This document shows positions 1 to 50,583 of a stretch of 50,583 nucleotides of DNA, piece by piece (within the stretch, counting starts at the first letter, position 1; each line of letters begins with the position of its first letter). The stretch is from a virus (taxonomy: Duplodnaviria; Caudoviricetes). The position numbers and the translations under genes are program-made. Under the pieces are notes generated by a model. The model worked only from the letters and a program-made list of their open reading frames with translations, had not been told where the DNA came from and made no database searches. The DNA is taken from the IMG/VR virus record IMGVR_UViG_3300027653_000015, positions 1-50,583 of that record; one strand, given 5' to 3'.

Positions 1-162
1 CGCCAAGGCGTGACCGTCGCGGTACTGGATGCGTTTGAGGACGTGGAGAAAGGGCGAACCGGAATCTGGTTGATTGACTCCTGGGTGGCCTCCGTTTCCA
101 AGTCCCCCCGACCGGCGACCGTAGCGTCCCCAGACGTCCGTAAAAACCGGGTGCGGGGGTAA
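1..162 (+). CDS. head-to-tail adaptor, C-terminal fragment (partial)
   Basis: Frame-1 translation RQGVTVAVLD...GRTGIWLIDSWV...VASPD ends at TAA 160-162. It resembles the C-terminus of actinophage adaptors and probably continues the ORF that starts at 50264. Confidence 0.65.
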   Translation, partial: RQGVTVAVLDAFEDVEKGRTGIWLIDSWVASVSKSPRPATVASPDVRKNRVRG

Positions 163-164
163 AC

Positions 165-647
165 ATGGGTAAGGACCCGTTAGCCGCCCTGGTGCCGCTC
201 CTAGACGCTATTTTGGCCGCTTCCCGGGAGGCGCTGGATGACTCCCCACCGTCTCGGGTGCTTTTGATGCCCGGGGCAGAGGTCGTTTGGGACAATTGCG
301 GGAACCGGGGACAACTATGGGTGCGGGTAGTTTCCATCACCCCGCACTACCCTTCGGGAAACAACTCCTCGGCCCTCGGGCTCAATTGCGGCGTGGCCGC
401 GTGGGACGCCACTATCGCGGTAGGGGTGCTCCGCTGCGTCGCCACGGTTGACGACCGGGGACGCCCGCCGAAGGCCTCCACGATGACGAAAGAGACGAAT
501 CAGATCCTGGATGATGCTTCTGCAGTAGGCGGTGTGCTGATGACAACTGAGAAGGTCACTGAAATCAATGTTTGGAACCCCCTCGGGCCGGAGGGTGGAC
601 TCGCTGGCGGGGAGTGGGAGGCTCGCGCGCGGTTCGATATTTTGTAG
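165..647 (+). CDS. putative tail terminator / head-tail completion protein
   Basis: 160 aa with WDNC..GQLWVRV, VGVLRC and GPEGGLAGGEW motifs; lies after the adaptor. Confidence 0.55.
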   Translation: MGKDPLAALVPLLDAILAASREALDDSPPSRVLLMPGAEVVWDNCGNRGQLWVRVVSITPHYPSGNNSSALGLNCGVAAWDATIAVGVLRCVATVDDRGRPPKASTMTKETNQILDDASAVGGVLMTTEKVTEINVWNPLGPEGGLAGGEWEARARFDIL

Positions 648-666
648 CGCACCGCCCTCCCCGCTA

Positions 667-740
667 ATTTATTTATTTTTTATTTATTTATATACCCCCT
701 TTAGGGGGTGTATATATAAATAAATAAAAAATAAATAAAT
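667..740. repeat. AT-rich long inverted repeat (28-bp perfect arms, CCCCCTTTAGGGGG core)
   Basis: 667-694 is the exact reverse complement of 713-740; inner ACCCCCT/AGGGGGT stem. Confidence 0.9.
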
Positions 741-761
741 AACCTACCGGTAGGAGGGCGC

Positions 762-1172
762 ATGGCTCGCGTAAAATTGAAACTAAACAAACAGTCCATC
801 ACGATGCACGTAGGCAACATGGCCACGCAGTCAGCGCGAAACGCGGCGGAGCGGACGAAACTTAGAGTCCAGTCCAACATCGCCCGAAAAGGACGGATCC
901 ACACTGGCAAGATGCACGACTCAATCCGGGTCACGAAACTTAAGTCATCTCGCCCGATGCGGCCCCGCTTCACCGTTGCTTCTCACCTCAAGTACACAAA
1001 GTTCCAAGAAGCCGGGGTGAGGCCGTTTGGACCGAAACGTGCAAAGTTTCTCCGATTCCAGCCGAAGTTCTCTAACACTTTTGTTTTCGCGAAGCGAGTG
1101 CGCGGATTCCCGCCTGGAAATTTCTTCCGGGACGCTCTAAAGCAACTCCAGAGGAAGGACTTCCACCCCTAA
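762..1172 (+). CDS. HK97 gp10-like tail completion protein
   Basis: Basic 136 aa with TGKMHDSI, YTKFQEAG and VRGFPPGNFFRDAL motifs; RBS AGGAGG. Confidence 0.65.
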   Translation: MARVKLKLNKQSITMHVGNMATQSARNAAERTKLRVQSNIARKGRIHTGKMHDSIRVTKLKSSRPMRPRFTVASHLKYTKFQEAGVRPFGPKRAKFLRFQPKFSNTFVFAKRVRGFPPGNFFRDALKQLQRKDFHP

Positions 1173-1179
1173 CGAGGCG

Positions 1180-1188
1180 TGCTACACT
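1180..1188 (+). promoter_or_regulatory. extended -10 promoter, probably leaderless mRNA
   Basis: TGc-TACACT ends 6 nt before ATG 1195; no SD. Confidence 0.5.
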
Positions 1189-1194
1189 CGCGTT

Positions 1195-1548
1195 ATGGCG
1201 AAGCAAACAGAATCCAAGACTCCAGCAGCATCCCCCGACGTGCCTGGCATTAGCATTGAGATCGATAAACCTGAGCCCATTCCGGTCACGCTCGGGGATA
1301 AGGTCTACCGTGGTTTCCCTCCAAAGACGGCGGGTACCTTCCGAGCGGTAAAACGCATCCAGGAAGCCTCGGACGATCCCGAAAAAATGTTGAACGAGAT
1401 TGAGAATTGGCTTAAGTCCGTTTTCACTGCCGCAGACGCTAAAAAGATCCTGGCTCGGTTGGAAGATCCTCGGGACGGGTTGGACATGCCGCACGTCATT
1501 GAGTTACTTCAGAAAATGATGCAGAGCACGAAAAACCCTACTATGTAG
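1195..1548 (+). CDS. tail assembly chaperone (G)
   Basis: 117 aa upstream of the tape measure; ends just after the slippery heptamer A AAC CCT. Confidence 0.75.
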   Translation: MAKQTESKTPAASPDVPGISIEIDKPEPIPVTLGDKVYRGFPPKTAGTFRAVKRIQEASDDPEKMLNEIENWLKSVFTAADAKKILARLEDPRDGLDMPHVIELLQKMMQSTKNPTM

Positions 1549-1853
1549 TCTGGCGCTGTTTCCTGATCGCGCTGGAGCATTGGGACACGCTGGACGGGCA
1601 CCTTCTAGCCAAAGGTTCTCCCTTCTCGTTAGAAGATTTACACATCGACCGGCTCTGTTCGTTCATCTGGTGGTTTGCTACGCAGAACAAGAACGAGGCA
1701 GAACGGCAGTCATTCCGCGCTAAACTCTGGCGGCCTCCGGCGGGCGAAGAAGCCCACGAGAAATCTCCATGGACTCCGGAGGCAGAGATGCGGGCGCTCC
1801 GTAACCTCCAGGCTCAACTTGGAGGCGGGGGCAGCAGTACCGCTATGCGGTAG
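1536..1853 (+). CDS. tail assembly chaperone -1 frameshift extension (GT)
   Basis: Open -1 frame with no 5' start codon: PYYVVWRCFLIALEHWDTLDGHLL...DRLCSFIWWF...LWRPP...TAMR*. X XXY YYZ heptamer at 1533-1539. Confidence 0.75.
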   Translation, partial: PYYVVWRCFLIALEHWDTLDGHLLAKGSPFSLEDLHIDRLCSFIWWFATQNKNEAERQSFRAKLWRPPAGEEAHEKSPWTPEAEMRALRNLQAQLGGGGSSTAMR

Positions 1854-1918
1854 GATAGTCAAGTAGAGGCTGGAATCACCCTCACCTTCAAGACTAGGTG
1901 ACGGGAGGTGATCCGGTC

Positions 1919-4588
1919 TTGAATATCGGGGAAGCACTTATTGAGATCCTCGCGGATGCGGGGGACTTCGCCAAAGACGCTAGTAAGCAACTCTCTGGAC
2001 CTCTAAAAACTGTCGGCAAAACTACTGCCGACGCTTTTTCTGCCACCTTCCAGATCGGCATGGCCGCCGCTGCTGGGCTGGCGACCGCCGCGATAACTAA
2101 GACCATCTCGGGCGGTCTGAAACGCCTGGAGGGTATTGACACCGCCGAAGCCCGGCTCCGGGGCATCGGGGTAGTTGGCGAAGAACTTGCCGGGGTAATG
2201 GATCAAGTCCGTGACTCGGTGCGCGGAACCTCCATCTCCCTGGACGGTGCAGCGCAGGCCGCCGCGCTCATGATGACTTCCGGCGTGCGGGAGGGTAAGC
2301 CCCTCGAAGCCACGCTGGACGCGCTGACTAACGCCGCCGCTGCCACCGGTAAAGAGATCGAAGAGATCACCCCGCTCTGGCAGGAAATGGCCGTCCAGGG
2401 CGACGCTACTTCTAACGTAGTTCGCCGCCTGGGTGACATGGGCGTGAACGCCCTGGCCGCGCTTGCGGACGAGTTCGGGGTGACGCAAGAAGAAGCCGAC
2501 AAGATGGTCAAGTCGGGCAAGGTTTCCTTCGAGGAGTTCAACCAGGCGATAACCGGTCAACTCGGAGACATGGCCGAGGCCGTTGGAAACTCCTTCAAGG
2601 GCATGAAGGACAACACTAACGCCGCGTTCGCCATGATCGGCGCGGCCGGTCTGGCACCGTTCAAGGACGCTTTCACGACGGCGATGCCGGACATTCTGAA
2701 CTTCATGTACGATCTGTCCGACGCGATAGCGGACGCCGCTAAGCCTCTGAACGACAAACTGATCCCCGCCGCTGAAAAACTGGGGGACTATTTTAAGGGA
2801 TTAGACGCCTCCAAATCCTTGCAGGGTATTACGGACGGGCTTAAGTCGATTGACGGGCTTCTAGGCCCCCTGGTGGGCCTGGCGTTGGGGTCTCTGGGCC
2901 CTTTGCTGGCCCGGATTCCGTTACTAGGTCAAGCGTTCACGAAACTGACTGGCCCGGTGGGGCTGGTTATTGGCCTATTCGTGGAGATGTTCCGCAACTC
3001 TGAACCGCTCCGGGATGCTATGAGCGGGCTATTTGACATGCTGTCGGGCGCCGCCTCCAGCGTCGGCCCGGTGTTCGAGGCGTTGGCGGGGTTAGTTGGA
3101 GAACTGGCGGGGACGCTCGGGGATGTTCTCGGGGGCGTGATCCTGGAACTTTTGCCGGTCGTGGAGGATCTTCTAGCGGTACTCGGCCCGGCGCTGGTAG
3201 CAATTTTGCAGGCAGTCCAGCCGCTAATAGAAAAACTTGGCGGAGCCCTGGGGAAGATCCTAGTCAAGGCCATCGAAAAACTGGTGCCGCCGCTCCTGAA
3301 AATTATCGAGACGCTACTCCCGCCGCTGATCACGCTATTTGAAGTTGTGATCGATGTAGTTGGCTGGATTATCGATGCCCTCGGCCCGCTTATCGATTTG
3401 CTGATGAACATTCTCGGCCCGGCGCTGGCGATACAGGCAGAGATATTGTCCATCGTGGTCGGGTGGCTCACTGATCTCTTTACCTCCACCGAGGAAGGAG
3501 CCTCCATCTGGTCGGAGGCATGGAACTGGATCCTCGAAGTAATTGATACTTTCACCGCGTGGTTCCAGGAACACGTTGCGCCCATTATCGAAGAAGTTTG
3601 GGGTCGGATACAGGACGCCGCGCAGGCGGTCGCGGCCTGGTATCAGGAGACATTGGCACCGCTGTTCGAGGCCGTGGGCGAGTTCCTGGGAGTGGTATTC
3701 GAGAACGTTTCGGAGGCTGCCAGCACTCTCTGGGGACTGGTAAAGGGCTACTTCGAGAAGATCAGCGAGACGTGGGATAAAGCGTGGACGGAGATCCAGA
3801 AGGTCTGGGACAAGGTTGGCCCGCCGCTGATGGAGTTCATCGAGGGATCCATAAACACTCTCAAGTCGGTCTGGGACATTGTCTGGAACTCGATTAAAAA
3901 GATCTTCGAGATCGTGTGGAACACGATTAAGACGGTGGTGGACACCGCGATTAACACGATCAAGAACATTATCAATACTGTCACCGCTCTGATTAAAGGT
4001 GATTGGGAGGGCGTCTGGAACGGGATTAAGGACTTCTTCAACGACCTTTGGGAAGGCTTATTACGGGGAGTCGGGGAGAGTCTTGACTCGATTTGGGAGT
4101 GGATTGTCGGGCTGAAAGACGACGTTCTTAACTTCTTTGCCAACGCCGGTTCCTGGCTGTTCAACGCAGGAAAGTCCATTCTGCAAGGCCTCTGGGACGG
4201 TATGAAAAACATCTGGAATGATCTCACCGGTTGGGTCGGTGACCTGGGTGGCTGGATAGCGGATCTCAAGGGGCCGGAGGAGTACGACAAGAAACTCCTG
4301 ATCCCGCAGGGTAAGTGGATCATGGAGGGCCTCGGGGAAGGCGCGAAGGCAGGCTGGAGGGACGTTGAAAAGTTCTTCAAGAAGATCGGCCCCTCGATTG
4401 ATATTAATCCGACGCAGGTCGCGGCCCTTGAACCGTCCAGTACCCGTTTAGAGGAGCCTGGAGTCACTTCTGCCGAGATCCCAGAGGAACAGATACAGGT
4501 ACTGGCCCGGGCGATCTACGAGGCCGTTAGGGCGGGTTTTGGGAACGGCGTGAGTTCATTCTTTGACGCTAGCGAGATGGGAGCGTAA
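1919..4588 (+). CDS. tape measure protein
   Basis: ~890 aa, Ala/Leu-rich and helical with periodic W/F repeats. The start is more likely TTG 1919 (GGAGGTG RBS) than GTG 1898. Confidence 0.92.
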   Translation: MNIGEALIEILADAGDFAKDASKQLSGPLKTVGKTTADAFSATFQIGMAAAAGLATAAITKTISGGLKRLEGIDTAEARLRGIGVVGEELAGVMDQVRDSVRGTSISLDGAAQAAALMMTSGVREGKPLEATLDALTNAAAATGKEIEEITPLWQEMAVQGDATSNVVRRLGDMGVNALAALADEFGVTQEEADKMVKSGKVSFEEFNQAITGQLGDMAEAVGNSFKGMKDNTNAAFAMIGAAGLAPFKDAFTTAMPDILNFMYDLSDAIADAAKPLNDKLIPAAEKLGDYFKGLDASKSLQGITDGLKSIDGLLGPLVGLALGSLGPLLARIPLLGQAFTKLTGPVGLVIGLFVEMFRNSEPLRDAMSGLFDMLSGAASSVGPVFEALAGLVGELAGTLGDVLGGVILELLPVVEDLLAVLGPALVAILQAVQPLIEKLGGALGKILVKAIEKLVPPLLKIIETLLPPLITLFEVVIDVVGWIIDALGPLIDLLMNILGPALAIQAEILSIVVGWLTDLFTSTEEGASIWSEAWNWILEVIDTFTAWFQEHVAPIIEEVWGRIQDAAQAVAAWYQETLAPLFEAVGEFLGVVFENVSEAASTLWGLVKGYFEKISETWDKAWTEIQKVWDKVGPPLMEFIEGSINTLKSVWDIVWNSIKKIFEIVWNTIKTVVDTAINTIKNIINTVTALIKGDWEGVWNGIKDFFNDLWEGLLRGVGESLDSIWEWIVGLKDDVLNFFANAGSWLFNAGKSILQGLWDGMKNIWNDLTGWVGDLGGWIADLKGPEEYDKKLLIPQGKWIMEGLGEGAKAGWRDVEKFFKKIGPSIDINPTQVAALEPSSTRLEEPGVTSAEIPEEQIQVLARAIYEAVRAGFGNGVSSFFDASEMGA

Positions 4589-4591
4589 ATC

Positions 4592-7500
4592 ATGGCAATG
4601 TCAGCGAACGGCTCAGCGGTCAATGTTGGCAACTCGGGCCGGATCCGGGTGATTATTAACGTTTTGTCTCAGAGCCAAAGCAACAATACCTCTCAGGTGC
4701 GTGTTCGCGGCCAGATGTCGAAACGCAATAACACGACGGCGTATAACAACAACGGCGTGCCTATGAGAATCTACGGAAATCATGGGATTACGAGCCGGTC
4801 GTCCTCCACCCCGTTCAGCGTCTCGGGAACCTCCTGGAAAACCTTCCGGGATGAAACTTATACCGTCACCCATGCTTCGGATGGTCGGCGTACGGTCACG
4901 GCTTATTACGAACTTGGAGCGACTGGAACGTCGTCTTTTGGGAACGGCGGGACCGCTAAAGTAACTCTCTCCATTAACCGGATTCCGAAGGCACCCTCCA
5001 AGCCCGGCAAGCCCTCGGTATCTAGCGCTACCTCCAGTTCGTTCAAAGCATCGGTCTCGGCCCCGGCTAGTAACGGCGCGAGTATTACTCAGTATCAGTG
5101 GCAGGTGGGGAACGATACTTTCACGAGTTCCGGTCGGTCTATTACGATTACGGGGCGCACCGCTAATGCGTCGCATCGGGTGCGAGTTCGAGCGCGGAAC
5201 TCGGTAGGTTGGAGTTCCTGGTCGTCCTGGTCGAATTACATATCGACGAAACCGAACTCGCCAGCGGCCCCGACCAACGTGACCGCGTCGCGGGTTAGCG
5301 ATACGAATCAGTACATCACCTGGACGCGGAACGCGACATCCTCCGCTCCCTACACCTCGCAGCGCGTGCAGCGGAACCACTGGACGGGTTCGGGGCGCTC
5401 GGCGTGGGTAACCATCGCCACGGTCTCATCCACGGCGACGTCCTATAACGACACTTCTACTTCGAAATACAACGACTACCGCTACCGCGTGCAAGCGGTC
5501 AACAGCACCGGTACAGGCACCTCGGCGCAGTCTAATAAGATCCGCACGACCCCAGCACCGCCGATAGATGTTTCTGCGCAGAAATTATCGGGTTCAAACG
5601 ATATCCAGGTTGACTTTACTCAGGTAATGTATCCCGATTCGGGCAACCATAATGAGATCCAGGACAACCCGGGCGGTACCGGATGGGTGACGATTGGCAC
5701 CACTGAAAACGAATCGACGTTTACCCATATAGACCCGAATCCCGCTGTCACCCATCAGTACCGGGTGCGGACGGTGGATACCGAGAACGGCGTCCTGAAC
5801 GGCGAATGGTCTATAGCATCGAACGTGGTGCAGTTACTGGCACCTCCACTGGCCCCGACTTTGCTAGAGCCTACGGGGATCGTAGATCGAGATGAAGACA
5901 CTCGATTTGAGTGGAGGCATAACTCAGTCGATACCACGGATCAAACTGAATTCGAGTTGGAGTGGGATTACACCGATAGTTCGGCTCCTTCCCCGTGGCG
6001 GCATACGGGAACCACTGACGAGTTTTTAGTTCTCCCTGCTTTCGGAGTTTCAGATGAAATCCAGTGGCGGGTTAGAACTAAGGGAGATTTCCCGGAGTTC
6101 GGGCCGTGGTCTCCCTGGAAGGTATTTAGTACAGTCTCGCGCCCCGAAGCCACTATTTCGGAGCCTGGCAACTCTCTGAACACGTCCCAGGTAGAGGTTA
6201 TTTGGACGTACCAAAACGCCGACCCCTCGGGTCAGGCCGGGTGGGAGGCTGAACTTCTGGATGACGGGGAAAATAACCTGGAGCGGGCGTCCGGGTCTGG
6301 CACTACCTCTGAACACCTATTTGACACCATCCTGGATAACGCGACCGAGTACACCGTTCAAGTGCGGGTGCGGTCGGGGACGGGGCTGTGGTCTGAGTGG
6401 GATACCAGCACGTTTACGACCGATTTCCCACTACCCACTGCGGTAGAAGTCCTGCCGGTTAAAAACGATGAAGATGCCTCGGTAACTCTCACATTCCAGG
6501 AGGACGAGTGGGCGCAATATTCCTGGGAAGGTGAACCGAACGACTCGCCGTCAGTACGGGTTACTGGTGAAGGGTCTGTGACCAACGTGGTCCTTAACCC
6601 GAACATGGTTGCCTCTACGGAGGAGGTCACGGTCTTCGCTAACTACGCTCAAAACCCGTCTAGTGAAGAGGAGGCAATGACCCCTGTAAGCACCGAGGGG
6701 TTCTCTATCACTAGAGCAAGTGGCGGCGGGGGGGCCAAGTTTGGGAATTGGTATTCCGTTTTAACTGCCACAGAAGAAATCTCAAGCATGGGGATCAGGG
6801 ATTCAGGGGTTCCGGGAAACTCGGAATTTGGGTCTTACATTCTGACGGCGAGCATGTGGGTGCGGTTGCCTACGCAAGGTGCGCGCATGAACGCCAAGTT
6901 CCGGTTAAGTCACGGGATTAGGAGCAAGGTGATCCCTAACCCGGGAGGGGCGGGGTTCCCCTCGGGTTGGTTTGAAGTGAGCGGAAATGTGCAACTTCAA
7001 AGCACTACTACTAAGTATGACGTGCTTTTTGAAATACTTTTAGATGAAGTTGACCCGGAAGATTATGTGAATCTGGATGTCTGGTTTGACGGGTTTCATA
7101 TCATCCAGGGAGCCCTCCCTCCTGACGGATATTTCGATAAGGACGTTGCGGAAGAATACGCTGGCGACCCCGACCTCACAATGGGAGATCTGCCCGATGG
7201 CGGGGTTAGGCTGTATGGATACGCAGTGGAAGGAATGGCTGAATTCTTCCCCGGAGGCGTGTTGATTGCTTCTTCCCAGTGGGCTAAGAGTGGTTCCACT
7301 TCACTGAGGGTCATAAACACTTCCGGCAAGGCTTACTTTATCTATGCGGTAGCAAACTCAGATTTAGTCACCGGCTCGGTTTGGAGGTATCTGGAAGCCC
7401 CTCTGACCCTAAACGATGACGAAACATTGCCCTCTGAGGGGGCCATTTTCGGGGTGAGCGTTGATGGTTATACATTCCCTGAGGAGATGCCTCCGAACAA

Positions 7501-8278
7501 TCCCGGGGAACACTCGATGCGGATATCTAGAGATACTGAAGACCCGGAATGGCAGATAGTGGGGCTTTCGGGGCCGTCTGAGTTCGGGGAATCCGTGTGG
7601 TTCGACGTTCTTACCGCCACGGAAGAGCCTTACGACGGCCCGCCTTTCTCGGGAAACTCGACTTCCACCATCGCTACTGAGTGGATAGACGTGCAGCGCA
7701 ACGACGGGGACGGGTGGATCACTATCGCCCGGGACGTTGACCCGGAGACTTCACTAGTGGACTACATTCCCGCCTTGAATGAGGACGTGCGGTACCGGGC
7801 GATCTCTCGCACTAGCCTCCCCACGGCACGGCTCGGCCCGGAAACTTCGGTCGATATGACCTATGACTGCGACCAGATTTTCGTAAATGGTGACAATAAT
7901 TTCAGCCTAGTTGCCGTGGCCCCGGGGAACGCGCTGGCCCGGAGCCCGAAGGTGGAATCGGATTTACACCGCTGGGCAGGTTGGGAGTATCCGCAGGCCG
8001 TTTTCGGAGTAGGCGAGGAGTACGGGGTTACCTTCACCGCGCCGCTGATTGACACTAATCGGGGATTCGTTTCCACGCGGGAAGAAGGCTGGGTGGAACT
8101 ACTTCGGACGCGCCGCATCCTGGCCTACCGGGATACTTCAGGGCGCAAGTTCTTTGGAATTATGGGAGTCAATTTCAGCCAGCAGGAGATGATCGATAAT
8201 CTCTCACTCAAGATGGAGCGGGCTCACTTCATAGAGGGCGTGGAGCCAGAGTTTCTGCCAGAAGATTTGGAGGATTAG
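4592..8278 (+). CDS. minor tail protein with fibronectin type III repeats
   Basis: 1228 aa with repeated YRVRVRA.N..G.S.WS FN3 motifs; follows the tape measure. Confidence 0.85.
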   Translation: MAMSANGSAVNVGNSGRIRVIINVLSQSQSNNTSQVRVRGQMSKRNNTTAYNNNGVPMRIYGNHGITSRSSSTPFSVSGTSWKTFRDETYTVTHASDGRRTVTAYYELGATGTSSFGNGGTAKVTLSINRIPKAPSKPGKPSVSSATSSSFKASVSAPASNGASITQYQWQVGNDTFTSSGRSITITGRTANASHRVRVRARNSVGWSSWSSWSNYISTKPNSPAAPTNVTASRVSDTNQYITWTRNATSSAPYTSQRVQRNHWTGSGRSAWVTIATVSSTATSYNDTSTSKYNDYRYRVQAVNSTGTGTSAQSNKIRTTPAPPIDVSAQKLSGSNDIQVDFTQVMYPDSGNHNEIQDNPGGTGWVTIGTTENESTFTHIDPNPAVTHQYRVRTVDTENGVLNGEWSIASNVVQLLAPPLAPTLLEPTGIVDRDEDTRFEWRHNSVDTTDQTEFELEWDYTDSSAPSPWRHTGTTDEFLVLPAFGVSDEIQWRVRTKGDFPEFGPWSPWKVFSTVSRPEATISEPGNSLNTSQVEVIWTYQNADPSGQAGWEAELLDDGENNLERASGSGTTSEHLFDTILDNATEYTVQVRVRSGTGLWSEWDTSTFTTDFPLPTAVEVLPVKNDEDASVTLTFQEDEWAQYSWEGEPNDSPSVRVTGEGSVTNVVLNPNMVASTEEVTVFANYAQNPSSEEEAMTPVSTEGFSITRASGGGGAKFGNWYSVLTATEEISSMGIRDSGVPGNSEFGSYILTASMWVRLPTQGARMNAKFRLSHGIRSKVIPNPGGAGFPSGWFEVSGNVQLQSTTTKYDVLFEILLDEVDPEDYVNLDVWFDGFHIIQGALPPDGYFDKDVAEEYAGDPDLTMGDLPDGGVRLYGYAVEGMAEFFPGGVLIASSQWAKSGSTSLRVINTSGKAYFIYAVANSDLVTGSVWRYLEAPLTLNDDETLPSEGAIFGVSVDGYTFPEEMPPNNPGEHSMRISRDTEDPEWQIVGLSGPSEFGESVWFDVLTATEEPYDGPPFSGNSTSTIATEWIDVQRNDGDGWITIARDVDPETSLVDYIPALNEDVRYRAISRTSLPTARLGPETSVDMTYDCDQIFVNGDNNFSLVAVAPGNALARSPKVESDLHRWAGWEYPQAVFGVGEEYGVTFTAPLIDTNRGFVSTREEGWVELLRTRRILAYRDTSGRKFFGIMGVNFSQQEMIDNLSLKMERAHFIEGVEPEFLPEDLED

Positions 8279-8280
8279 TA

Positions 8281-9333
8281 ATGCTTATCGATTACTATTA
8301 CCTCCTCCTGGATCGGGAAGAAAACGAGATAGGCAGGATGCGGGGAGTTTTGCGGGGGAGCGGAAGAATCACCTACTCCTCCGCCGCATCGGTCAAGTCA
8401 AAAGCCTCCCTAACGCTCACCCCGCAAGGGCAGTTTGACCACTGGCTCCATGTCCGGGTGCAGCCCTGGGTCGTGCTGGAGGGGGAGGAATGGCCGTTAG
8501 GGGTGTTTATGCCCAACATCCCGTCCTCGGGTTTTGCGAATGCGGGGGAACAGTCCTCGGTCTCGCTGTTAGATAAGACCAACATCCTGGCCCGGGACTG
8601 GTTTGGCAGCACCCACGGCGCCCCAGAGGGCACGGTAATCACCGAGCGGGTGCGGGACATTATTGCATCCACCGGGGAGCCTCCGGGGGCGATTACGGAG
8701 GACGATTCCACGCTTTTAACTTCCGCAGAATGGTCACCGGAGTTCTCCAAATTGCAGATAGTGAACGAGTTACTCGACTCGGGTAACTATTTTTCACTCT
8801 GGACTGACGGGAACGGGCAGTTTCAAGTCACCCCCTGGCAGCGGCCCGCGCGCCGCCCCGTGTCTGCCACCTTCCGGGATAAGCACGGCGACAGTGTGGT
8901 GGCTTACTCCAATAAGTTCACTCGCACTCATGACATCGGGAAAGTGCCGAACGTCTATATTGCCCGGACTCAAGGCGACGACGAAACGGAAGCCCTCGGG
9001 GCGGAGGCAATCAATGACGATCCGAATGACCCGTTCTCTACCGAGGGACGGGGGTTCCGCGTGTTGCCAGAATCTGGCCCGGATTTGGACGTCAAGACCA
9101 CCTCGCAAACAGCGCTGGAGGAATACGCAGCGCGCCGTCTGATCGAGTCCAGCCAGCCGCAGGAGACTCTAGTTATCAAGCACCTACCGGCGCGGTGGGG
9201 GATAAACGACGCGGTGCGGTTTGAATCCCGTCGCTACGATATTGACGGGTTGTTCACGGTACAGAAACAGGAGTGGGCATTGGCGTATAACGGTCTAGTA
9301 ACCTCGACTCTACGAAGGGTGGTTGACATCTAA
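8281..9333 (+). CDS. minor tail / baseplate hub protein
   Basis: 350 aa with WPLGVF and LWTDGNGQF motifs typical of actinophage minor tails; synteny. Confidence 0.7.
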   Translation: MLIDYYYLLLDREENEIGRMRGVLRGSGRITYSSAASVKSKASLTLTPQGQFDHWLHVRVQPWVVLEGEEWPLGVFMPNIPSSGFANAGEQSSVSLLDKTNILARDWFGSTHGAPEGTVITERVRDIIASTGEPPGAITEDDSTLLTSAEWSPEFSKLQIVNELLDSGNYFSLWTDGNGQFQVTPWQRPARRPVSATFRDKHGDSVVAYSNKFTRTHDIGKVPNVYIARTQGDDETEALGAEAINDDPNDPFSTEGRGFRVLPESGPDLDVKTTSQTALEEYAARRLIESSQPQETLVIKHLPARWGINDAVRFESRRYDIDGLFTVQKQEWALAYNGLVTSTLRRVVDI

Positions 9334-10682
9334 TGACTAACTTCAACGATGAAGCGGTTTCCTCCAACCCATTCGGGGAGGCTTTATACCACTCGATGGA
9401 GCGAGTGGCTACTCGCATCGTGAAGCAAGAGGGTACGCGAATGCGCTGGGCGACCGTAGAGTCCACCGACCCGTTACGGATCCGGTATGACCGGGAAGAT
9501 GACCCTTCGTCGGTAGATCCGATAGATCTGGATGGCGGGCTATCTATAGGGGATCGGGTACGGGTGGCCTGGTTTAAGGGGCAGGCAACTATTCTGCCGC
9601 GGAGCGGGGGGCAGGGTGGCGGGGAGCGCGGGCCGAAGGGTGATCCCGGCTCTAAGTGGTATGAGTTTTCGACTGACAGCAATAGCAGCCCGGGGACGGC
9701 TGTGGGTATCGTGGGGGACTGGGCGATCAACGTTAACTCAGATCCGGCGTACGGTGGGCGCTTGTTTGAGAAAACGTCGTCTTGGATCTGGGAGTTTAGG
9801 ACACAACTTACCGGCCCGAAAGGCGATAAAGGTGACACGGGTCCGCAAGGTCCGAAGGGTGACAAGGGGGACACGGGGCCGAAGGGCGATACTGGCCCGG
9901 CGTCAACTGTCCCTGGCCCGGAAGGCCCGGAAGGCCCGCAGGGGCCGAAGGGCGATACTGGGAAGTCGATTCAGTACAACTGGTCGGGAACGCAACTTGG
10001 TGTGCGTCAGGAAGGTGACCCGTCTTATGACTACACCGACCTCCAGGGTCCGCAAGGTGATAAGGGCGAGAAGGGCGAAAAGGGCGACAAGGGCGATAAA
10101 GGTGACACGGGTCCGAAGGGAGATAAAGGTGACAAGGGCGATCCAGGAACGGTTGATAACGTTTCTTGGGGCGATGTCCAAGATAAGCCCTCCGAGTTCC
10201 CGCCTGAGCCGCATACTCATTGGCGGATCGAAACCTTACCCTCGCGCTGGGTGGGGTTCGCGGGAAACGATCAACTATCGTCGACAAGACAATCGATGGC
10301 CACCCAGTCTGGGGTGTCCATGCCGTCCGAACTTCAGCAGCAGTTCCCGCTCGTGGTGGCGCGTCTTGACGGCCCCTACCAGGTGCGGCTGGAGCGACTC
10401 GTTGGCACACTCCACCGCGACTATTTGCCGTACCGGATCGCGGCGGGCACTATAACCATAACCGGGTCGGGGAGCGCTAATACGTCGGTTTCGTTTTCGT
10501 TCCCTTCGGGAAGATTTACGACTACTCCCCGCCTTATCGCAGTTTCCGGGAACTCTAATTACAACGCCTACGTCGTTCCCGGAGGATTAAGCAGTAGCGG
10601 AGGTCAAGTGGGGCTGAGGCATCTGCAAAACAGTAATTGGACTGCTTCTATTACGGTGTACTGGGAGGCGGTGCAGACATGA
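9333..10682 (+). CDS. tail spike/fiber protein with collagen-like repeats
   Basis: N-terminal ATVESTDPLRIR...GDRV motif, two G-X-Y tracts and a beta-rich C-terminal domain. Confidence 0.8.
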   Translation: MTNFNDEAVSSNPFGEALYHSMERVATRIVKQEGTRMRWATVESTDPLRIRYDREDDPSSVDPIDLDGGLSIGDRVRVAWFKGQATILPRSGGQGGGERGPKGDPGSKWYEFSTDSNSSPGTAVGIVGDWAINVNSDPAYGGRLFEKTSSWIWEFRTQLTGPKGDKGDTGPQGPKGDKGDTGPKGDTGPASTVPGPEGPEGPQGPKGDTGKSIQYNWSGTQLGVRQEGDPSYDYTDLQGPQGDKGEKGEKGDKGDKGDTGPKGDKGDKGDPGTVDNVSWGDVQDKPSEFPPEPHTHWRIETLPSRWVGFAGNDQLSSTRQSMATQSGVSMPSELQQQFPLVVARLDGPYQVRLERLVGTLHRDYLPYRIAAGTITITGSGSANTSVSFSFPSGRFTTTPRLIAVSGNSNYNAYVVPGGLSSSGGQVGLRHLQNSNWTASITVYWEAVQT

Positions 10683-10975
10683 GACCTCACGTTTTTAATT
10701 ATGAAACCGTCTGCCGAACGCGCGGGTGTGAGAACGAAAACATCCCCATAAAATTACCTCGCTGGGACGGTAATCCGATTTGGTGCGGGGCGTGCTCCCG
10801 CCCGATCAACGCTGAGCCGACCGCTTGGCATATTCCCCCGACTGAGGAGGAACTCGGTATCGAGCCCGCCTCGCAGCGTGCCGCTGACCTGATCGCGTCA
10901 ATGACCCCGGAAGAGCGCGCGGAACTGGCTGCGCTGATTGCGCCTAAACCCGATTTAGGGAAGTCGGTGGAATGA
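10679..10975 (+). CDS. small Cys-motif protein following the tail fiber
   Basis: ATGA overlap with the fiber gene; CRTRGCEN...CGAC motif. Confidence 0.6.
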   Translation: MRPHVFNYETVCRTRGCENENIPIKLPRWDGNPIWCGACSRPINAEPTAWHIPPTEEELGIEPASQRAADLIASMTPEERAELAALIAPKPDLGKSVE

Positions 10976-11416
10976 GTGTCGGAACTACTCACGGATCAGG
11001 TAATCGCGATTATTGGCGCGGCCCTGGTGACTGGCGTCTTATCCCTAATCGGCATGCAAATCAAGCATCGGCACGAGGACGAAAAAGAACGCAGGGCGCA
11101 GCGCGCGGAGGATGAAAAAGAACGTAAAGAGGAGCGCGAAAAACGGGCTCAACAGGCGCGACTCTTGCAGGAGGCCTACGAAAAATTACTGGCGATTGAT
11201 CAATCGGTAAACAACCGGGACGAGCCGGTGACAGTCCAGTTAGACCGGATAGAGAAAAAGCAGGAGATCACGTTCGCTAGGCAGGCGCAGCACTCGCGTG
11301 ATATCAACGGTCTAAGGAAAGACATAAATCTGATGTATGACGATATCGGTCTCTTGCATCAGACTAATCGGAGAATTACCGAGCAAATCAATAATAAATT
11401 AGGAGGAAACTCGTGA
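10976..11416 (+). CDS. membrane-anchored coiled-coil protein (lysis cassette)
   Basis: N-terminal TM helix then a charged coiled coil; overlaps the endolysin start. Confidence 0.65.
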   Translation: MSELLTDQVIAIIGAALVTGVLSLIGMQIKHRHEDEKERRAQRAEDEKERKEEREKRAQQARLLQEAYEKLLAIDQSVNNRDEPVTVQLDRIEKKQEITFARQAQHSRDINGLRKDINLMYDDIGLLHQTNRRITEQINNKLGGNS

Positions 11417-12294
11417 AAATTATTTCAAGATCCGAGTGGACTAGCGGCAAGACGGGCTCAAACGGCACCTACCGGGACGTTCTCGGGATGGTGGCACACT
11501 GGCCCGCAGACGGCTACAAAACCCACTCTGGCGACCGTGCGCACGTTAAAGCCATGCTCCAGTCGTACCGGCGCTACCACGTCGGCACGCGCGGCTGGCA
11601 GGACATCGGGTACAACTTCGCCATCGATATGGCAGGCAACGTTTGGGAGGGGCGCGGGATGCGCAACGTCGGGGCGCACTGCGCCTCGGCAGCAAACCCG
11701 GGAGCAAACACGCGCTACGTCGGCGTGATCTTCATTGTCGGCTCGCAGCAAGACCTGACCCCCAAAGCAGTGGCCGCTTTCTACGACCTGCAAAAAGAAG
11801 TGCTCAAGGCGTTTCCTGGCGCTACGCAGGTTTTAGGGCATCGTCAGGTGCGGGGCGCGTCCACGACTTGTCCGGGCAACCGTGTGCTGGCCGCCTTGAG
11901 CGGCCAGAAGCCCGCTCCATCCAAGACCGCACCGTCTAAGTCAGGCGGGAAGAAAGGTCAGATGGTCGGCCCGGAGTACAAGTTCCCGATGCCGAGTGAC
12001 CACTATTTCGGGCCGAAAGAGCAGGGGCCGAAATCACGCAGCGGCTACTACCCTAAAAAGTTCTCGGGCAAGACTGACCGTCAGTGGCTGATCGAGTTCG
12101 GTAAGCAACTCGCGCGGCGTGGTTGGTCGGTGGGCAAGGGTAAGACCTGGCTCAAGAAGTATGGAAACAACGGCTATTACGGCCCGGAATATAACGCCCT
12201 GATTAAGAAGTTCCAGTCCAATATGGGCTTGCGCGCTAACGGCGCACTCGGCCCGGATACCTGGAACGCGGCGTTTAATCAACCCATCAAATAG
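11413..12294 (+). CDS. endolysin: N-acetylmuramoyl-L-alanine amidase plus peptidoglycan-binding domain
   Basis: VAHW, GWQDIGYNF, EGRG..VGAH and GHR...STTCPG amidase_2 motifs; C-terminal FQ..GL.A.G..GP.TW. Confidence 0.92.
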   Translation: MKIISRSEWTSGKTGSNGTYRDVLGMVAHWPADGYKTHSGDRAHVKAMLQSYRRYHVGTRGWQDIGYNFAIDMAGNVWEGRGMRNVGAHCASAANPGANTRYVGVIFIVGSQQDLTPKAVAAFYDLQKEVLKAFPGATQVLGHRQVRGASTTCPGNRVLAALSGQKPAPSKTAPSKSGGKKGQMVGPEYKFPMPSDHYFGPKEQGPKSRSGYYPKKFSGKTDRQWLIEFGKQLARRGWSVGKGKTWLKKYGNNGYYGPEYNALIKKFQSNMGLRANGALGPDTWNAAFNQPIK

Positions 12295-12307
12295 GTGAAG
12301 GAGCGAC

Positions 12308-12562
12308 ATGCCTACTTCTAAGTTCTTAAACGGCACCCAGAAAGCAGTAGCGGCGTTCATTGTCACGCTAGTAACGAGCGCACTGACCGCGATGCTCACC
12401 GCGATTCAGGCCGCACCGGAAGGCAGCGGTCTGGGAGATCTCGATACGGCCGCCTGGATCACTATTGCGCTGGCGGTGCTGACCTCGACGGGGCTGGCAA
12501 CTGGCGCGGTGTATCAGGTGCGGAACCGACCCCGGGAGCCTGAAAATACTCAGGTCGAATAA
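12308..12562 (+). CDS. holin
   Basis: 84 aa with two TM segments, directly after the endolysin. Confidence 0.75.
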   Translation: MPTSKFLNGTQKAVAAFIVTLVTSALTAMLTAIQAAPEGSGLGDLDTAAWITIALAVLTSTGLATGAVYQVRNRPREPENTQVE

Positions 12563-12574
12563 TCTAAGCAGCGT

Positions 12575-12623
12575 GTAGAACCCCGTCCCTTCGACCCGGC
12601 TTCCCCTGGGGACGGGGTTTTAC
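12575..12623 (+). terminator. intrinsic terminator-like hairpin with long loop
   Basis: GTAGAACCCCGTCCC / GGGACGGGGTTTTAC arms after the holin. Confidence 0.7.
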
Positions 12624-12635
12624 TATGTCTAATGA

Positions 12636-12655
12636 TGTGTTACAATAAAAACACA
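12636..12655 (+). promoter_or_regulatory. TGTG-N12-CACA promoter/operator, copy 1
   Basis: TGTGt TACAAT aaaaa CACA upstream of the polymerase. Confidence 0.8.
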
Positions 12656-12671
12656 AGTGGAAGGAACGGAA

Positions 12672-14699
12672 TTGGCATCTGAAAAAATTAATATCGCTTG
12701 GGCAATGACAGATGAAGATCTGAAATACTTGGAGGTAGCGATACGGACTTCTCACCGGGCAGTCTTTGACCTTGAAACTACGGGGCTGGATGAACACGCA
12801 ACGACGGGCGGGAGATCGAACGGAGGGATAGCGGCGCGCATAGTGATGGCGTCGTTTACGTTGGATCTGGAGGACAGTAATCGGGTAGCGAATTGGGTGC
12901 TACCGCTGTCGCATCCTCAGAGCCCATTCCTGGGCATGTGGCGCGAGACCATTACGAGGATCGCGAAAGTTTTACGAGAAGAAAAGATCCCGCTAACGGG
13001 GCACAACGTGAAGTTCGATGTGCGCTGGATCCAGGCCATAACCGGAGTGGACCTAACGGATCAGGTGGAGTGGGACACTCAGATCAGCAGCGGGCTGGAG
13101 GACGAAAACGACTCGACGAAACTGGAGAAACGAGCGGCACGGGTTTTCGGTATCGACGAATGGGGCGCGGACTTGAACCTCACTTTCCCAGGGGCAGCGG
13201 AGCAAGAGGACCTATTCAAACTCGGCGAGTACGCCGCACGAGACACCTACTACACTCACAAACTCCTGGAATATCACCGAGAACTATTTTTCCTGGGCGA
13301 AGAAGATTTTCCAGAAGGACCGGAAGAAGTTTCCACGGCGCGGATCGGGCTACTGGCGAAAGAGGTAGCGATGCCCACGGTGGCCGGTCTGACGAAAATG
13401 GAGCAGCGCGGAATCCTCCTCGATGTGAAGTGGGCGCGAGAAGCCCTAGAAGCCGATTTGCGGGCCTCAAATGAGGCGCTGGAGTATTTGGTAGCGGAAG
13501 TGCCGTCGGAGCGCTTAAACCCGCAGCACGTGAGTCTGGCGCCCACTTCTAAGTGGTTTGCTACCTGGGCAGAAGAAGCGGAGGCCGCCGGAAAACTTGA
13601 AGTCGTGGCGACGACGGACACCGGGCGTCCGCAGTGGAATCGAAAAGCCCTGAGCAGTTTGGCGCGGCGCGGGTTCACGCTGGCAGAAAAACTACTGGAT
13701 CACAGGCGCCACTTGAAGCGGGCGGAGTTCCTGAAGTCATGGCTGGACAAGGTGACCCCTAACGGAACGATCCATTCCACTTACCGAGTGGGCGGAGCCG
13801 TGACCGGTCGCCTGAGTTCGAGTGGGCCGAACATGCAGCAAGTAACGTACGCCCTTCGGCCCGCATTCATCCCACGACCCGGCTACGTGATGGCAGATAT
13901 TGACTATTCGCAGATCGAGATGCGGGTGGCCGCTCACGTAAGCGGATGCGAACCGATGATCGAGGCATTTAATTCTGGACAGGATCTGCACCGAATTATC
14001 GCGCGGCAGATTATGCAGCAACGCGAAAATCACGAGGCGATTCTTACGGGAGAAGAACCACATATAGTGACTCTGGACGAAGTCACGGCAGACGAAAGAC
14101 AAGCCGGGAAAGCCGCAAACTTTGGTCTGTTATTTGGGATGGGTCCGGGAGGCTTCCGGAATTACGCAGAAGAGGCCTACGACGTAATCCTTTCCGGGGA
14201 AGAAGCCAACGCTGCCTACGAGGCGTTTTTCACGACCTGGGAAGGTCTTGCGGAATGGCACTTGCGGATGATTGCACGAGCGAAACGCTACGGATATGTC
14301 ACGAGCCCGATAGGGCGGGTACGGCGCTTACCAGATATCCACAGTCCGATACAGAAACTAGCGAGCGGATCGGAGCGTTTGGCGATCAACGCGCCGGTGC
14401 AGGGCTTTGCTTCCGACCTGATGCAAATGGCAACCGCCTCAATTCAAGGGCTGATCCCCGGTTATGAGCGAGTGGAGGGGGCGTATCCGGTAGCCACGGT
14501 CCACGACTCGGTAGTGCTGGAAGTCCCTGAAAACAACTGGGAGGAAGTGACTCGGGAAGCGATGGAACGCATGGTGAACGTGAACCCGGTTCTACGGCGC
14601 ATGGATTGCGAACTGATTGTCCCGCTAGCAGCGGAGGCAGTGATCGGAACGAGGTGGGGCCTATCGGATGTGGGAGAACTAGAAGTAGTCACCACGTGA
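12672..14699 (+). CDS. polA: DNA polymerase I (family A) with 3'-5' exonuclease
   Basis: DLETTG, HNVKFD, TGRLSS, DYSQIEMR, KAANFGLLFG and TVHDS motifs. TTG 12672 follows GGAAGGA; the ORF is open from 12657. Confidence 0.95.
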   Translation: MASEKINIAWAMTDEDLKYLEVAIRTSHRAVFDLETTGLDEHATTGGRSNGGIAARIVMASFTLDLEDSNRVANWVLPLSHPQSPFLGMWRETITRIAKVLREEKIPLTGHNVKFDVRWIQAITGVDLTDQVEWDTQISSGLEDENDSTKLEKRAARVFGIDEWGADLNLTFPGAAEQEDLFKLGEYAARDTYYTHKLLEYHRELFFLGEEDFPEGPEEVSTARIGLLAKEVAMPTVAGLTKMEQRGILLDVKWAREALEADLRASNEALEYLVAEVPSERLNPQHVSLAPTSKWFATWAEEAEAAGKLEVVATTDTGRPQWNRKALSSLARRGFTLAEKLLDHRRHLKRAEFLKSWLDKVTPNGTIHSTYRVGGAVTGRLSSSGPNMQQVTYALRPAFIPRPGYVMADIDYSQIEMRVAAHVSGCEPMIEAFNSGQDLHRIIARQIMQQRENHEAILTGEEPHIVTLDEVTADERQAGKAANFGLLFGMGPGGFRNYAEEAYDVILSGEEANAAYEAFFTTWEGLAEWHLRMIARAKRYGYVTSPIGRVRRLPDIHSPIQKLASGSERLAINAPVQGFASDLMQMATASIQGLIPGYERVEGAYPVATVHDSVVLEVPENNWEEVTREAMERMVNVNPVLRRMDCELIVPLAAEAVIGTRWGLSDVGELEVVTT

Positions 14700-14738
14700 T
14701 ACAGTAATGTTACATATTGGGTACAAAAGGAGAGGAAA

Positions 14739-14948
14739 ATGAGTAACGAAAAAACGACTCGGCGCAGGCCGCCCACGACTACTCGATCAATTCGCTGCAC
14801 GCCGGAATCCTGGCGCAAGGCGCAGATCCGGGCAGATAAAGAGGGCGTTACCTTGACCCACGTTCTTCGGGAGTTCGTGGAAGGCTATGCCAACGGTCAG
14901 TTGGATCTCCCCAAGGTGATTAAGGTATTCAAGAACCCGAACGAATGA
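14739..14948 (+). CDS. ribbon-helix-helix DNA-binding protein
   Basis: 69 aa; TRSIRC strand followed by W..AQ.RA..EGVTLTHVLREFV helices. Confidence 0.7.
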   Translation: MSNEKTTRRRPPTTTRSIRCTPESWRKAQIRADKEGVTLTHVLREFVEGYANGQLDLPKVIKVFKNPNE

Positions 14949-15014
14949 AAAAAAAGAACCGCTGACTCCGGGCGATCATCGAAGTCAGCGGTTCAGATAC
15001 CGAAAGCAGGTCAT

Positions 15015-17192
15015 ATGGCTAATGACGGATACCCCGACTCTATCACAGGATCGGGGCAGATTAAGGACGCCCTGGAAGCCGTTCGCCGGGGCTACACCCC
15101 GATACCGATAAGAACGAAAGCAAAGGCCCCTAATCTCCCCGCCTGGACGCGGGTGACTTGGAAAGATTCGTCGGAGCAAGAAGTCCGGGAACAGTTCGAG
15201 GAATGGGCCGAACAGGGGATGACGAATCTGGGGCTACTTCTTGGGGAAGCCTCGGGCGGCCTGGTGGACGTGGACCTGGACCATCACCACGCGATGCGGC
15301 TCAAAAACTATTTTCTCCCGCCGACCCCGATGCGCACCGGAAGAGAATCTCGGGCAAACAGTCACTACTGGTATCTGGTAAAAGAGGGGACACTACCGGG
15401 CAACCGCCGCCACAAGATGCCGGACGGATCCATCTCGGTGGAGTTGCGCAGCACGAAAAGCCAGACAGTTATTCCCCCATCGATCCATCCCTCGGGAGAG
15501 CGTTACACCTGGGAAGATGAACCCTGGGGCGGGGAGAGCGGTCCGAAAGTCATTGACGGGCGCTTACTGGCGCTACAGGTGGCGACCCTTGGACTCGCGG
15601 CAGTGCTGATCGAGAACTGGCCGGGCGCGGGCGGGCGTAATGAAGCCTATCTCGCGCTGGCCGGATCTCTGTTGCGCTACGGAGATTCCGGGGTACACCC
15701 TTTCTGGGAACGGAACCTCCGGGCGCTGATACATGCACTAGCGGACGCTACCCACGACGACGACGGACCGGAGACCCGGATCTCGGAAGTCATGGACGCC
15801 ACGATCAACCGACTGCGAGAAGGAAAAAAGGTAGTTGGCTACGGGAAACTAGCGGAGATCCTGGGGGAAGAACACGTTAAACAGATTCGGGTGATGGTGC
15901 GGGACGTAGAATCCGCAGCCGGTTTCGTGCATGAAGTGCCAGAAGTTGTGGACACAGGAACAACCACAAGCACGAGCACGACAACCGAGGTCGAGATCGA
16001 AGCGGTGGACACCGAGCCCGGGACAGAAAATCCGCTGGATTTACGGGAAACATCCTGGTCACCGGTGGACCTAGACCCCTACCTTGCGGGAGAGATTAAA
16101 ACTCCAGACGCCGATATTATGGAACGCGAAGATGGGGCGGGGCTAATGTATCGGGGGCGCGTGAACATGCTCTACGGATCTTCGGAGACGGCCAAAAGTT
16201 GGATAGCGCTCTATACATGTATGCAAGAAATTGCACGCGGGGAGCGCGTGATTTACCTGGACTTCGAGGATGAACCGGAGAACACGCTAAGCCGACTGGG
16301 AGCGCTGGGGGCGGCCCCGGACGATATTAGGTTGCAGTTCACTTACATTCGGCCAGAAGAACCCTTGGCGCCGATGCAGCGCAATAAGTTCGGATCGCAG
16401 ATAACTTCAGTGGGGCAGGCGAACCACTACGCCTTGAACACGGCGCTAACGGATATCGACCCCTCGTTGATCGTGGCAGACGGGATGACCGAGTTATACG
16501 GGATGCACGGTCTGGATCCGAACGACGCCATGAGCACGGCAGTAATCACGTCGTGGCTGAAATCGCTGGCGCGGAACGGGCGCACCACGGTAATCATTAT
16601 CGATCACACGAATAAGAGCGCAGTAAAAGGATCTCTGCCGACTGGGAGCCAACACAAGCAGGCGATGGTCCAGGGCACCCTGCTTCAGGTGTGGCCCCTT
16701 CGCCAGCCGATGCCGGGCGCAGTGGGAGAGGTGGAATTGGTGGTCGTGAAGGATCGCCCTGGGAAGGTGCGCAAGATCAGCGTGCGGTCGGGGGAGAAGG
16801 CGCAAGTCAGTGCGAAGGTTGTCTTGGACAGCAGCAAGGCCGAAGGGGAGACGGAACTTCGGATAACGGTACCGCCGAACACGGCTCCGGAGGGCGGAGG
16901 ATCTCAGATAACGGTGGATCTTGCGGTGAGCAGAGACGCAGATCGGGCGGAAGCGCAACGGCGCTGGGAAGAACGAATCGCGCGGAACGCTTTCGAGGGC
17001 GACCTGGACAAGAAAATGAGACTCCAGGAGATCCACGAAATTATGGACTCGTTTGGAAACCGCGCCTCAGTGAACGCGGCGATGAAACGCATGTTGGCCT
17101 CGGGGCAGATCGTGAAAGAAAAGGGCAAGAGCGAGGGGCGGGGACGTCCGCCGTGGCTGTACTCGCTGACGATGGCCGGGTTCGATGCGTAG
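15015..17192 (+). CDS. bifunctional primase/polymerase fused to AAA (RepA-like) helicase
   Basis: NLG.LLG..SGGLVDVDLD, SHYWY and PPSIHPSG Prim-Pol motifs; C-terminal P-loop GSSETAKS, YLDFED, IIDH. Confidence 0.88.
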   Translation: MANDGYPDSITGSGQIKDALEAVRRGYTPIPIRTKAKAPNLPAWTRVTWKDSSEQEVREQFEEWAEQGMTNLGLLLGEASGGLVDVDLDHHHAMRLKNYFLPPTPMRTGRESRANSHYWYLVKEGTLPGNRRHKMPDGSISVELRSTKSQTVIPPSIHPSGERYTWEDEPWGGESGPKVIDGRLLALQVATLGLAAVLIENWPGAGGRNEAYLALAGSLLRYGDSGVHPFWERNLRALIHALADATHDDDGPETRISEVMDATINRLREGKKVVGYGKLAEILGEEHVKQIRVMVRDVESAAGFVHEVPEVVDTGTTTSTSTTTEVEIEAVDTEPGTENPLDLRETSWSPVDLDPYLAGEIKTPDADIMEREDGAGLMYRGRVNMLYGSSETAKSWIALYTCMQEIARGERVIYLDFEDEPENTLSRLGALGAAPDDIRLQFTYIRPEEPLAPMQRNKFGSQITSVGQANHYALNTALTDIDPSLIVADGMTELYGMHGLDPNDAMSTAVITSWLKSLARNGRTTVIIIDHTNKSAVKGSLPTGSQHKQAMVQGTLLQVWPLRQPMPGAVGEVELVVVKDRPGKVRKISVRSGEKAQVSAKVVLDSSKAEGETELRITVPPNTAPEGGGSQITVDLAVSRDADRAEAQRRWEERIARNAFEGDLDKKMRLQEIHEIMDSFGNRASVNAAMKRMLASGQIVKEKGKSEGRGRPPWLYSLTMAGFDA

Positions 17193-17197
17193 CCTAA

Positions 17198-17217
17198 TGT
17201 GATACAATAAAAACACA
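17198..17217 (+). promoter_or_regulatory. TGTG-N12-CACA promoter/operator, copy 2
   Basis: TGTGa TACAAT aaaaa CACA. Confidence 0.8.
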
Positions 17218-17235
17218 ACTAACTAGGAGGGAACC

Positions 17236-17364
17236 ATGAGACATCGCCGTACGGTAAAAATTGACTGGGTCGAGGTAATTTTTTCGGTCCTGGCCGCAGT
17301 GAGTTTCGTAGGAGTATGTTACCTCGGTGCAGTGGTAGCGATAGCAATTCTGGAGCGGATGTAG
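17236..17364 (+). CDS. small membrane protein (42 aa, absent from ORF track)
   Basis: AGGAGG RBS; MRHRRTVKIDWVEVIFSVLAAVSFVGVCYLGAVVAIAILERM; stop overlaps the helicase GTG. Confidence 0.65.
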   Translation: MRHRRTVKIDWVEVIFSVLAAVSFVGVCYLGAVVAIAILERM

Positions 17365-18983
17365 TGAGTAACAAGTTCCAGTTCGGGGGGCGACCTCGGA
17401 TGCCGCACCAGATTAAAGGACTTAAGTTTCTGATTGAAAAGAAGGGAATCGGGGCACTGTTCTGGGATCCGGGGGTGGGGAAAACTGCTCCTACTTGGGA
17501 CTACCTATCGGTACTGGCCTTGAAGTCTCCCGCTCAGGAGGTGCGGGTGCTAGTGGTGGCCCCGATTGCAGCCGTAGACACCTGGGTGAATCAGGCCAAA
17601 GAGTGGGCCTCGCCGCAAGTATCGGTGTGGGCCGAAGTGGTCGGGGGATCGATACGGCAAAAAGGGGACACGCTGGCAGTGCGGGCGGGGAACCCTCGAA
17701 AAAGGGGCAAAGGCGATTCTAGGGCCTTCCAGAGTCGGGGGGATGGTTTAGGTAGGGCGCAGGTGTTCTGGGCGCGTGGGCCGTCTGGTGGGGGCGATTT
17801 AAGGGTGCTCAGCCCGGACGACCTGCCGGGACCGCGAGTAATCCTATGCGCAGTGAACATCGATGCGTTTTCATCTCGGGCAGCGTGGGGATCTAGAACG
17901 ATGGCTGATTACATGCTGGAGTCAGTGAAAAGATTTCAACCGGAAGTGGCAGTGGTGGATGAAAGTCACTTGATCAAGGGGACCTCTTCGAACACCTCCA
18001 GTTTGCTGGGGCGGATCGGAAAACACGTACCGCGCCGAATAATTTTGACGGGAACTCCGATGCCTAATGGTCCCTTGGATATCTACGGGCAGTGGCGCTT
18101 CCTGGCTCCGCAGGCTTTTAGCAAGCACGTGGGCAGTCCGCGAGACACGACCTACGGAGACTTCGAGGAACGCTACGCCCGAAAAGGCGGGTACATGGGA
18201 AAGCAAGTCATGGGCTACCAGAACCTAGACGAATTGCGTCGGGTAGTGGCAGAAAACGCGATGGTAGTTCGGAAGCGGGACGCTTTGAAAGATCTCCCGT
18301 CGTACACCGACAACGTGGTACCGGTTCACCTGAGTCCCAAGGAGCAACGAGCCTACGACGAAATGAAGAAAAACCTCGCGGTGGAGTTCGCGGGAGAGGT
18401 AATAATCGCGGGGAACCGATTAGCGCAGGCGATGCGGCTACGGCAGATAACCTCGGGGTACTTGCCAGCCAAAGACGGAGGCGAAGAACTGGGCGGATCC
18501 AAAACTAAGGCGATAACTTCCATCGTGAACGAAACGCTAATTGGAGAGAACCGCGTGATCGTGTTCGTGAACTTCTCTCGGGACATACAGAACTTACAGA
18601 AATCTATTGGGCGGGATAAGAACACTCGGGTAGAAATAATCTCGGGGGGAGTACCGGCGGACAAGCGGATAGAGATCCGGGAGCGGTTCGGAAACACGCG
18701 GAAACATCCGGAGCGCATAGTGCTAGTAGCGCAGATCTCGACGGTGAGCATGTCCATTAACGAGTTCGTGACTGCGAGCCATGCTGTGTTTGGATCACTG
18801 ACTCAGCGGCGCGATGACCACGTGCAAGCACGAGACCGCCTCCATCGGAACGGGCAGACTCGACCGGTGACGTTTTGGTACGCCCTGGCTCCAGGGACCG
18901 TGGACGAAGTTATTTTCGATGCGTACTTGAAGAAAACTTCTCTGGAGGCGGGCATCTTGAAGCACATCCGGGAGGCCGGATAG
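17364..18983 (+). CDS. SNF2-family (SF2) DNA helicase
   Basis: DPGVGKT, DESH, LTGTP and QARDRLHRNGQ motifs. Confidence 0.9.
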   Translation: MSNKFQFGGRPRMPHQIKGLKFLIEKKGIGALFWDPGVGKTAPTWDYLSVLALKSPAQEVRVLVVAPIAAVDTWVNQAKEWASPQVSVWAEVVGGSIRQKGDTLAVRAGNPRKRGKGDSRAFQSRGDGLGRAQVFWARGPSGGGDLRVLSPDDLPGPRVILCAVNIDAFSSRAAWGSRTMADYMLESVKRFQPEVAVVDESHLIKGTSSNTSSLLGRIGKHVPRRIILTGTPMPNGPLDIYGQWRFLAPQAFSKHVGSPRDTTYGDFEERYARKGGYMGKQVMGYQNLDELRRVVAENAMVVRKRDALKDLPSYTDNVVPVHLSPKEQRAYDEMKKNLAVEFAGEVIIAGNRLAQAMRLRQITSGYLPAKDGGEELGGSKTKAITSIVNETLIGENRVIVFVNFSRDIQNLQKSIGRDKNTRVEIISGGVPADKRIEIRERFGNTRKHPERIVLVAQISTVSMSINEFVTASHAVFGSLTQRRDDHVQARDRLHRNGQTRPVTFWYALAPGTVDEVIFDAYLKKTSLEAGILKHIREAG

Positions 18984-19012
18984 TGTGATACAATTAGGTA
19001 GCAAAACCTCTC

Positions 19013-19100
19013 ATTAATTATTTATTTTATTTATTCCCCCTTAATCCCCCTTTAGGGGGATATTAAGGGGGTGGGTAGTAGTAGAAAAATTAAAAATAAA
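19013..19100. repeat. second AT-rich palindrome with CCCCCTTTAGGGGG core
   Basis: CCCCCTTAAT (19036-45) pairs with ATTAAGGGGG (19062-71) around the same core; T-rich left flank and A-rich right flank. Confidence 0.8.
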
Positions 19101-19121
19101 ACACGCGACGGAAGGGACCGC

Positions 19122-20312
19122 ATGAGCAAGATCAGCAAAGCGCACTACTCGAACATGGTGCTCCACCGAAAGTGTCCACAGGCCTGGGTCTACAGGTACG
19201 TGCGGAACCTGGAGAAGATAGAACGGGAGATCGCACCCGCGCTGGACTTCGGAAACTGGTGGCACGCGCTACGGGCAGCAGACGCGCTAGAGCGGGGACG
19301 GGAGCACCAATCGATCCGGAGCGTTCCGAAGAAAATTACGACCACGGATCGGGGACCGGTGTTTGATGGAAAAACCGTAACCGCGCAGGAGGTTCTAGAT
19401 GCCTCGGAGAAGTGGTGGAACCGCCTCCAGCACGAGGTGCAGGAGGAGTGGCTAGGGTTCTTAGGGCAGAACCTCCCGGACCGTCTGGCAGGCGCTTACG
19501 TGCGTTGGACGACGTACTGGCAGATCGAGCGGGAAGAAGAACATCCGCTAGCGGTGGAGATGTACTGGCAGCGGAACATTAAAACCCCGTCGGGAAACTC
19601 GGTACGTCTCTACGGCTTCATTGATGAAGTTTTCTATAACGAGCGGCGCAACCTGGTCGTGGTGAGAGACGCGAAAACCGCGAGCAACCTCGGGCAGGTT
19701 TCTAGCCTCGATGACATGATGGATAGTCAACTCCAACTCTATGCCTGGGGAGCGGCGCCCATGATCGAGAAATGGGGACTCGGGAAAGTGCGGGCGGTCG
19801 GCTATGACCGGGTACGCTCTAAGGCCCCGAAGACCCCGGAACTGACTCTCACTGGATCACTCAAGAAGTCGATAACCGATTTCGACTGGATGACCTATGA
19901 ACAATGGGCAAAAGGTCCGGACGGTCTGGGAGTGATGTGGGGCAAGGAGGGTGAGGTCTACGCCTCGGGGAAGAAAAAAGGCGAACCGAAGTGGGGGCGC
20001 TACCTTCCGGAAGGTCAGGTGATTGCGGAACTACAAACTGACATAAAACAGTCGATCTGGTTCCGGAGAACTTTGACCCCGATTAACATGAACCTGGTAC
20101 GGGTCCACCTCCAGTCAGTGCTGGATACGGTGGACGCGCAAGAGAAAACGATGGAGCGCTTTGAGAAGTCTGGAGACGCCCCTCGAAACTTGGCATCGAG
20201 TAATTGCAAGTGGTGCGATTACGCGAGCCTATGTCGGGCAGAAATGTTCGGCGGCGCAGGCGGTTCCTACGACCTGGCCGAGCACAACCTGAGAGAACGT
20301 CCAAACTCATGA
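19122..20312 (+). CDS. PD-(D/E)XK RecB/Cas4-like exonuclease
   Basis: HYS...KCP, GFIDEV...VRDAKT, QLQLY and CKWCDYASLC motifs. ATG 19122 follows GGAAGG. Confidence 0.85.
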   Translation: MSKISKAHYSNMVLHRKCPQAWVYRYVRNLEKIEREIAPALDFGNWWHALRAADALERGREHQSIRSVPKKITTTDRGPVFDGKTVTAQEVLDASEKWWNRLQHEVQEEWLGFLGQNLPDRLAGAYVRWTTYWQIEREEEHPLAVEMYWQRNIKTPSGNSVRLYGFIDEVFYNERRNLVVVRDAKTASNLGQVSSLDDMMDSQLQLYAWGAAPMIEKWGLGKVRAVGYDRVRSKAPKTPELTLTGSLKKSITDFDWMTYEQWAKGPDGLGVMWGKEGEVYASGKKKGEPKWGRYLPEGQVIAELQTDIKQSIWFRRTLTPINMNLVRVHLQSVLDTVDAQEKTMERFEKSGDAPRNLASSNCKWCDYASLCRAEMFGGAGGSYDLAEHNLRERPNS

Positions 20313-20332
20313 TGTGGTATAATTTGGACACA
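20313..20332 (+). promoter_or_regulatory. TGTG-N12-CACA promoter/operator, copy 3
   Basis: TGTGg TATAAT ttgga CACA. Confidence 0.8.
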
Positions 20333-20360
20333 ATAAAACTACAACGGAAGGAACCTCAGC

Positions 20361-21218
20361 ATGGCTAGTTTTGCTGGCCTGGAGTTGAGAACTCCAGCGC
20401 AAGATCGGGGGAGGTGGCTACTGCATGGACCGCAGGGATCGGGGAAAACGACCCTAGCGGCGACGATTGCAGAAGTCGGACCGACCCTTTTCATTGACCT
20501 GATTGGCGAACGCGGAACCCGCGTAATCAAGGGATCTCCTTACGAGAAAAACATTAAGGTAATTCGACCTACGTCGGTGACGCAGTTTGACGATATTTTC
20601 TGGGAACTGGACAAGGGCGAACACGAGTTTGAGGCGGTAATCCTGGACTCGCTGACCGCGCTCCAGAAGATGACGATGCGCTATCTGATGGGGCATGACG
20701 AAACCGCAGTGAAAGAAATCCGGCAAGGCGTGGCTCCAGCACAGATCCAGACCTGGGGACAGGCGCTGGACATTATGACCGACACCGCTACGTTCTGGAA
20801 CGGTCTTGCGGATGAAGATCACCCGAAGCCGATGCATGTAGTGATGATCAGCCAGACGCGGGAAGAACAGAACGCTGAACTCGGGATATTTTCTCGGGAC
20901 GTGGACGTGCAGCGCGGAGCGCGTGGAATCATGAAAGCCGCTCCGGACTATATTCTGTTTACCGACGTGGAAGAAGATCTGGAAGCCGATAACGAGGACG
21001 GTCCAGTTTTCAAGCACATCGTGCGATTCGGGGTGGATCCGGAATACCGAACTAAGGCCCGGATCCCGCAAAACCTGAGGGGCAAACTCCCCTCGATCAT
21101 AGGAAGGAAGCAGGCACCAAACCTAGTAACTCTCAGCAGGATTCTAGGCATCGGCGGTATCCCGGCTCGAAGGAAGCCAGCCGCTAAGAACACATCAACC
21201 GCTAAGAAAGGCGAATAA
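20361..21218 (+). CDS. AAA ATPase, Sak4-like recombination protein
   Basis: GPQGSGKT and VILDSLT motifs; lies between the exonuclease and the SSB. Confidence 0.8.
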   Translation: MASFAGLELRTPAQDRGRWLLHGPQGSGKTTLAATIAEVGPTLFIDLIGERGTRVIKGSPYEKNIKVIRPTSVTQFDDIFWELDKGEHEFEAVILDSLTALQKMTMRYLMGHDETAVKEIRQGVAPAQIQTWGQALDIMTDTATFWNGLADEDHPKPMHVVMISQTREEQNAELGIFSRDVDVQRGARGIMKAAPDYILFTDVEEDLEADNEDGPVFKHIVRFGVDPEYRTKARIPQNLRGKLPSIIGRKQAPNLVTLSRILGIGGIPARRKPAAKNTSTAKKGE

Positions 21219-21223
21219 AGAAA

Positions 21224-21841
21224 ATGGCTAATCAGACCGAGTTCGTGGCAGACCTCACCAACTACAAAGACCGCGTGGGCGCTCGGATTCCTGAGGGTGA
21301 GTACACCTTCCGCGTGGACGATGCCGAACTTACCAAAGCCCGGTCGGGTAACCAGATGATCGTGTTGTCGTTGGAGGTCTTAAACGGACCGGAAGCAGGG
21401 GAGACGGTTATCGATCGGTTGACACTTTCCCCCGCAGCGATGTTCCGGGTAGTGAACTTCTTGAAGGCGCTGGGGATTCCTACGCCGAAGAAGCGCTTGA
21501 AACTAGATACAAAGCGGTTCATTAACCGCCGCATCAAGGCCGAAGTAGCGGACGGCGAACCGTACCGCAACACGGTCAAGTCGGAGGTAGTTTCCTACTC
21601 CCGCGCAGAGTCGGCTAAAGACGATGGAGCGGACGAATTGGAGGACCTGGAGGATCTGACGGACGACACCATCGAGGACCTGGAGGACGTCGAGGACGCT
21701 GAAGAAGTAGAAGAGGCCCCGAAGGCGAAGAAAAAGTCCAAGAAAAAGTCGGCACCGGAACCTGTAGAGGACGACGAGGACGACGACCTCGAAGATGACG
21801 ATGACGACGACGAGATTGATCTGGACGACCTGACCGTCTAA
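21224..21841 (+). CDS. DUF669-like single-stranded DNA-binding protein
   Basis: IPEGEY...SGNQMI motif and a very acidic C-terminal tail. Confidence 0.75.
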   Translation: MANQTEFVADLTNYKDRVGARIPEGEYTFRVDDAELTKARSGNQMIVLSLEVLNGPEAGETVIDRLTLSPAAMFRVVNFLKALGIPTPKKRLKLDTKRFINRRIKAEVADGEPYRNTVKSEVVSYSRAESAKDDGADELEDLEDLTDDTIEDLEDVEDAEEVEEAPKAKKKSKKKSAPEPVEDDEDDDLEDDDDDDEIDLDDLTV

Positions 21842-21843
21842 GA

Positions 21844-21913
21844 TCAGTAGTGCGTGTTTCTCCATGAGCGGACGAGACAACCAGCACCGCTAACGGCTGG
21901 CCGCACTACATGA
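21844..21913 (+). ncRNA. candidate structured RNA (three-way junction)
   Basis: GTAGTGCG (21847-54) pairs with CGCACTAC (21902-09), enclosing two hairpins. Folded by eye only. Confidence 0.35.
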
Positions 21914-21955
21914 CCCCGGGGAGTTTCCGGTTCCTTCCGACTCCCCGGGGTTTCT
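21913..21955 (+). terminator. terminator hairpin with anti-RBS loop
   Basis: 12-bp perfect stem ACCCCGGGGAGT/ACTCCCCGGGGT, loop TTCCGGTTCCTTCCG, followed by TTCT. Confidence 0.7.
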
Positions 21956-21979
21956 CCATGTCTGGGATACACTCCCCGC

Positions 21980-22315
21980 ATGGCCCCTACGAATGAAGCC
22001 GGAGTTATCCGGGCGATTACGAAAGCAATAAAAACCAACTACCCCAAGGCGTGGATCTTCAAAACGCATGGTGGCGGGATGCAGACGGCGGGGATACCTG
22101 ATCTCCTGGTAGTCATCGAGGGGCGCATGATCGCCCTGGAGGCGAAGCATCAACGCCCCGGCGCTACTCGGGAAGGGACGATGGCCCGGGTTACCCGGCT
22201 CCAGCAGTTTCACCTAGACGCCCTCAAAGAGGCGGGCGCAGTGGCGGAGGTAGTGGTGAGTGCGGAGGAGGCTCTCGCGGCTATTGAGGCGACGGGTTTA
22301 CATCTGACTAAATAG
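21980..22315 (+). CDS. VRR-NUC / Holliday junction resolvase-like nuclease
   Basis: E, KTHGG, GIPDL, LEAK and LQ motifs; TACACT -10 ends 6 nt before ATG (leaderless). Confidence 0.8.
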   Translation: MAPTNEAGVIRAITKAIKTNYPKAWIFKTHGGGMQTAGIPDLLVVIEGRMIALEAKHQRPGATREGTMARVTRLQQFHLDALKEAGAVAEVVVSAEEALAAIEATGLHLTK

Positions 22316-22335
22316 TGTGTTACAGTAACAACACA
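22316..22335 (+). promoter_or_regulatory. TGTG-N12-CACA promoter/operator, copy 4
   Basis: TGTGt TACAGT aacaa CACA; TTTACA -35-like element at 22297. Confidence 0.75.
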
Positions 22336-22353
22336 TTCAAGGGAAGGAACCCC

Positions 22354-22665
22354 ATGACATTGTTAAAGAGAACGGCGTCAGACCGTTTGGCAGAGATGGC
22401 CGGAGACAGGATCTGGCCCCTAGTTTTCAGGTACGGAACTCACTCCGACCCGGTTAAGCGGGCGCTTAGGGCGTGGGGCGCTATCTGGAAAGGGATTCAC
22501 GAAAGTGACGAAGTATTACATTCGACAGCATCCGCTATTGAAGTTCTTCCAGGTATGGCAACTGAGCCCGGGGGAGAACCCGAAATGGGTAACTCCACCG
22601 CAGAAGACCTGGAGGGAAGCGGTTCAGTTGATCCAATTCTTGAAACGGAAGGAACAGAAAATTGA
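22354..22665 (+). CDS. hypothetical protein
   Basis: ATG after GGAAGGAACC; its 3' half overlaps an alternative ORF at 22505-22690. Confidence 0.5.
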   Translation: MTLLKRTASDRLAEMAGDRIWPLVFRYGTHSDPVKRALRAWGAIWKGIHESDEVLHSTASAIEVLPGMATEPGGEPEMGNSTAEDLEGSGSVDPILETEGTEN

Positions 22666-22973
22666 GTACGATCAGGCACAACCTCTATAGCCAAACCGGC
22701 TGCATCGGTTGTAAGAGTTGCGAAGGTGGCGGAGCCGCTATTGGGCGGGCGTTCATCATCGGAACCATAATTCTCATGACGGGCGGGTTTGGATTATTCA
22801 TCTTCCCGTTTTATAAGAAGTGCATGTTCTGCCGTCACAACACTTGGCTGAACGCGCATCAACCCCAACCAGAATCCCCGGCGCAACAGCCCGCGACTCT
22901 CGCGGCTCCCGGGTATTGGGGAACCCCCGCACCCTGGCCGACAGATCCGCGATATACGCAGGACTCCAGGTAA
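22662..22973 (+). CDS. membrane protein with paired CxxC motifs
   Basis: CKSC, a hydrophobic segment, CMFC, then a Pro-rich tail; RBS GGAAGGA. Confidence 0.65.
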   Translation: MSTIRHNLYSQTGCIGCKSCEGGGAAIGRAFIIGTIILMTGGFGLFIFPFYKKCMFCRHNTWLNAHQPQPESPAQQPATLAAPGYWGTPAPWPTDPRYTQDSR

Positions 22974-23011
22974 CGGGTTAAGTAAGAGAAACACGCGAAG
23001 GAAAAGGAACC

Positions 23012-23908
23012 ATGAAAAAATCAACAATTCTGGCTGGCCTGAGCGCATTGGCGCTCGTGCTGGCCCCGGCAGTAGCCAGCGCGGGTGGCTCCGATGCCCC
23101 CACTCCCTACACGGTCACCGAGGCCGGGATTACTCTCCCCGATGGGGACACTTTCCCCGCTAGTGGGCACGTGAACATTGATATCGACGGGGAGAGGTAC
23201 CGTATCCACTTCGATCCGAATAATGATCAACCCGGAGGCAAGTGGATCGGCAAATCATCGATCCCCTGGAGCGCTTTCGGAGTAGATTCCGGTTGCGTTG
23301 AGTGGGTGCAGATTCATGGCTATAACGAGCACTTTGGCGAGGGCGGCCAAGACCCGGTTTGTTTCGGCGATGCTGAGCCTACGCCCGACCCCTCGATCTC
23401 ACAGACTCACGACGTGCAGTGCGATGCGATAAGCATCACGCCGACACTGAACGACGGCGAGGGTGAGGGCACCTACGAAATCAAGGCGCAGTACTACGAC
23501 TCGGAAACGATCACGAAGACCGGCGAGAAAGTTTTCACCGGCGCAGTGACCTGGGGCGAAGAGATAAAGATCGATCTCGATCCCGCCGCTGACGATTACT
23601 TGCTTTGGTCGTACCGCTTCGACACTTCGGTGGACGGTAAGGGCATCACGAATTACGGCGAGCGCCAACTCGACTGCCGCGTGGAAGATCCGACTGAACC
23701 CGAAGAACCGAGTGAACCGGAACCAGAAGAACCGGGAGACCCGGAAACTCCCCCGGTAGAAGATCCGGAACCGACCTCACCAGAAACTCCAGAGGGCCCT
23801 CAGACGCCCGATAAGGGTGACCCCGGGGTAACTACACCCCCGGCGCCTAATAGCCCGCCAGAGGACGCTCCCGCACCCGTCCAGGGTGAGCCGCGCACCG
23901 CTGGCTAA
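23012..23908 (+). CDS. secreted/cell-surface-like protein
   Basis: Signal peptide (MKKST...AVASA), a globular domain and a Pro/Glu-rich stalk. Confidence 0.75.
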   Translation: MKKSTILAGLSALALVLAPAVASAGGSDAPTPYTVTEAGITLPDGDTFPASGHVNIDIDGERYRIHFDPNNDQPGGKWIGKSSIPWSAFGVDSGCVEWVQIHGYNEHFGEGGQDPVCFGDAEPTPDPSISQTHDVQCDAISITPTLNDGEGEGTYEIKAQYYDSETITKTGEKVFTGAVTWGEEIKIDLDPAADDYLLWSYRFDTSVDGKGITNYGERQLDCRVEDPTEPEEPSEPEPEEPGDPETPPVEDPEPTSPETPEGPQTPDKGDPGVTTPPAPNSPPEDAPAPVQGEPRTAG

Positions 23909-23927
23909 GGCTAGAATCTAGGTGACT

Positions 23928-23977
23928 AAGAAACCGACTCTCCTACCTCACAACTCTCGGGGGAGTCGGTTTCTTTT
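23928..23977 (+). terminator. intrinsic terminator with long pyrimidine loop
   Basis: AAGAAACCGACTCTCC / GGGGAGTCGGTTTCTT followed by TT. Confidence 0.75.
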
Positions 23978-23987
23978 GTTCCCATTA

Positions 23988-24007
23988 TGTGGTATACTTG
24001 CGACACA
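23988..24007 (+). promoter_or_regulatory. TGTG-N12-CACA promoter/operator, copy 5
   Basis: TGTGg TATACT tgcga CACA. Confidence 0.8.
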
Positions 24008-24026
24008 GATTAGCGAAGGAACCGAT

Positions 24027-24311
24027 ATGAAAACATTTCACGGTGCTTGCGGAAAGCACTGGTGGCAGGCGGGGGAGCGTACCTCCCATTGCAGCGGATG
24101 CCATCACACGTTTATTAGTCTCGCGATATTCGACGCCCATCGGCGCGGAGGGAAATGCACACCTCCGGAAGAAGTTGACTATCAGGGCGGCCCGCTGGAG
24201 ACATTCCTAGATAAAACCGGTGCGCTTATTTGGTATTCCCCCAGCGCGCGCGAAGCAGCGCGGAAGCGCTTTAGGGGTTCCGAACTCCCCGCCGAAGGGA
24301 GATCGGAATAA
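24027..24311 (+). CDS. FDxHR-motif zinc-binding protein
   Basis: HCSGCHHTF...FDAHR...C. Confidence 0.65.
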   Translation: MKTFHGACGKHWWQAGERTSHCSGCHHTFISLAIFDAHRRGGKCTPPEEVDYQGGPLETFLDKTGALIWYSPSAREAARKRFRGSELPAEGRSE

Positions 24312-24430
24312 TGACCTGGCCCCAAGCGCTGGTAGCGATTACGTTCATGGTTTGCGTGACCCTCGTGGTGCTGATAGGTATCGCGGCCTCGATGGGCAAA
24401 GCCCGGAAAAGAGATCGGAAAGATGACTAA
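24311..24430 (+). CDS. small membrane protein (39 aa, absent from ORF track)
   Basis: TAATG coupling; MTWPQALVAITFMVCVTLVVLIGIAASMGKARKRDRKDD. Confidence 0.55.
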   Translation: MTWPQALVAITFMVCVTLVVLIGIAASMGKARKRDRKDD

Positions 24431-24674
24431 CCCAATCCCCCAGGCCGCTATCGAAGCGGCTGCAGAAGGAATCTACGAAAGAGCGTTTAGGCAAGAGTTG
24501 CCAGAAGCGCCGATTGACCTCGCACGCGCCGCCTTGGAAGCCGCGATACCCGAGATACGCAAGCAGATCGCCAGCGAGATACGCGCTAATGAGGGTGACT
24601 GGATACCTCACATGTACTACACCGAGGGGCGAGAAGATGCCGCCCGTATCGCCGAGAAAGGAACAGAGAAATGA
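24423..24674 (+). CDS. hypothetical protein
   Basis: AAIEAAA...ARAALEAA phage-type helical motif; overlapping start and stop. Confidence 0.6.
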   Translation: MTNPIPQAAIEAAAEGIYERAFRQELPEAPIDLARAALEAAIPEIRKQIASEIRANEGDWIPHMYYTEGREDAARIAEKGTEK

Positions 24675-24859
24675 ACCTAGAAGAAGTCGCAATCGAGTAT
24701 GCGGAATGCCCTACCTGCGACATGAAGCCCGGTGACACTTGCATCACTAATCGAGGCACGTTTGCCACTTACACCCACGCGCCACGCCTTGACGTAGTTT
24801 CCGGGCCGTACTGGCGCGGGTACGAAGCGGGAGAACGCGATTCGGAGGCATCGAAATGA
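24671..24859 (+). CDS. zinc-finger protein
   Basis: CPTC..PG..C...H..R; ATGA overlap. Confidence 0.6.
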   Translation: MNLEEVAIEYAECPTCDMKPGDTCITNRGTFATYTHAPRLDVVSGPYWRGYEAGERDSEASK

Positions 24860-25299
24860 CTCTCGATGATCTCCGCAAGATCGCGGAAGCAGCCACACCC
24901 GGCGAATGGGTTGCGTTTGGAACTGACGTTGGACACGTCACCGATAAGTGTAATTGCGGGCCGATGGGCATCCCAGGGCATGAGGCGTATTGCGGCATCG
25001 AAGGCCCCATCGCTCAAGCAGGCGAAGCCGACGCCGAGTTTATTGCGACGTTCAACCCGCAGCGGGTACTCGAACTGTTGGCCCGCCTCGCAGAGCATGA
25101 GCAGGCTGTCGAAAATATGAGTACTAAGACTGACGATCTACTCAGCAAACTCGCTGCCGTTGAAAAACTGCACACCCCTGACGAGGGGCACAACCCTGAA
25201 TGTCATTGCGGCATACCGCCAAACGATGGGCGTGACTGCAAAGTGTGCCAAGCAGACGCGTGGCCCTGCGAAACGATCAAGGCGGCTCGCGGGAAATGA
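24856..25299 (+). CDS. Ead/Ea22-like protein
   Basis: LRKIAEAATPGEW...DAEFIATFNP.VLELL; C-terminal C..C...WPC.T. Confidence 0.65.
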   Translation: MTLDDLRKIAEAATPGEWVAFGTDVGHVTDKCNCGPMGIPGHEAYCGIEGPIAQAGEADAEFIATFNPQRVLELLARLAEHEQAVENMSTKTDDLLSKLAAVEKLHTPDEGHNPECHCGIPPNDGRDCKVCQADAWPCETIKAARGK

Positions 25300-25366
25300 G
25301 ACTACTAGGAGTAGCCGTCGGCCTTTCGATGGCCCCGTTAATCCTATCCGCAAAAGGAGCCCCGAA

Positions 25367-25636
25367 ATGATCTGGACGATTGCGCAAGTGTTAATCGGCG
25401 CAGCGCTCGCTTATCTGGGATTTATTTTTATCTACGAGTTCCTAACTACCCGCCTACGGAATTGGAGTGATGAAGGATCTCGGGCCTACATCTACTGCCA
25501 GCAAAGCGAGACGGAATACGTCTACCGCAAGACATGGGGACAGTGGTTCCCGGAACTTCCAGAGGCGTGCGGTTTCTGCGAAAACTGGATGGAAAAACGA
25601 GTACAGAGAGATCGGAAGGAAGTGCACGGTGAGTGA
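25367..25636 (+). CDS. membrane protein
   Basis: AAGGAG RBS; N-terminal TM segment; CGFC. Confidence 0.55.
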   Translation: MIWTIAQVLIGAALAYLGFIFIYEFLTTRLRNWSDEGSRAYIYCQQSETEYVYRKTWGQWFPELPEACGFCENWMEKRVQRDRKEVHGE

Positions 25637-25874
25637 GCCAATCGAGTACGTAGACGGCTTAGGGCGCACCTGGTGGCAGCCACAAAGCAACACTGGGGAA
25701 GCGCTATGGGTGATCCGTTCCTATTACGAGACATGGAGGTACTTCTGCCCTCACTTCGGCAAACCAAAGGGTTACCGGTCGAAAAAACGCGCGGAGCGAG
25801 TCGGTCGGAGACGTTCAAAATATCTCGCCCGCACTGCCCCCACTCGAATAGAACGGGAGCAAACCGATGACTGA
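25629..25874 (+). CDS. hypothetical protein
   Basis: GTG after GGAAGGAAG; overlaps both neighbours. Confidence 0.5.
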   Translation: MSEPIEYVDGLGRTWWQPQSNTGEALWVIRSYYETWRYFCPHFGKPKGYRSKKRAERVGRRRSKYLARTAPTRIEREQTDD

Positions 25875-26262
25875 CATTGTTGAACAAGCCGCGCGAGTGG
25901 CCTACGAGACCTACCACAAGGCCGGGGAGTTTCGCCCCTACGAAATCGCCCAAGCCCTCGCCGATGCCGGGCTACTCGCTGAGCCTGTCCGCACGGTGCC
26001 GACCAGGGAAGAAATCGCGCGGATAACCCATCAGCAAACTTGCGAAAGATGCGAAGACCCCCAAGAGCGTTACGACTACCGCCCCTCAGACCTTTACGCC
26101 GCCGACGCGGTACGAGCGCTCCTAGCCGGGCAACCCACCGTCGCAGAAGTGAAAGCGCAGGCGCTCGAAGAAGCGGCCGACTACTGGGAAAACGAAACCC
26201 ACCAAAAAATCGTACCCACCTGGCTGAGAGAACGCGCCCAGCAAATCAGGAGCGAAAAATGA
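25867..26262 (+). CDS. hypothetical protein
   Basis: 131 aa; AEVKAQALEEAA motif. Confidence 0.6.
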   Translation: MTDIVEQAARVAYETYHKAGEFRPYEIAQALADAGLLAEPVRTVPTREEIARITHQQTCERCEDPQERYDYRPSDLYAADAVRALLAGQPTVAEVKAQALEEAADYWENETHQKIVPTWLRERAQQIRSEK

Positions 26263-26489
26263 GCGACTACACGCCCAGCATCACTCAAGTTCGCAATGCT
26301 TACGTCAATTCTCGAAACGTAGCCTTTCACTATCGGATAGATCCGGAAGGGCGGATCTCCGGCCCCGCAAAGGAGTTTGAACGCTGGCTAGCCGAAGTGA
26401 AAGCCGAAGCGTGGGAAGAGGCGCTGAGCGAGGCGGCGGAGCAGGGCACGATCCAGATCCCCGATAACCCCTACCGGGAGGAAAAATGA
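26259..26489 (+). CDS. hypothetical protein (MSDYTP family, copy 1)
   Basis: ATGA overlap; FERWLAEVKAEAWEE...NPY. Confidence 0.6.
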   Translation: MSDYTPSITQVRNAYVNSRNVAFHYRIDPEGRISGPAKEFERWLAEVKAEAWEEALSEAAEQGTIQIPDNPYREEK

Positions 26490-26773
26490 GCGACTACACA
26501 CCGGAGGCTCAAGAAGTGGCGGGGACCTACGTCCACCAGCGCGCGCAGGCAGGCGTCCCGGACGCTCAAGCGTTCGAGGAGTTTAACCGCTGGTTGAACA
26601 TAGTGAAAGCAATGGCGCTAGAGAAGTTCGCTGAGTCAGTGACGAACGAATTAAGGGAAACCGAGAAGGCAGGGATCAAGATGAATCCCCACTACCTGCA
26701 CGGGATGTTTTCTGCAATGGAGCAAGCGGGATACATGGCTCGGGCTTTGCGTCGGGAGGCAGGGGATGACTGA
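26486..26773 (+). CDS. hypothetical protein (MSDYTP family, copy 2)
   Basis: ATGA overlap; FNRWLNIVKA. Confidence 0.6.
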   Translation: MSDYTPEAQEVAGTYVHQRAQAGVPDAQAFEEFNRWLNIVKAMALEKFAESVTNELRETEKAGIKMNPHYLHGMFSAMEQAGYMARALRREAGDD

Positions 26774-27035
26774 TTATGACCGGATCCACGTCTCGTGGGA
26801 TCGCGGGGAACGGCTCCCCCAGGTTGTTCAATATAAGTGCGACGTTTGCCGACACTGGATTACGGTAGGGGAGATCCCTCCAGGAGGCGGGGGCGGAGGG
26901 GTATCCATCCCACTTAGCAGGTGCCACCCTCGCGGGCATCCTTGCCGCTGGTGGACGCGCCTCGGGCCGGTGACTGAGGTGCTACTCAAGATCCGGAAAA
27001 GGAAGATCCAGTACCGATCTAAAAACCGGACGTGA
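26766..27035 (+). CDS. hypothetical protein
   Basis: Overlapping start with GGAGG RBS; CDVC. Confidence 0.45.
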   Translation: MTDYDRIHVSWDRGERLPQVVQYKCDVCRHWITVGEIPPGGGGGGVSIPLSRCHPRGHPCRWWTRLGPVTEVLLKIRKRKIQYRSKNRT

Positions 27036-27070
27036 TACAATAGGGTTACGATTAGCAGGAAGGAACCATA

Positions 27071-27424
27071 ATGAGTCGGGTGCGGAAATTGTCCCCGTTA
27101 GCGCAGTTCACCCAGCGGGCACTGGATCCCTGGGACGGCAGATTTTCTGGCAAAACCCTCGCCACCTCGGAGAAGATCTGGGACACGGATCGGGTGCGGT
27201 ACCGGGGCAAAGAGGACGGAGTGTTTACGTTCCAAGTCCAGGGCAACCGGGACCGCCCCTACCTCGTGGAGATCACGAAGTGGGGCACTGAGTTTTTCAT
27301 GCATTGCACTTGCCCGAATGGCCGGAGGCTCGGGCCGCGCGGGGAGTGCTACCACCTGGCGGCAGTGTGTCAGAGGATCACCCAGCAGGCTAAATCCTAT
27401 TTAGGTAAGAAAGCAGGAAAGTAA
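27071..27424 (+). CDS. SWIM zinc-finger protein
   Basis: VQG...Y.V...CTCP...CYHLAAV. Confidence 0.7.
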   Translation: MSRVRKLSPLAQFTQRALDPWDGRFSGKTLATSEKIWDTDRVRYRGKEDGVFTFQVQGNRDRPYLVEITKWGTEFFMHCTCPNGRRLGPRGECYHLAAVCQRITQQAKSYLGKKAGK

Positions 27425-27679
27425 ATGGCGCAGGAGACTTCTAGCATGGAGACGGAGGCGCAGGCCACTTATCGGGAAACTGTCACGTATCCCTGGGAGG
27501 ACTTGCCGGTGCGTATGACCGAGAGCCAGTACGGAGAAAACACTCCGACGCGGAAATACGAGTGCGCACATCCGAACTGTCCGGGATTTAAGGTGCGGGC
27601 GATAGTGGATCCGAAGAGACAGCCAAAACTTGAAAAAATGGTAAAAGAACACGCAGAAATGTGTCGGAAAATGCGATAG
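27425..27679 (+). CDS. hypothetical protein
   Basis: 84 aa; C..PNC...H...C. Confidence 0.5.
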   Translation: MAQETSSMETEAQATYRETVTYPWEDLPVRMTESQYGENTPTRKYECAHPNCPGFKVRAIVDPKRQPKLEKMVKEHAEMCRKMR

Positions 27680-27912
27680 TCGGGACCGCTGAACCTGGAA
27701 CCGAAACCGGATCTCTACTGCAAAAGTATCGCCCTGGGGGATACAAACGCAGTAAGGATCCGGTTTTTCTGTGCCCAACCGATCTCTAAACGGCGATTAG
27801 CGGGCCGATCAGGCACTGACCCTACCTAGGACACCTAACCACCCTGAAACCCGCTCAAAAGCGCTTCCAGGCACCGAAACGACTTGCATTAGAGGGGGAG
27901 GACCGTAGTACG

Positions 27913-28200
27913 GTGTCAGATATGGTTCTCAAAGTCGAAAAATTGCCTGCGCTGCCTTGCCCGGAATGCCGGGGAAGAGGCGCGGGAGGAGGTGCTCGGA
28001 TAGGGAACAGTAGGAGCACTTGCACGACCTGCAACAACTTCGCGCAGAACGTTTTACGTCTCACTAGAAAACGTCTGATGGAACGGTTCCCGGAGGAGTA
28101 TCAGGAGTTACGACTAAGGACCGAATTGGATCTCTACCCGCAAGTCATTGAAGATTGGGCGGCTCGGAAATACTGGAACGAGGACAACGATGCAGAATAA
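27913..28200 (+). CDS. hypothetical zinc-binding protein
   Basis: CPEC...CTTC; overlaps the first glycosyltransferase. Confidence 0.6.
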   Translation: MSDMVLKVEKLPALPCPECRGRGAGGGARIGNSRSTCTTCNNFAQNVLRLTRKRLMERFPEEYQELRLRTELDLYPQVIEDWAARKYWNEDNDAE

Positions 28201-28924
28201 ATCGGCGGAACTTCCGACGCTGCATTTGATGTGGCTTCCGGGACACAATTATTTTCGAGACCGGAACGCAGCGAAGTGGATTACCGGAAAATATTTTTCA
28301 GGAAAAGTTTGCGTCCATGCGGATCGGGAACGAAAAGGCAATGGCTGGAACCATCGGCAGATAGTTCAGTGTGCTTTGCAAGACGGGAAAGCCTGGAGTT
28401 TAGTGATTCAGGACGACGCGATACCTTGCGCAGGGTGGGAAGATCATCTGAAACGAGTTCAGGAAACCGCAGTGCAGCCCTTCGTTAGATTATATTTTCC
28501 GGGCAACTACGGGAAAGCCCTAGCAGATAAAGGCGTTCCGTATGGCTACAGCAAAGAATCCACGGCAGCGGTAGCGGCGCTATTCGAGCGCGAGAATTTG
28601 AAAAACTACGCTCGGTTTACGGTAGAAGTGGAGCGCGAGTTCCCGGGGTTTTTCTATAAATGGGATGACATTCTTATAGAGATATACAACATGGTGGCGG
28701 GAACCTATTCGGCGATTACGGCAAGAAACTTGGTGCGCTTATTGGACGTACCTTCGACGCTAGGAAATCCGCCAGCACGCGATCCCGACTTCACGATAGA
28801 GGACCCGGGACCCGAATGGGAAGCAGAACCTCGGGAAAGATCGGCAGGACTGTATCCCGGGGACCGGACCAGATTCCAGCCGATACTGGAACGAATGCGG
28901 GAGATCTGGAGCGGGAAACAGTGA
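28190..28924 (+). CDS. putative glycosyltransferase (GT-A-like), paralog 1
   Basis: HADRE..G.WNH, LVIQDDA, WDD and PSTLG motifs. Confidence 0.6.
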   Translation: MQNKSAELPTLHLMWLPGHNYFRDRNAAKWITGKYFSGKVCVHADRERKGNGWNHRQIVQCALQDGKAWSLVIQDDAIPCAGWEDHLKRVQETAVQPFVRLYFPGNYGKALADKGVPYGYSKESTAAVAALFERENLKNYARFTVEVEREFPGFFYKWDDILIEIYNMVAGTYSAITARNLVRLLDVPSTLGNPPARDPDFTIEDPGPEWEAEPRERSAGLYPGDRTRFQPILERMREIWSGKQ

Positions 28925-29703
28925 GCGACTTCAAGTGGCCGACGATGCACATAATGACCGTTCCGGGGAGCGACTCGCGGCGGGATGCGCTAGTGCAGTG
29001 GTGGCAAAAGTCTGGGGAGTATCCGGGGCGAGTATGCCTCCATGCGGATCCGGAACGGCGGGGAGTGCTTTGGAACCATGTCGGGATCCTAGAATGCGCT
29101 CTGCGCGGCGATCAGGGGGCAGGCTGGGCAATGACTATGCAGGACGATGTAAAGCCGCTTACGGGCTGGCTGGAGGCCTTAAAGCAGGTAATGCAGCACG
29201 CACCGGCGCCGTTCGTGAGTCTGGGTCACCTGGCGAAATACGGCAAGAGGCTAGTGGGGCGCGGGATCCCGTTCGGGGTCGGGGTAAACGCGATGTGGGG
29301 ACAGGCGATGCTGATCCACTTCGATGTTCTGGAGCCCTACCTGGATTTGGCGAAAACGATGCAGCACATAAATCCGAAAAAATATCGCAACTGGGACGAC
29401 TACTTGCCGACGATTTTCAATTTAATTTACGGGACCGAAGCGGCATTCACCAGCAGGGCTCTGGTGGAGCATCAGGACTGGGAATCCACGCTAGGACACG
29501 TTCCGGGACTGTGGAGACGGGCAGCCGCGACCATACGGCACGCCGGACCTCCTTGGGATGCGGTTCCACGAAGCGGGAGAGGCGCGCCGGGAGTGGAGCG
29601 GAAACACCGGGACGCGGCATCGATGGTTCAAGGGTATTGGGAACAAGAGTTAGGCATTAACGATCCGGCTGTCGGAGAAAAGGTAAAGAAGTGGATATCG
29701 TGA
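28921..29703 (+). CDS. putative glycosyltransferase (GT-A-like), paralog 2
   Basis: HADPE..GVLWNH, MTMQDDV, WDD and LVEH...STLGH motifs; GTGA overlap. Confidence 0.65.
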   Translation: MSDFKWPTMHIMTVPGSDSRRDALVQWWQKSGEYPGRVCLHADPERRGVLWNHVGILECALRGDQGAGWAMTMQDDVKPLTGWLEALKQVMQHAPAPFVSLGHLAKYGKRLVGRGIPFGVGVNAMWGQAMLIHFDVLEPYLDLAKTMQHINPKKYRNWDDYLPTIFNLIYGTEAAFTSRALVEHQDWESTLGHVPGLWRRAAATIRHAGPPWDAVPRSGRGAPGVERKHRDAASMVQGYWEQELGINDPAVGEKVKKWIS

Positions 29704-30305
29704 ACAAAGTTCGGGCAACGTCCCTGATGTATGACCTGCTCGCAAAAGATTACGACGGGCGGTACCTGGGTGAAAAGTTTCAGGCAGAAAACCGTCAAGT
29801 GTTTGAGTGGATCCGAGAAGGTCGCGGCGGAAAAATAGGCGCGCCTCGTGTGTTGGATCTGGGAGCCGGGACCGGACTAACCCTCGACATCGGAGTACTG
29901 GACGACGGAGACTTTCAGGACTACGTCGCGGTGGACCCTTCAGCGGGAATGTTGGAGCAGTTGCGCATGAAATATCCGGAAGTATCGAGGGTGTTTCCGC
30001 GAACGGCAGAAGATTTTCTGGAACAGAATCCGAACGAGATTGCGGAAATAGTGGTGAGCCTATTCGGATCTCCCTCACACATGCTGCCGGAAACAATTAC
30101 GGCTCTGCCGGGGCGGTGCATCGAGGCACTTGTACTAATGCACTACGCGGAAGGGTATTTTCCATACTTCTATGACGAAACAGTTATCCCGAACTGGTCG
30201 GAGAAAAGCCGGGAAGCAGCGCTAGCGCTATTGGAAAAATATCCAGGGAGAGTGGAGCATCTGGGAACGTTTCAGGTAGTGCTGATTGGAGAAAATTATG
30301 TCTAG
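29691..30305 (+). CDS. class I SAM-dependent methyltransferase
   Basis: VLDLGAGTG, VAVDPSAGML and SLFGS motifs. Confidence 0.88.
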   Translation: MDIVNKVRATSLMYDLLAKDYDGRYLGEKFQAENRQVFEWIREGRGGKIGAPRVLDLGAGTGLTLDIGVLDDGDFQDYVAVDPSAGMLEQLRMKYPEVSRVFPRTAEDFLEQNPNEIAEIVVSLFGSPSHMLPETITALPGRCIEALVLMHYAEGYFPYFYDETVIPNWSEKSREAALALLEKYPGRVEHLGTFQVVLIGENYV

Positions 30306-31482
30306 CACGCCGAAGCGCAGACCGATCCGGTACCGGCCTCGGTACAGCACTGGGTTAAACGTGTTTGACGCCGCGAAAGAACGGATCAAGTGGCTGTTCG
30401 ACGAGTTTGACGGGAACGTGGGAGTGTCCAATTCTGGGGGCAAGGACAGCACGGTGGTCCTGGAGTTGACGGTGCAGGTGGCGAAAGAACTTGGGGCAGG
30501 TCCGGTGCGGGCAGTGTTCCTCGATCAGGAATGTGAGTACGAATCCACTGTCAATTACCAGCGCTACATAATGAGTCGCAAGGATGAAATTAAGTTCGAC
30601 TGGTACCAGATCCCTTTCCGGATGTATAACGCTGGAAACTACGACAACCCGTGGCTCAGGGCGTGGGATCCGGACGAAGAATGGGTGCGGGATAAGGAGC
30701 CGGACAGCATTCACGAGAGCCCGTTCAAGACAGACCGTTTCTACACCCTGCTACGAGAGATAGGCAACGCCCACGAGGGGCAGGCACTATTGACCGGTAT
30801 CCGGATCGAGGAAAGCCCGAACCGTCGACTATCGAATGTGATCCGCCCGCAATATAAATGGGCAACATGGGCGTCGAGCGGGTACTCGCCGAAGCAGGGG
30901 CGGCTCCACTATAAGTTCAACCCGATTTACGACTGGACTTATAACGATGTCTGGAAGGCGATACACGACAACAACTGGGTCTATAACGAGCACTATGACC
31001 GCATGTATCACCGAGGTGTTCCGAAACGGAATATGCGGGTGAGCAACTACCATCACGAAACGGCCATGGCTTCCTTGATGGTGCTCCAGGAAACGGAGCC
31101 GGAGACATGGGAGCGGGCGACTCGGAGGCTGGAAGGCCTGAACGCGGTAACGCATATCGGGTTGAAGGCCATGCCGCGCACGCTCCCCTACATGTTCACC
31201 TCGTGGACCGAGTACATGGAGCACGTGCGGGACAACCTGATCCCGGAAGCGGATCGGGCGACCTACACCGGCTACTTCAATGAACTGGTGCGGACCTTGC
31301 CAGAACTACCGGAGAGCGAGATCGCGAGGCAGGTGGCGCGCGCCATAGTGATTAACGATCTTTATGGAACGACGTTGGATAACTGGAAAAGCGTGATCGT
31401 TCATCCCGACTCGCTGAAACGCTGGCAAGAACGAAAAGAACAAGAAGATCGCTGGAAACAACTACGGGAGCGCGCATCATGA
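30298..31482 (+). CDS. IbrA-like PAPS reductase / PP-loop family protein
   Basis: SGGKDS PP-loop, FLDQE, GIRIEES..R, PIYDW...DVW and MRVS motifs. Confidence 0.85.
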   Translation: MSSTPKRRPIRYRPRYSTGLNVFDAAKERIKWLFDEFDGNVGVSNSGGKDSTVVLELTVQVAKELGAGPVRAVFLDQECEYESTVNYQRYIMSRKDEIKFDWYQIPFRMYNAGNYDNPWLRAWDPDEEWVRDKEPDSIHESPFKTDRFYTLLREIGNAHEGQALLTGIRIEESPNRRLSNVIRPQYKWATWASSGYSPKQGRLHYKFNPIYDWTYNDVWKAIHDNNWVYNEHYDRMYHRGVPKRNMRVSNYHHETAMASLMVLQETEPETWERATRRLEGLNAVTHIGLKAMPRTLPYMFTSWTEYMEHVRDNLIPEADRATYTGYFNELVRTLPELPESEIARQVARAIVINDLYGTTLDNWKSVIVHPDSLKRWQERKEQEDRWKQLRERAS

Positions 31483-32168
31483 AACGGACGCAGGACAGCC
31501 TAGAAAAGTCGGGGGCAGACAAGGACACGCGGGAGACCTACGAGCGCGTTAACGCTCTAATTGCCGAGGCCTACGACCTATTGCAGGAGGTGCAGGACAG
31601 CCCGAACCCCGTGGGGCGCGTCCAATGGCTCCCCATCGAGCAAGTACAGGCGAACGATTACAACCCGAACGCGGTAGCGCGGCAAGAAATGCAGTTGCTC
31701 TATACGTCGATATCGGAGGACGGCTACACCCAACCGGTGGTGGCGATTTGGGACGAAGAAGAACAGAAAGCCATAATCGTGGACGGTTACCATCGCTACA
31801 CCACGATGCGGAGATACGCCGATATCCACGGATCTACGCAGGGATACCTCCCGGTAGTGCTGATCGATAAGCCTATTGCGGACCGTATAGCCAGCACGGT
31901 GAGGCACAACCGCGCTCGCGGAAAACACTCGGTGCAAGGCATGGGCAGCCTAGTGTTTCAGATGCTGGAAGCAGGCGAGACCGATGCCGAAATATGCAAC
32001 AAACTCGGGCTGGAGGTCCAGGAACTGGTGCGATTGAAACACATCACCGGATATTCGAAACTATTTGCGGATGTCGAGTATTCGGAGGTAACGCTGGCAG
32101 ATACCCAACTAGAAGAAAAAGCAAAATACGCTCGGGAAAACCCGGGCGAGAAGATTCCGAGGTTCTGA
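31479..32168 (+). CDS. IbrB-like ParB/Srx domain protein
   Basis: NDYNPN, DGYTQPVV, IVDGYHR and STVRHNRARGKH motifs. Confidence 0.85.
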   Translation: MKRTQDSLEKSGADKDTRETYERVNALIAEAYDLLQEVQDSPNPVGRVQWLPIEQVQANDYNPNAVARQEMQLLYTSISEDGYTQPVVAIWDEEEQKAIIVDGYHRYTTMRRYADIHGSTQGYLPVVLIDKPIADRIASTVRHNRARGKHSVQGMGSLVFQMLEAGETDAEICNKLGLEVQELVRLKHITGYSKLFADVEYSEVTLADTQLEEKAKYARENPGEKIPRF

Positions 32169-32755
32169 TGAAAAAAGCAACACTGGGCCGAACCGAGATG
32201 ACCCCCATCGATTCGATTAAACCGTACTGGCGCAACCCACGCCGGATCTCGGATGAAGCGATAGAGCAACTGGCCCACTCGATTCAAGAGTACGGCTACC
32301 AGCAACCACTCGTGGTGGACGAAAAAAATGTGCTGATAGTGGGTCACACGCGGTACGCCGCGATGCGGCGCCTAGGCGTGGAAACCGTGCAGGTAATGAT
32401 TGCCGACCACTTGACGCCGAAGCAGGTAAAACAGTTCCGGCTGATCGATAACCGCGCAGCGGAATACACCACGTGGGATCCGGAAGTTCTGGCGGAGCAA
32501 CTGGCGGCACTGGAAGATCCGGAACGGATCGGGGAGTTTTTCCCGGAAGCACTGGCGCAGGATGTGTTGGACGCGGAAGAAAATCTGGAGATAGATCTGG
32601 AAACTTTCGGGGAGGACGATGCGCAAGTGCTGGAGTTTATCTGCCCCTCGTGCTACTTCACTTGGGATGCGCGGGTGACCGGCATGGCGATGATGGCTGG
32701 ATTCATATCGAAGAATGACGCCGTAGAAGCGTCGGAAAGGGGCGAGGGTGCATAA
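32168..32755 (+). CDS. ParB N-terminal domain protein
   Basis: PYWRNPR, GYQQPLVVD, VGHTR, LIDNR; C-terminal CPSC. Confidence 0.8.
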   Translation: MKKATLGRTEMTPIDSIKPYWRNPRRISDEAIEQLAHSIQEYGYQQPLVVDEKNVLIVGHTRYAAMRRLGVETVQVMIADHLTPKQVKQFRLIDNRAAEYTTWDPEVLAEQLAALEDPERIGEFFPEALAQDVLDAEENLEIDLETFGEDDAQVLEFICPSCYFTWDARVTGMAMMAGFISKNDAVEASERGEGA

Positions 32756-33326
32756 GGACCGGGAGACGGCTCTAAGGCCGTCAGAAACGATTGTGGCGCG
32801 GCTGGAGGACCTATCTGCCTACGAGGGCAACCCGCGAGTGATCAGTGAGGAAGCGGTGGCGAAAGTCCGGAAGAGCATCGAGATGTACGGATACAACCAG
32901 CCCATCGTGGTGGATCCGCAGGGCGTGGTGGTGGTAGGTCACACGCGGCTTCGGGCACTGCAAGAAATGGGCGTGGAAGAAGTTGAGGTCTACGTGTCGC
33001 CGCTATCGGATGAAAAGAACAACGAATACCGGCTAGTCGATAACCGGACGGGCGAAACCAGCCGCTGGGACCATGAAACTCTGGTGATGGAACTACGAGA
33101 ACTGGACGACGAATTACGGGACGAATATTTTCCGAATATTGATCTGGAGGTGAGCGCCCTTGGGGCAGTTGAGGTCACCGATGCGGACGTCGAACGGGTG
33201 GCTAAGGAGATGGCGAAAATGCCTGACGCGCCCTACGTTCCGATGACGCAGATCGAGTGCCCTCAGTGTGACGAAGTTTTTGAGGTGGAATCGTCTAGCC
33301 TTCCTAGTTTCGGAGAGGCTGGCTAA
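32748..33326 (+). CDS. ParB N-terminal domain protein (paralog)
   Basis: YEGNPR, GYNQPIVVD, VGHTR, LVDNR; C-terminal CPQC. Confidence 0.8.
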   Translation: MHKDRETALRPSETIVARLEDLSAYEGNPRVISEEAVAKVRKSIEMYGYNQPIVVDPQGVVVVGHTRLRALQEMGVEEVEVYVSPLSDEKNNEYRLVDNRTGETSRWDHETLVMELRELDDELRDEYFPNIDLEVSALGAVEVTDADVERVAKEMAKMPDAPYVPMTQIECPQCDEVFEVESSSLPSFGEAG

Positions 33327-33337
33327 AGGAGTAACAG

Positions 33338-33880
33338 ATGGCTCGGCCCACTAATCAGGCGGAAGATGTGATTGCAGCGTTAGAAGAGGTTCCGGTGAGC
33401 CCTCGAAACAACCGGGTGGAGGTGACTAAGGCGCGGCGCGTGAAAGCAATATCGCTGGCCTTAGCGGGACTGAGTTATGCCCAAATAGGGGAACAACTGG
33501 AGATCTCGGAGACCGGCGCTCGGAACCTAGTGATGCGCACCCTTACGCAGGCCGAAAATCAGGCGGTGGACGAAAGGCGGGCGGTAGAGAATACGCGGCT
33601 GGACAGGGCGCAGGCAGCGATCTGGAGCCAGGTTCTGGAAGGCGACCATAAAGCCATATCGTCTTTCTTGCGGATAAGCGACCAGCGGGCGAAGATCAAC
33701 GGACTTTACGCACCGACAAACGTTAACCTCAATGTGTCGGTGAAGAACGAGATGGAAACAGCACTAGAAGAACTCGAAGCGCTAGTGCTGGACAACTTCC
33801 CTGAGATCGAGGGTACGGAAGATGCCGAAATAGTGAGGGACGACGATCCGGAGGGGGACAGCGATGCAGATGCTGAGTAG
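33338..33880 (+). CDS. HTH protein, probable terminase small subunit
   Basis: GLSYAQIGEQLEIS HTH and R.K..GL.AP motif; overlaps TerL. Confidence 0.65.
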   Translation: MARPTNQAEDVIAALEEVPVSPRNNRVEVTKARRVKAISLALAGLSYAQIGEQLEISETGARNLVMRTLTQAENQAVDERRAVENTRLDRAQAAIWSQVLEGDHKAISSFLRISDQRAKINGLYAPTNVNLNVSVKNEMETALEELEALVLDNFPEIEGTEDAEIVRDDDPEGDSDADAE

Positions 33881-35522
33881 GGAAGAGTTCCAGCGGCAGA
33901 TCGGGGAACTAAAAAAACTCGCGGCGAGGGCGGGCGATGAAGCCGAAGTCCGGGAGGTCACGAGCAAAATTGCCAGCATTACGAGACAATTCCGAATCCA
34001 GTCGGGGATAGGCCTGCCGACTACACCGCTAGCACAGGCGCTGGAACTAAAAGCGGACTACCGGATTAGACCTCACTTGCAGTTCTTGAGCGACCGGATC
34101 TCGAACGCGGTGAGGGATGTGGAGCGGGGTCAGGATCGAATGATGATGATTTCGATGCCTCCCCGGTCTGGTAAGACGCGGCTGGTCAGCCAGTTGACTC
34201 CGTTGTGGCTCTTGCGACGTCACCCGGAATGGGAGATTGTTCTGACATCTTTCGATGGGGAACTATCGGGGGGATGGGCGCGGGACTTGCGCAGGCAGAT
34301 AGAGAGCAATCCGGGGCTCGGGGTAGCGCTGGAGCGGGACGGCGGAAAAGGGTCGAGTTGGCGGACGCTAGAAGGCGGGGGGATGTACAGTACGTCGTTA
34401 CCGGGCGGTTCTTTAATTGGACGCGGGGCGCGGGTGCTGATTATTGACGACCCGGTAAAAGACTTCGTGGACGCGCACTCTAAGAAGAATCGGGACCGCA
34501 TATGGAATTGGTGGCTGTCTACTTCCCACTCGCGGCTGGAGACCCCGTTCTTGGTGCTGGTAGTCATGACCCGCTGGCACGAAGATGATTTCGTGGGGCG
34601 TCTCTTGAGCAACGACTATCCGGGCAACCCGAAACACTGGGAGAAAATTATTCTGCCCGCTTTCGCAGGCGAGGATGATCCGATAGGAAGATCCCCGGGG
34701 GAGCCACTAATATCCCCGCTTCGGGACGAAACCAAAAACGAGGCCACGGCGCGGTGGGAAGGCATAAGTCAGTCCGTGGGGACCTACACGTTTTCTGCGA
34801 TGTATCAGCAGCGACCCGCTCCGGCGAAGGGCGCGATATTTGATAGCGGCTGGTGGAAGTTCTGGACGATTGACCCTTCCCGGGAGACCGAGGACGGGCG
34901 CACCGTTTACTTGGATCCGGGGCTACTCACTAACGGCAAGTGGATAGATTCTTGGGACTGTGCTTTCGATTCTTCTAAGGAAGGGTCCAGCGGCTGGGTA
35001 GTGGGTCAGCGCTGGGTACGGAACCAGGCGAACAGGTATCTGGTGGATCAGCGACGCGGGCGCTGGAGTTTCACGGAGACACTGGAACAGATGCGCATAT
35101 GGGCGCAGGACGACGATCCGAGACGATCCCCTTATGGCCATTTGGTTCACCGCCGTTTGATTGAGAAGAAGGCCAACGGCGCGGCAATAATCAACACGCT
35201 TCAGGAAGAAATTAGCGGCATGGTTCCGATAAACCCGACCGACTCGAAGGAAGCGCGAGCGCGAGCAATCACGCCGGAAATCGAGAGCGGAAATGTGTAC
35301 CTGCCTCATCCCGGGGATCCGGGCAACGAATGGGTGAACGACCTACTCTCGGAGTTGCGCAACTTCCCGCACGACGTGGCAGACGATCAGGTAGACACTC
35401 TGACGCAGGCGCTGGCCGACTTGCGGACATCGGGGCGGGGGCGGGTGACAGTGCCGCAAGGACTCGTCTCTCGGAACTACTCTCCTGCCGCAAAGATCTC
35501 GCAGCGACGTATAGCCAGATAG
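33864..35522 (+). CDS. terL: terminase large subunit
   Basis: MPPRSGKT, LIIDDPVK, MTRWHEDD, YQQRP, IEKKANG and DDQVD motifs. Confidence 0.93.
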   Translation: MQMLSREEFQRQIGELKKLAARAGDEAEVREVTSKIASITRQFRIQSGIGLPTTPLAQALELKADYRIRPHLQFLSDRISNAVRDVERGQDRMMMISMPPRSGKTRLVSQLTPLWLLRRHPEWEIVLTSFDGELSGGWARDLRRQIESNPGLGVALERDGGKGSSWRTLEGGGMYSTSLPGGSLIGRGARVLIIDDPVKDFVDAHSKKNRDRIWNWWLSTSHSRLETPFLVLVVMTRWHEDDFVGRLLSNDYPGNPKHWEKIILPAFAGEDDPIGRSPGEPLISPLRDETKNEATARWEGISQSVGTYTFSAMYQQRPAPAKGAIFDSGWWKFWTIDPSRETEDGRTVYLDPGLLTNGKWIDSWDCAFDSSKEGSSGWVVGQRWVRNQANRYLVDQRRGRWSFTETLEQMRIWAQDDDPRRSPYGHLVHRRLIEKKANGAAIINTLQEEISGMVPINPTDSKEARARAITPEIESGNVYLPHPGDPGNEWVNDLLSELRNFPHDVADDQVDTLTQALADLRTSGRGRVTVPQGLVSRNYSPAAKISQRRIAR

Positions 35523-35544
35523 CGGGTGGCGTACCTCCCGACAG

Positions 35545-35564
35545 TGTGCTACTATTAAGACACA
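35545..35564 (+). promoter_or_regulatory. TGTG-N12-CACA promoter/operator, copy 6
   Basis: TGTGc TACTAT taaga CACA. Confidence 0.85.
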
Positions 35565-35584
35565 ACATCAGCCAGGAGGACAAA

Positions 35585-35890
35585 ATGACTGACCAAAATA
35601 CTCCCAAGCAGATCGAACTGACCGTCGATGGTTTCCTGATGCAGGCCGAGGCCATGGGGGGACTCGCTTCCTCTGAGGAGGATCTGCGCACCGCTATCTA
35701 CGTTATCGACCTAGTCCACGATGGCCTGGATGCTTCGGAGATTCTGGACTTTTTGATTAAGCGGGAAGAAGTCTGCCGCGGATTCGGTGCCGTGGAGGAA
35801 GCCGACGCGATCCGGACACTGGTGTTCGAGGCGCTGGCAGATGGCGTGGCAGTTGACCGACGTCAAGCGGAGTTGCGCACCTCAATGTAG
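35585..35890 (+). CDS. hypothetical protein (cassette)
   Basis: Starts at GGAGGACAAAATG. Confidence 0.7.
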   Translation: MTDQNTPKQIELTVDGFLMQAEAMGGLASSEEDLRTAIYVIDLVHDGLDASEILDFLIKREEVCRGFGAVEEADAIRTLVFEALADGVAVDRRQAELRTSM

Positions 35891-35910
35891 TGTGGTATGA
35901 TTGAGACACA
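35891..35910 (+). promoter_or_regulatory. TGTG-N12-CACA promoter/operator, copy 7
   Basis: TGTGg TATGAT tgaga CACA. Confidence 0.85.
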
Positions 35911-35930
35911 TACCAACACAGGAGGACAAA

Positions 35931-36296
35931 ATGAACGAGACACTCAGCACCGAAAACCTGGAGCGCGTCTACAAGGACCTGGAACTATCGGTCCGCGTCC
36001 ACACGGCCGCGAGTGCTCTGATGCTCCGGGAGATCTCGGAACTGGCGATGCAAGGGGTCTACACTCCCGACGTGCTGGTGCGGGAGATGCAGGCGCAATC
36101 CACCCGGAATCTGCTCTGGAAGCAGGTCGGCACCCTGCTGAGGGACATGGACCTCAGCGCGCTCTGGAACGTGGCAACTCCGGTGCTGAAAACTCACCTG
36201 AACGATACGGAACATATCCTGGTCGAGGGGGTTCAGCGCAGCGTGCGGGGAACCATCAAAGCCGCTCTGGAGCGCGAATACTCCTTGGAGGGGTAA
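35931..36296 (+). CDS. hypothetical protein (cassette)
   Basis: Starts at GGAGGACAAAATG. Confidence 0.7.
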   Translation: MNETLSTENLERVYKDLELSVRVHTAASALMLREISELAMQGVYTPDVLVREMQAQSTRNLLWKQVGTLLRDMDLSALWNVATPVLKTHLNDTEHILVEGVQRSVRGTIKAALEREYSLEG

Positions 36297-36354
36297 ACGT
36301 AGGGGAGCAGCGTCCCCGGCCCTTCTAGGGCACTAGAGAGAATGAGAGGCACGC

Positions 36355-36636
36355 ATGAGTAGGAAACGAGCGACCGTCCGGAAACTGGAACTACTCAAGG
36401 AGTACGCCGCGCACGTGGGGGTCGAGGAGATCAACCCTGGCTACCCTTTTCGGGGACTTCGAGTTATGAGCGCTTCCGGAATGGTCTGGCTAGGCGGGGA
36501 GAGCAGGGACCAGCGACGGGTCACGCACTTCTACATGGCTAAAAACCATTGGGAACTTGGAGTATTTATCGACGGGATTCTGGCCGGAATGCGCGCCAAC
36601 CACCTCGATAAAGAGATCGACGGATCGGAGGGATGA
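36355..36636 (+). CDS. hypothetical protein
   Basis: 93 aa; GA-rich leader. Confidence 0.6.
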   Translation: MSRKRATVRKLELLKEYAAHVGVEEINPGYPFRGLRVMSASGMVWLGGESRDQRRVTHFYMAKNHWELGVFIDGILAGMRANHLDKEIDGSEG

Positions 36637-36959
36637 CGATGTTCGATGACGAAAAAGACGCTATAGAGTTCTTGCGGAATGTCATGCCCGATTCCCCTGG
36701 TCCGGATACCGAACTTTGCCCGGAGTTGGAAAAGTTTTTCTTAGGAATGATGGAGGCCGCCTCCGAGATTATTCACGTGAAGGTGCAGCGCGGAATTATC
36801 TCTAAGTTCCCGCATCCGGAAGCGATACTTCTAGCGGTCTACGAGTTGGCCGAGGAACTACTCCGGGAGGCCCTAGAGGATGGATCCGACGCCTTCGTTA
36901 TAGATATGCTGGCAGCATTCAGTGCGCAGCGGATCTTCGAGGAGAACGCTTCAAAGTGA
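36633..36959 (+). CDS. hypothetical acidic protein
   Basis: ATGA overlap; GGAGG RBS. Confidence 0.6.
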   Translation: MTMFDDEKDAIEFLRNVMPDSPGPDTELCPELEKFFLGMMEAASEIIHVKVQRGIISKFPHPEAILLAVYELAEELLREALEDGSDAFVIDMLAAFSAQRIFEENASK

Positions 36960-36967
36960 CCTAAAGC

Positions 36968-37051
36968 CTGGAGCCGGGTTTGTTTCTCTCAACTCTCTCC
37001 CCGGCTCCGGAACCCGCCCCTTGACTTGTCCTCCGGGGGCGGGTTTTATTT
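36968..37051 (+). terminator. tandem hairpins with pyrimidine loops; the second is a terminator
   Basis: GGAGCCGGG/CCCGGCTCC and AACCCGCCCC/GGGGCGGGTT, followed by a T-tract. Confidence 0.7.
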
Positions 37052-37061
37052 TATCCAGTTA

Positions 37062-37081
37062 TGTGGTACTATTAAGACACA
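37062..37081 (+). promoter_or_regulatory. TGTG-N12-CACA promoter/operator, copy 8
   Basis: TGTGg TACTAT taaga CACA. Confidence 0.85.
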
Positions 37082-37102
37082 ACGACACGGAAGGAGCCAA
37101 TC

Positions 37103-37315
37103 ATGTCCCGGTACGTATCACCCGCAGAGCGCACAGAGCGCATCCGGAGCGGGTACTGCCCGCGTTGCTTAGGGTCGGTTTTGTGGTACGGGGAAGCGCG
37201 GGTATTCAGCCGGGTTAGTCCGGTGGAAATCTGCACTTTCTGCCAGGCCGACGAGGAGCACCTCTCGGAGTCAGGCCAGCCGCTCCAGACGCCTGGAATG
37301 TGGCCAGTCAAGTAG
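37103..37315 (+). CDS. small zinc-ribbon protein
   Basis: CPRC...SR...ICTFC...E. Confidence 0.65.
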   Translation: MSRYVSPAERTERIRSGYCPRCLGSVLWYGEARVFSRVSPVEICTFCQADEEHLSESGQPLQTPGMWPVK

Positions 37316-37341
37316 TTTCCCTACTGCCTTAAGGAGGCACC

Positions 37342-37716
37342 ATGTCCGCTCACACTGATTCCTACGGGTACCTGTTCACGAAGGTGCAGACCCCTTGCGG
37401 AGTCCGATTCGCTTACCTGGCCCAAGACATTGGGGAACCAGAATCGTGGAACTCGGTGATCCTCCGGTCAGCGCTCTCAGTAGAGTCGCCGTGCTGCCTG
37501 GATCGGGTAGGCTACGACGAAAACACGTTCTGCCAGTCCTGCCACAAGGAACTTCCGGGCTACTATCTTCCAACGTCCGTAGATGACCTGCTAAAGGTTC
37601 TACGGCGCCAGGGGTGCCCTGCCTCGGAGGAGTGCGTAGGAACACTGATCTGGGAAGTTCAGGAGGGCTGCAAGTCCTCCGCCACCGCTCACGATGTCGA
37701 AACACTGAAGAACTAG
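37342..37716 (+). CDS. Cys-rich hypothetical protein
   Basis: AAGGAGG RBS; SPCC...CQSC. Confidence 0.6.
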   Translation: MSAHTDSYGYLFTKVQTPCGVRFAYLAQDIGEPESWNSVILRSALSVESPCCLDRVGYDENTFCQSCHKELPGYYLPTSVDDLLKVLRRQGCPASEECVGTLIWEVQEGCKSSATAHDVETLKN

Positions 37717-37726
37717 GAGTCGGGAA

Positions 37727-37930
37727 ATGATCGAAAGAAATATCGCCAAAAAGGAAAATCGGCAGACCTTCGAGGCCCGCTATCCGCAGGCAGTGCGGGC
37801 GATACGCCGCGCTTATTCGGATACCGGGGACGACGTGTTTCTGGAGATGCTTAATCAGATCGATGACTTTGCCAGGATTGACCCGGATCTCATGGAGGAG
37901 TTCCAGCAGGCATATGAGTTCTGGAGTTAG
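37727..37930 (+). CDS. hypothetical protein
   Basis: AGGAG RBS; 67 aa. Confidence 0.6.
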   Translation: MIERNIAKKENRQTFEARYPQAVRAIRRAYSDTGDDVFLEMLNQIDDFARIDPDLMEEFQQAYEFWS

Positions 37931-37935
37931 GCCGC

Positions 37936-37968
37936 GCCCCGGGGTTAGCCGCCCCGGGGTTGTTTTTT
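37936..37968 (+). terminator. intrinsic terminator
   Basis: GCCCCGGGG/CCCCGGGGT stem followed by TGTTTTTT. Confidence 0.7.
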
Positions 37969-37977
37969 CAGTTTTAA

Positions 37978-37997
37978 TGTGGTACTATTAAGACACA
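37978..37997 (+). promoter_or_regulatory. TGTG-N12-CACA promoter/operator, copy 9
   Basis: Identical to copy 8. Confidence 0.85.
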
Positions 37998-38018
37998 ACA
38001 GCAACCCAGGAGGACAAA

Positions 38019-38177
38019 ATGCAGGTCAACACGATCACCCCGGAGCACGTGGTAAGCATCGAGAAGTTCGGAGATTCCGCGCTTATCTGGAACTGCACGT
38101 GCGGGCAGGGATTCATCTCCCCGGATTTTTCCCTGATATTGGAAACCTCCAATCAACACATGGGTCTAAACGCCTAA
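38019..38177 (+). CDS. small hypothetical protein (52 aa, absent from ORF track)
   Basis: GGAGGACAAAATG; MQVNTITPEHVVSIEK...WNCTCG...H. Confidence 0.65.
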   Translation: MQVNTITPEHVVSIEKFGDSALIWNCTCGQGFISPDFSLILETSNQHMGLNA

Positions 38178-38213
38178 ACCGGATCGACTGAGAGAATCGA
38201 GAGAGTGAGAGAG

Positions 38214-38939
38214 ATGGCAACCATGACTACTGAACCTCAACTTCTGACCTACGAGGACCCCTTCCCTGGACGCAGCGGCGATGAACTGATCTGGGAGACC
38301 TGCGGGAGGTGCGCTGGCCAGGGTTATATCCGCGAATATTCTCACATCGACGACGGCCGCTGCTTTGAGTGCGACGGTCGCCCGCACTGGGATACTCCGG
38401 TACGGGTACTTCGCCAGCGCGAAAGCGCTCGCATCTCCCGCGCCAACGCAGAGATCCGCAAGGCGCATCGGGCGCAACTGGAAATCGAGGCCAACACCTC
38501 CAATTTTGAAGCAGCCTATCCGGAGGTCTGGCGCTGGATCGAGTTAAACCGGATTGACCCGGACAACCGCTTCGCAGCGTCGTTGCTGAAGCGCGTGGAA
38601 AGCAAAGGCGAACTCACCGAGAACCAGATCGCCGCCGTACTTCGCCAGATCGAGGAGGACGCCGCTCCTAAGCCGCTACTCCCGGAAGGCCGCCAGGAAG
38701 TGGTCGGCAAGATTATTTCGATCAAAGAGCGCGATAGTTTCTACGCCCCGAACCGCACCGAATGGAAGATGGTCGTGGAGGCTGTCGAGGGCTGGCGAGT
38801 CTGGGGCACGCGCCCCGCTGCTATCTCGGAGGCGCAGGTCGGAGACCGGGTACGGTTCACTGCCACGCTGACCCGCTCGGATGATGCTCAGGACTTCGGA
38901 TTCTTCAAGCGTCCCGCTAAGGCAGAAGTCCAAAACTAA
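38214..38939 (+). CDS. zinc finger plus OB-fold-like protein
   Basis: CGRCAGQG...CFECDG, LTENQ and GDRVRFTAT...FFKRP motifs. Confidence 0.65.
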   Translation: MATMTTEPQLLTYEDPFPGRSGDELIWETCGRCAGQGYIREYSHIDDGRCFECDGRPHWDTPVRVLRQRESARISRANAEIRKAHRAQLEIEANTSNFEAAYPEVWRWIELNRIDPDNRFAASLLKRVESKGELTENQIAAVLRQIEEDAAPKPLLPEGRQEVVGKIISIKERDSFYAPNRTEWKMVVEAVEGWRVWGTRPAAISEAQVGDRVRFTATLTRSDDAQDFGFFKRPAKAEVQN

Positions 38940-38952
38940 CCCGAGGCCGGGG

Positions 38953-38989
38953 TTGACACTCCCCGCCGTTGTGGTATACTTGAGACACA
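38953..38989 (+). promoter_or_regulatory. SigA-type promoter with TGTG-N12-CACA, copy 10
   Basis: TTGACA-16 nt-TATACT; TGTG at 38970, CACA at 38986. Confidence 0.85.
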
Positions 38990-39017
38990 AGGAAAGAAAG
39001 AGAGAGAGAGAATCAAA

Positions 39018-39485
39018 ATGATGACGCAGGACGTTCGCCCAGGTCTGGTAGTGGAGTTCGAAGGAACCGAATTCGTTGTGTTGGATCGCCACCCGAAGCG
39101 CGCTCACTGGTGGCTCCAGCGGAAGTCGGACGGGGATATCTCCGAAGGCCGGTACGCTCACCCCGAGGATCTGGTTCTGGTGGGCGATTCCACCGGCAGG
39201 GCGGATCTCCTCACCTTCACGAATCGGGCAGGTCAGCGCGGAGCGTTTATTGTGCGGGGCGAACTCGGGGAGTGGGTACTCACCCGGTCACCCGAAGGAT
39301 GGAGGATCTCCCACCGCCCGACAAGCCTCCGGGCCGCTGATTTCAAGACCCGGAAAAAGGCCGAAGAAGTGATGGCAGAACTTCACGAAAACATTGTCCC
39401 CACCGGTACTAATCTGCCCGCGCTGAAAGAGCAGCGCATCTCCCTAGCCAACATTCTCCAGAAGCACCTGGCCCACGGATACTGA
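39018..39485 (+). CDS. hypothetical protein (cassette)
   Basis: 155 aa after an (AG)6 leader. Confidence 0.65.
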   Translation: MMTQDVRPGLVVEFEGTEFVVLDRHPKRAHWWLQRKSDGDISEGRYAHPEDLVLVGDSTGRADLLTFTNRAGQRGAFIVRGELGEWVLTRSPEGWRISHRPTSLRAADFKTRKKAEEVMAELHENIVPTGTNLPALKEQRISLANILQKHLAHGY

Positions 39486-39518
39486 TCGAACTGAACTGAC
39501 TATCGGAAGGAACCGAAA

Positions 39519-40001
39519 ATGACTACCGCAAACATCACCATCCCGGAAACAAAACAACTCGACGAGATCGCTGAGCACCTGACCCCGATGATTCGGGAAG
39601 GCGTTTCTAGGCTGATCGAGATGGGCTTAGAGGTTTACTACCTGCCACCGCGCCGCCCGCTCCCCCAGAGCACCACGACCACCTCGTGGGTCTACTTCAC
39701 GGAGAGCCTGGAAGAGGACAAGCCGCTCGGGACGTTCGGCTATGACCTTTACGACTATGAAGGAAAAGACGGGCTCTACATTTCCTCCTCCCTGGTTCCC
39801 ACGAAACTGGACGGCTCCAGCATGGGGATAATCGGAGGCGGGGAAGGGCTGGACTTGACCTTTCAGGAAGGCGTCCAGCGCGCCCTGCTTGACCGCCCTA
39901 GTAACTCATTTCAGGGCGGGGAGGATAGCCCGCACATCCGGAACGCTGGAGCGCATAGCGCGGTGCAGAAGTTCAAAGATCTGGTGCGGATAGTTCTCTA
40001 A
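39519..40001 (+). CDS. hypothetical protein
   Basis: GGAAGGAACC RBS; 160 aa. Confidence 0.65.
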   Translation: MTTANITIPETKQLDEIAEHLTPMIREGVSRLIEMGLEVYYLPPRRPLPQSTTTTSWVYFTESLEEDKPLGTFGYDLYDYEGKDGLYISSSLVPTKLDGSSMGIIGGGEGLDLTFQEGVQRALLDRPSNSFQGGEDSPHIRNAGAHSAVQKFKDLVRIVL

Positions 40002-40005
40002 AAAC

Positions 40006-40048
40006 GTAGCCCCTCCCCGGCGGGTTCCTAGTAACGGGGAGGGGTTGC
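40006..40048 (+). terminator. long-loop hairpin / terminator
   Basis: CCCCTCCCCG/CGGGGAGGGG arms. Confidence 0.55.
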
Positions 40049-40082
40049 AATTATCTCCGTAGTGTGTTACTATTAAGACACA
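40045..40082 (+). promoter_or_regulatory. SigA-type promoter with TGTG-N12-CACA, copy 11
   Basis: TTGCAA-17 nt-TACTAT; TGTG at 40063, CACA at 40079. Confidence 0.85.
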
Positions 40083-40098
40083 AGCCAAGGAGGACAAA

Positions 40099-40326
40099 AT
40101 GACTAAGACACTTACCGCCAAGGATCAGGACGGTCAGACGATCTCCGTAGGGGATCTGGTTTACCTGGGGAACTATGGCGACGCGCAGGACCTGATCGCC
40201 ACGGTCTACAACATCAACGAGGATGGCACCCTTGATGTCGAAGGGGGCGTGATGACTGCCGATAATCAGGACGAAATCTGGCACCGCTTCGAGGGCGTGG
40301 ACGCCGATGAAGTTGGACTATTCTAG
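40099..40326 (+). CDS. small acidic hypothetical protein (cassette)
   Basis: GGAGGACAAAATG; D..G.TI.VGD.V motif. Confidence 0.7.
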   Translation: MTKTLTAKDQDGQTISVGDLVYLGNYGDAQDLIATVYNINEDGTLDVEGGVMTADNQDEIWHRFEGVDADEVGLF

Positions 40327-40331
40327 GATAG

Positions 40332-40351
40332 TGTGCTACACTTAGAACACA
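40332..40351 (+). promoter_or_regulatory. TGTG-N12-CACA promoter/operator, copy 12
   Basis: TGTGc TACACT tagaa CACA. Confidence 0.8.
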
Positions 40352-40366
40352 ACACAACGAGAGACT

Positions 40367-40390
40367 GAGAGAGAGAGAGAGAGAGAGAGA
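40367..40390 (+). repeat. (GA)12 microsatellite in a 5' leader
   Basis: Read directly; ends 10 nt before ATG 40401. Confidence 0.9.
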
Positions 40391-40400
40391 GTCGAGAAAA

Positions 40401-40640
40401 ATGGACTTCACGATAAACATCACCACCGAAAACACCGGCACCGGCGCGGGCGACGAACGACTCCGCCAGGAGATCCTGAAGCGGATCGCCGAAACTCTAG
40501 AAGCCGAATACGGTTGCGGTTGCGACTGGGTGCGGAAGCACACCAGTTTCCGCGAGGACTTTCAGGTTTCCTCGTGCGAGGTTCCTCACCGCGAGGACGA
40601 CTACGACGGGGAGCAGGTTCTGGAGGTACGCTTCGCGTAA
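40401..40640 (+). CDS. hypothetical protein (cassette)
   Basis: 79 aa between promoter copy 12 and a terminator. Confidence 0.6.
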   Translation: MDFTINITTENTGTGAGDERLRQEILKRIAETLEAEYGCGCDWVRKHTSFREDFQVSSCEVPHREDDYDGEQVLEVRFA

Positions 40641-40648
40641 ACCCCTCA

Positions 40649-40683
40649 CCCCGCATCGGAAACGGTGCGGGGATTTTTATTTT
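40649..40683 (+). terminator. intrinsic terminator ending the cassette array
   Basis: CCCCGCATCG-GAAA-CGGTGCGGGG followed by ATTTTTATTTT. Confidence 0.8.
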
Positions 40684-40748
40684 CTCGGCAATTTTAGGCA
40701 TCCTGGTACGATCAGACGGAAACCGTCTGCCACTACCGGGGAGAAACT

Positions 40749-42416
40749 GTGAACCATTCTTTGAAGCCGAAAAGACCTACACCGCTCAACAGTCTGACGG
40801 CGAGTGCTTTGCGGATTAAAAACCAGAAGATGGAGAAGCGGCTTACCCTCGGAAGTTCGGACTGGCAGTCGGATGCCTGGGATCTCTATGAGCAGGTGGG
40901 GGAGCAGCGGTTTCTGGCGACGACACTAGCGAACCGCATGAGTCAGGCATATTTCTACGTGGGGGAATTGACTGATGATCTCGACGATCCAGTGGAGACC
41001 GAGGAAGAAACTCTAAAACAGGTTCTGGCGGGTGTGGGACACAACGCCGCAGGACTGGCGCAAATTATTCAGCGGCTCGGGTTGAACCTATTTATCGCGG
41101 GCGAAGGATGGCTGGCCGGAATACCTCGGGACATGATGCCCGACACGGTGGCGATAGCGGCTCCGAGTGGACGCGAGAATCCCCCGCTACCGGCGTGGCT
41201 GGACGGACTCTATGACGATGAAGATATCGACATCATGGATCTCGAATGGCGGATGCTTTCAGTTGATGAAGTTTCAACTACTCCCACGGATGCGGTGAAA
41301 CTGATTCTGGGGGAGGACGATAACTCCACGCTAGAGGTGGATCCGGAGGATATTTATCTGTTCCGGATCTGGCGTCCACATCCCCGCCGCGCGTGGGAGG
41401 CAGACTCCCCGACGCGCTCCAGCCTTCCGGTACTTCGGGAACTGGCTGGGCTGACGATGCACGTCTCGGCGCAAGTGGACTCCCGACTGGCGGGTGCAGG
41501 TGTTCTTATAGTTCCCCAGAGTGCGCAGGACGCCCTCCGGCAGTCGATGGCTGACCCGGAGACGGGGGAGGAGCCTCCGGAGGATGCATTCACGGACGCG
41601 CTAATCGAGGCGATGGTGACACCGATCTCGGACCGGAGCAGTGCCTCCGCCGTGGTGCCGCTAGTGCTGACCGTCCCGGATCAGTCGGCAGATAAGTTCC
41701 GGCACATATCTTTCGCGTCGGAACTGGATAACGAGGCCCGCGAGTTGCGCAGCGAGGCCATCCACCGACTCGCCATTGGGCAGGACGCGCCGCCTGAACT
41801 CCTACTCGGAACCGCTGGCATGAACCACTGGGGAGCGTGGCTGGTCAACGAGGACACGGTGACAACGCACCTGGAGCCGCCCCTCGCGCTAATTTGTGAC
41901 GCTTTGACTACTCAATATCTGTGGCCGGTCATGTACGCCCTCGGGTACACCGAGGAAGAAGTGAAACGACACGTTATCTGGTACTCGGTGGAGCACATGA
42001 TAGTCCGCCCGAACCGGGGCAGGGACGCCCTAGCGCTCTACGAGAAGGGAGAACTCGACGGAAAATCCCTCAGGGAGACGCTTGGATTCGGTGAAGATGA
42101 TGCTCCGGAGGAAGCCTCGGAGATGCCTCCGGCGGTGGCCCTCGCTATGGACATGGTTAGGAATGCTCCCTCGCTGGCATCGGATCCGGGACTACCTGCA
42201 CTCATTGCGCAGATCCAGGAAGCCCTGGACGGCTCTCCAGGCGACTCTGGGGACGCTGCCGGGGGTACTGGAGGGGAAGGGGCTGCCGGGCCGTCAGAGG
42301 ACGCTCCAGAGGGGTCAGAGGGGCAAGAGAGCGGGGGAGGGGCCGATGACCCTGACGCTCCGCCATCGATTCCGGAGACTGACGACGCGCCCGCTCCCGT
42401 GGAGGTGGTGGGATGA
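40749..42416 (+). CDS. portal protein
   Basis: WQSDAWDLY..VGE, RIWRPHP...ADSP, SRLAGAGVL and NHWGAW motifs typical of actinophage portals. Confidence 0.85.
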   Translation: MNHSLKPKRPTPLNSLTASALRIKNQKMEKRLTLGSSDWQSDAWDLYEQVGEQRFLATTLANRMSQAYFYVGELTDDLDDPVETEEETLKQVLAGVGHNAAGLAQIIQRLGLNLFIAGEGWLAGIPRDMMPDTVAIAAPSGRENPPLPAWLDGLYDDEDIDIMDLEWRMLSVDEVSTTPTDAVKLILGEDDNSTLEVDPEDIYLFRIWRPHPRRAWEADSPTRSSLPVLRELAGLTMHVSAQVDSRLAGAGVLIVPQSAQDALRQSMADPETGEEPPEDAFTDALIEAMVTPISDRSSASAVVPLVLTVPDQSADKFRHISFASELDNEARELRSEAIHRLAIGQDAPPELLLGTAGMNHWGAWLVNEDTVTTHLEPPLALICDALTTQYLWPVMYALGYTEEEVKRHVIWYSVEHMIVRPNRGRDALALYEKGELDGKSLRETLGFGEDDAPEEASEMPPAVALAMDMVRNAPSLASDPGLPALIAQIQEALDGSPGDSGDAAGGTGGEGAAGPSEDAPEGSEGQESGGGADDPDAPPSIPETDDAPAPVEVVG

Positions 42417-42880
42417 CCGCACATCCTCAGCACTTGCCCCGCGCTTGCCCGGTATGCGGCGCGCACTCGCTGACTCCCGCAGGGGAAACTAGCGCGCTAC
42501 TGGCCGTTTGCGACGTGCTGGTGGTTAAGGCACTGGAGAAGTTAGGCCGTCGTATCGTGCGGGCCGCCCCGCGCAGCGCTGGCCGGTTCCGGGTGATGAA
42601 CGGGAGACCCTGGCATATCGCCCACACCATCTGGCGCCCCACGGAGCCGGAAGTGAAACGCGCGCTCCAGGGCGCATGGGATGTCGTGCCCGCGCTCCTC
42701 GTGAACCATTCCACTCAGCCCGTCACGCCGCAGCAAGTCACGGAGATGCTGGACTGGTATACCCGCGATCTGGCGATCACTGGAACCGAGCACTCCTTCC
42801 ATGAACTGATGTACCGATTTCAAGACCGCCTCGGTCTGCCGGTATACGTCAAAACGGAGGTAAGCCATGCCGCCAACTAA
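42413..42880 (+). CDS. hypothetical head-region protein
   Basis: LLAVCDVLVVKALE motif; ATGA overlap with the portal. Confidence 0.6.
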   Translation: MTAHPQHLPRACPVCGAHSLTPAGETSALLAVCDVLVVKALEKLGRRIVRAAPRSAGRFRVMNGRPWHIAHTIWRPTEPEVKRALQGAWDVVPALLVNHSTQPVTPQQVTEMLDWYTRDLAITGTEHSFHELMYRFQDRLGLPVYVKTEVSHAAN

Positions 42881-43844
42881 CCGCCGCCCCGACACGCCCG
42901 GGGAGGCCACGCGCCGCCGCTCTGCCCTGGAGGTGGAGATCGAACAGGCGATGGACTACGCATTGGAAGAGTTTTTCCAGAACGTGGTGGACGTGGTTAT
43001 CGAGCGCGGGGAAGGTCCGGAGCCCTTGTCGTACATAACTTTCGAGAAGTACTGGGATCAGGCAGCCTCCGAGATTGAAGAAGATCTGGAGGGCGTTCTC
43101 GACCCGGATGACCTGGCCGCATTCGTAGAGGATTTTCTGGAATCCGAGATGCTGGCCGCTACCCTCGAAACGGCGCAGGAGATGATCCAACTAGCGGATG
43201 ATCAAGAATGGACAGAGGCAGAGTTCGCGGACACGGTCTACACCGCGTTCACGTACTACCCGACTTCCCCGCAGTCGCTGACCGCCGCAGGCCGGATCCA
43301 GTTCGCTAAAAAGAAACGCTCCAAGTCCCAGCGTCGCCGCCATTCCGAGCGTCGTGCCCGGAAGCGGGCTGAACGGAAAAAGGCCGAAGAGGCCGCCAAG
43401 AAAGCCGCTCAGGAGGCCGCGAAAAAAGCCGCCGAAGCGGAACGTAAAAAGCAACTCCAACCGGCCTCGGATCGTCGCCAAGCAAAAGATAAAGCCCGCC
43501 AGCGGATGGCTGATTTCGGGGACGAGTTTTCTAAAAGAATGAAGCGGATTCGCCGCACCCATTCCACGGCCGCGACCGCGCGATTGGAATTGAACACTCT
43601 CCGCTTGAACGGGTATACCGAAAAGCAGTGGATCTCCCACCACGATGAACGCACACGCGCCACTCATCTGGCAGCGGATCGGCAGGTCGTAGGGATTGAT
43701 GATTTTTTCACCGTGGGAGCCGCGTCTTTGGAGTTTCCGGGCGACCCTAATTCATCTGATTATGGCGAGATAGCCAACTGTAGATGCGTCTTGGTGGGGG
43801 TAGGTTCCCCCGCGTCGGATGTACTGAACGGGGGCTCCGAATAG
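42867..43844 (+). CDS. MuF-like minor head protein
   Basis: KQW...DERTR.TH, F.VG..L.FPGDP and ANCRC motifs. Confidence 0.8.
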   Translation: MPPTNRRPDTPGEATRRRSALEVEIEQAMDYALEEFFQNVVDVVIERGEGPEPLSYITFEKYWDQAASEIEEDLEGVLDPDDLAAFVEDFLESEMLAATLETAQEMIQLADDQEWTEAEFADTVYTAFTYYPTSPQSLTAAGRIQFAKKKRSKSQRRRHSERRARKRAERKKAEEAAKKAAQEAAKKAAEAERKKQLQPASDRRQAKDKARQRMADFGDEFSKRMKRIRRTHSTAATARLELNTLRLNGYTEKQWISHHDERTRATHLAADRQVVGIDDFFTVGAASLEFPGDPNSSDYGEIANCRCVLVGVGSPASDVLNGGSE

Positions 43845-43906
43845 TACGTCATTATTGAGTAAGACTCGGATTCGAGACATACTGGCTCTAACTTTAGGAG
43901 AATCAA

Positions 43907-45280
43907 ATGGCTAAAACCGCCCGCTGGAGTGGGGTTATCGCGGTAGAGAACTTGTTGACGGGAGACGGTCGGTTGCTGGAAACTGACTCCCTCCGGTGGG
44001 AGAACCTGCCGCTACCCATTCGCACCGTTAAGGAAGATTCAGGCGCCCACGACGGTGCAGTCGTGATCGGCTTGATTGAGACGATTGAACGGCGCGAAGG
44101 GGGTGAAATCTGGGGAGAAGGATCTATCGACCTGGGGAGTGCGGAAGGTCAGGAAGCCTTCCGGCTAATCCAGGAAGGTTACCGGCGCGGGGTCTCCGTG
44201 GATCTGGATGACACTTCCTTTGAGATCCGCATTGCCTCCGAAATCATGGAAGAAATGGACTCCATGATGGAAGAACTTTTCGAGGATGAAGATGAGGAAG
44301 AAAGCGCTGAAGAGGTGGAACGGGAAACGGATGAAAATGGTCGCGTTACCGTCGCCAAAATCGGATCCGACGATGAAGTGATGGTCGTTACCTCCGCCCG
44401 GATTCGCGCTGCCACCCTGGTAGATATTCCCGCATTCATTGATGCTCAAATCTCGGTGGTCGAGGAAGATATTTCCGAGGAGGAGCAAGAAGAACTTTCA
44501 GCACTGGTGGCCTCCGCCCTGTCGATACCGATTGACCCGCCCGCTGACTGGTTTAACGTCCCAGAAGCGAGTACCCCTACCGCCTTGACGGTCACGGATG
44601 AAGGGCAGGTCTACGGGCACCTCGCGCTGTGGGGCATTGACCACGTGGGGCTGGCCGCTAATGGGCAGTCTGTACACGCGCCCCGGTCGAATACGGATTA
44701 CTCCTACTTCCACCTCGGAGTCGTGCGCACCGCAGAAGGTACCGACGTGGCTACCGGGAAGATCACCCTCGACACTAAGCACGCGGGCCGCTCCTGGTCT
44801 GGTCCCCGCGCCGCAGCACACTACGAGGACACGGGGAGCGTGGTGGCAGACGTTCGCGCAACGGACGGCATCCACGGTATTTGGCTCTCCGGGGCACTCC
44901 GCCCGAACGTCTCCCCGACCCAGATTCGAGAACTCCGGGCCGCTCCACTCTCCGGCGACTGGCGGGACATGGGCGGGAACCTGGAACTCGTGGCCGCGTT
45001 GGCGGTTAACATGCCCGGCTTCCCGGTACCGCGTCCCGGCGCAATGGTGGCCTCTGGATCCGTCAAGACACTGGTGGCCGCTGGGATGATCCCGCCCCGC
45101 CGTGTCCGCCGCCCCGGTACGGAAGGGGCACTGAGTGCGAAGGATCTCTACTACCTCAAGCGGTTGACCGCGCGGGAAGAACGCGCTGATCTGGCCGCTG
45201 CCCGGGTCGCTTCCGCGCAGAAGTTAGCGCGCCGCGTGCAGGTGAGCCAGATGGCGCGCCAAGTTCGGGAGGCTCAGTAG
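43907..45280 (+). CDS. capsid maturation protease
   Basis: TGDGR, H.GAVVIG.I, GVSVDLD and ATLVDIPAF motifs; second domain GHLALW...LSGDWR. Confidence 0.8.
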   Translation: MAKTARWSGVIAVENLLTGDGRLLETDSLRWENLPLPIRTVKEDSGAHDGAVVIGLIETIERREGGEIWGEGSIDLGSAEGQEAFRLIQEGYRRGVSVDLDDTSFEIRIASEIMEEMDSMMEELFEDEDEEESAEEVERETDENGRVTVAKIGSDDEVMVVTSARIRAATLVDIPAFIDAQISVVEEDISEEEQEELSALVASALSIPIDPPADWFNVPEASTPTALTVTDEGQVYGHLALWGIDHVGLAANGQSVHAPRSNTDYSYFHLGVVRTAEGTDVATGKITLDTKHAGRSWSGPRAAAHYEDTGSVVADVRATDGIHGIWLSGALRPNVSPTQIRELRAAPLSGDWRDMGGNLELVAALAVNMPGFPVPRPGAMVASGSVKTLVAAGMIPPRRVRRPGTEGALSAKDLYYLKRLTAREERADLAAARVASAQKLARRVQVSQMARQVREAQ

Positions 45281-45282
45281 GA

Positions 45283-45444
45283 GTGAAAAAGATTTCGAAA
45301 CCGGCTAAGCAGTATCAGGTGCCGTATCGGCTGACGACGAAAGATGGGGTTACCCTCACTTTCGGGTCACTCCTGGAAGCCCGCGCCGCGCTGGTTCGAG
45401 CCGGTGGAGGGCGTCTATACCCTCTGAAAACTAAGGATCGTTGA
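45283..45444 (+). CDS. small basic head-region protein (53 aa, absent from ORF track)
   Basis: GTG after GGAGG; Y.L...DG...F...LEARAA..RAGGG. Confidence 0.55.
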   Translation: MKKISKPAKQYQVPYRLTTKDGVTLTFGSLLEARAALVRAGGGRLYPLKTKDR

Positions 45445-45445
45445 C

Positions 45446-45997
45446 ATGTACCTCTCCCCTATCGAAACCCCGATTAAGCAGCGCTACTCCGAGCAGTCTC
45501 CTTACGTGATCTACGGATCCCGGCGCCCGGGGCAGACCGGGGTGCCGGTAGTAGCCCCCGTACCCGGGACGGTGCGGAACGTGGTTAACAACCGCAAACC
45601 GGGCCAGCCGTCTACTCGCGGCAAGACGGTGCGCGGGGGAATCTCTGGCAACGGGCTGGAGATCGTGACGGCATCCAAGGAGCGTGTAGTTTTGGCGCAC
45701 CTGAAGACCTCGCTCAGGGGCGGGGATCGGGTGCAGGCGGGGGATGTGGTCGGGTTCACTGACCGGAGCGGGGAGCAGCCCTTCGGGCCATGCCTATTTT
45801 TCGCGGTGATTGACCCGTCCGGGAACCCCCTCGACCCCGGATCCTGGGTACCTGGGGAGGTGACCGAGCCCGAAACACGCGATTTAAGCCTCCCCGAAGA
45901 CGATCTGGCGGACGTTCAGGTCACGGAGGGGTTGGAGGATGGGGCAGACATTCCCAGGCCTTCTGGGGCCGATTTTGAGGATGACGTGCTACCCTGA
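45446..45997 (+). CDS. degenerate M23 peptidase-like protein
   Basis: PVVAP..GTV, GNG..I, AHL, V.AGDVVG...SG...GP and P.DP motifs; the HxxxD and HxH zinc ligands are not evident. Confidence 0.6.
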   Translation: MYLSPIETPIKQRYSEQSPYVIYGSRRPGQTGVPVVAPVPGTVRNVVNNRKPGQPSTRGKTVRGGISGNGLEIVTASKERVVLAHLKTSLRGGDRVQAGDVVGFTDRSGEQPFGPCLFFAVIDPSGNPLDPGSWVPGEVTEPETRDLSLPEDDLADVQVTEGLEDGADIPRPSGADFEDDVLP

Positions 45998-46060
45998 CCT
46001 CTAAGAGCGGAATGGCAGAAGGGCCTCGCCGGATATATCCGACGACTGAAAGGCCCTATC

Positions 46061-47899
46061 ATGGCTCACAAACTTTCCCGCATTCTCCGCAACCCGTTGG
46101 TCGTTTACGCCACCGAGTATGCGGATCAAAGTGCGGACGATGAAGATAGCCTCGTAATTCCCGAAGATCTCACGGAACTTTCCGATGAAGAACTCGCCGA
46201 ACTCAGCGACAACGCCGTGGAGACGTTTAACGCTATCTACGGTGACGGCTCTGGCGCGGATTTCTCCGATGACGATCTCGCCACCCTTTCCACCCTCACC
46301 GAAGGCATCGAGCGCATCAACGCAGAGACTGCGAACCGCTCCGAGCGCGCCGCAGAGCGTGCCGCGCAGGCTGAGGAACTGGCATCTCGGATTCGTCCCG
46401 CAGAGGCGGAAGATGAAGAGGATTCCGACGAAGATGACGAAGAGGAAGAGGATGACGGCGAAGAGCAGGAAGCGGAAGCGGACGAAGAAGGCGAAGCAGA
46501 AGCCTCGGCAGTAGTTGAGGAAGAAGCCGCACTCGTTGCCGCTGGCCGGGGAGACATTCGCGTACCCCTCCGCAACATCCGCGCCCGTTCCCGTGCTCGC
46601 CAGTCGATGCCCCGCGCCAGCGAAGAAGCCCCGTCGCGGATGGAAGATATCGTGCTGGCCTCCGACGTTCCCGGCTTCCGCCAGGGCGAAGGACTTGACT
46701 GGAATGGCGTCGGTCGTGCAGTTGACCGCCGTTTGATCGGGTTCAACCCGTCGCAGTATTCCAACGCCTCGGCTCGTCAGATGCATTTGCGGGAGCAGCA
46801 TTCGGTTGCCACCATCCACCGCAACATCCCGAAGGATCTTCAGGTACTGAACTCCGACCCGGAGCATATTTCGGAGATCCTGGATCGTGCCGTCGACCAG
46901 AGCCGTCTCCCCAAGCAGTCCTTGGTTGCTTCCGGGGGCTGGTGCGCACCATCCGAAACGGTGTACGACTTCCTGGAATTGGAAACTGCCGATGGCATAG
47001 TTTCCGTTCCGGAGATCGGCATCAACCGGGGCGGGATTAAGTGGACCACTGGCCCCGCGTTCTCGGATATTTACGCCAACACCGGCTTTGCGTACACCGA
47101 GGACGAAGATATCGATGGGGACTACGACGGCGAAGGCGGGGGCGAAAAACCGTGCTATAAGGTCGATTGCCCGGACTTCGATGAAGCCCGTCTAGATGTG
47201 GCTGGACTGTGCATCTCGGCTGGCTTGCTCCAGCAGCGCGGTTACCCGGAAGTTATCGCCCGCACCGTTCGCGGCGCCGTGATTGCTCACCGCCACAAGA
47301 TGGCAGAGCGTCGGATAAACGCGATGGTCGCTGACTCCACCTCGGTAACGATGCCCGCCGATCAGGTAGGCGCAACGGCACCGATTCTGACCGCTATCGA
47401 GTTGCAGGTGCAGCACTACCGCTACGTCCACCGCTTAGGCATGAACGCAGTTCTTGAAGCCATTTTCCCGGCATGGGTACGTGGCGCGATCCGTTCGGAC
47501 CTAAGCCGTCGCCTTGGCGTGGATCTCATTGATGTGAACGACGCTCGCGTGGCCGCCTGGTTCCGCGACCGGGGCGTGAGCGCACAATTCGTTTACAACT
47601 ATCAGGACCTGACTGGAGACGCTAGCGCGTTCACTGCATGGCCCTCCACCGTGAAGTTCTTGCTATACGCCGCTGGCACCTGGGTATTTGGTGCCTCCGA
47701 CGTGATCACGCTGGACACGATCTACGACTCGGTGAAGTTGGGCAAGAACGACTACACCGCGCTGTTCACCGAAGAAGGCTGGTTGGCAATGAAGCGACTG
47801 GACGACAGCCGCGAAGTTACGGTCAACATCTGCCCCTCGGGCGCAACGGCTGGCGGAGTACTGATCGACTGCGACGGATCTGCTGGCGCTGTCGAATAA
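46061..47899 (+). CDS. major capsid (hexamer) protein with acidic N-terminal scaffold-like region
   Basis: 612 aa; LVASGGWCAPSETVYD, RGGI, KPC..V.CP and YTALFTEEG motifs. Confidence 0.85.
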   Translation: MAHKLSRILRNPLVVYATEYADQSADDEDSLVIPEDLTELSDEELAELSDNAVETFNAIYGDGSGADFSDDDLATLSTLTEGIERINAETANRSERAAERAAQAEELASRIRPAEAEDEEDSDEDDEEEEDDGEEQEAEADEEGEAEASAVVEEEAALVAAGRGDIRVPLRNIRARSRARQSMPRASEEAPSRMEDIVLASDVPGFRQGEGLDWNGVGRAVDRRLIGFNPSQYSNASARQMHLREQHSVATIHRNIPKDLQVLNSDPEHISEILDRAVDQSRLPKQSLVASGGWCAPSETVYDFLELETADGIVSVPEIGINRGGIKWTTGPAFSDIYANTGFAYTEDEDIDGDYDGEGGGEKPCYKVDCPDFDEARLDVAGLCISAGLLQQRGYPEVIARTVRGAVIAHRHKMAERRINAMVADSTSVTMPADQVGATAPILTAIELQVQHYRYVHRLGMNAVLEAIFPAWVRGAIRSDLSRRLGVDLIDVNDARVAAWFRDRGVSAQFVYNYQDLTGDASAFTAWPSTVKFLLYAAGTWVFGASDVITLDTIYDSVKLGKNDYTALFTEEGWLAMKRLDDSREVTVNICPSGATAGGVLIDCDGSAGAVE

Positions 47900-47911
47900 T
47901 CCACCATTCAT

Positions 47912-47949
47912 GAAGCCGGGGAGGGGGTCACTCCCCTTCCCGGTTTCTT
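47912..47949 (+). terminator. hairpin/terminator after the major capsid gene
   Basis: GAAGCCGGGGAGGGG / CCCCTTCCCGGTTTC. Confidence 0.6.
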
Positions 47950-47964
47950 ATCTAAGGAGAAGAA

Positions 47965-49104
47965 ATGAGCATTAGCACTATCGCTCCGCAGGTGGAAGTC
48001 TCCGCGCCCACTCGCACGCCTCGCCCTTACGGGCTGTTCAGTGCCCTCGGTTTTCGGGATGACGATTCCCGGTGGCAGAACGGTGTTTTGTGGCAGGGCG
48101 CGCCATGTGAGCCAGCGCACGGTATCGGGCAATACGACTGCTCTCCGGAAGAAAATACGGTCGGGTTACCGAAAGAGTTTGACGCCAAGTTCAGTGGCGG
48201 GACCGGCTCGCCTTTCGTGGTTTACGGCAATTTTAAGTGCTCCCCGGTAGGCAACTCCCCCGCCCGCGCGGAAGCGCTGGCAGAGGAACATCTGCTGGCT
48301 CGGGAAGAAGCCCGCGTGGAGCAGGCGCTCTGGACGGGTGACCTCCAGAATGTGCCGAACTTCGCTGGCGCAAACGGGGAAGACGCTCCTACGGATCTCG
48401 GTGAGTTCACGGAACCGATCTCCGCGATAGCGGCCCTGGAACAGTGGCTAGCCTCGAATTATGGATCGGTGGGCGTGCTCCATATGAGCGTTTCCGCTGC
48501 CGTGATGTTGACCGCTAAAGGTCTAATTGAGTCCCGCTCGGGCCGCCTGGTTACCGAAATGGGAACCCGGGTCGTGGCCGGTGCAGGCTATGGAGAAGGG
48601 AAGATCGTGGCAACGGGAGCCCTCGCAGGCTACCGGGGCGAGGTTTTCAATAGTTCTGACCGGCCTGGGGATCTCCTGGATCGGGGTAAAAATGACCTTT
48701 ACGCCGTCGCGGAACGTGAGTACGTTCTCATAATCGACGGATGCGGTATGGCAGAACTTTCCTACGATTTTGAGTTCGGAGGCGGCATGGGTGCTCCCGG
48801 AAAGAGTGCTTACGAGATCGCGGTAGATGAAGGATTCGAAGGATCCATTGAAGATTGGCTAGCATCGCTCCAAGGCGAGATTGGCCCGGAGGGTCCGCAA
48901 GGTCCAGAAGGTCCAGAAGGCCCACAGGGTCCTGAGGGTCCGCAAGGTCCCGCCGGTGCTGACGGCGCAGACGGCGCTAAGGGTGACAAGGGAGATCCCG
49001 GTGAGGACGGAGCGCCCGGCGTAGTCCAGACAATCGTGGCCGGTGACGGCGTGACGGTGGACGACACTGATCCGGCTAATCCCATAATCGGGGTGAGCGA
49101 GTAG
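47965..49104 (+). CDS. capsid pentamer-like protein with collagen-like C-terminal extension
   Basis: P.PYGLFS, W.NGV, PFVVY...CS, E..VEQALW and VAER motifs, then GKSAYEIAV and (GXY)n. Confidence 0.7.
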
Positions 49105-49490
49105 TGAGACTTACACGAGATGGATTGAACGTTTCTAAGGCTCTGAAAACTTCCGCACCGGTTGTCGAAGAAATCCCGCACCACGACGATCTGTTTTTAG
49201 ATCCCGAAGACCTCGCCGAGCAGGAATCCGCGAAAACCCCCGACGGCGATTTGGCGGGAGATCAGGACGCCCCCCTAGTTGGACTAGGGGGAGATGCTGA
49301 AAACGCGCCAGAGGCCGCTCCCGATACGGATTTAGGGGTGTCTGGGGACTCTGAAGGCGACCCGGAAACTGATTCTGATGGATCTGACGAAAAAGAGAAG
49401 TCGGAAACAGCCGCAGAGGAAACTCCGCGCAAGCCCAAAAAGAAGGCCGCCAAGAAGGCCGCTCCCACGAAAGAGACTAAGGAAAAATAA
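49104..49490 (+). CDS. low-complexity acidic/basic protein
   Basis: Coupled to both neighbouring genes. Confidence 0.55.
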
Positions 49491-50212
49491 TGGCTACCAA
49501 ATGCTTTATCCCGATCCTCGGGAAGCGGCTCCGGTTTACTCGGCTCACTGAGAACGGCTCGCTCCCGGAAGGATCTGAGGCCAACGATGCAGTAGTGGTG
49601 ACGAAAGGATTTGTCACCATCAACCTCACCTCGGAAGTCGAGGACGGTATCGAGATCATCCAGCGCAACGCCTCCGGCGGGCTGTGTGTGAACGAGAAGT
49701 TCTCGGATCTGTTCAAACGGTTTAACGTGGAAATTGAGTTTTGCGGGGTCAACCCCTCACTACTTTCTATGATCACGAACGCCGAACCTTACGAGGATTA
49801 CAACGGGGACATCGCCGGTTTCACGGTTCCGGAAGGCGAGATCGATAAGACTTTCGCCCTGGAACTGTGGACGGGTTTGAGTTCCTCCTACGAGGGTCCG
49901 GAGACGGGTGGCTACATGCTTCTGCCGCGCGTCTCGGGTGGCGTTCTCGGGGACATCGAAATCGATGGGGAGAATGCGATCACGTTCTCGCTCACTGGCG
50001 CTTCCACGGAAGGCGGCAACAAGTGGGGAACTGGGCCGTTCGAAGTCGTACTCGGTGAAGATATCGAAGACAACGGCGATATGGTTCCGGGCGACCCCTC
50101 GGTGCTGCCGACTGGCCTGGATCCCCTCGACCACCTGCTCCTGATGACCACCGGGGTGGCCGCACCGCCGAGCGAGTGCGACCCGACCAGCCTGGATCCG
50201 GTTTCGGACTAA
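49490..50212 (+). CDS. major tail protein
   Basis: G.R.R.TRL, EVEDG.E...NASG.LC, FCGVNP and FALELWT motifs. Confidence 0.8.
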   Translation: MATKCFIPILGKRLRFTRLTENGSLPEGSEANDAVVVTKGFVTINLTSEVEDGIEIIQRNASGGLCVNEKFSDLFKRFNVEIEFCGVNPSLLSMITNAEPYEDYNGDIAGFTVPEGEIDKTFALELWTGLSSSYEGPETGGYMLLPRVSGGVLGDIEIDGENAITFSLTGASTEGGNKWGTGPFEVVLGEDIEDNGDMVPGDPSVLPTGLDPLDHLLLMTTGVAAPPSECDPTSLDPVSD

Positions 50213-50263
50213 GTAGCAGAAAGTCAGAAGAAAAATATCGGCAGTTAACTTGATCGGAGAGTC

Positions 50264-50583
50264 ATGAGTGCTTGCGAGTGGCCCGTTTCCTACGCCGCGT
50301 GCGGGGAACCGGACTGGCCCAAACCTGATGACTCTCCGGTCGAGGATCCCGCGCCGAAAGAACTGTTTGAGCGCATGGCAACGGATCTACTCTGGAACTG
50401 GACGGGACGTCGTTACGGCATCTGTGAAGTAAGTATCCGACCCTGCCGCCAGCGGGATTACCTCGGGCGGGAGGACACCTATTCCGGGCGCGGCCCGTAC
50501 ACCTCGCTTCCCGGCGTGCCGCGTGCAGGCTGGCAACCGGTACTAATTGACGGATCCTGGTTCAACCTCCGGTGCGGATCCTG
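50264..50583 (+). CDS. head-to-tail adaptor, N-terminal fragment (partial)
   Basis: MSACEWPV...MATDLLWNWTGRRYG.C.VSIRPC...W.N; runs off the end of the window. Confidence 0.7.
   Translation, partial: MSACEWPVSYAACGEPDWPKPDDSPVEDPAPKELFERMATDLLWNWTGRRYGICEVSIRPCRQRDYLGREDTYSGRGPYTSLPGVPRAGWQPVLIDGSWFNLRCGS

Follow-up and report, generated by a model that had tools for sequence, protein, structure and literature searches.

Does a hairpin that follows the gene of a single-strand DNA binding protein (SSB) merely end or stabilise a phage message, or does its loop, which is complementary to many ribosome-binding sites (RBS) of the same phage, control their translation? The hairpin lies at 21913–21951 of a complete linear virus record of 50,583 nt, the whole of which was analysed (the window). 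Tailed-phage proteins are encoded in the window, and every annotated gene is on the plus strand. The gene order begins with tail and lysis genes, DNA polymerase A, an Arc-like repressor, primase and helicase, continues with a PD-(D/E)XK exonuclease, a Sak4-like protein, SSB, a resolvase-like nuclease, small genes and terminase, and ends with small gene cassettes at 35.5–40.6 kb, followed by portal and capsid. The runs holding the phage come from soil metagenomes, and no RNA dataset is among those listed. Its capsid and Sak4 proteins show 51–60% identity to Microbacterium phages Hendrix, Rasputia and Leaf and to Dulem virus 38, and from the likeness to the Microbacterium phages we infer an actinobacterial host. 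No named phage matched the early region.

The hairpin, here called hairpin A, is surrounded by the following features.

20313..20334, plus strand: promoter-like motif heading the Sak4-SSB unit, an extended -10 inside TGTG-N12-CACA (putative function, from its position)
20361..21218, plus strand: Sak4-like ssDNA annealing protein (AAA_24); the RBS of this gene, 20345–20355, is a class A target (11 nt) and shares a unit with hairpin A
21224..21841, plus strand: SSB (DUF669), directly upstream of hairpin A
21847..21909, plus strand: predicted three-way junction, 5′ of hairpin A (fold z -4.9 for 21838–22000; no Rfam match)
21913..21951, plus strand: hairpin A, a 12-bp stem with a 15-nt loop (21925–21939) complementary to class A ribosome-binding sites, then a weak U-tract (fold z -4.4, 0/200 shuffles)
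21957..21983, plus strand: predicted hairpin in which the start codon of the following gene, a gene lacking a clear Shine-Dalgarno (SD) sequence, is paired
21980..22315, plus strand: endonuclease / Holliday junction resolvase-like gene (phrog_93, phrog_5702), directly downstream of hairpin A

The 12-bp stem reported by the first-pass annotation is exact: the arms (21913–21924 and 21940–21951) are 100% complementary, with 15 nt between them, and begin 71 nt past the SSB stop codon. Its label of terminator holds only in part. A GC-rich stem-loop does stand 3′ of a stop codon, one of the marks of an intrinsic terminator, but only UUUCUCC, a weak U-tract, follows the stem, and a terminator scan (which accepts loops of 3–8 nt only) did not list hairpin A. 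Intrinsic terminators are described, in the passages cited, as requiring a 7–9 nt U-rich tract directly after the stem (PMC3993855). Within loop A, folding predicts a 3-bp mini-stem that partly closes the loop and leaves UUCCUU at 21931–21936 open (unpaired probability 0.99–1.0), and the predicted cost of opening the loop is 3.6–5.0 kcal/mol. We infer that the three-way junction at 21847–21909 could serve as the 5′ domain of an RNA of about 110 nt. No RNA family reached the Rfam gathering threshold in the window, two chance matches had E values of 2.5–2.9, and no tRNA was found.

An exact 11-nt direct repeat (21856–21866 and 21950–21960) brackets the structured region, and the first of the two copies overlaps a sequence with 11 nt of complementarity to the gene 23012 leader. 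A weak sigma-70-like hexamer pair (21816–21844; 8/12, 17-nt spacer) lies at the end of the SSB gene and could give the hairpin A RNA a promoter of its own. A 28-codon ORF (21910–21996), for which no SD was seen, crosses hairpin A and stops just within the next gene. Two minus-strand roles for loop A, as the SD of a gene and as a decoy, were rejected because the next ATG is about 20 nt off and is followed by a stop, and because the promoter-like motif has 0 minus-strand copies. Local inverted duplication as the origin of the loop was also rejected, since only a 10-nt arm at 22342 was found within 21600–22400.

The ten best targets of loop A make up class A (GGAAGGAACC-like). Apart from the Sak4 site, these are as follows.

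12659..12671, plus strand: site of DNA polymerase (start 12672), 13 bp with one bulge
17226..17235, plus strand: site of a 42-aa ORF (17236–17364) ahead of helicase, one G-U pair
19109..19120, plus strand: site of the PD-(D/E)XK exonuclease (start 19122), 12 bp with one G-U
22342..22351, plus strand: site of start 22354, 10 nt
22646..22655, plus strand: site of start 22662, 10 nt
24015..24024, plus strand: site of start 24027, 10 nt
27058..27067, plus strand: site of start 27071, 10 nt
37088..37098, plus strand: site of start 37103, one G-U
39503..39515, plus strand: site of start 39519, the longest exact match

Positions 21928–21940 are an exact 13-nt complement of 39503–39515, as claimed earlier, but not all of it is loop: 12 nt are, while A21940 is the closing base of the stem. 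The other sites named at that time also match loop A just before start codons (20345 over 11 nt; 22342, 27058, 24015 and 22646 over 10 nt each), and the earlier list of members was correct for these and missed four that pair with a G-U or a bulge (12672, 17236, 19122 and 37103). Thirteen near-consensus class A sites comprise four exact copies, three in which the only change is A-to-G opposite a loop U, and six with a pair-breaking change, mostly at the ends of the site; the three single internal variants are those with A-to-G facing a loop U. The match does extend past the SD core into the spacer, and this spacer is typical of the phage and rare in relatives, the class A word GGAAGGAAC occurring in 6/64 start regions here vs 2/1,437 in relatives.

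The chance of such a fit was estimated against 70 start regions picked by hand. The four longest matches of loop A average 10.75 nt, compared with 6.72 in shuffles, and only 2/5,000 shuffled loops scored as high, so the reading of the loop as an anti-RBS element is not refuted. When the anti-SD core was held fixed, 13/560 flank permutations and 130/20,000 random flanks equalled loop A. Among all 50,568 plus-strand 15-mers it is the top antisense site to start regions (11.0), with the loop of hairpin B (below) second at 9.0, level with one coding site, and it ranks first again with automatic gene calls. Of 37 control loci (7–48 kb), which hold fewer genes and so make the control weaker than the test, three had their top antisense site within a hairpin loop (Anaya 10.25, L020 9.0 and L113 8.25), none at 11.0; the one control score above loop A (ZoeJ, 11.25) comes from the RBS of a gene on the minus strand. 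At loop composition, the chance of finding the loop words of A and B among seven long loops is about 4e-4 and 2e-3. Judged by these comparisons of sequence, the complementarity of loop A is non-random, and hairpin A is probably functional.

Further hairpins with long loops occur elsewhere in the window.

37011..37045, plus strand: hairpin B, a 15-nt loop with a 9-nt complement of GGAGGACAA (starts 35585, 35931, 38019 and 40099) and a clear U-tract (23/5,000 shuffles)
36970..37008, plus strand: hairpin C, a 21-nt C/U loop that pairs best with GA-repeat start regions, those of 36355, 38214, 39018 and 40401 (1,995/5,000 same-composition shuffles, not significant)
40010..40044, plus strand: hairpin whose 15-nt loop includes a partial class A complement of 7–8 nt, directly 3′ of gene 39519 (30/5,000 shuffles)
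23928..23975, plus strand: U-tailed hairpin with a loop like loop C (11/12 nt) and no significant target class (3,277/5,000 shuffles)

Loop C does not stand out from shuffles because any C/U string fits GA repeats. A long GA dinucleotide run occupies 40360–40392 in the leader of gene 40401, and shorter runs lie ahead of 38214 and 39018. The loops at 12579, 14956 and 23928 showed no significant match to start regions in the shuffle test; the second of these belongs to a 12-bp hairpin (14956–14994) with a U-tract on the minus strand, where no gene is annotated. The mean duplex energies of loops A, B and C are block-diagonal by class (A-A -19.8, B-B -16.5 and C-C -20.4 kcal/mol, vs -7.1 to -8.5 across classes), and when opening costs are included, the top 10, 4 and 4 partners of the three loops are their own classes. 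Seven of the 18 class sites lie upstream of their own loop (4 A, 2 B, 1 C) and 11 downstream (6 A, 2 B, 3 C). The latter are out of reach in cis and could pair only in trans, so the positions favour trans action, unless the downstream sites merely inherited the motif.

A repeated promoter-like motif, an extended -10 mostly inside TGTG-N12-CACA, has 15 plus-strand copies in the window (12636, 14695, 17198, 18984, 20313, 22316, 23988, 27031, 35545, 37062, 37978, 38970, 40063 and 40332 being listed, all on the plus strand), and a pattern search for it returned only this phage. The Arc-like protein encoded at 14739–14948 is a candidate binder. Pairing of -16 kcal/mol or stronger with one of the three loops was predicted for 13/15 promoter-proximal start regions vs 8/55 others (Fisher p 3e-7, a test that overstates the independence of the sites, since the members of a class probably descend from duplicated cassettes; the loops and RBS classes were also chosen after the data were seen). 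This contrast was matched by 0/1,500 triple shuffles, and a 16S tail does not separate the two groups (p 0.34).

Loci with relatives of the SSB numbered 162, of which 31 ended too soon and three were of low quality, and 95 distinct ones were kept. A stem of at least 9 pairs follows the SSB stop codon in 73 of these 95 distant relatives. Its loop is 3–6 nt long in 52/73, and an anti-SD word is present in 0/73. Retention of the hairpin without an anti-SD loop indicates that it has an older, ordinary role. Thus the hairpin is ancestral, whereas loop A and class A are both particular to this lineage; their joint presence fits a common origin, but it is a single event and not covariation. SSB homologues at 73–82% identity exist, and scans of viral, metagenome and genome sequences for relatives with DNA yielded whole-protein identities of at most 60–64%. 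A low-depth, near-identical contig spans 21809–22125 with six differences, and a more distant phage diverges at 21854, where a loose end of 30 nt can be read by eye as an 11-nt loop on a 5-bp stem, which is too slight to be counted. A pattern scan for the loop A word between G/C arms gave 40 loci, 0 with an open loop plus a matching class. In three related phages (L167:24560-24610, L054:1330-1370 and L064:1340-1380), the SD of one gene lies in a hairpin loop whose stem pairs the start codon.

Repeated RBS motifs have been described before. The start-associated sequence (SAS) of cluster K mycobacteriophages, a 13-bp RBS motif, was described in 2011 as of unknown role and possibly bound by RNA, and a single reverse copy away from any gene start was reported by Pope et al. 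for four K1 genomes (passages of PMC3203893). In the parts of the reports cited, SAS and the ESAS of cluster K and cluster EF Microbacterium phages are conserved beyond what 16S pairing needs, are found with non-structural genes, frequently preceded by an inverted repeat that bears a promoter, and have an RNA or protein partner that is left open (PMC3203893, PMC11373665, PMC12699233, PMC7302621). The window shares with them an RBS motif that is repeated on non-structural genes, conserved past the SD and placed behind a promoter-bearing inverted repeat, a layout of the promoter-like motif that resembles ESAS. Unlike them it has three classes rather than one, which differ from both 13-bp consensuses (cluster K and EF), and it has loops complementary to its RBS classes, whereas in those same parts no complementary RNA is named for SAS/ESAS and the one reverse site is noted without explanation.

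In Mycobacterium phage Anaya, a reverse copy lies towards the right end, in the loop of a hairpin (L170:44790-44990, record about 59790–59990). The hairpin belongs to a conserved multi-hairpin region with covarying stems that cluster K phages carry close to their right end (L170, L171-L180 and L182). The Anaya region matches over 80% of its length in 153/208 hit records. Among 12 aligned cluster K phages, two-sided changes affect 14/23 pairs, above all 500 shuffles, with a structure derived from the same alignment. In five K1 phages, 0/10 columns of the anti-SAS loop vary, compared with 10/32 in the stem and 67/193 over all columns, and the linker before the loop also pairs with SAS (-11 to -15 kcal/mol). 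Late transcription of Adephagia begins in the right end (PMC11373665, in the passage cited).

Not all phages with such motifs conform, and among the aligned cluster K phages the loops of only 5/12 beat shuffles. SAS is unchanged in Amgine, Krueger and Amohnition, where the loop is weaker, and in Marshawn, Keshu and Leston, where it is unrelated. Whole-genome scans found no anti-SAS loop in ZoeJ or Marshawn, and AnnaSerena, with 10 SAS copies, has none either, so that a prediction set in advance failed. A cognate loop is thus no requirement for an RBS class, as SAS is kept without one in AnnaSerena, ZoeJ and Marshawn.

Known antisense RNAs offer partial parallels. Loop-mediated, chaperone-free pairing is established for the 6C sRNA of actinobacteria (B11 of high-GC Gram-positive bacteria), which like the present loops is pyrimidine-rich, addresses many mRNAs and has no known chaperone (cited parts of PMC6486639); it differs in being chromosomal and C-rich, while the loops here lie at phage operon ends and each fit one class of the phage's own sites. 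The host phylum is the same, that of the phage being deduced from protein relatives. In prediction, hairpin A shares the mark of a loop-presenting sRNA, an accessible loop complementary to several translation starts, and its region has no match to the Rfam 6C model. The C4 RNA of phages P1 and P7 likewise blocks the phage's own genes by antisense pairing, but C4 controls a single icd-ant operon in lysogeny (passages of PMC8198154), compared with about 18 sites in three classes here. Hairpin A is flanked by SSB and resolvase-like genes and does not precede an icd/antirepressor operon; there was no match to the Rfam C4 models, and none to icd, ant, integrase or a C1-type protein among 63 proteins scanned. 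C4 RNA folds into a three-way junction, as is also predicted at 21847–21909. In icaR of Staphylococcus aureus, a 3′ UTR element is complementary to the SD of the same message, a single gene (PMC3868564, in the part cited), whereas most sites complementary to the loops here are on other transcripts; the SD complement at 20345–20355 is in the same transcript if the unit runs from 20313 to hairpin A. Hairpin A would work like the 6C and C4 RNAs, yet is a member of neither family. No description of class-addressed phage RBS hairpins was found in the mostly open-access literature searched.

With about equal belief and doubt, we propose that hairpin A is part of a stable 3′-end RNA that would pair in trans with the ten class A sites and dampen translation of the genes that lead most early and replication operons. 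Transcripts from the 20313 promoter would partly stop or be trimmed at hairpin A, acting as a leaky terminator or decay barrier, and a fragment of about 21847–21957, protected by its 5′ junction, would accumulate during infection. The open UUCCUU seed would nucleate on the SD core, the 3-bp mini-stem would open, and some 10–12 bp would come to cover the SD and spacer, close to the limit for a 15-nt loop, which could probably accommodate about one helical turn. Hairpins B and C at 36970–37045 would act likewise on the two other classes, so the three intergenic hairpins likely dampen whole gene classes at translation, and together they could provide a delayed negative feedback on early gene expression. 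The first-pass suggestion of a trans-acting anti-RBS sRNA that silences a class of mRNAs is thus strengthened by class-specific complementarity, now extended to two more loops, and weakened by the distant relatives that keep the hairpin without the loop.

The plainest alternative is that hairpin A is an ordinary terminator or 3′ stabiliser whose pyrimidine-rich loop fits purine-rich starts by chance, the RBS classes having arisen by duplication of promoter-RBS cassettes. The hairpin position kept without the loop in 73/95 relatives, the SAS-type classes that exist without a loop, and the non-significance of loop C and of the loops at 12579, 14956 and 23928 all speak for it. We consider it unlikely, given that loops A and B match order-specifically, that two loop words among seven long loops have the low chance values given above, and that only 3/37 control loci, none at 11.0, have their top antisense site in a hairpin loop. 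It is quite unlikely that pairing is instead confined to cis, the loop folding back, after transcription has ended, on the leading RBS of the transcript that carries it, so that translation is limited to the nascent message. Such an arrangement has a precedent in icaR (the cited part of PMC3868564), and each loop does have a partner in its own unit (20345 for A, over 11 nt; 35585 and 35931 for B; 36355 for C; 39519 for the 40010 loop). However, the longest A match (39519) and the strongest C duplexes (38214 and 40401) lie downstream, 11/18 sites are beyond cis reach, and no matching loop accompanies the class sites of the units that end at 27703, 37937 and 40647.

The direction of control could also be reversed, with abundant early 5′ leaders binding the nascent hairpin loop and altering read-through into the resolvase-like gene. 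The weak U-tract at hairpin A would suit this, as would the next gene, which lacks both a promoter motif and a clear SD and whose start codon is predicted to be paired, but the 12-bp GC stem is stable. Hairpin B moreover has a strong U-tract with a new promoter motif (37062) immediately 3′, where read-through control would do little, and we regard this reading as highly improbable. Least credible, with a very small probability, is that the main targets are messages of the host or of competing phages with similar SD spacers, or that the loop binds a protein. The core of loop A resembles the 16S tail, the loops at 23928 and 12579 lack a clear partner in the window, and SviR is a precedent for cross-genome targets (10.1101/2022.04.08.487710, in the part cited); against this, the match runs into a spacer typical of this phage and rare in relatives.

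A broader form of the trans-pairing proposal is advanced tentatively, with rather more doubt than belief. Early genes may each carry one of three RBS tags, and hairpin RNAs from operon ends may each shut off one class; the same code would explain the K1 SAS, whose single reverse copy would be the loop of a covarying RNA near the start of late transcription. The translational control addressed by RBS class that was suggested at first agrees with the block-diagonal pairing of the three loops, but less well with published phage RBS classes that have no cognate loop. Few phage-encoded regulatory RNAs have been described, as far as the cited part of 10.1101/2024.10.31.621285 goes, and the post-transcriptional shut-off of phages' own early genes is poorly known. 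If the proposal is true, such shut-off can be protein-free, multi-channel and readable from sequence alone. The long-standing question of the role of SAS would then become directly testable, as K1 phages are cultured and their anti-SAS loop can be mutated.

Other features of the window deserve mention. Two related AT-rich inverted repeats, at 667–740 and 19036–19071, have a CCCCCTTTAGGGGG core and arms of 28 bp and 10 bp, and are a possible replication origin or protein site. A long interrupted hairpin with a U tail (27703–27770, about -38 kcal/mol) is a possible RNase III substrate. Ahead of the terminase, the region 28816–33326 carries glycosyltransferase-like, methyltransferase-like and PAPS reductase genes and three ParB-domain genes, and is likely a DNA modification module.

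Follow-up and report, generated by a model that had tools for sequence, protein, structure and literature searches.

Tandem hairpins at an operon 3′ end of a soil phage present loops complementary to leaders of predicted early genes and may form a two-headed antisense RNA

Several described RNAs meet their messages at the translation start. The chromosomal OppZ and CarZ RNAs of Vibrio cholerae are RNase E-processed operon 3′ ends that pair with start regions of their own operon, a negative feedback demonstrated by experiment with one target site (PMC7398697). In the temperate enterobacterial phages P1 and P7, C4 RNA carries segments, likely in loops, that pair near the phage's own ribosome-binding site (RBS) and act on one antirepressor operon of the immunity region (PMC12197685, PMC8198154). 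The icaR message of Staphylococcus aureus, a single gene, blocks its own initiation by an anti-Shine-Dalgarno (anti-SD) segment in its 3′-UTR (PMC3868564). Adjacent hairpins with C/U-rich loops for actual or possible pairing with G-rich leaders are described for the 6C RNA of Actinobacteria (PMC6486639) and for the cuckoo RNAs (RSs0680) of Alphaproteobacteria (PMC4615179). Further, cluster K mycobacteriophages and EF Microbacterium phages bear start-associated sequences (SAS), over-conserved RBS tags before non-structural genes that go along with a repeated promoter motif. The available text of the papers describing them (PMC3203893, PMC7302621, PMC11373665, PMC12699233) assigns them no function; the last three call their role unknown, and Pope et al. 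leave open whether the partner of the tags is RNA or protein (PMC3203893).

The locus reported here lies in a complete virus record of 50,583 bp (the window), whose recognisable genes are all on the plus strand. Soil metagenomes are the sequencing sets listed as containing this DNA; they comprise three DNA runs, one of them possibly its source, and no RNA run. The phage is akin to Microbacterium phages, which provide the closest relatives of its terminase and capsid (60% and 56%), and its host is presumably an actinobacterium. The 53 proteins scanned include tail, lysis, DNA polymerase, primase, helicase, exonuclease, Sak4, SSB, ParB-like, terminase (33864–35522), portal (40749) and capsid proteins, and neither a repressor nor an integrase. 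The gene before the terminase (33338–33880) is labelled "Rnase E" by PHROGs and gives only a weak HTH signal in Pfam; it is more likely the small terminase. The stretch 27922–33326, with glycosyltransferase-like, methyltransferase-like and PAPS-reductase genes and three ParB-like genes, resembles a DNA-modification cluster, and AT-rich near-palindromes at 650–750 and 19000–19075 have a common CCCCCTTTAGGGGG core and look origin-like; akin to them are long palindromes in phages Hendrix and G002. Terminase and portal enclose a cassette of 13 small genes, none of whose proteins (0/13) has a Pfam family above cut-off. An extended −10-type promoter motif recurs at 15 sites with a gene behind, where replication and accessory genes and no structural gene (0) are found; we take these genes to be early. 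Promoter and leader form modules that are repeated as units in the window.

Within the terminase–portal interval, among ORFans, two hairpins abut. HP1 (36968–37010, plus strand) consists of an 11-bp GC-rich stem (arms 36968–36978 and 37000–37010) and a 21-nt U/C loop (36979–36999), and has no U-tract of its own. HP2 (37009–37054, plus strand) combines a 10–12-bp stem (about 37009–37020 and 37036–37047) and a 15-nt loop (37021–37035) with a U-tract at 37044–37054, and is predicted to be an intrinsic terminator. As HP1 lacks a U-tract, termination does not account for it. Both hairpins have the coordinates and sequences given in a first-pass annotation of the window, and together they fold at −45.4 kcal/mol (z −5.3; 0/200 shuffles as good). 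When folded together with the operon end, both stems are predicted to close and the seeds to stay largely accessible (mean unpaired 0.86 and 0.80), with a predicted cost of loop opening of 0.9–2.1 kcal/mol (about 1 and 2 for the two hairpins). No Rfam match covers the element at E up to 5.

HP1–HP2 forms the 3′ end of an upstream operon (35545–36959, plus strand) with promoter motifs at 35545 and 35891 and the genes 35585, 35931, 36355 and 36633. HP1 begins 8 nt past the stop at 36959, and the gene before it has no relative apart from itself. Since motif scans find no promoter motif between 35891 and HP1, the RNA would be the 3′ end of the 35585–36959 operon and not a stand-alone gene; the next promoter motif (37062–37073, plus strand) lies 3′ of HP2 and opens the next unit. 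This layout is that of OppZ/CarZ, with an operon 3′ end that includes the common terminator, no promoter of its own (by motif scans only) and complementarity to the start regions of three of the four operon genes. Unlike OppZ/CarZ, the predicted HP1–HP2 RNA belongs to a phage, presents its seeds in loops, and has two heads and many dispersed predicted targets. The loop-borne display recalls C4 RNA, from which the element is set apart by the lack of an Rfam match and of a c4-icd-ant immunity operon around it.

Positions 37026–37034 of the HP2 loop are the exact 9-nt complement of GGAGGACAA, the RBS of four cassette genes, and the copies and positions agree with the first-pass annotation. The complement occurs once in the genome, within this loop; the four sense copies, each 1 nt before ATG, form the plus-strand leaders of genes 35585 (35575–35583, 9 bp from −10 to −2), 35931 (35921–35929), 38019 (38009–38017) and 40099 (40089–40097, identical in the relative L157). 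These four leaders are copies of one module and hence not independent. HP2 pairing covers −10 to −2 and reaches past the SD into the spacer bases ACAA, while predicted HP1 duplexes extend up to −20 to +3. The HP1 loop is complementary to GA-rich plus-strand leaders: those of genes 38214 (38188–38217, −25.3 kcal/mol), 40401 ((GA)n, 40360–40400, −21 to −23 kcal/mol) and 39018 (38999–39017, −20.4 kcal/mol) are its top three partners in a genome-wide scan, led by 38214, and that of gene 36355 (36335–36353, −18.5 kcal/mol), absent from the first-pass annotation's list of GA leaders, ranks ninth. The resemblance claimed earlier between this loop and the GA leaders is present in every quoted match. 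The accompanying view that these leaders are SD-less is probably mistaken: with an extended 16S tail, which may differ from that of the host, they reach −9.0 to −11.1 kcal/mol, like other leaders. The tail used agrees with the one mapped in Listeria and Streptococcus (PMC6288834). The (GA)n tract (40360–40397) is shorter in L157, and slippage there could adjust the affinity of the leader for the ribosome as well as for HP1. Most targets lie at most about 30 nt from the predicted 5′ end, in unstructured A/C-rich leaders.

A third class, GGAAGGAAC, has its sole complement in the loop of a sister hairpin (21912–21952, plus strand) 3′ of the SSB gene. This loop matches 10 of 69 leaders over at least 8 nt (p 0.0006), and the hairpin closes a unit whose first gene (20361) has a matched leader. 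The cassette as the predicted target set, as first proposed, stands in so far as 8/13 of its leaders are paired; the reach is wider, however, for with hairpin 21912 the set comprises 14/14 promoter-proximal genes, with those for DNA polymerase, exonuclease and Sak4 among them. Directly 5′ of the sister hairpin, 21845–21910 folds into a branched, three-way-junction-like structure (21840–21965, z −5.1; no Rfam match). SSB homologues of the window are followed by ordinary small-loop hairpins or none.

The window tags thus share with SAS that they are repeated, oriented RBS motifs conserved beyond the SD, lie before non-structural genes and have a promoter motif upstream. GGAGGACAA precedes ATG in 4/4 copies and GAAGGAACC in 5/6, and no tag stands before a late gene (0/21). 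They differ in that cluster K and EF phages use one 13-nt tag, whereas the window has three unrelated tags with no sequence likeness to either published 13-mer.

Because any U/C loop pairs with purine-rich leaders, all shuffle controls keep the loop composition. Against such controls, HP1 and HP2 together reach −16 kcal/mol or better with the 8/13 cassette leaders, which none of 400 shuffles equals, and their cassette mean is −15.9 versus −11.6 ± 1.1 in shuffles; the three loops reach −16 kcal/mol with all 14 promoter-proximal leaders, again in 0/400 shuffles. An unselected test, in which all 22 strong loops enter without any choice, gives the same picture with 300 shuffles. The 15 promoter-proximal leaders score z −5.6, the 13 cassette leaders −4.9, and a set with a single leader from each class, free of the problem of copies, −4.7 (0/300 shuffles reach the score in each case). 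The 21 late or structural leaders show no signal (z +0.5, 212/300 shuffles reach it). Each class has one best loop of the 22 by a wide gap (−16.5 vs −10.3, −16.6 vs −10.6 and −20.3 vs −11.6), which bears out the proposed assignment of three loops to three leader classes; class-level p values are 0.007, 0.026 and 0.026 (combined 0.0004). For GGAGGACAA as for GGAAGGAAC, the sole complement falls within a loop, whereas of pyrimidine-matched 9-mers 15 of 551 do so. With opening costs included, −10 is reached by 12/14 promoter-proximal, 5/55 other and 0/21 late genes.

Taken singly, the two heads differ in the tests they pass. HP2 passes exact-match counts (5/69 leaders over at least 8 nt; p 0.008 with mononucleotide and 0.032 with dinucleotide shuffles) and fails on longest match (p 0.11) and on best energy over 69 leaders (p 0.6); it has stronger non-leader partners in coding DNA, with one leader in its genome-wide top 15. 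HP1 fails exact-match tests (p 0.5–0.8), passes energy tests (p 0.010–0.013) and is borderline on the cassette (duplex, p 0.06–0.09). The 69 gene starts were curated by hand, and 4/69 are off by 1–3 nt in the exact-match tests. Likeness to leaders is confined to the loops, the flanks matching at 2–7 of 15 positions, and reversed loops give no leader signal (−13.5). A minus-strand reading, in which the loop would display the tag as a decoy, was rejected on these reversed loops and on the plus-strand orientation of all genes.

Other loops did not join the set. The first-pass annotation had listed two possible weaker members: loop 23944–58 is no better than chance (p 0.7–0.99), and loop 40020–34 is marginal, as other leaders pair best with it, only one of the three ACTAGGA complements lies in a loop, and the ACTAGGA match is lost in the 85%-identical L157. 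Loops 12575, 14956, 8352 and 23928 do not exceed shuffles, and the pairing of loop 12575 with 10976 (−21.1) has p 0.6. The segment 40006–40048 is a terminator-like hairpin without a U-tract, whose 3′ arm overlaps the TTGCAA −35-like hexamer of the next promoter and whose stem is kept in L157 through wobble-to-Watson-Crick changes.

Taking these data together, we assign a probability of roughly 60% to HP1–HP2 being a repressing anti-leader RNA that acts on several transcripts. As we picture it, a structured operon 3′ end would hold out two open loops complementary to two private leader classes. HP2 would terminate transcripts from the 35545 and 35891 promoters and perhaps also stop read-through from the packaging genes, which is possible since the stretch from 27760 to the element is free of strong terminators and shows only two weak terminator-like matches inside genes. 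The operon 3′ end may then accumulate, either on the mRNA or freed by a cut in the unpaired segment 36950–36967, and short unstructured 5′ leaders may thread into its 15–21-nt loops. A duplex over the ribosome-binding region would exclude the 30S subunit, as is established for SD-blocking sRNAs. The two-headed antisense RNA would in this way block ribosome loading on eight cassette genes, and their translation would drop while the RNA builds up, giving negative feedback on its own operon together with a common brake on other early genes for which a protein repressor would be unnecessary.

The same pairing could in principle stay within one molecule. If the terminal loops folded back onto the leaders of genes 35585, 35931 and 36355 in cis only, in the manner of icaR (PMC3868564), their matches to other genes would be a by-product of common leader modules. 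Such a fold-back would suit the matched leaders in three of four upstream operon genes and the similar build of the hairpin 21912 unit (20361). We consider it unlikely, as the best HP1 partners, 38214, 40401 and 39018, lie downstream on other transcripts and the in-operon GA leader is only ninth, and as the corresponding loop of K1 mycobacteriophages, described below, is far from most tags. Here also lies the difference from icaR, which concerns one gene, whereas most predicted partners of HP1–HP2 are on other transcripts.

Could the loops be aimed at the host instead? An anti-SD RNA of the 6C or cuckoo kind would damp host translation generally through its C/U loops, and its match to phage leaders would follow from the resemblance of both to the 16S tail. 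HP2 does contain a CCUCC core. However, a plain anti-SD tail pairs equally well with early and late leaders (−10.3 vs −10.7) and the loops discriminate sharply between them, so that the loops read beyond the SD; moreover, pairing extends into the non-SD spacer ACAA, and such an RNA would strike the phage's own leaders hardest. Loops bearing about six consecutive C define 6C RNAs, and the longest C run in the HP1 and HP2 loops is 2; this and the lack of an Rfam match place the element outside that family. Two adjacent C/U-loop stem-loops are nevertheless the architecture of both 6C and cuckoo RNAs (PMC6486639, PMC4615179), and action without a chaperone, as described for 6C, fits an actinobacterial host (PMC6486639). 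Cuckoo RNAs have 2–4 adjacent hairpins with CCUCCUCCC in each (PMC4615179); the window has two, with CCUCCUCCC in neither loop. Whereas the loops of 6C and cuckoo repeat one generic motif, those of HP1 and HP2 differ and each fits a phage-private tag. A host-directed role is therefore very unlikely in our estimate.

Among 50,697 phage records the cassette has no nucleotide relative, and in viral and metagenome contigs motif scans turned up nothing beyond chance apart from L082, which ends at 35633, and L157, which covers 39656–40694 only. L157 (85%) retains GGAGGACAA, and its shorter GA leader still pairs with HP1 (−26.5). In a relative of about 95% identity, 37019–37048 (HP2 loop and 3′ arm) is unchanged and the next 170 nt carry 8 substitutions and 2 insertions, of which three fall within or next to the U-tract; this is weak evidence as it comes from one contig at depth 2.7. 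No independent record seen contains the HP1 loop, which sequencing runs X2/X3 do not span. The searches gave no homologue of HP1 and one partial homologue of HP2; an HP2-like pattern has three viral matches, none of which combines a seed in an open loop with matching leaders. At window position 37998, X2/X3 reveal a second, higher-depth phage that shares the promoter motif and leader and little else of the cassette.

We further compared 19 related or tag-bearing phage genomes. Twelve have a repeated leader class (13 classes in total), counting G009, which falls below the leader-class cut; FuzzBuster, SM23, Dulem 38, Hendrix, G006, G008 and G010 show no clear one and were left out. A matching strong loop exists for 2/13 classes, one of them doubtful, and is missing for 11/13, including those of KaiHaiDragon, MementoMori, Megan, Kozie and MO526; the window genome ranks 1/13 in loop pairing for each of its leader classes. 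Sequence comparison makes G003 a convincing second case of an anti-tag loop: the sole strong-loop complement of its tag GAACCGGAA lies after its SSB gene (1/1000 shuffles). The position after SSB is an analogy and no synteny, as the G003 SSB belongs to a different family. G003 likewise has an extra stem-loop before its anti-leader hairpin. The G001 match is doubtful: its leader class owes part of its likeness to codon use, and the loop is also complementary to a segment 5 nt downstream, just before the next RBS, which may make it a local pseudoknot. The hairpin, a strong one after the major capsid gene (L390:10815–10866), looks pseudoknot- or switch-like, and the region also occurs in cluster EF phages. 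A reverse copy of the EF 13-mer tag, or a matching loop, is absent in G001.

K1 mycobacteriophages carry a single reverse SAS copy that is tied to no gene (Pope et al, 2011, PMC3203893). If anti-tag loops are real, this copy should form a hairpin loop, and it does so in Anaya, Adephagia and CrimD. Among the 225 loops of Anaya it ranks first (−18.1 vs −12.3). The available text of the SAS papers makes no mention of a hairpin at the reverse copy (PMC3203893, PMC7302621, PMC11373665, PMC12699233). The hairpin region matches 143 Mycobacterium phage records, and 7 of the 12 phages aligned share an identical loop though the stem changes, with double changes at 5/16 consensus pairs (9 sequences). Genes 92 and 93 flank the hairpin in Adephagia, at a site where late transcription appears to begin (PMC11373665). 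The surrounding multi-hairpin non-coding region (L451:1110–1270; Adephagia 58609–58769) is a "hypothetical gene" in some records. There is no Rfam family for the K1 hairpin, and 120-nt windows around it fold no better than shuffles. Amohnition and TClif combine an altered loop with an unchanged tag, and in SirPhilip, Hurricane, Pixie and TM4 the loop is absent and the tag unchanged; the tags therefore do not depend on the loop, and no co-change of loop and tag is seen in the cluster K phages compared.

The persistence of tags in loop-less K phages speaks for a protein partner, and so do the 13/13 cassette proteins without a Pfam family above cut-off and the opening left by Pope et al. (PMC3203893). 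Tags and loops would then be sites, as RNA or as DNA cruciforms, bound by a factor of phage or host origin, or the RNA would guide such a factor to tagged mRNAs, possibly promoting rather than blocking translation or decay. A protein site would, however, be expected in the sense of the tag and not as its complement, and the predicted duplexes cover the SD–AUG window; we hold this highly improbable.

The loops may also be neutral relics: recombination would have copied leader modules around the genome, and inverted pieces of them would have ended up as terminator loops that serve no pairing. A short loop can flip its orientation between the two arms of its stem. Such inversion, the repeated promoter–leader modules and the replacements within the cassette seen in relatives all count in favour of a relic. 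Against it, the transcribed strand carries the antisense sequence in 3/3 loops, each class has one such loop, and the likeness is restricted to the loop; reversed loops carry no signal, and the K1 loop stays invariant in 7 phages while its stem changes. A relic origin is, in our view, quite unlikely.

Searches of the open-access literature returned no description of a phage hairpin with a loop antisense to a repeated leader tag. What the window contributes is the combination of three tags with three loops, two of them in tandem, and a clean split between early and late genes. HP1–HP2 is probably functional and a variant of loop-presented antisense control. Reading the three private tags and three loops as an RNA code that shuts accessory and replication genes in separate channels and without a protein repressor goes further, and we offer it tentatively, as possible but on the doubtful side.

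How lytic actinophages turn down their early genes and what over-conserved RBS tags do have been questions since 2011, and papers of 2024–2025 still treat them as such. The window is an unusually clean case, with 14/14 promoter-proximal genes covered and 0 late genes, and the cultured counterparts Adephagia, Anaya and CrimD, which grow on M. smegmatis, make the idea testable. The RNA code, if true, would explain at least part of the K1 SAS, with an anti-tag hairpin where late transcription appears to begin. Likewise, if true, the finding would describe a compact, chaperone-free, multi-channel translational switch and supply orthogonal parts for actinobacterial gene control.
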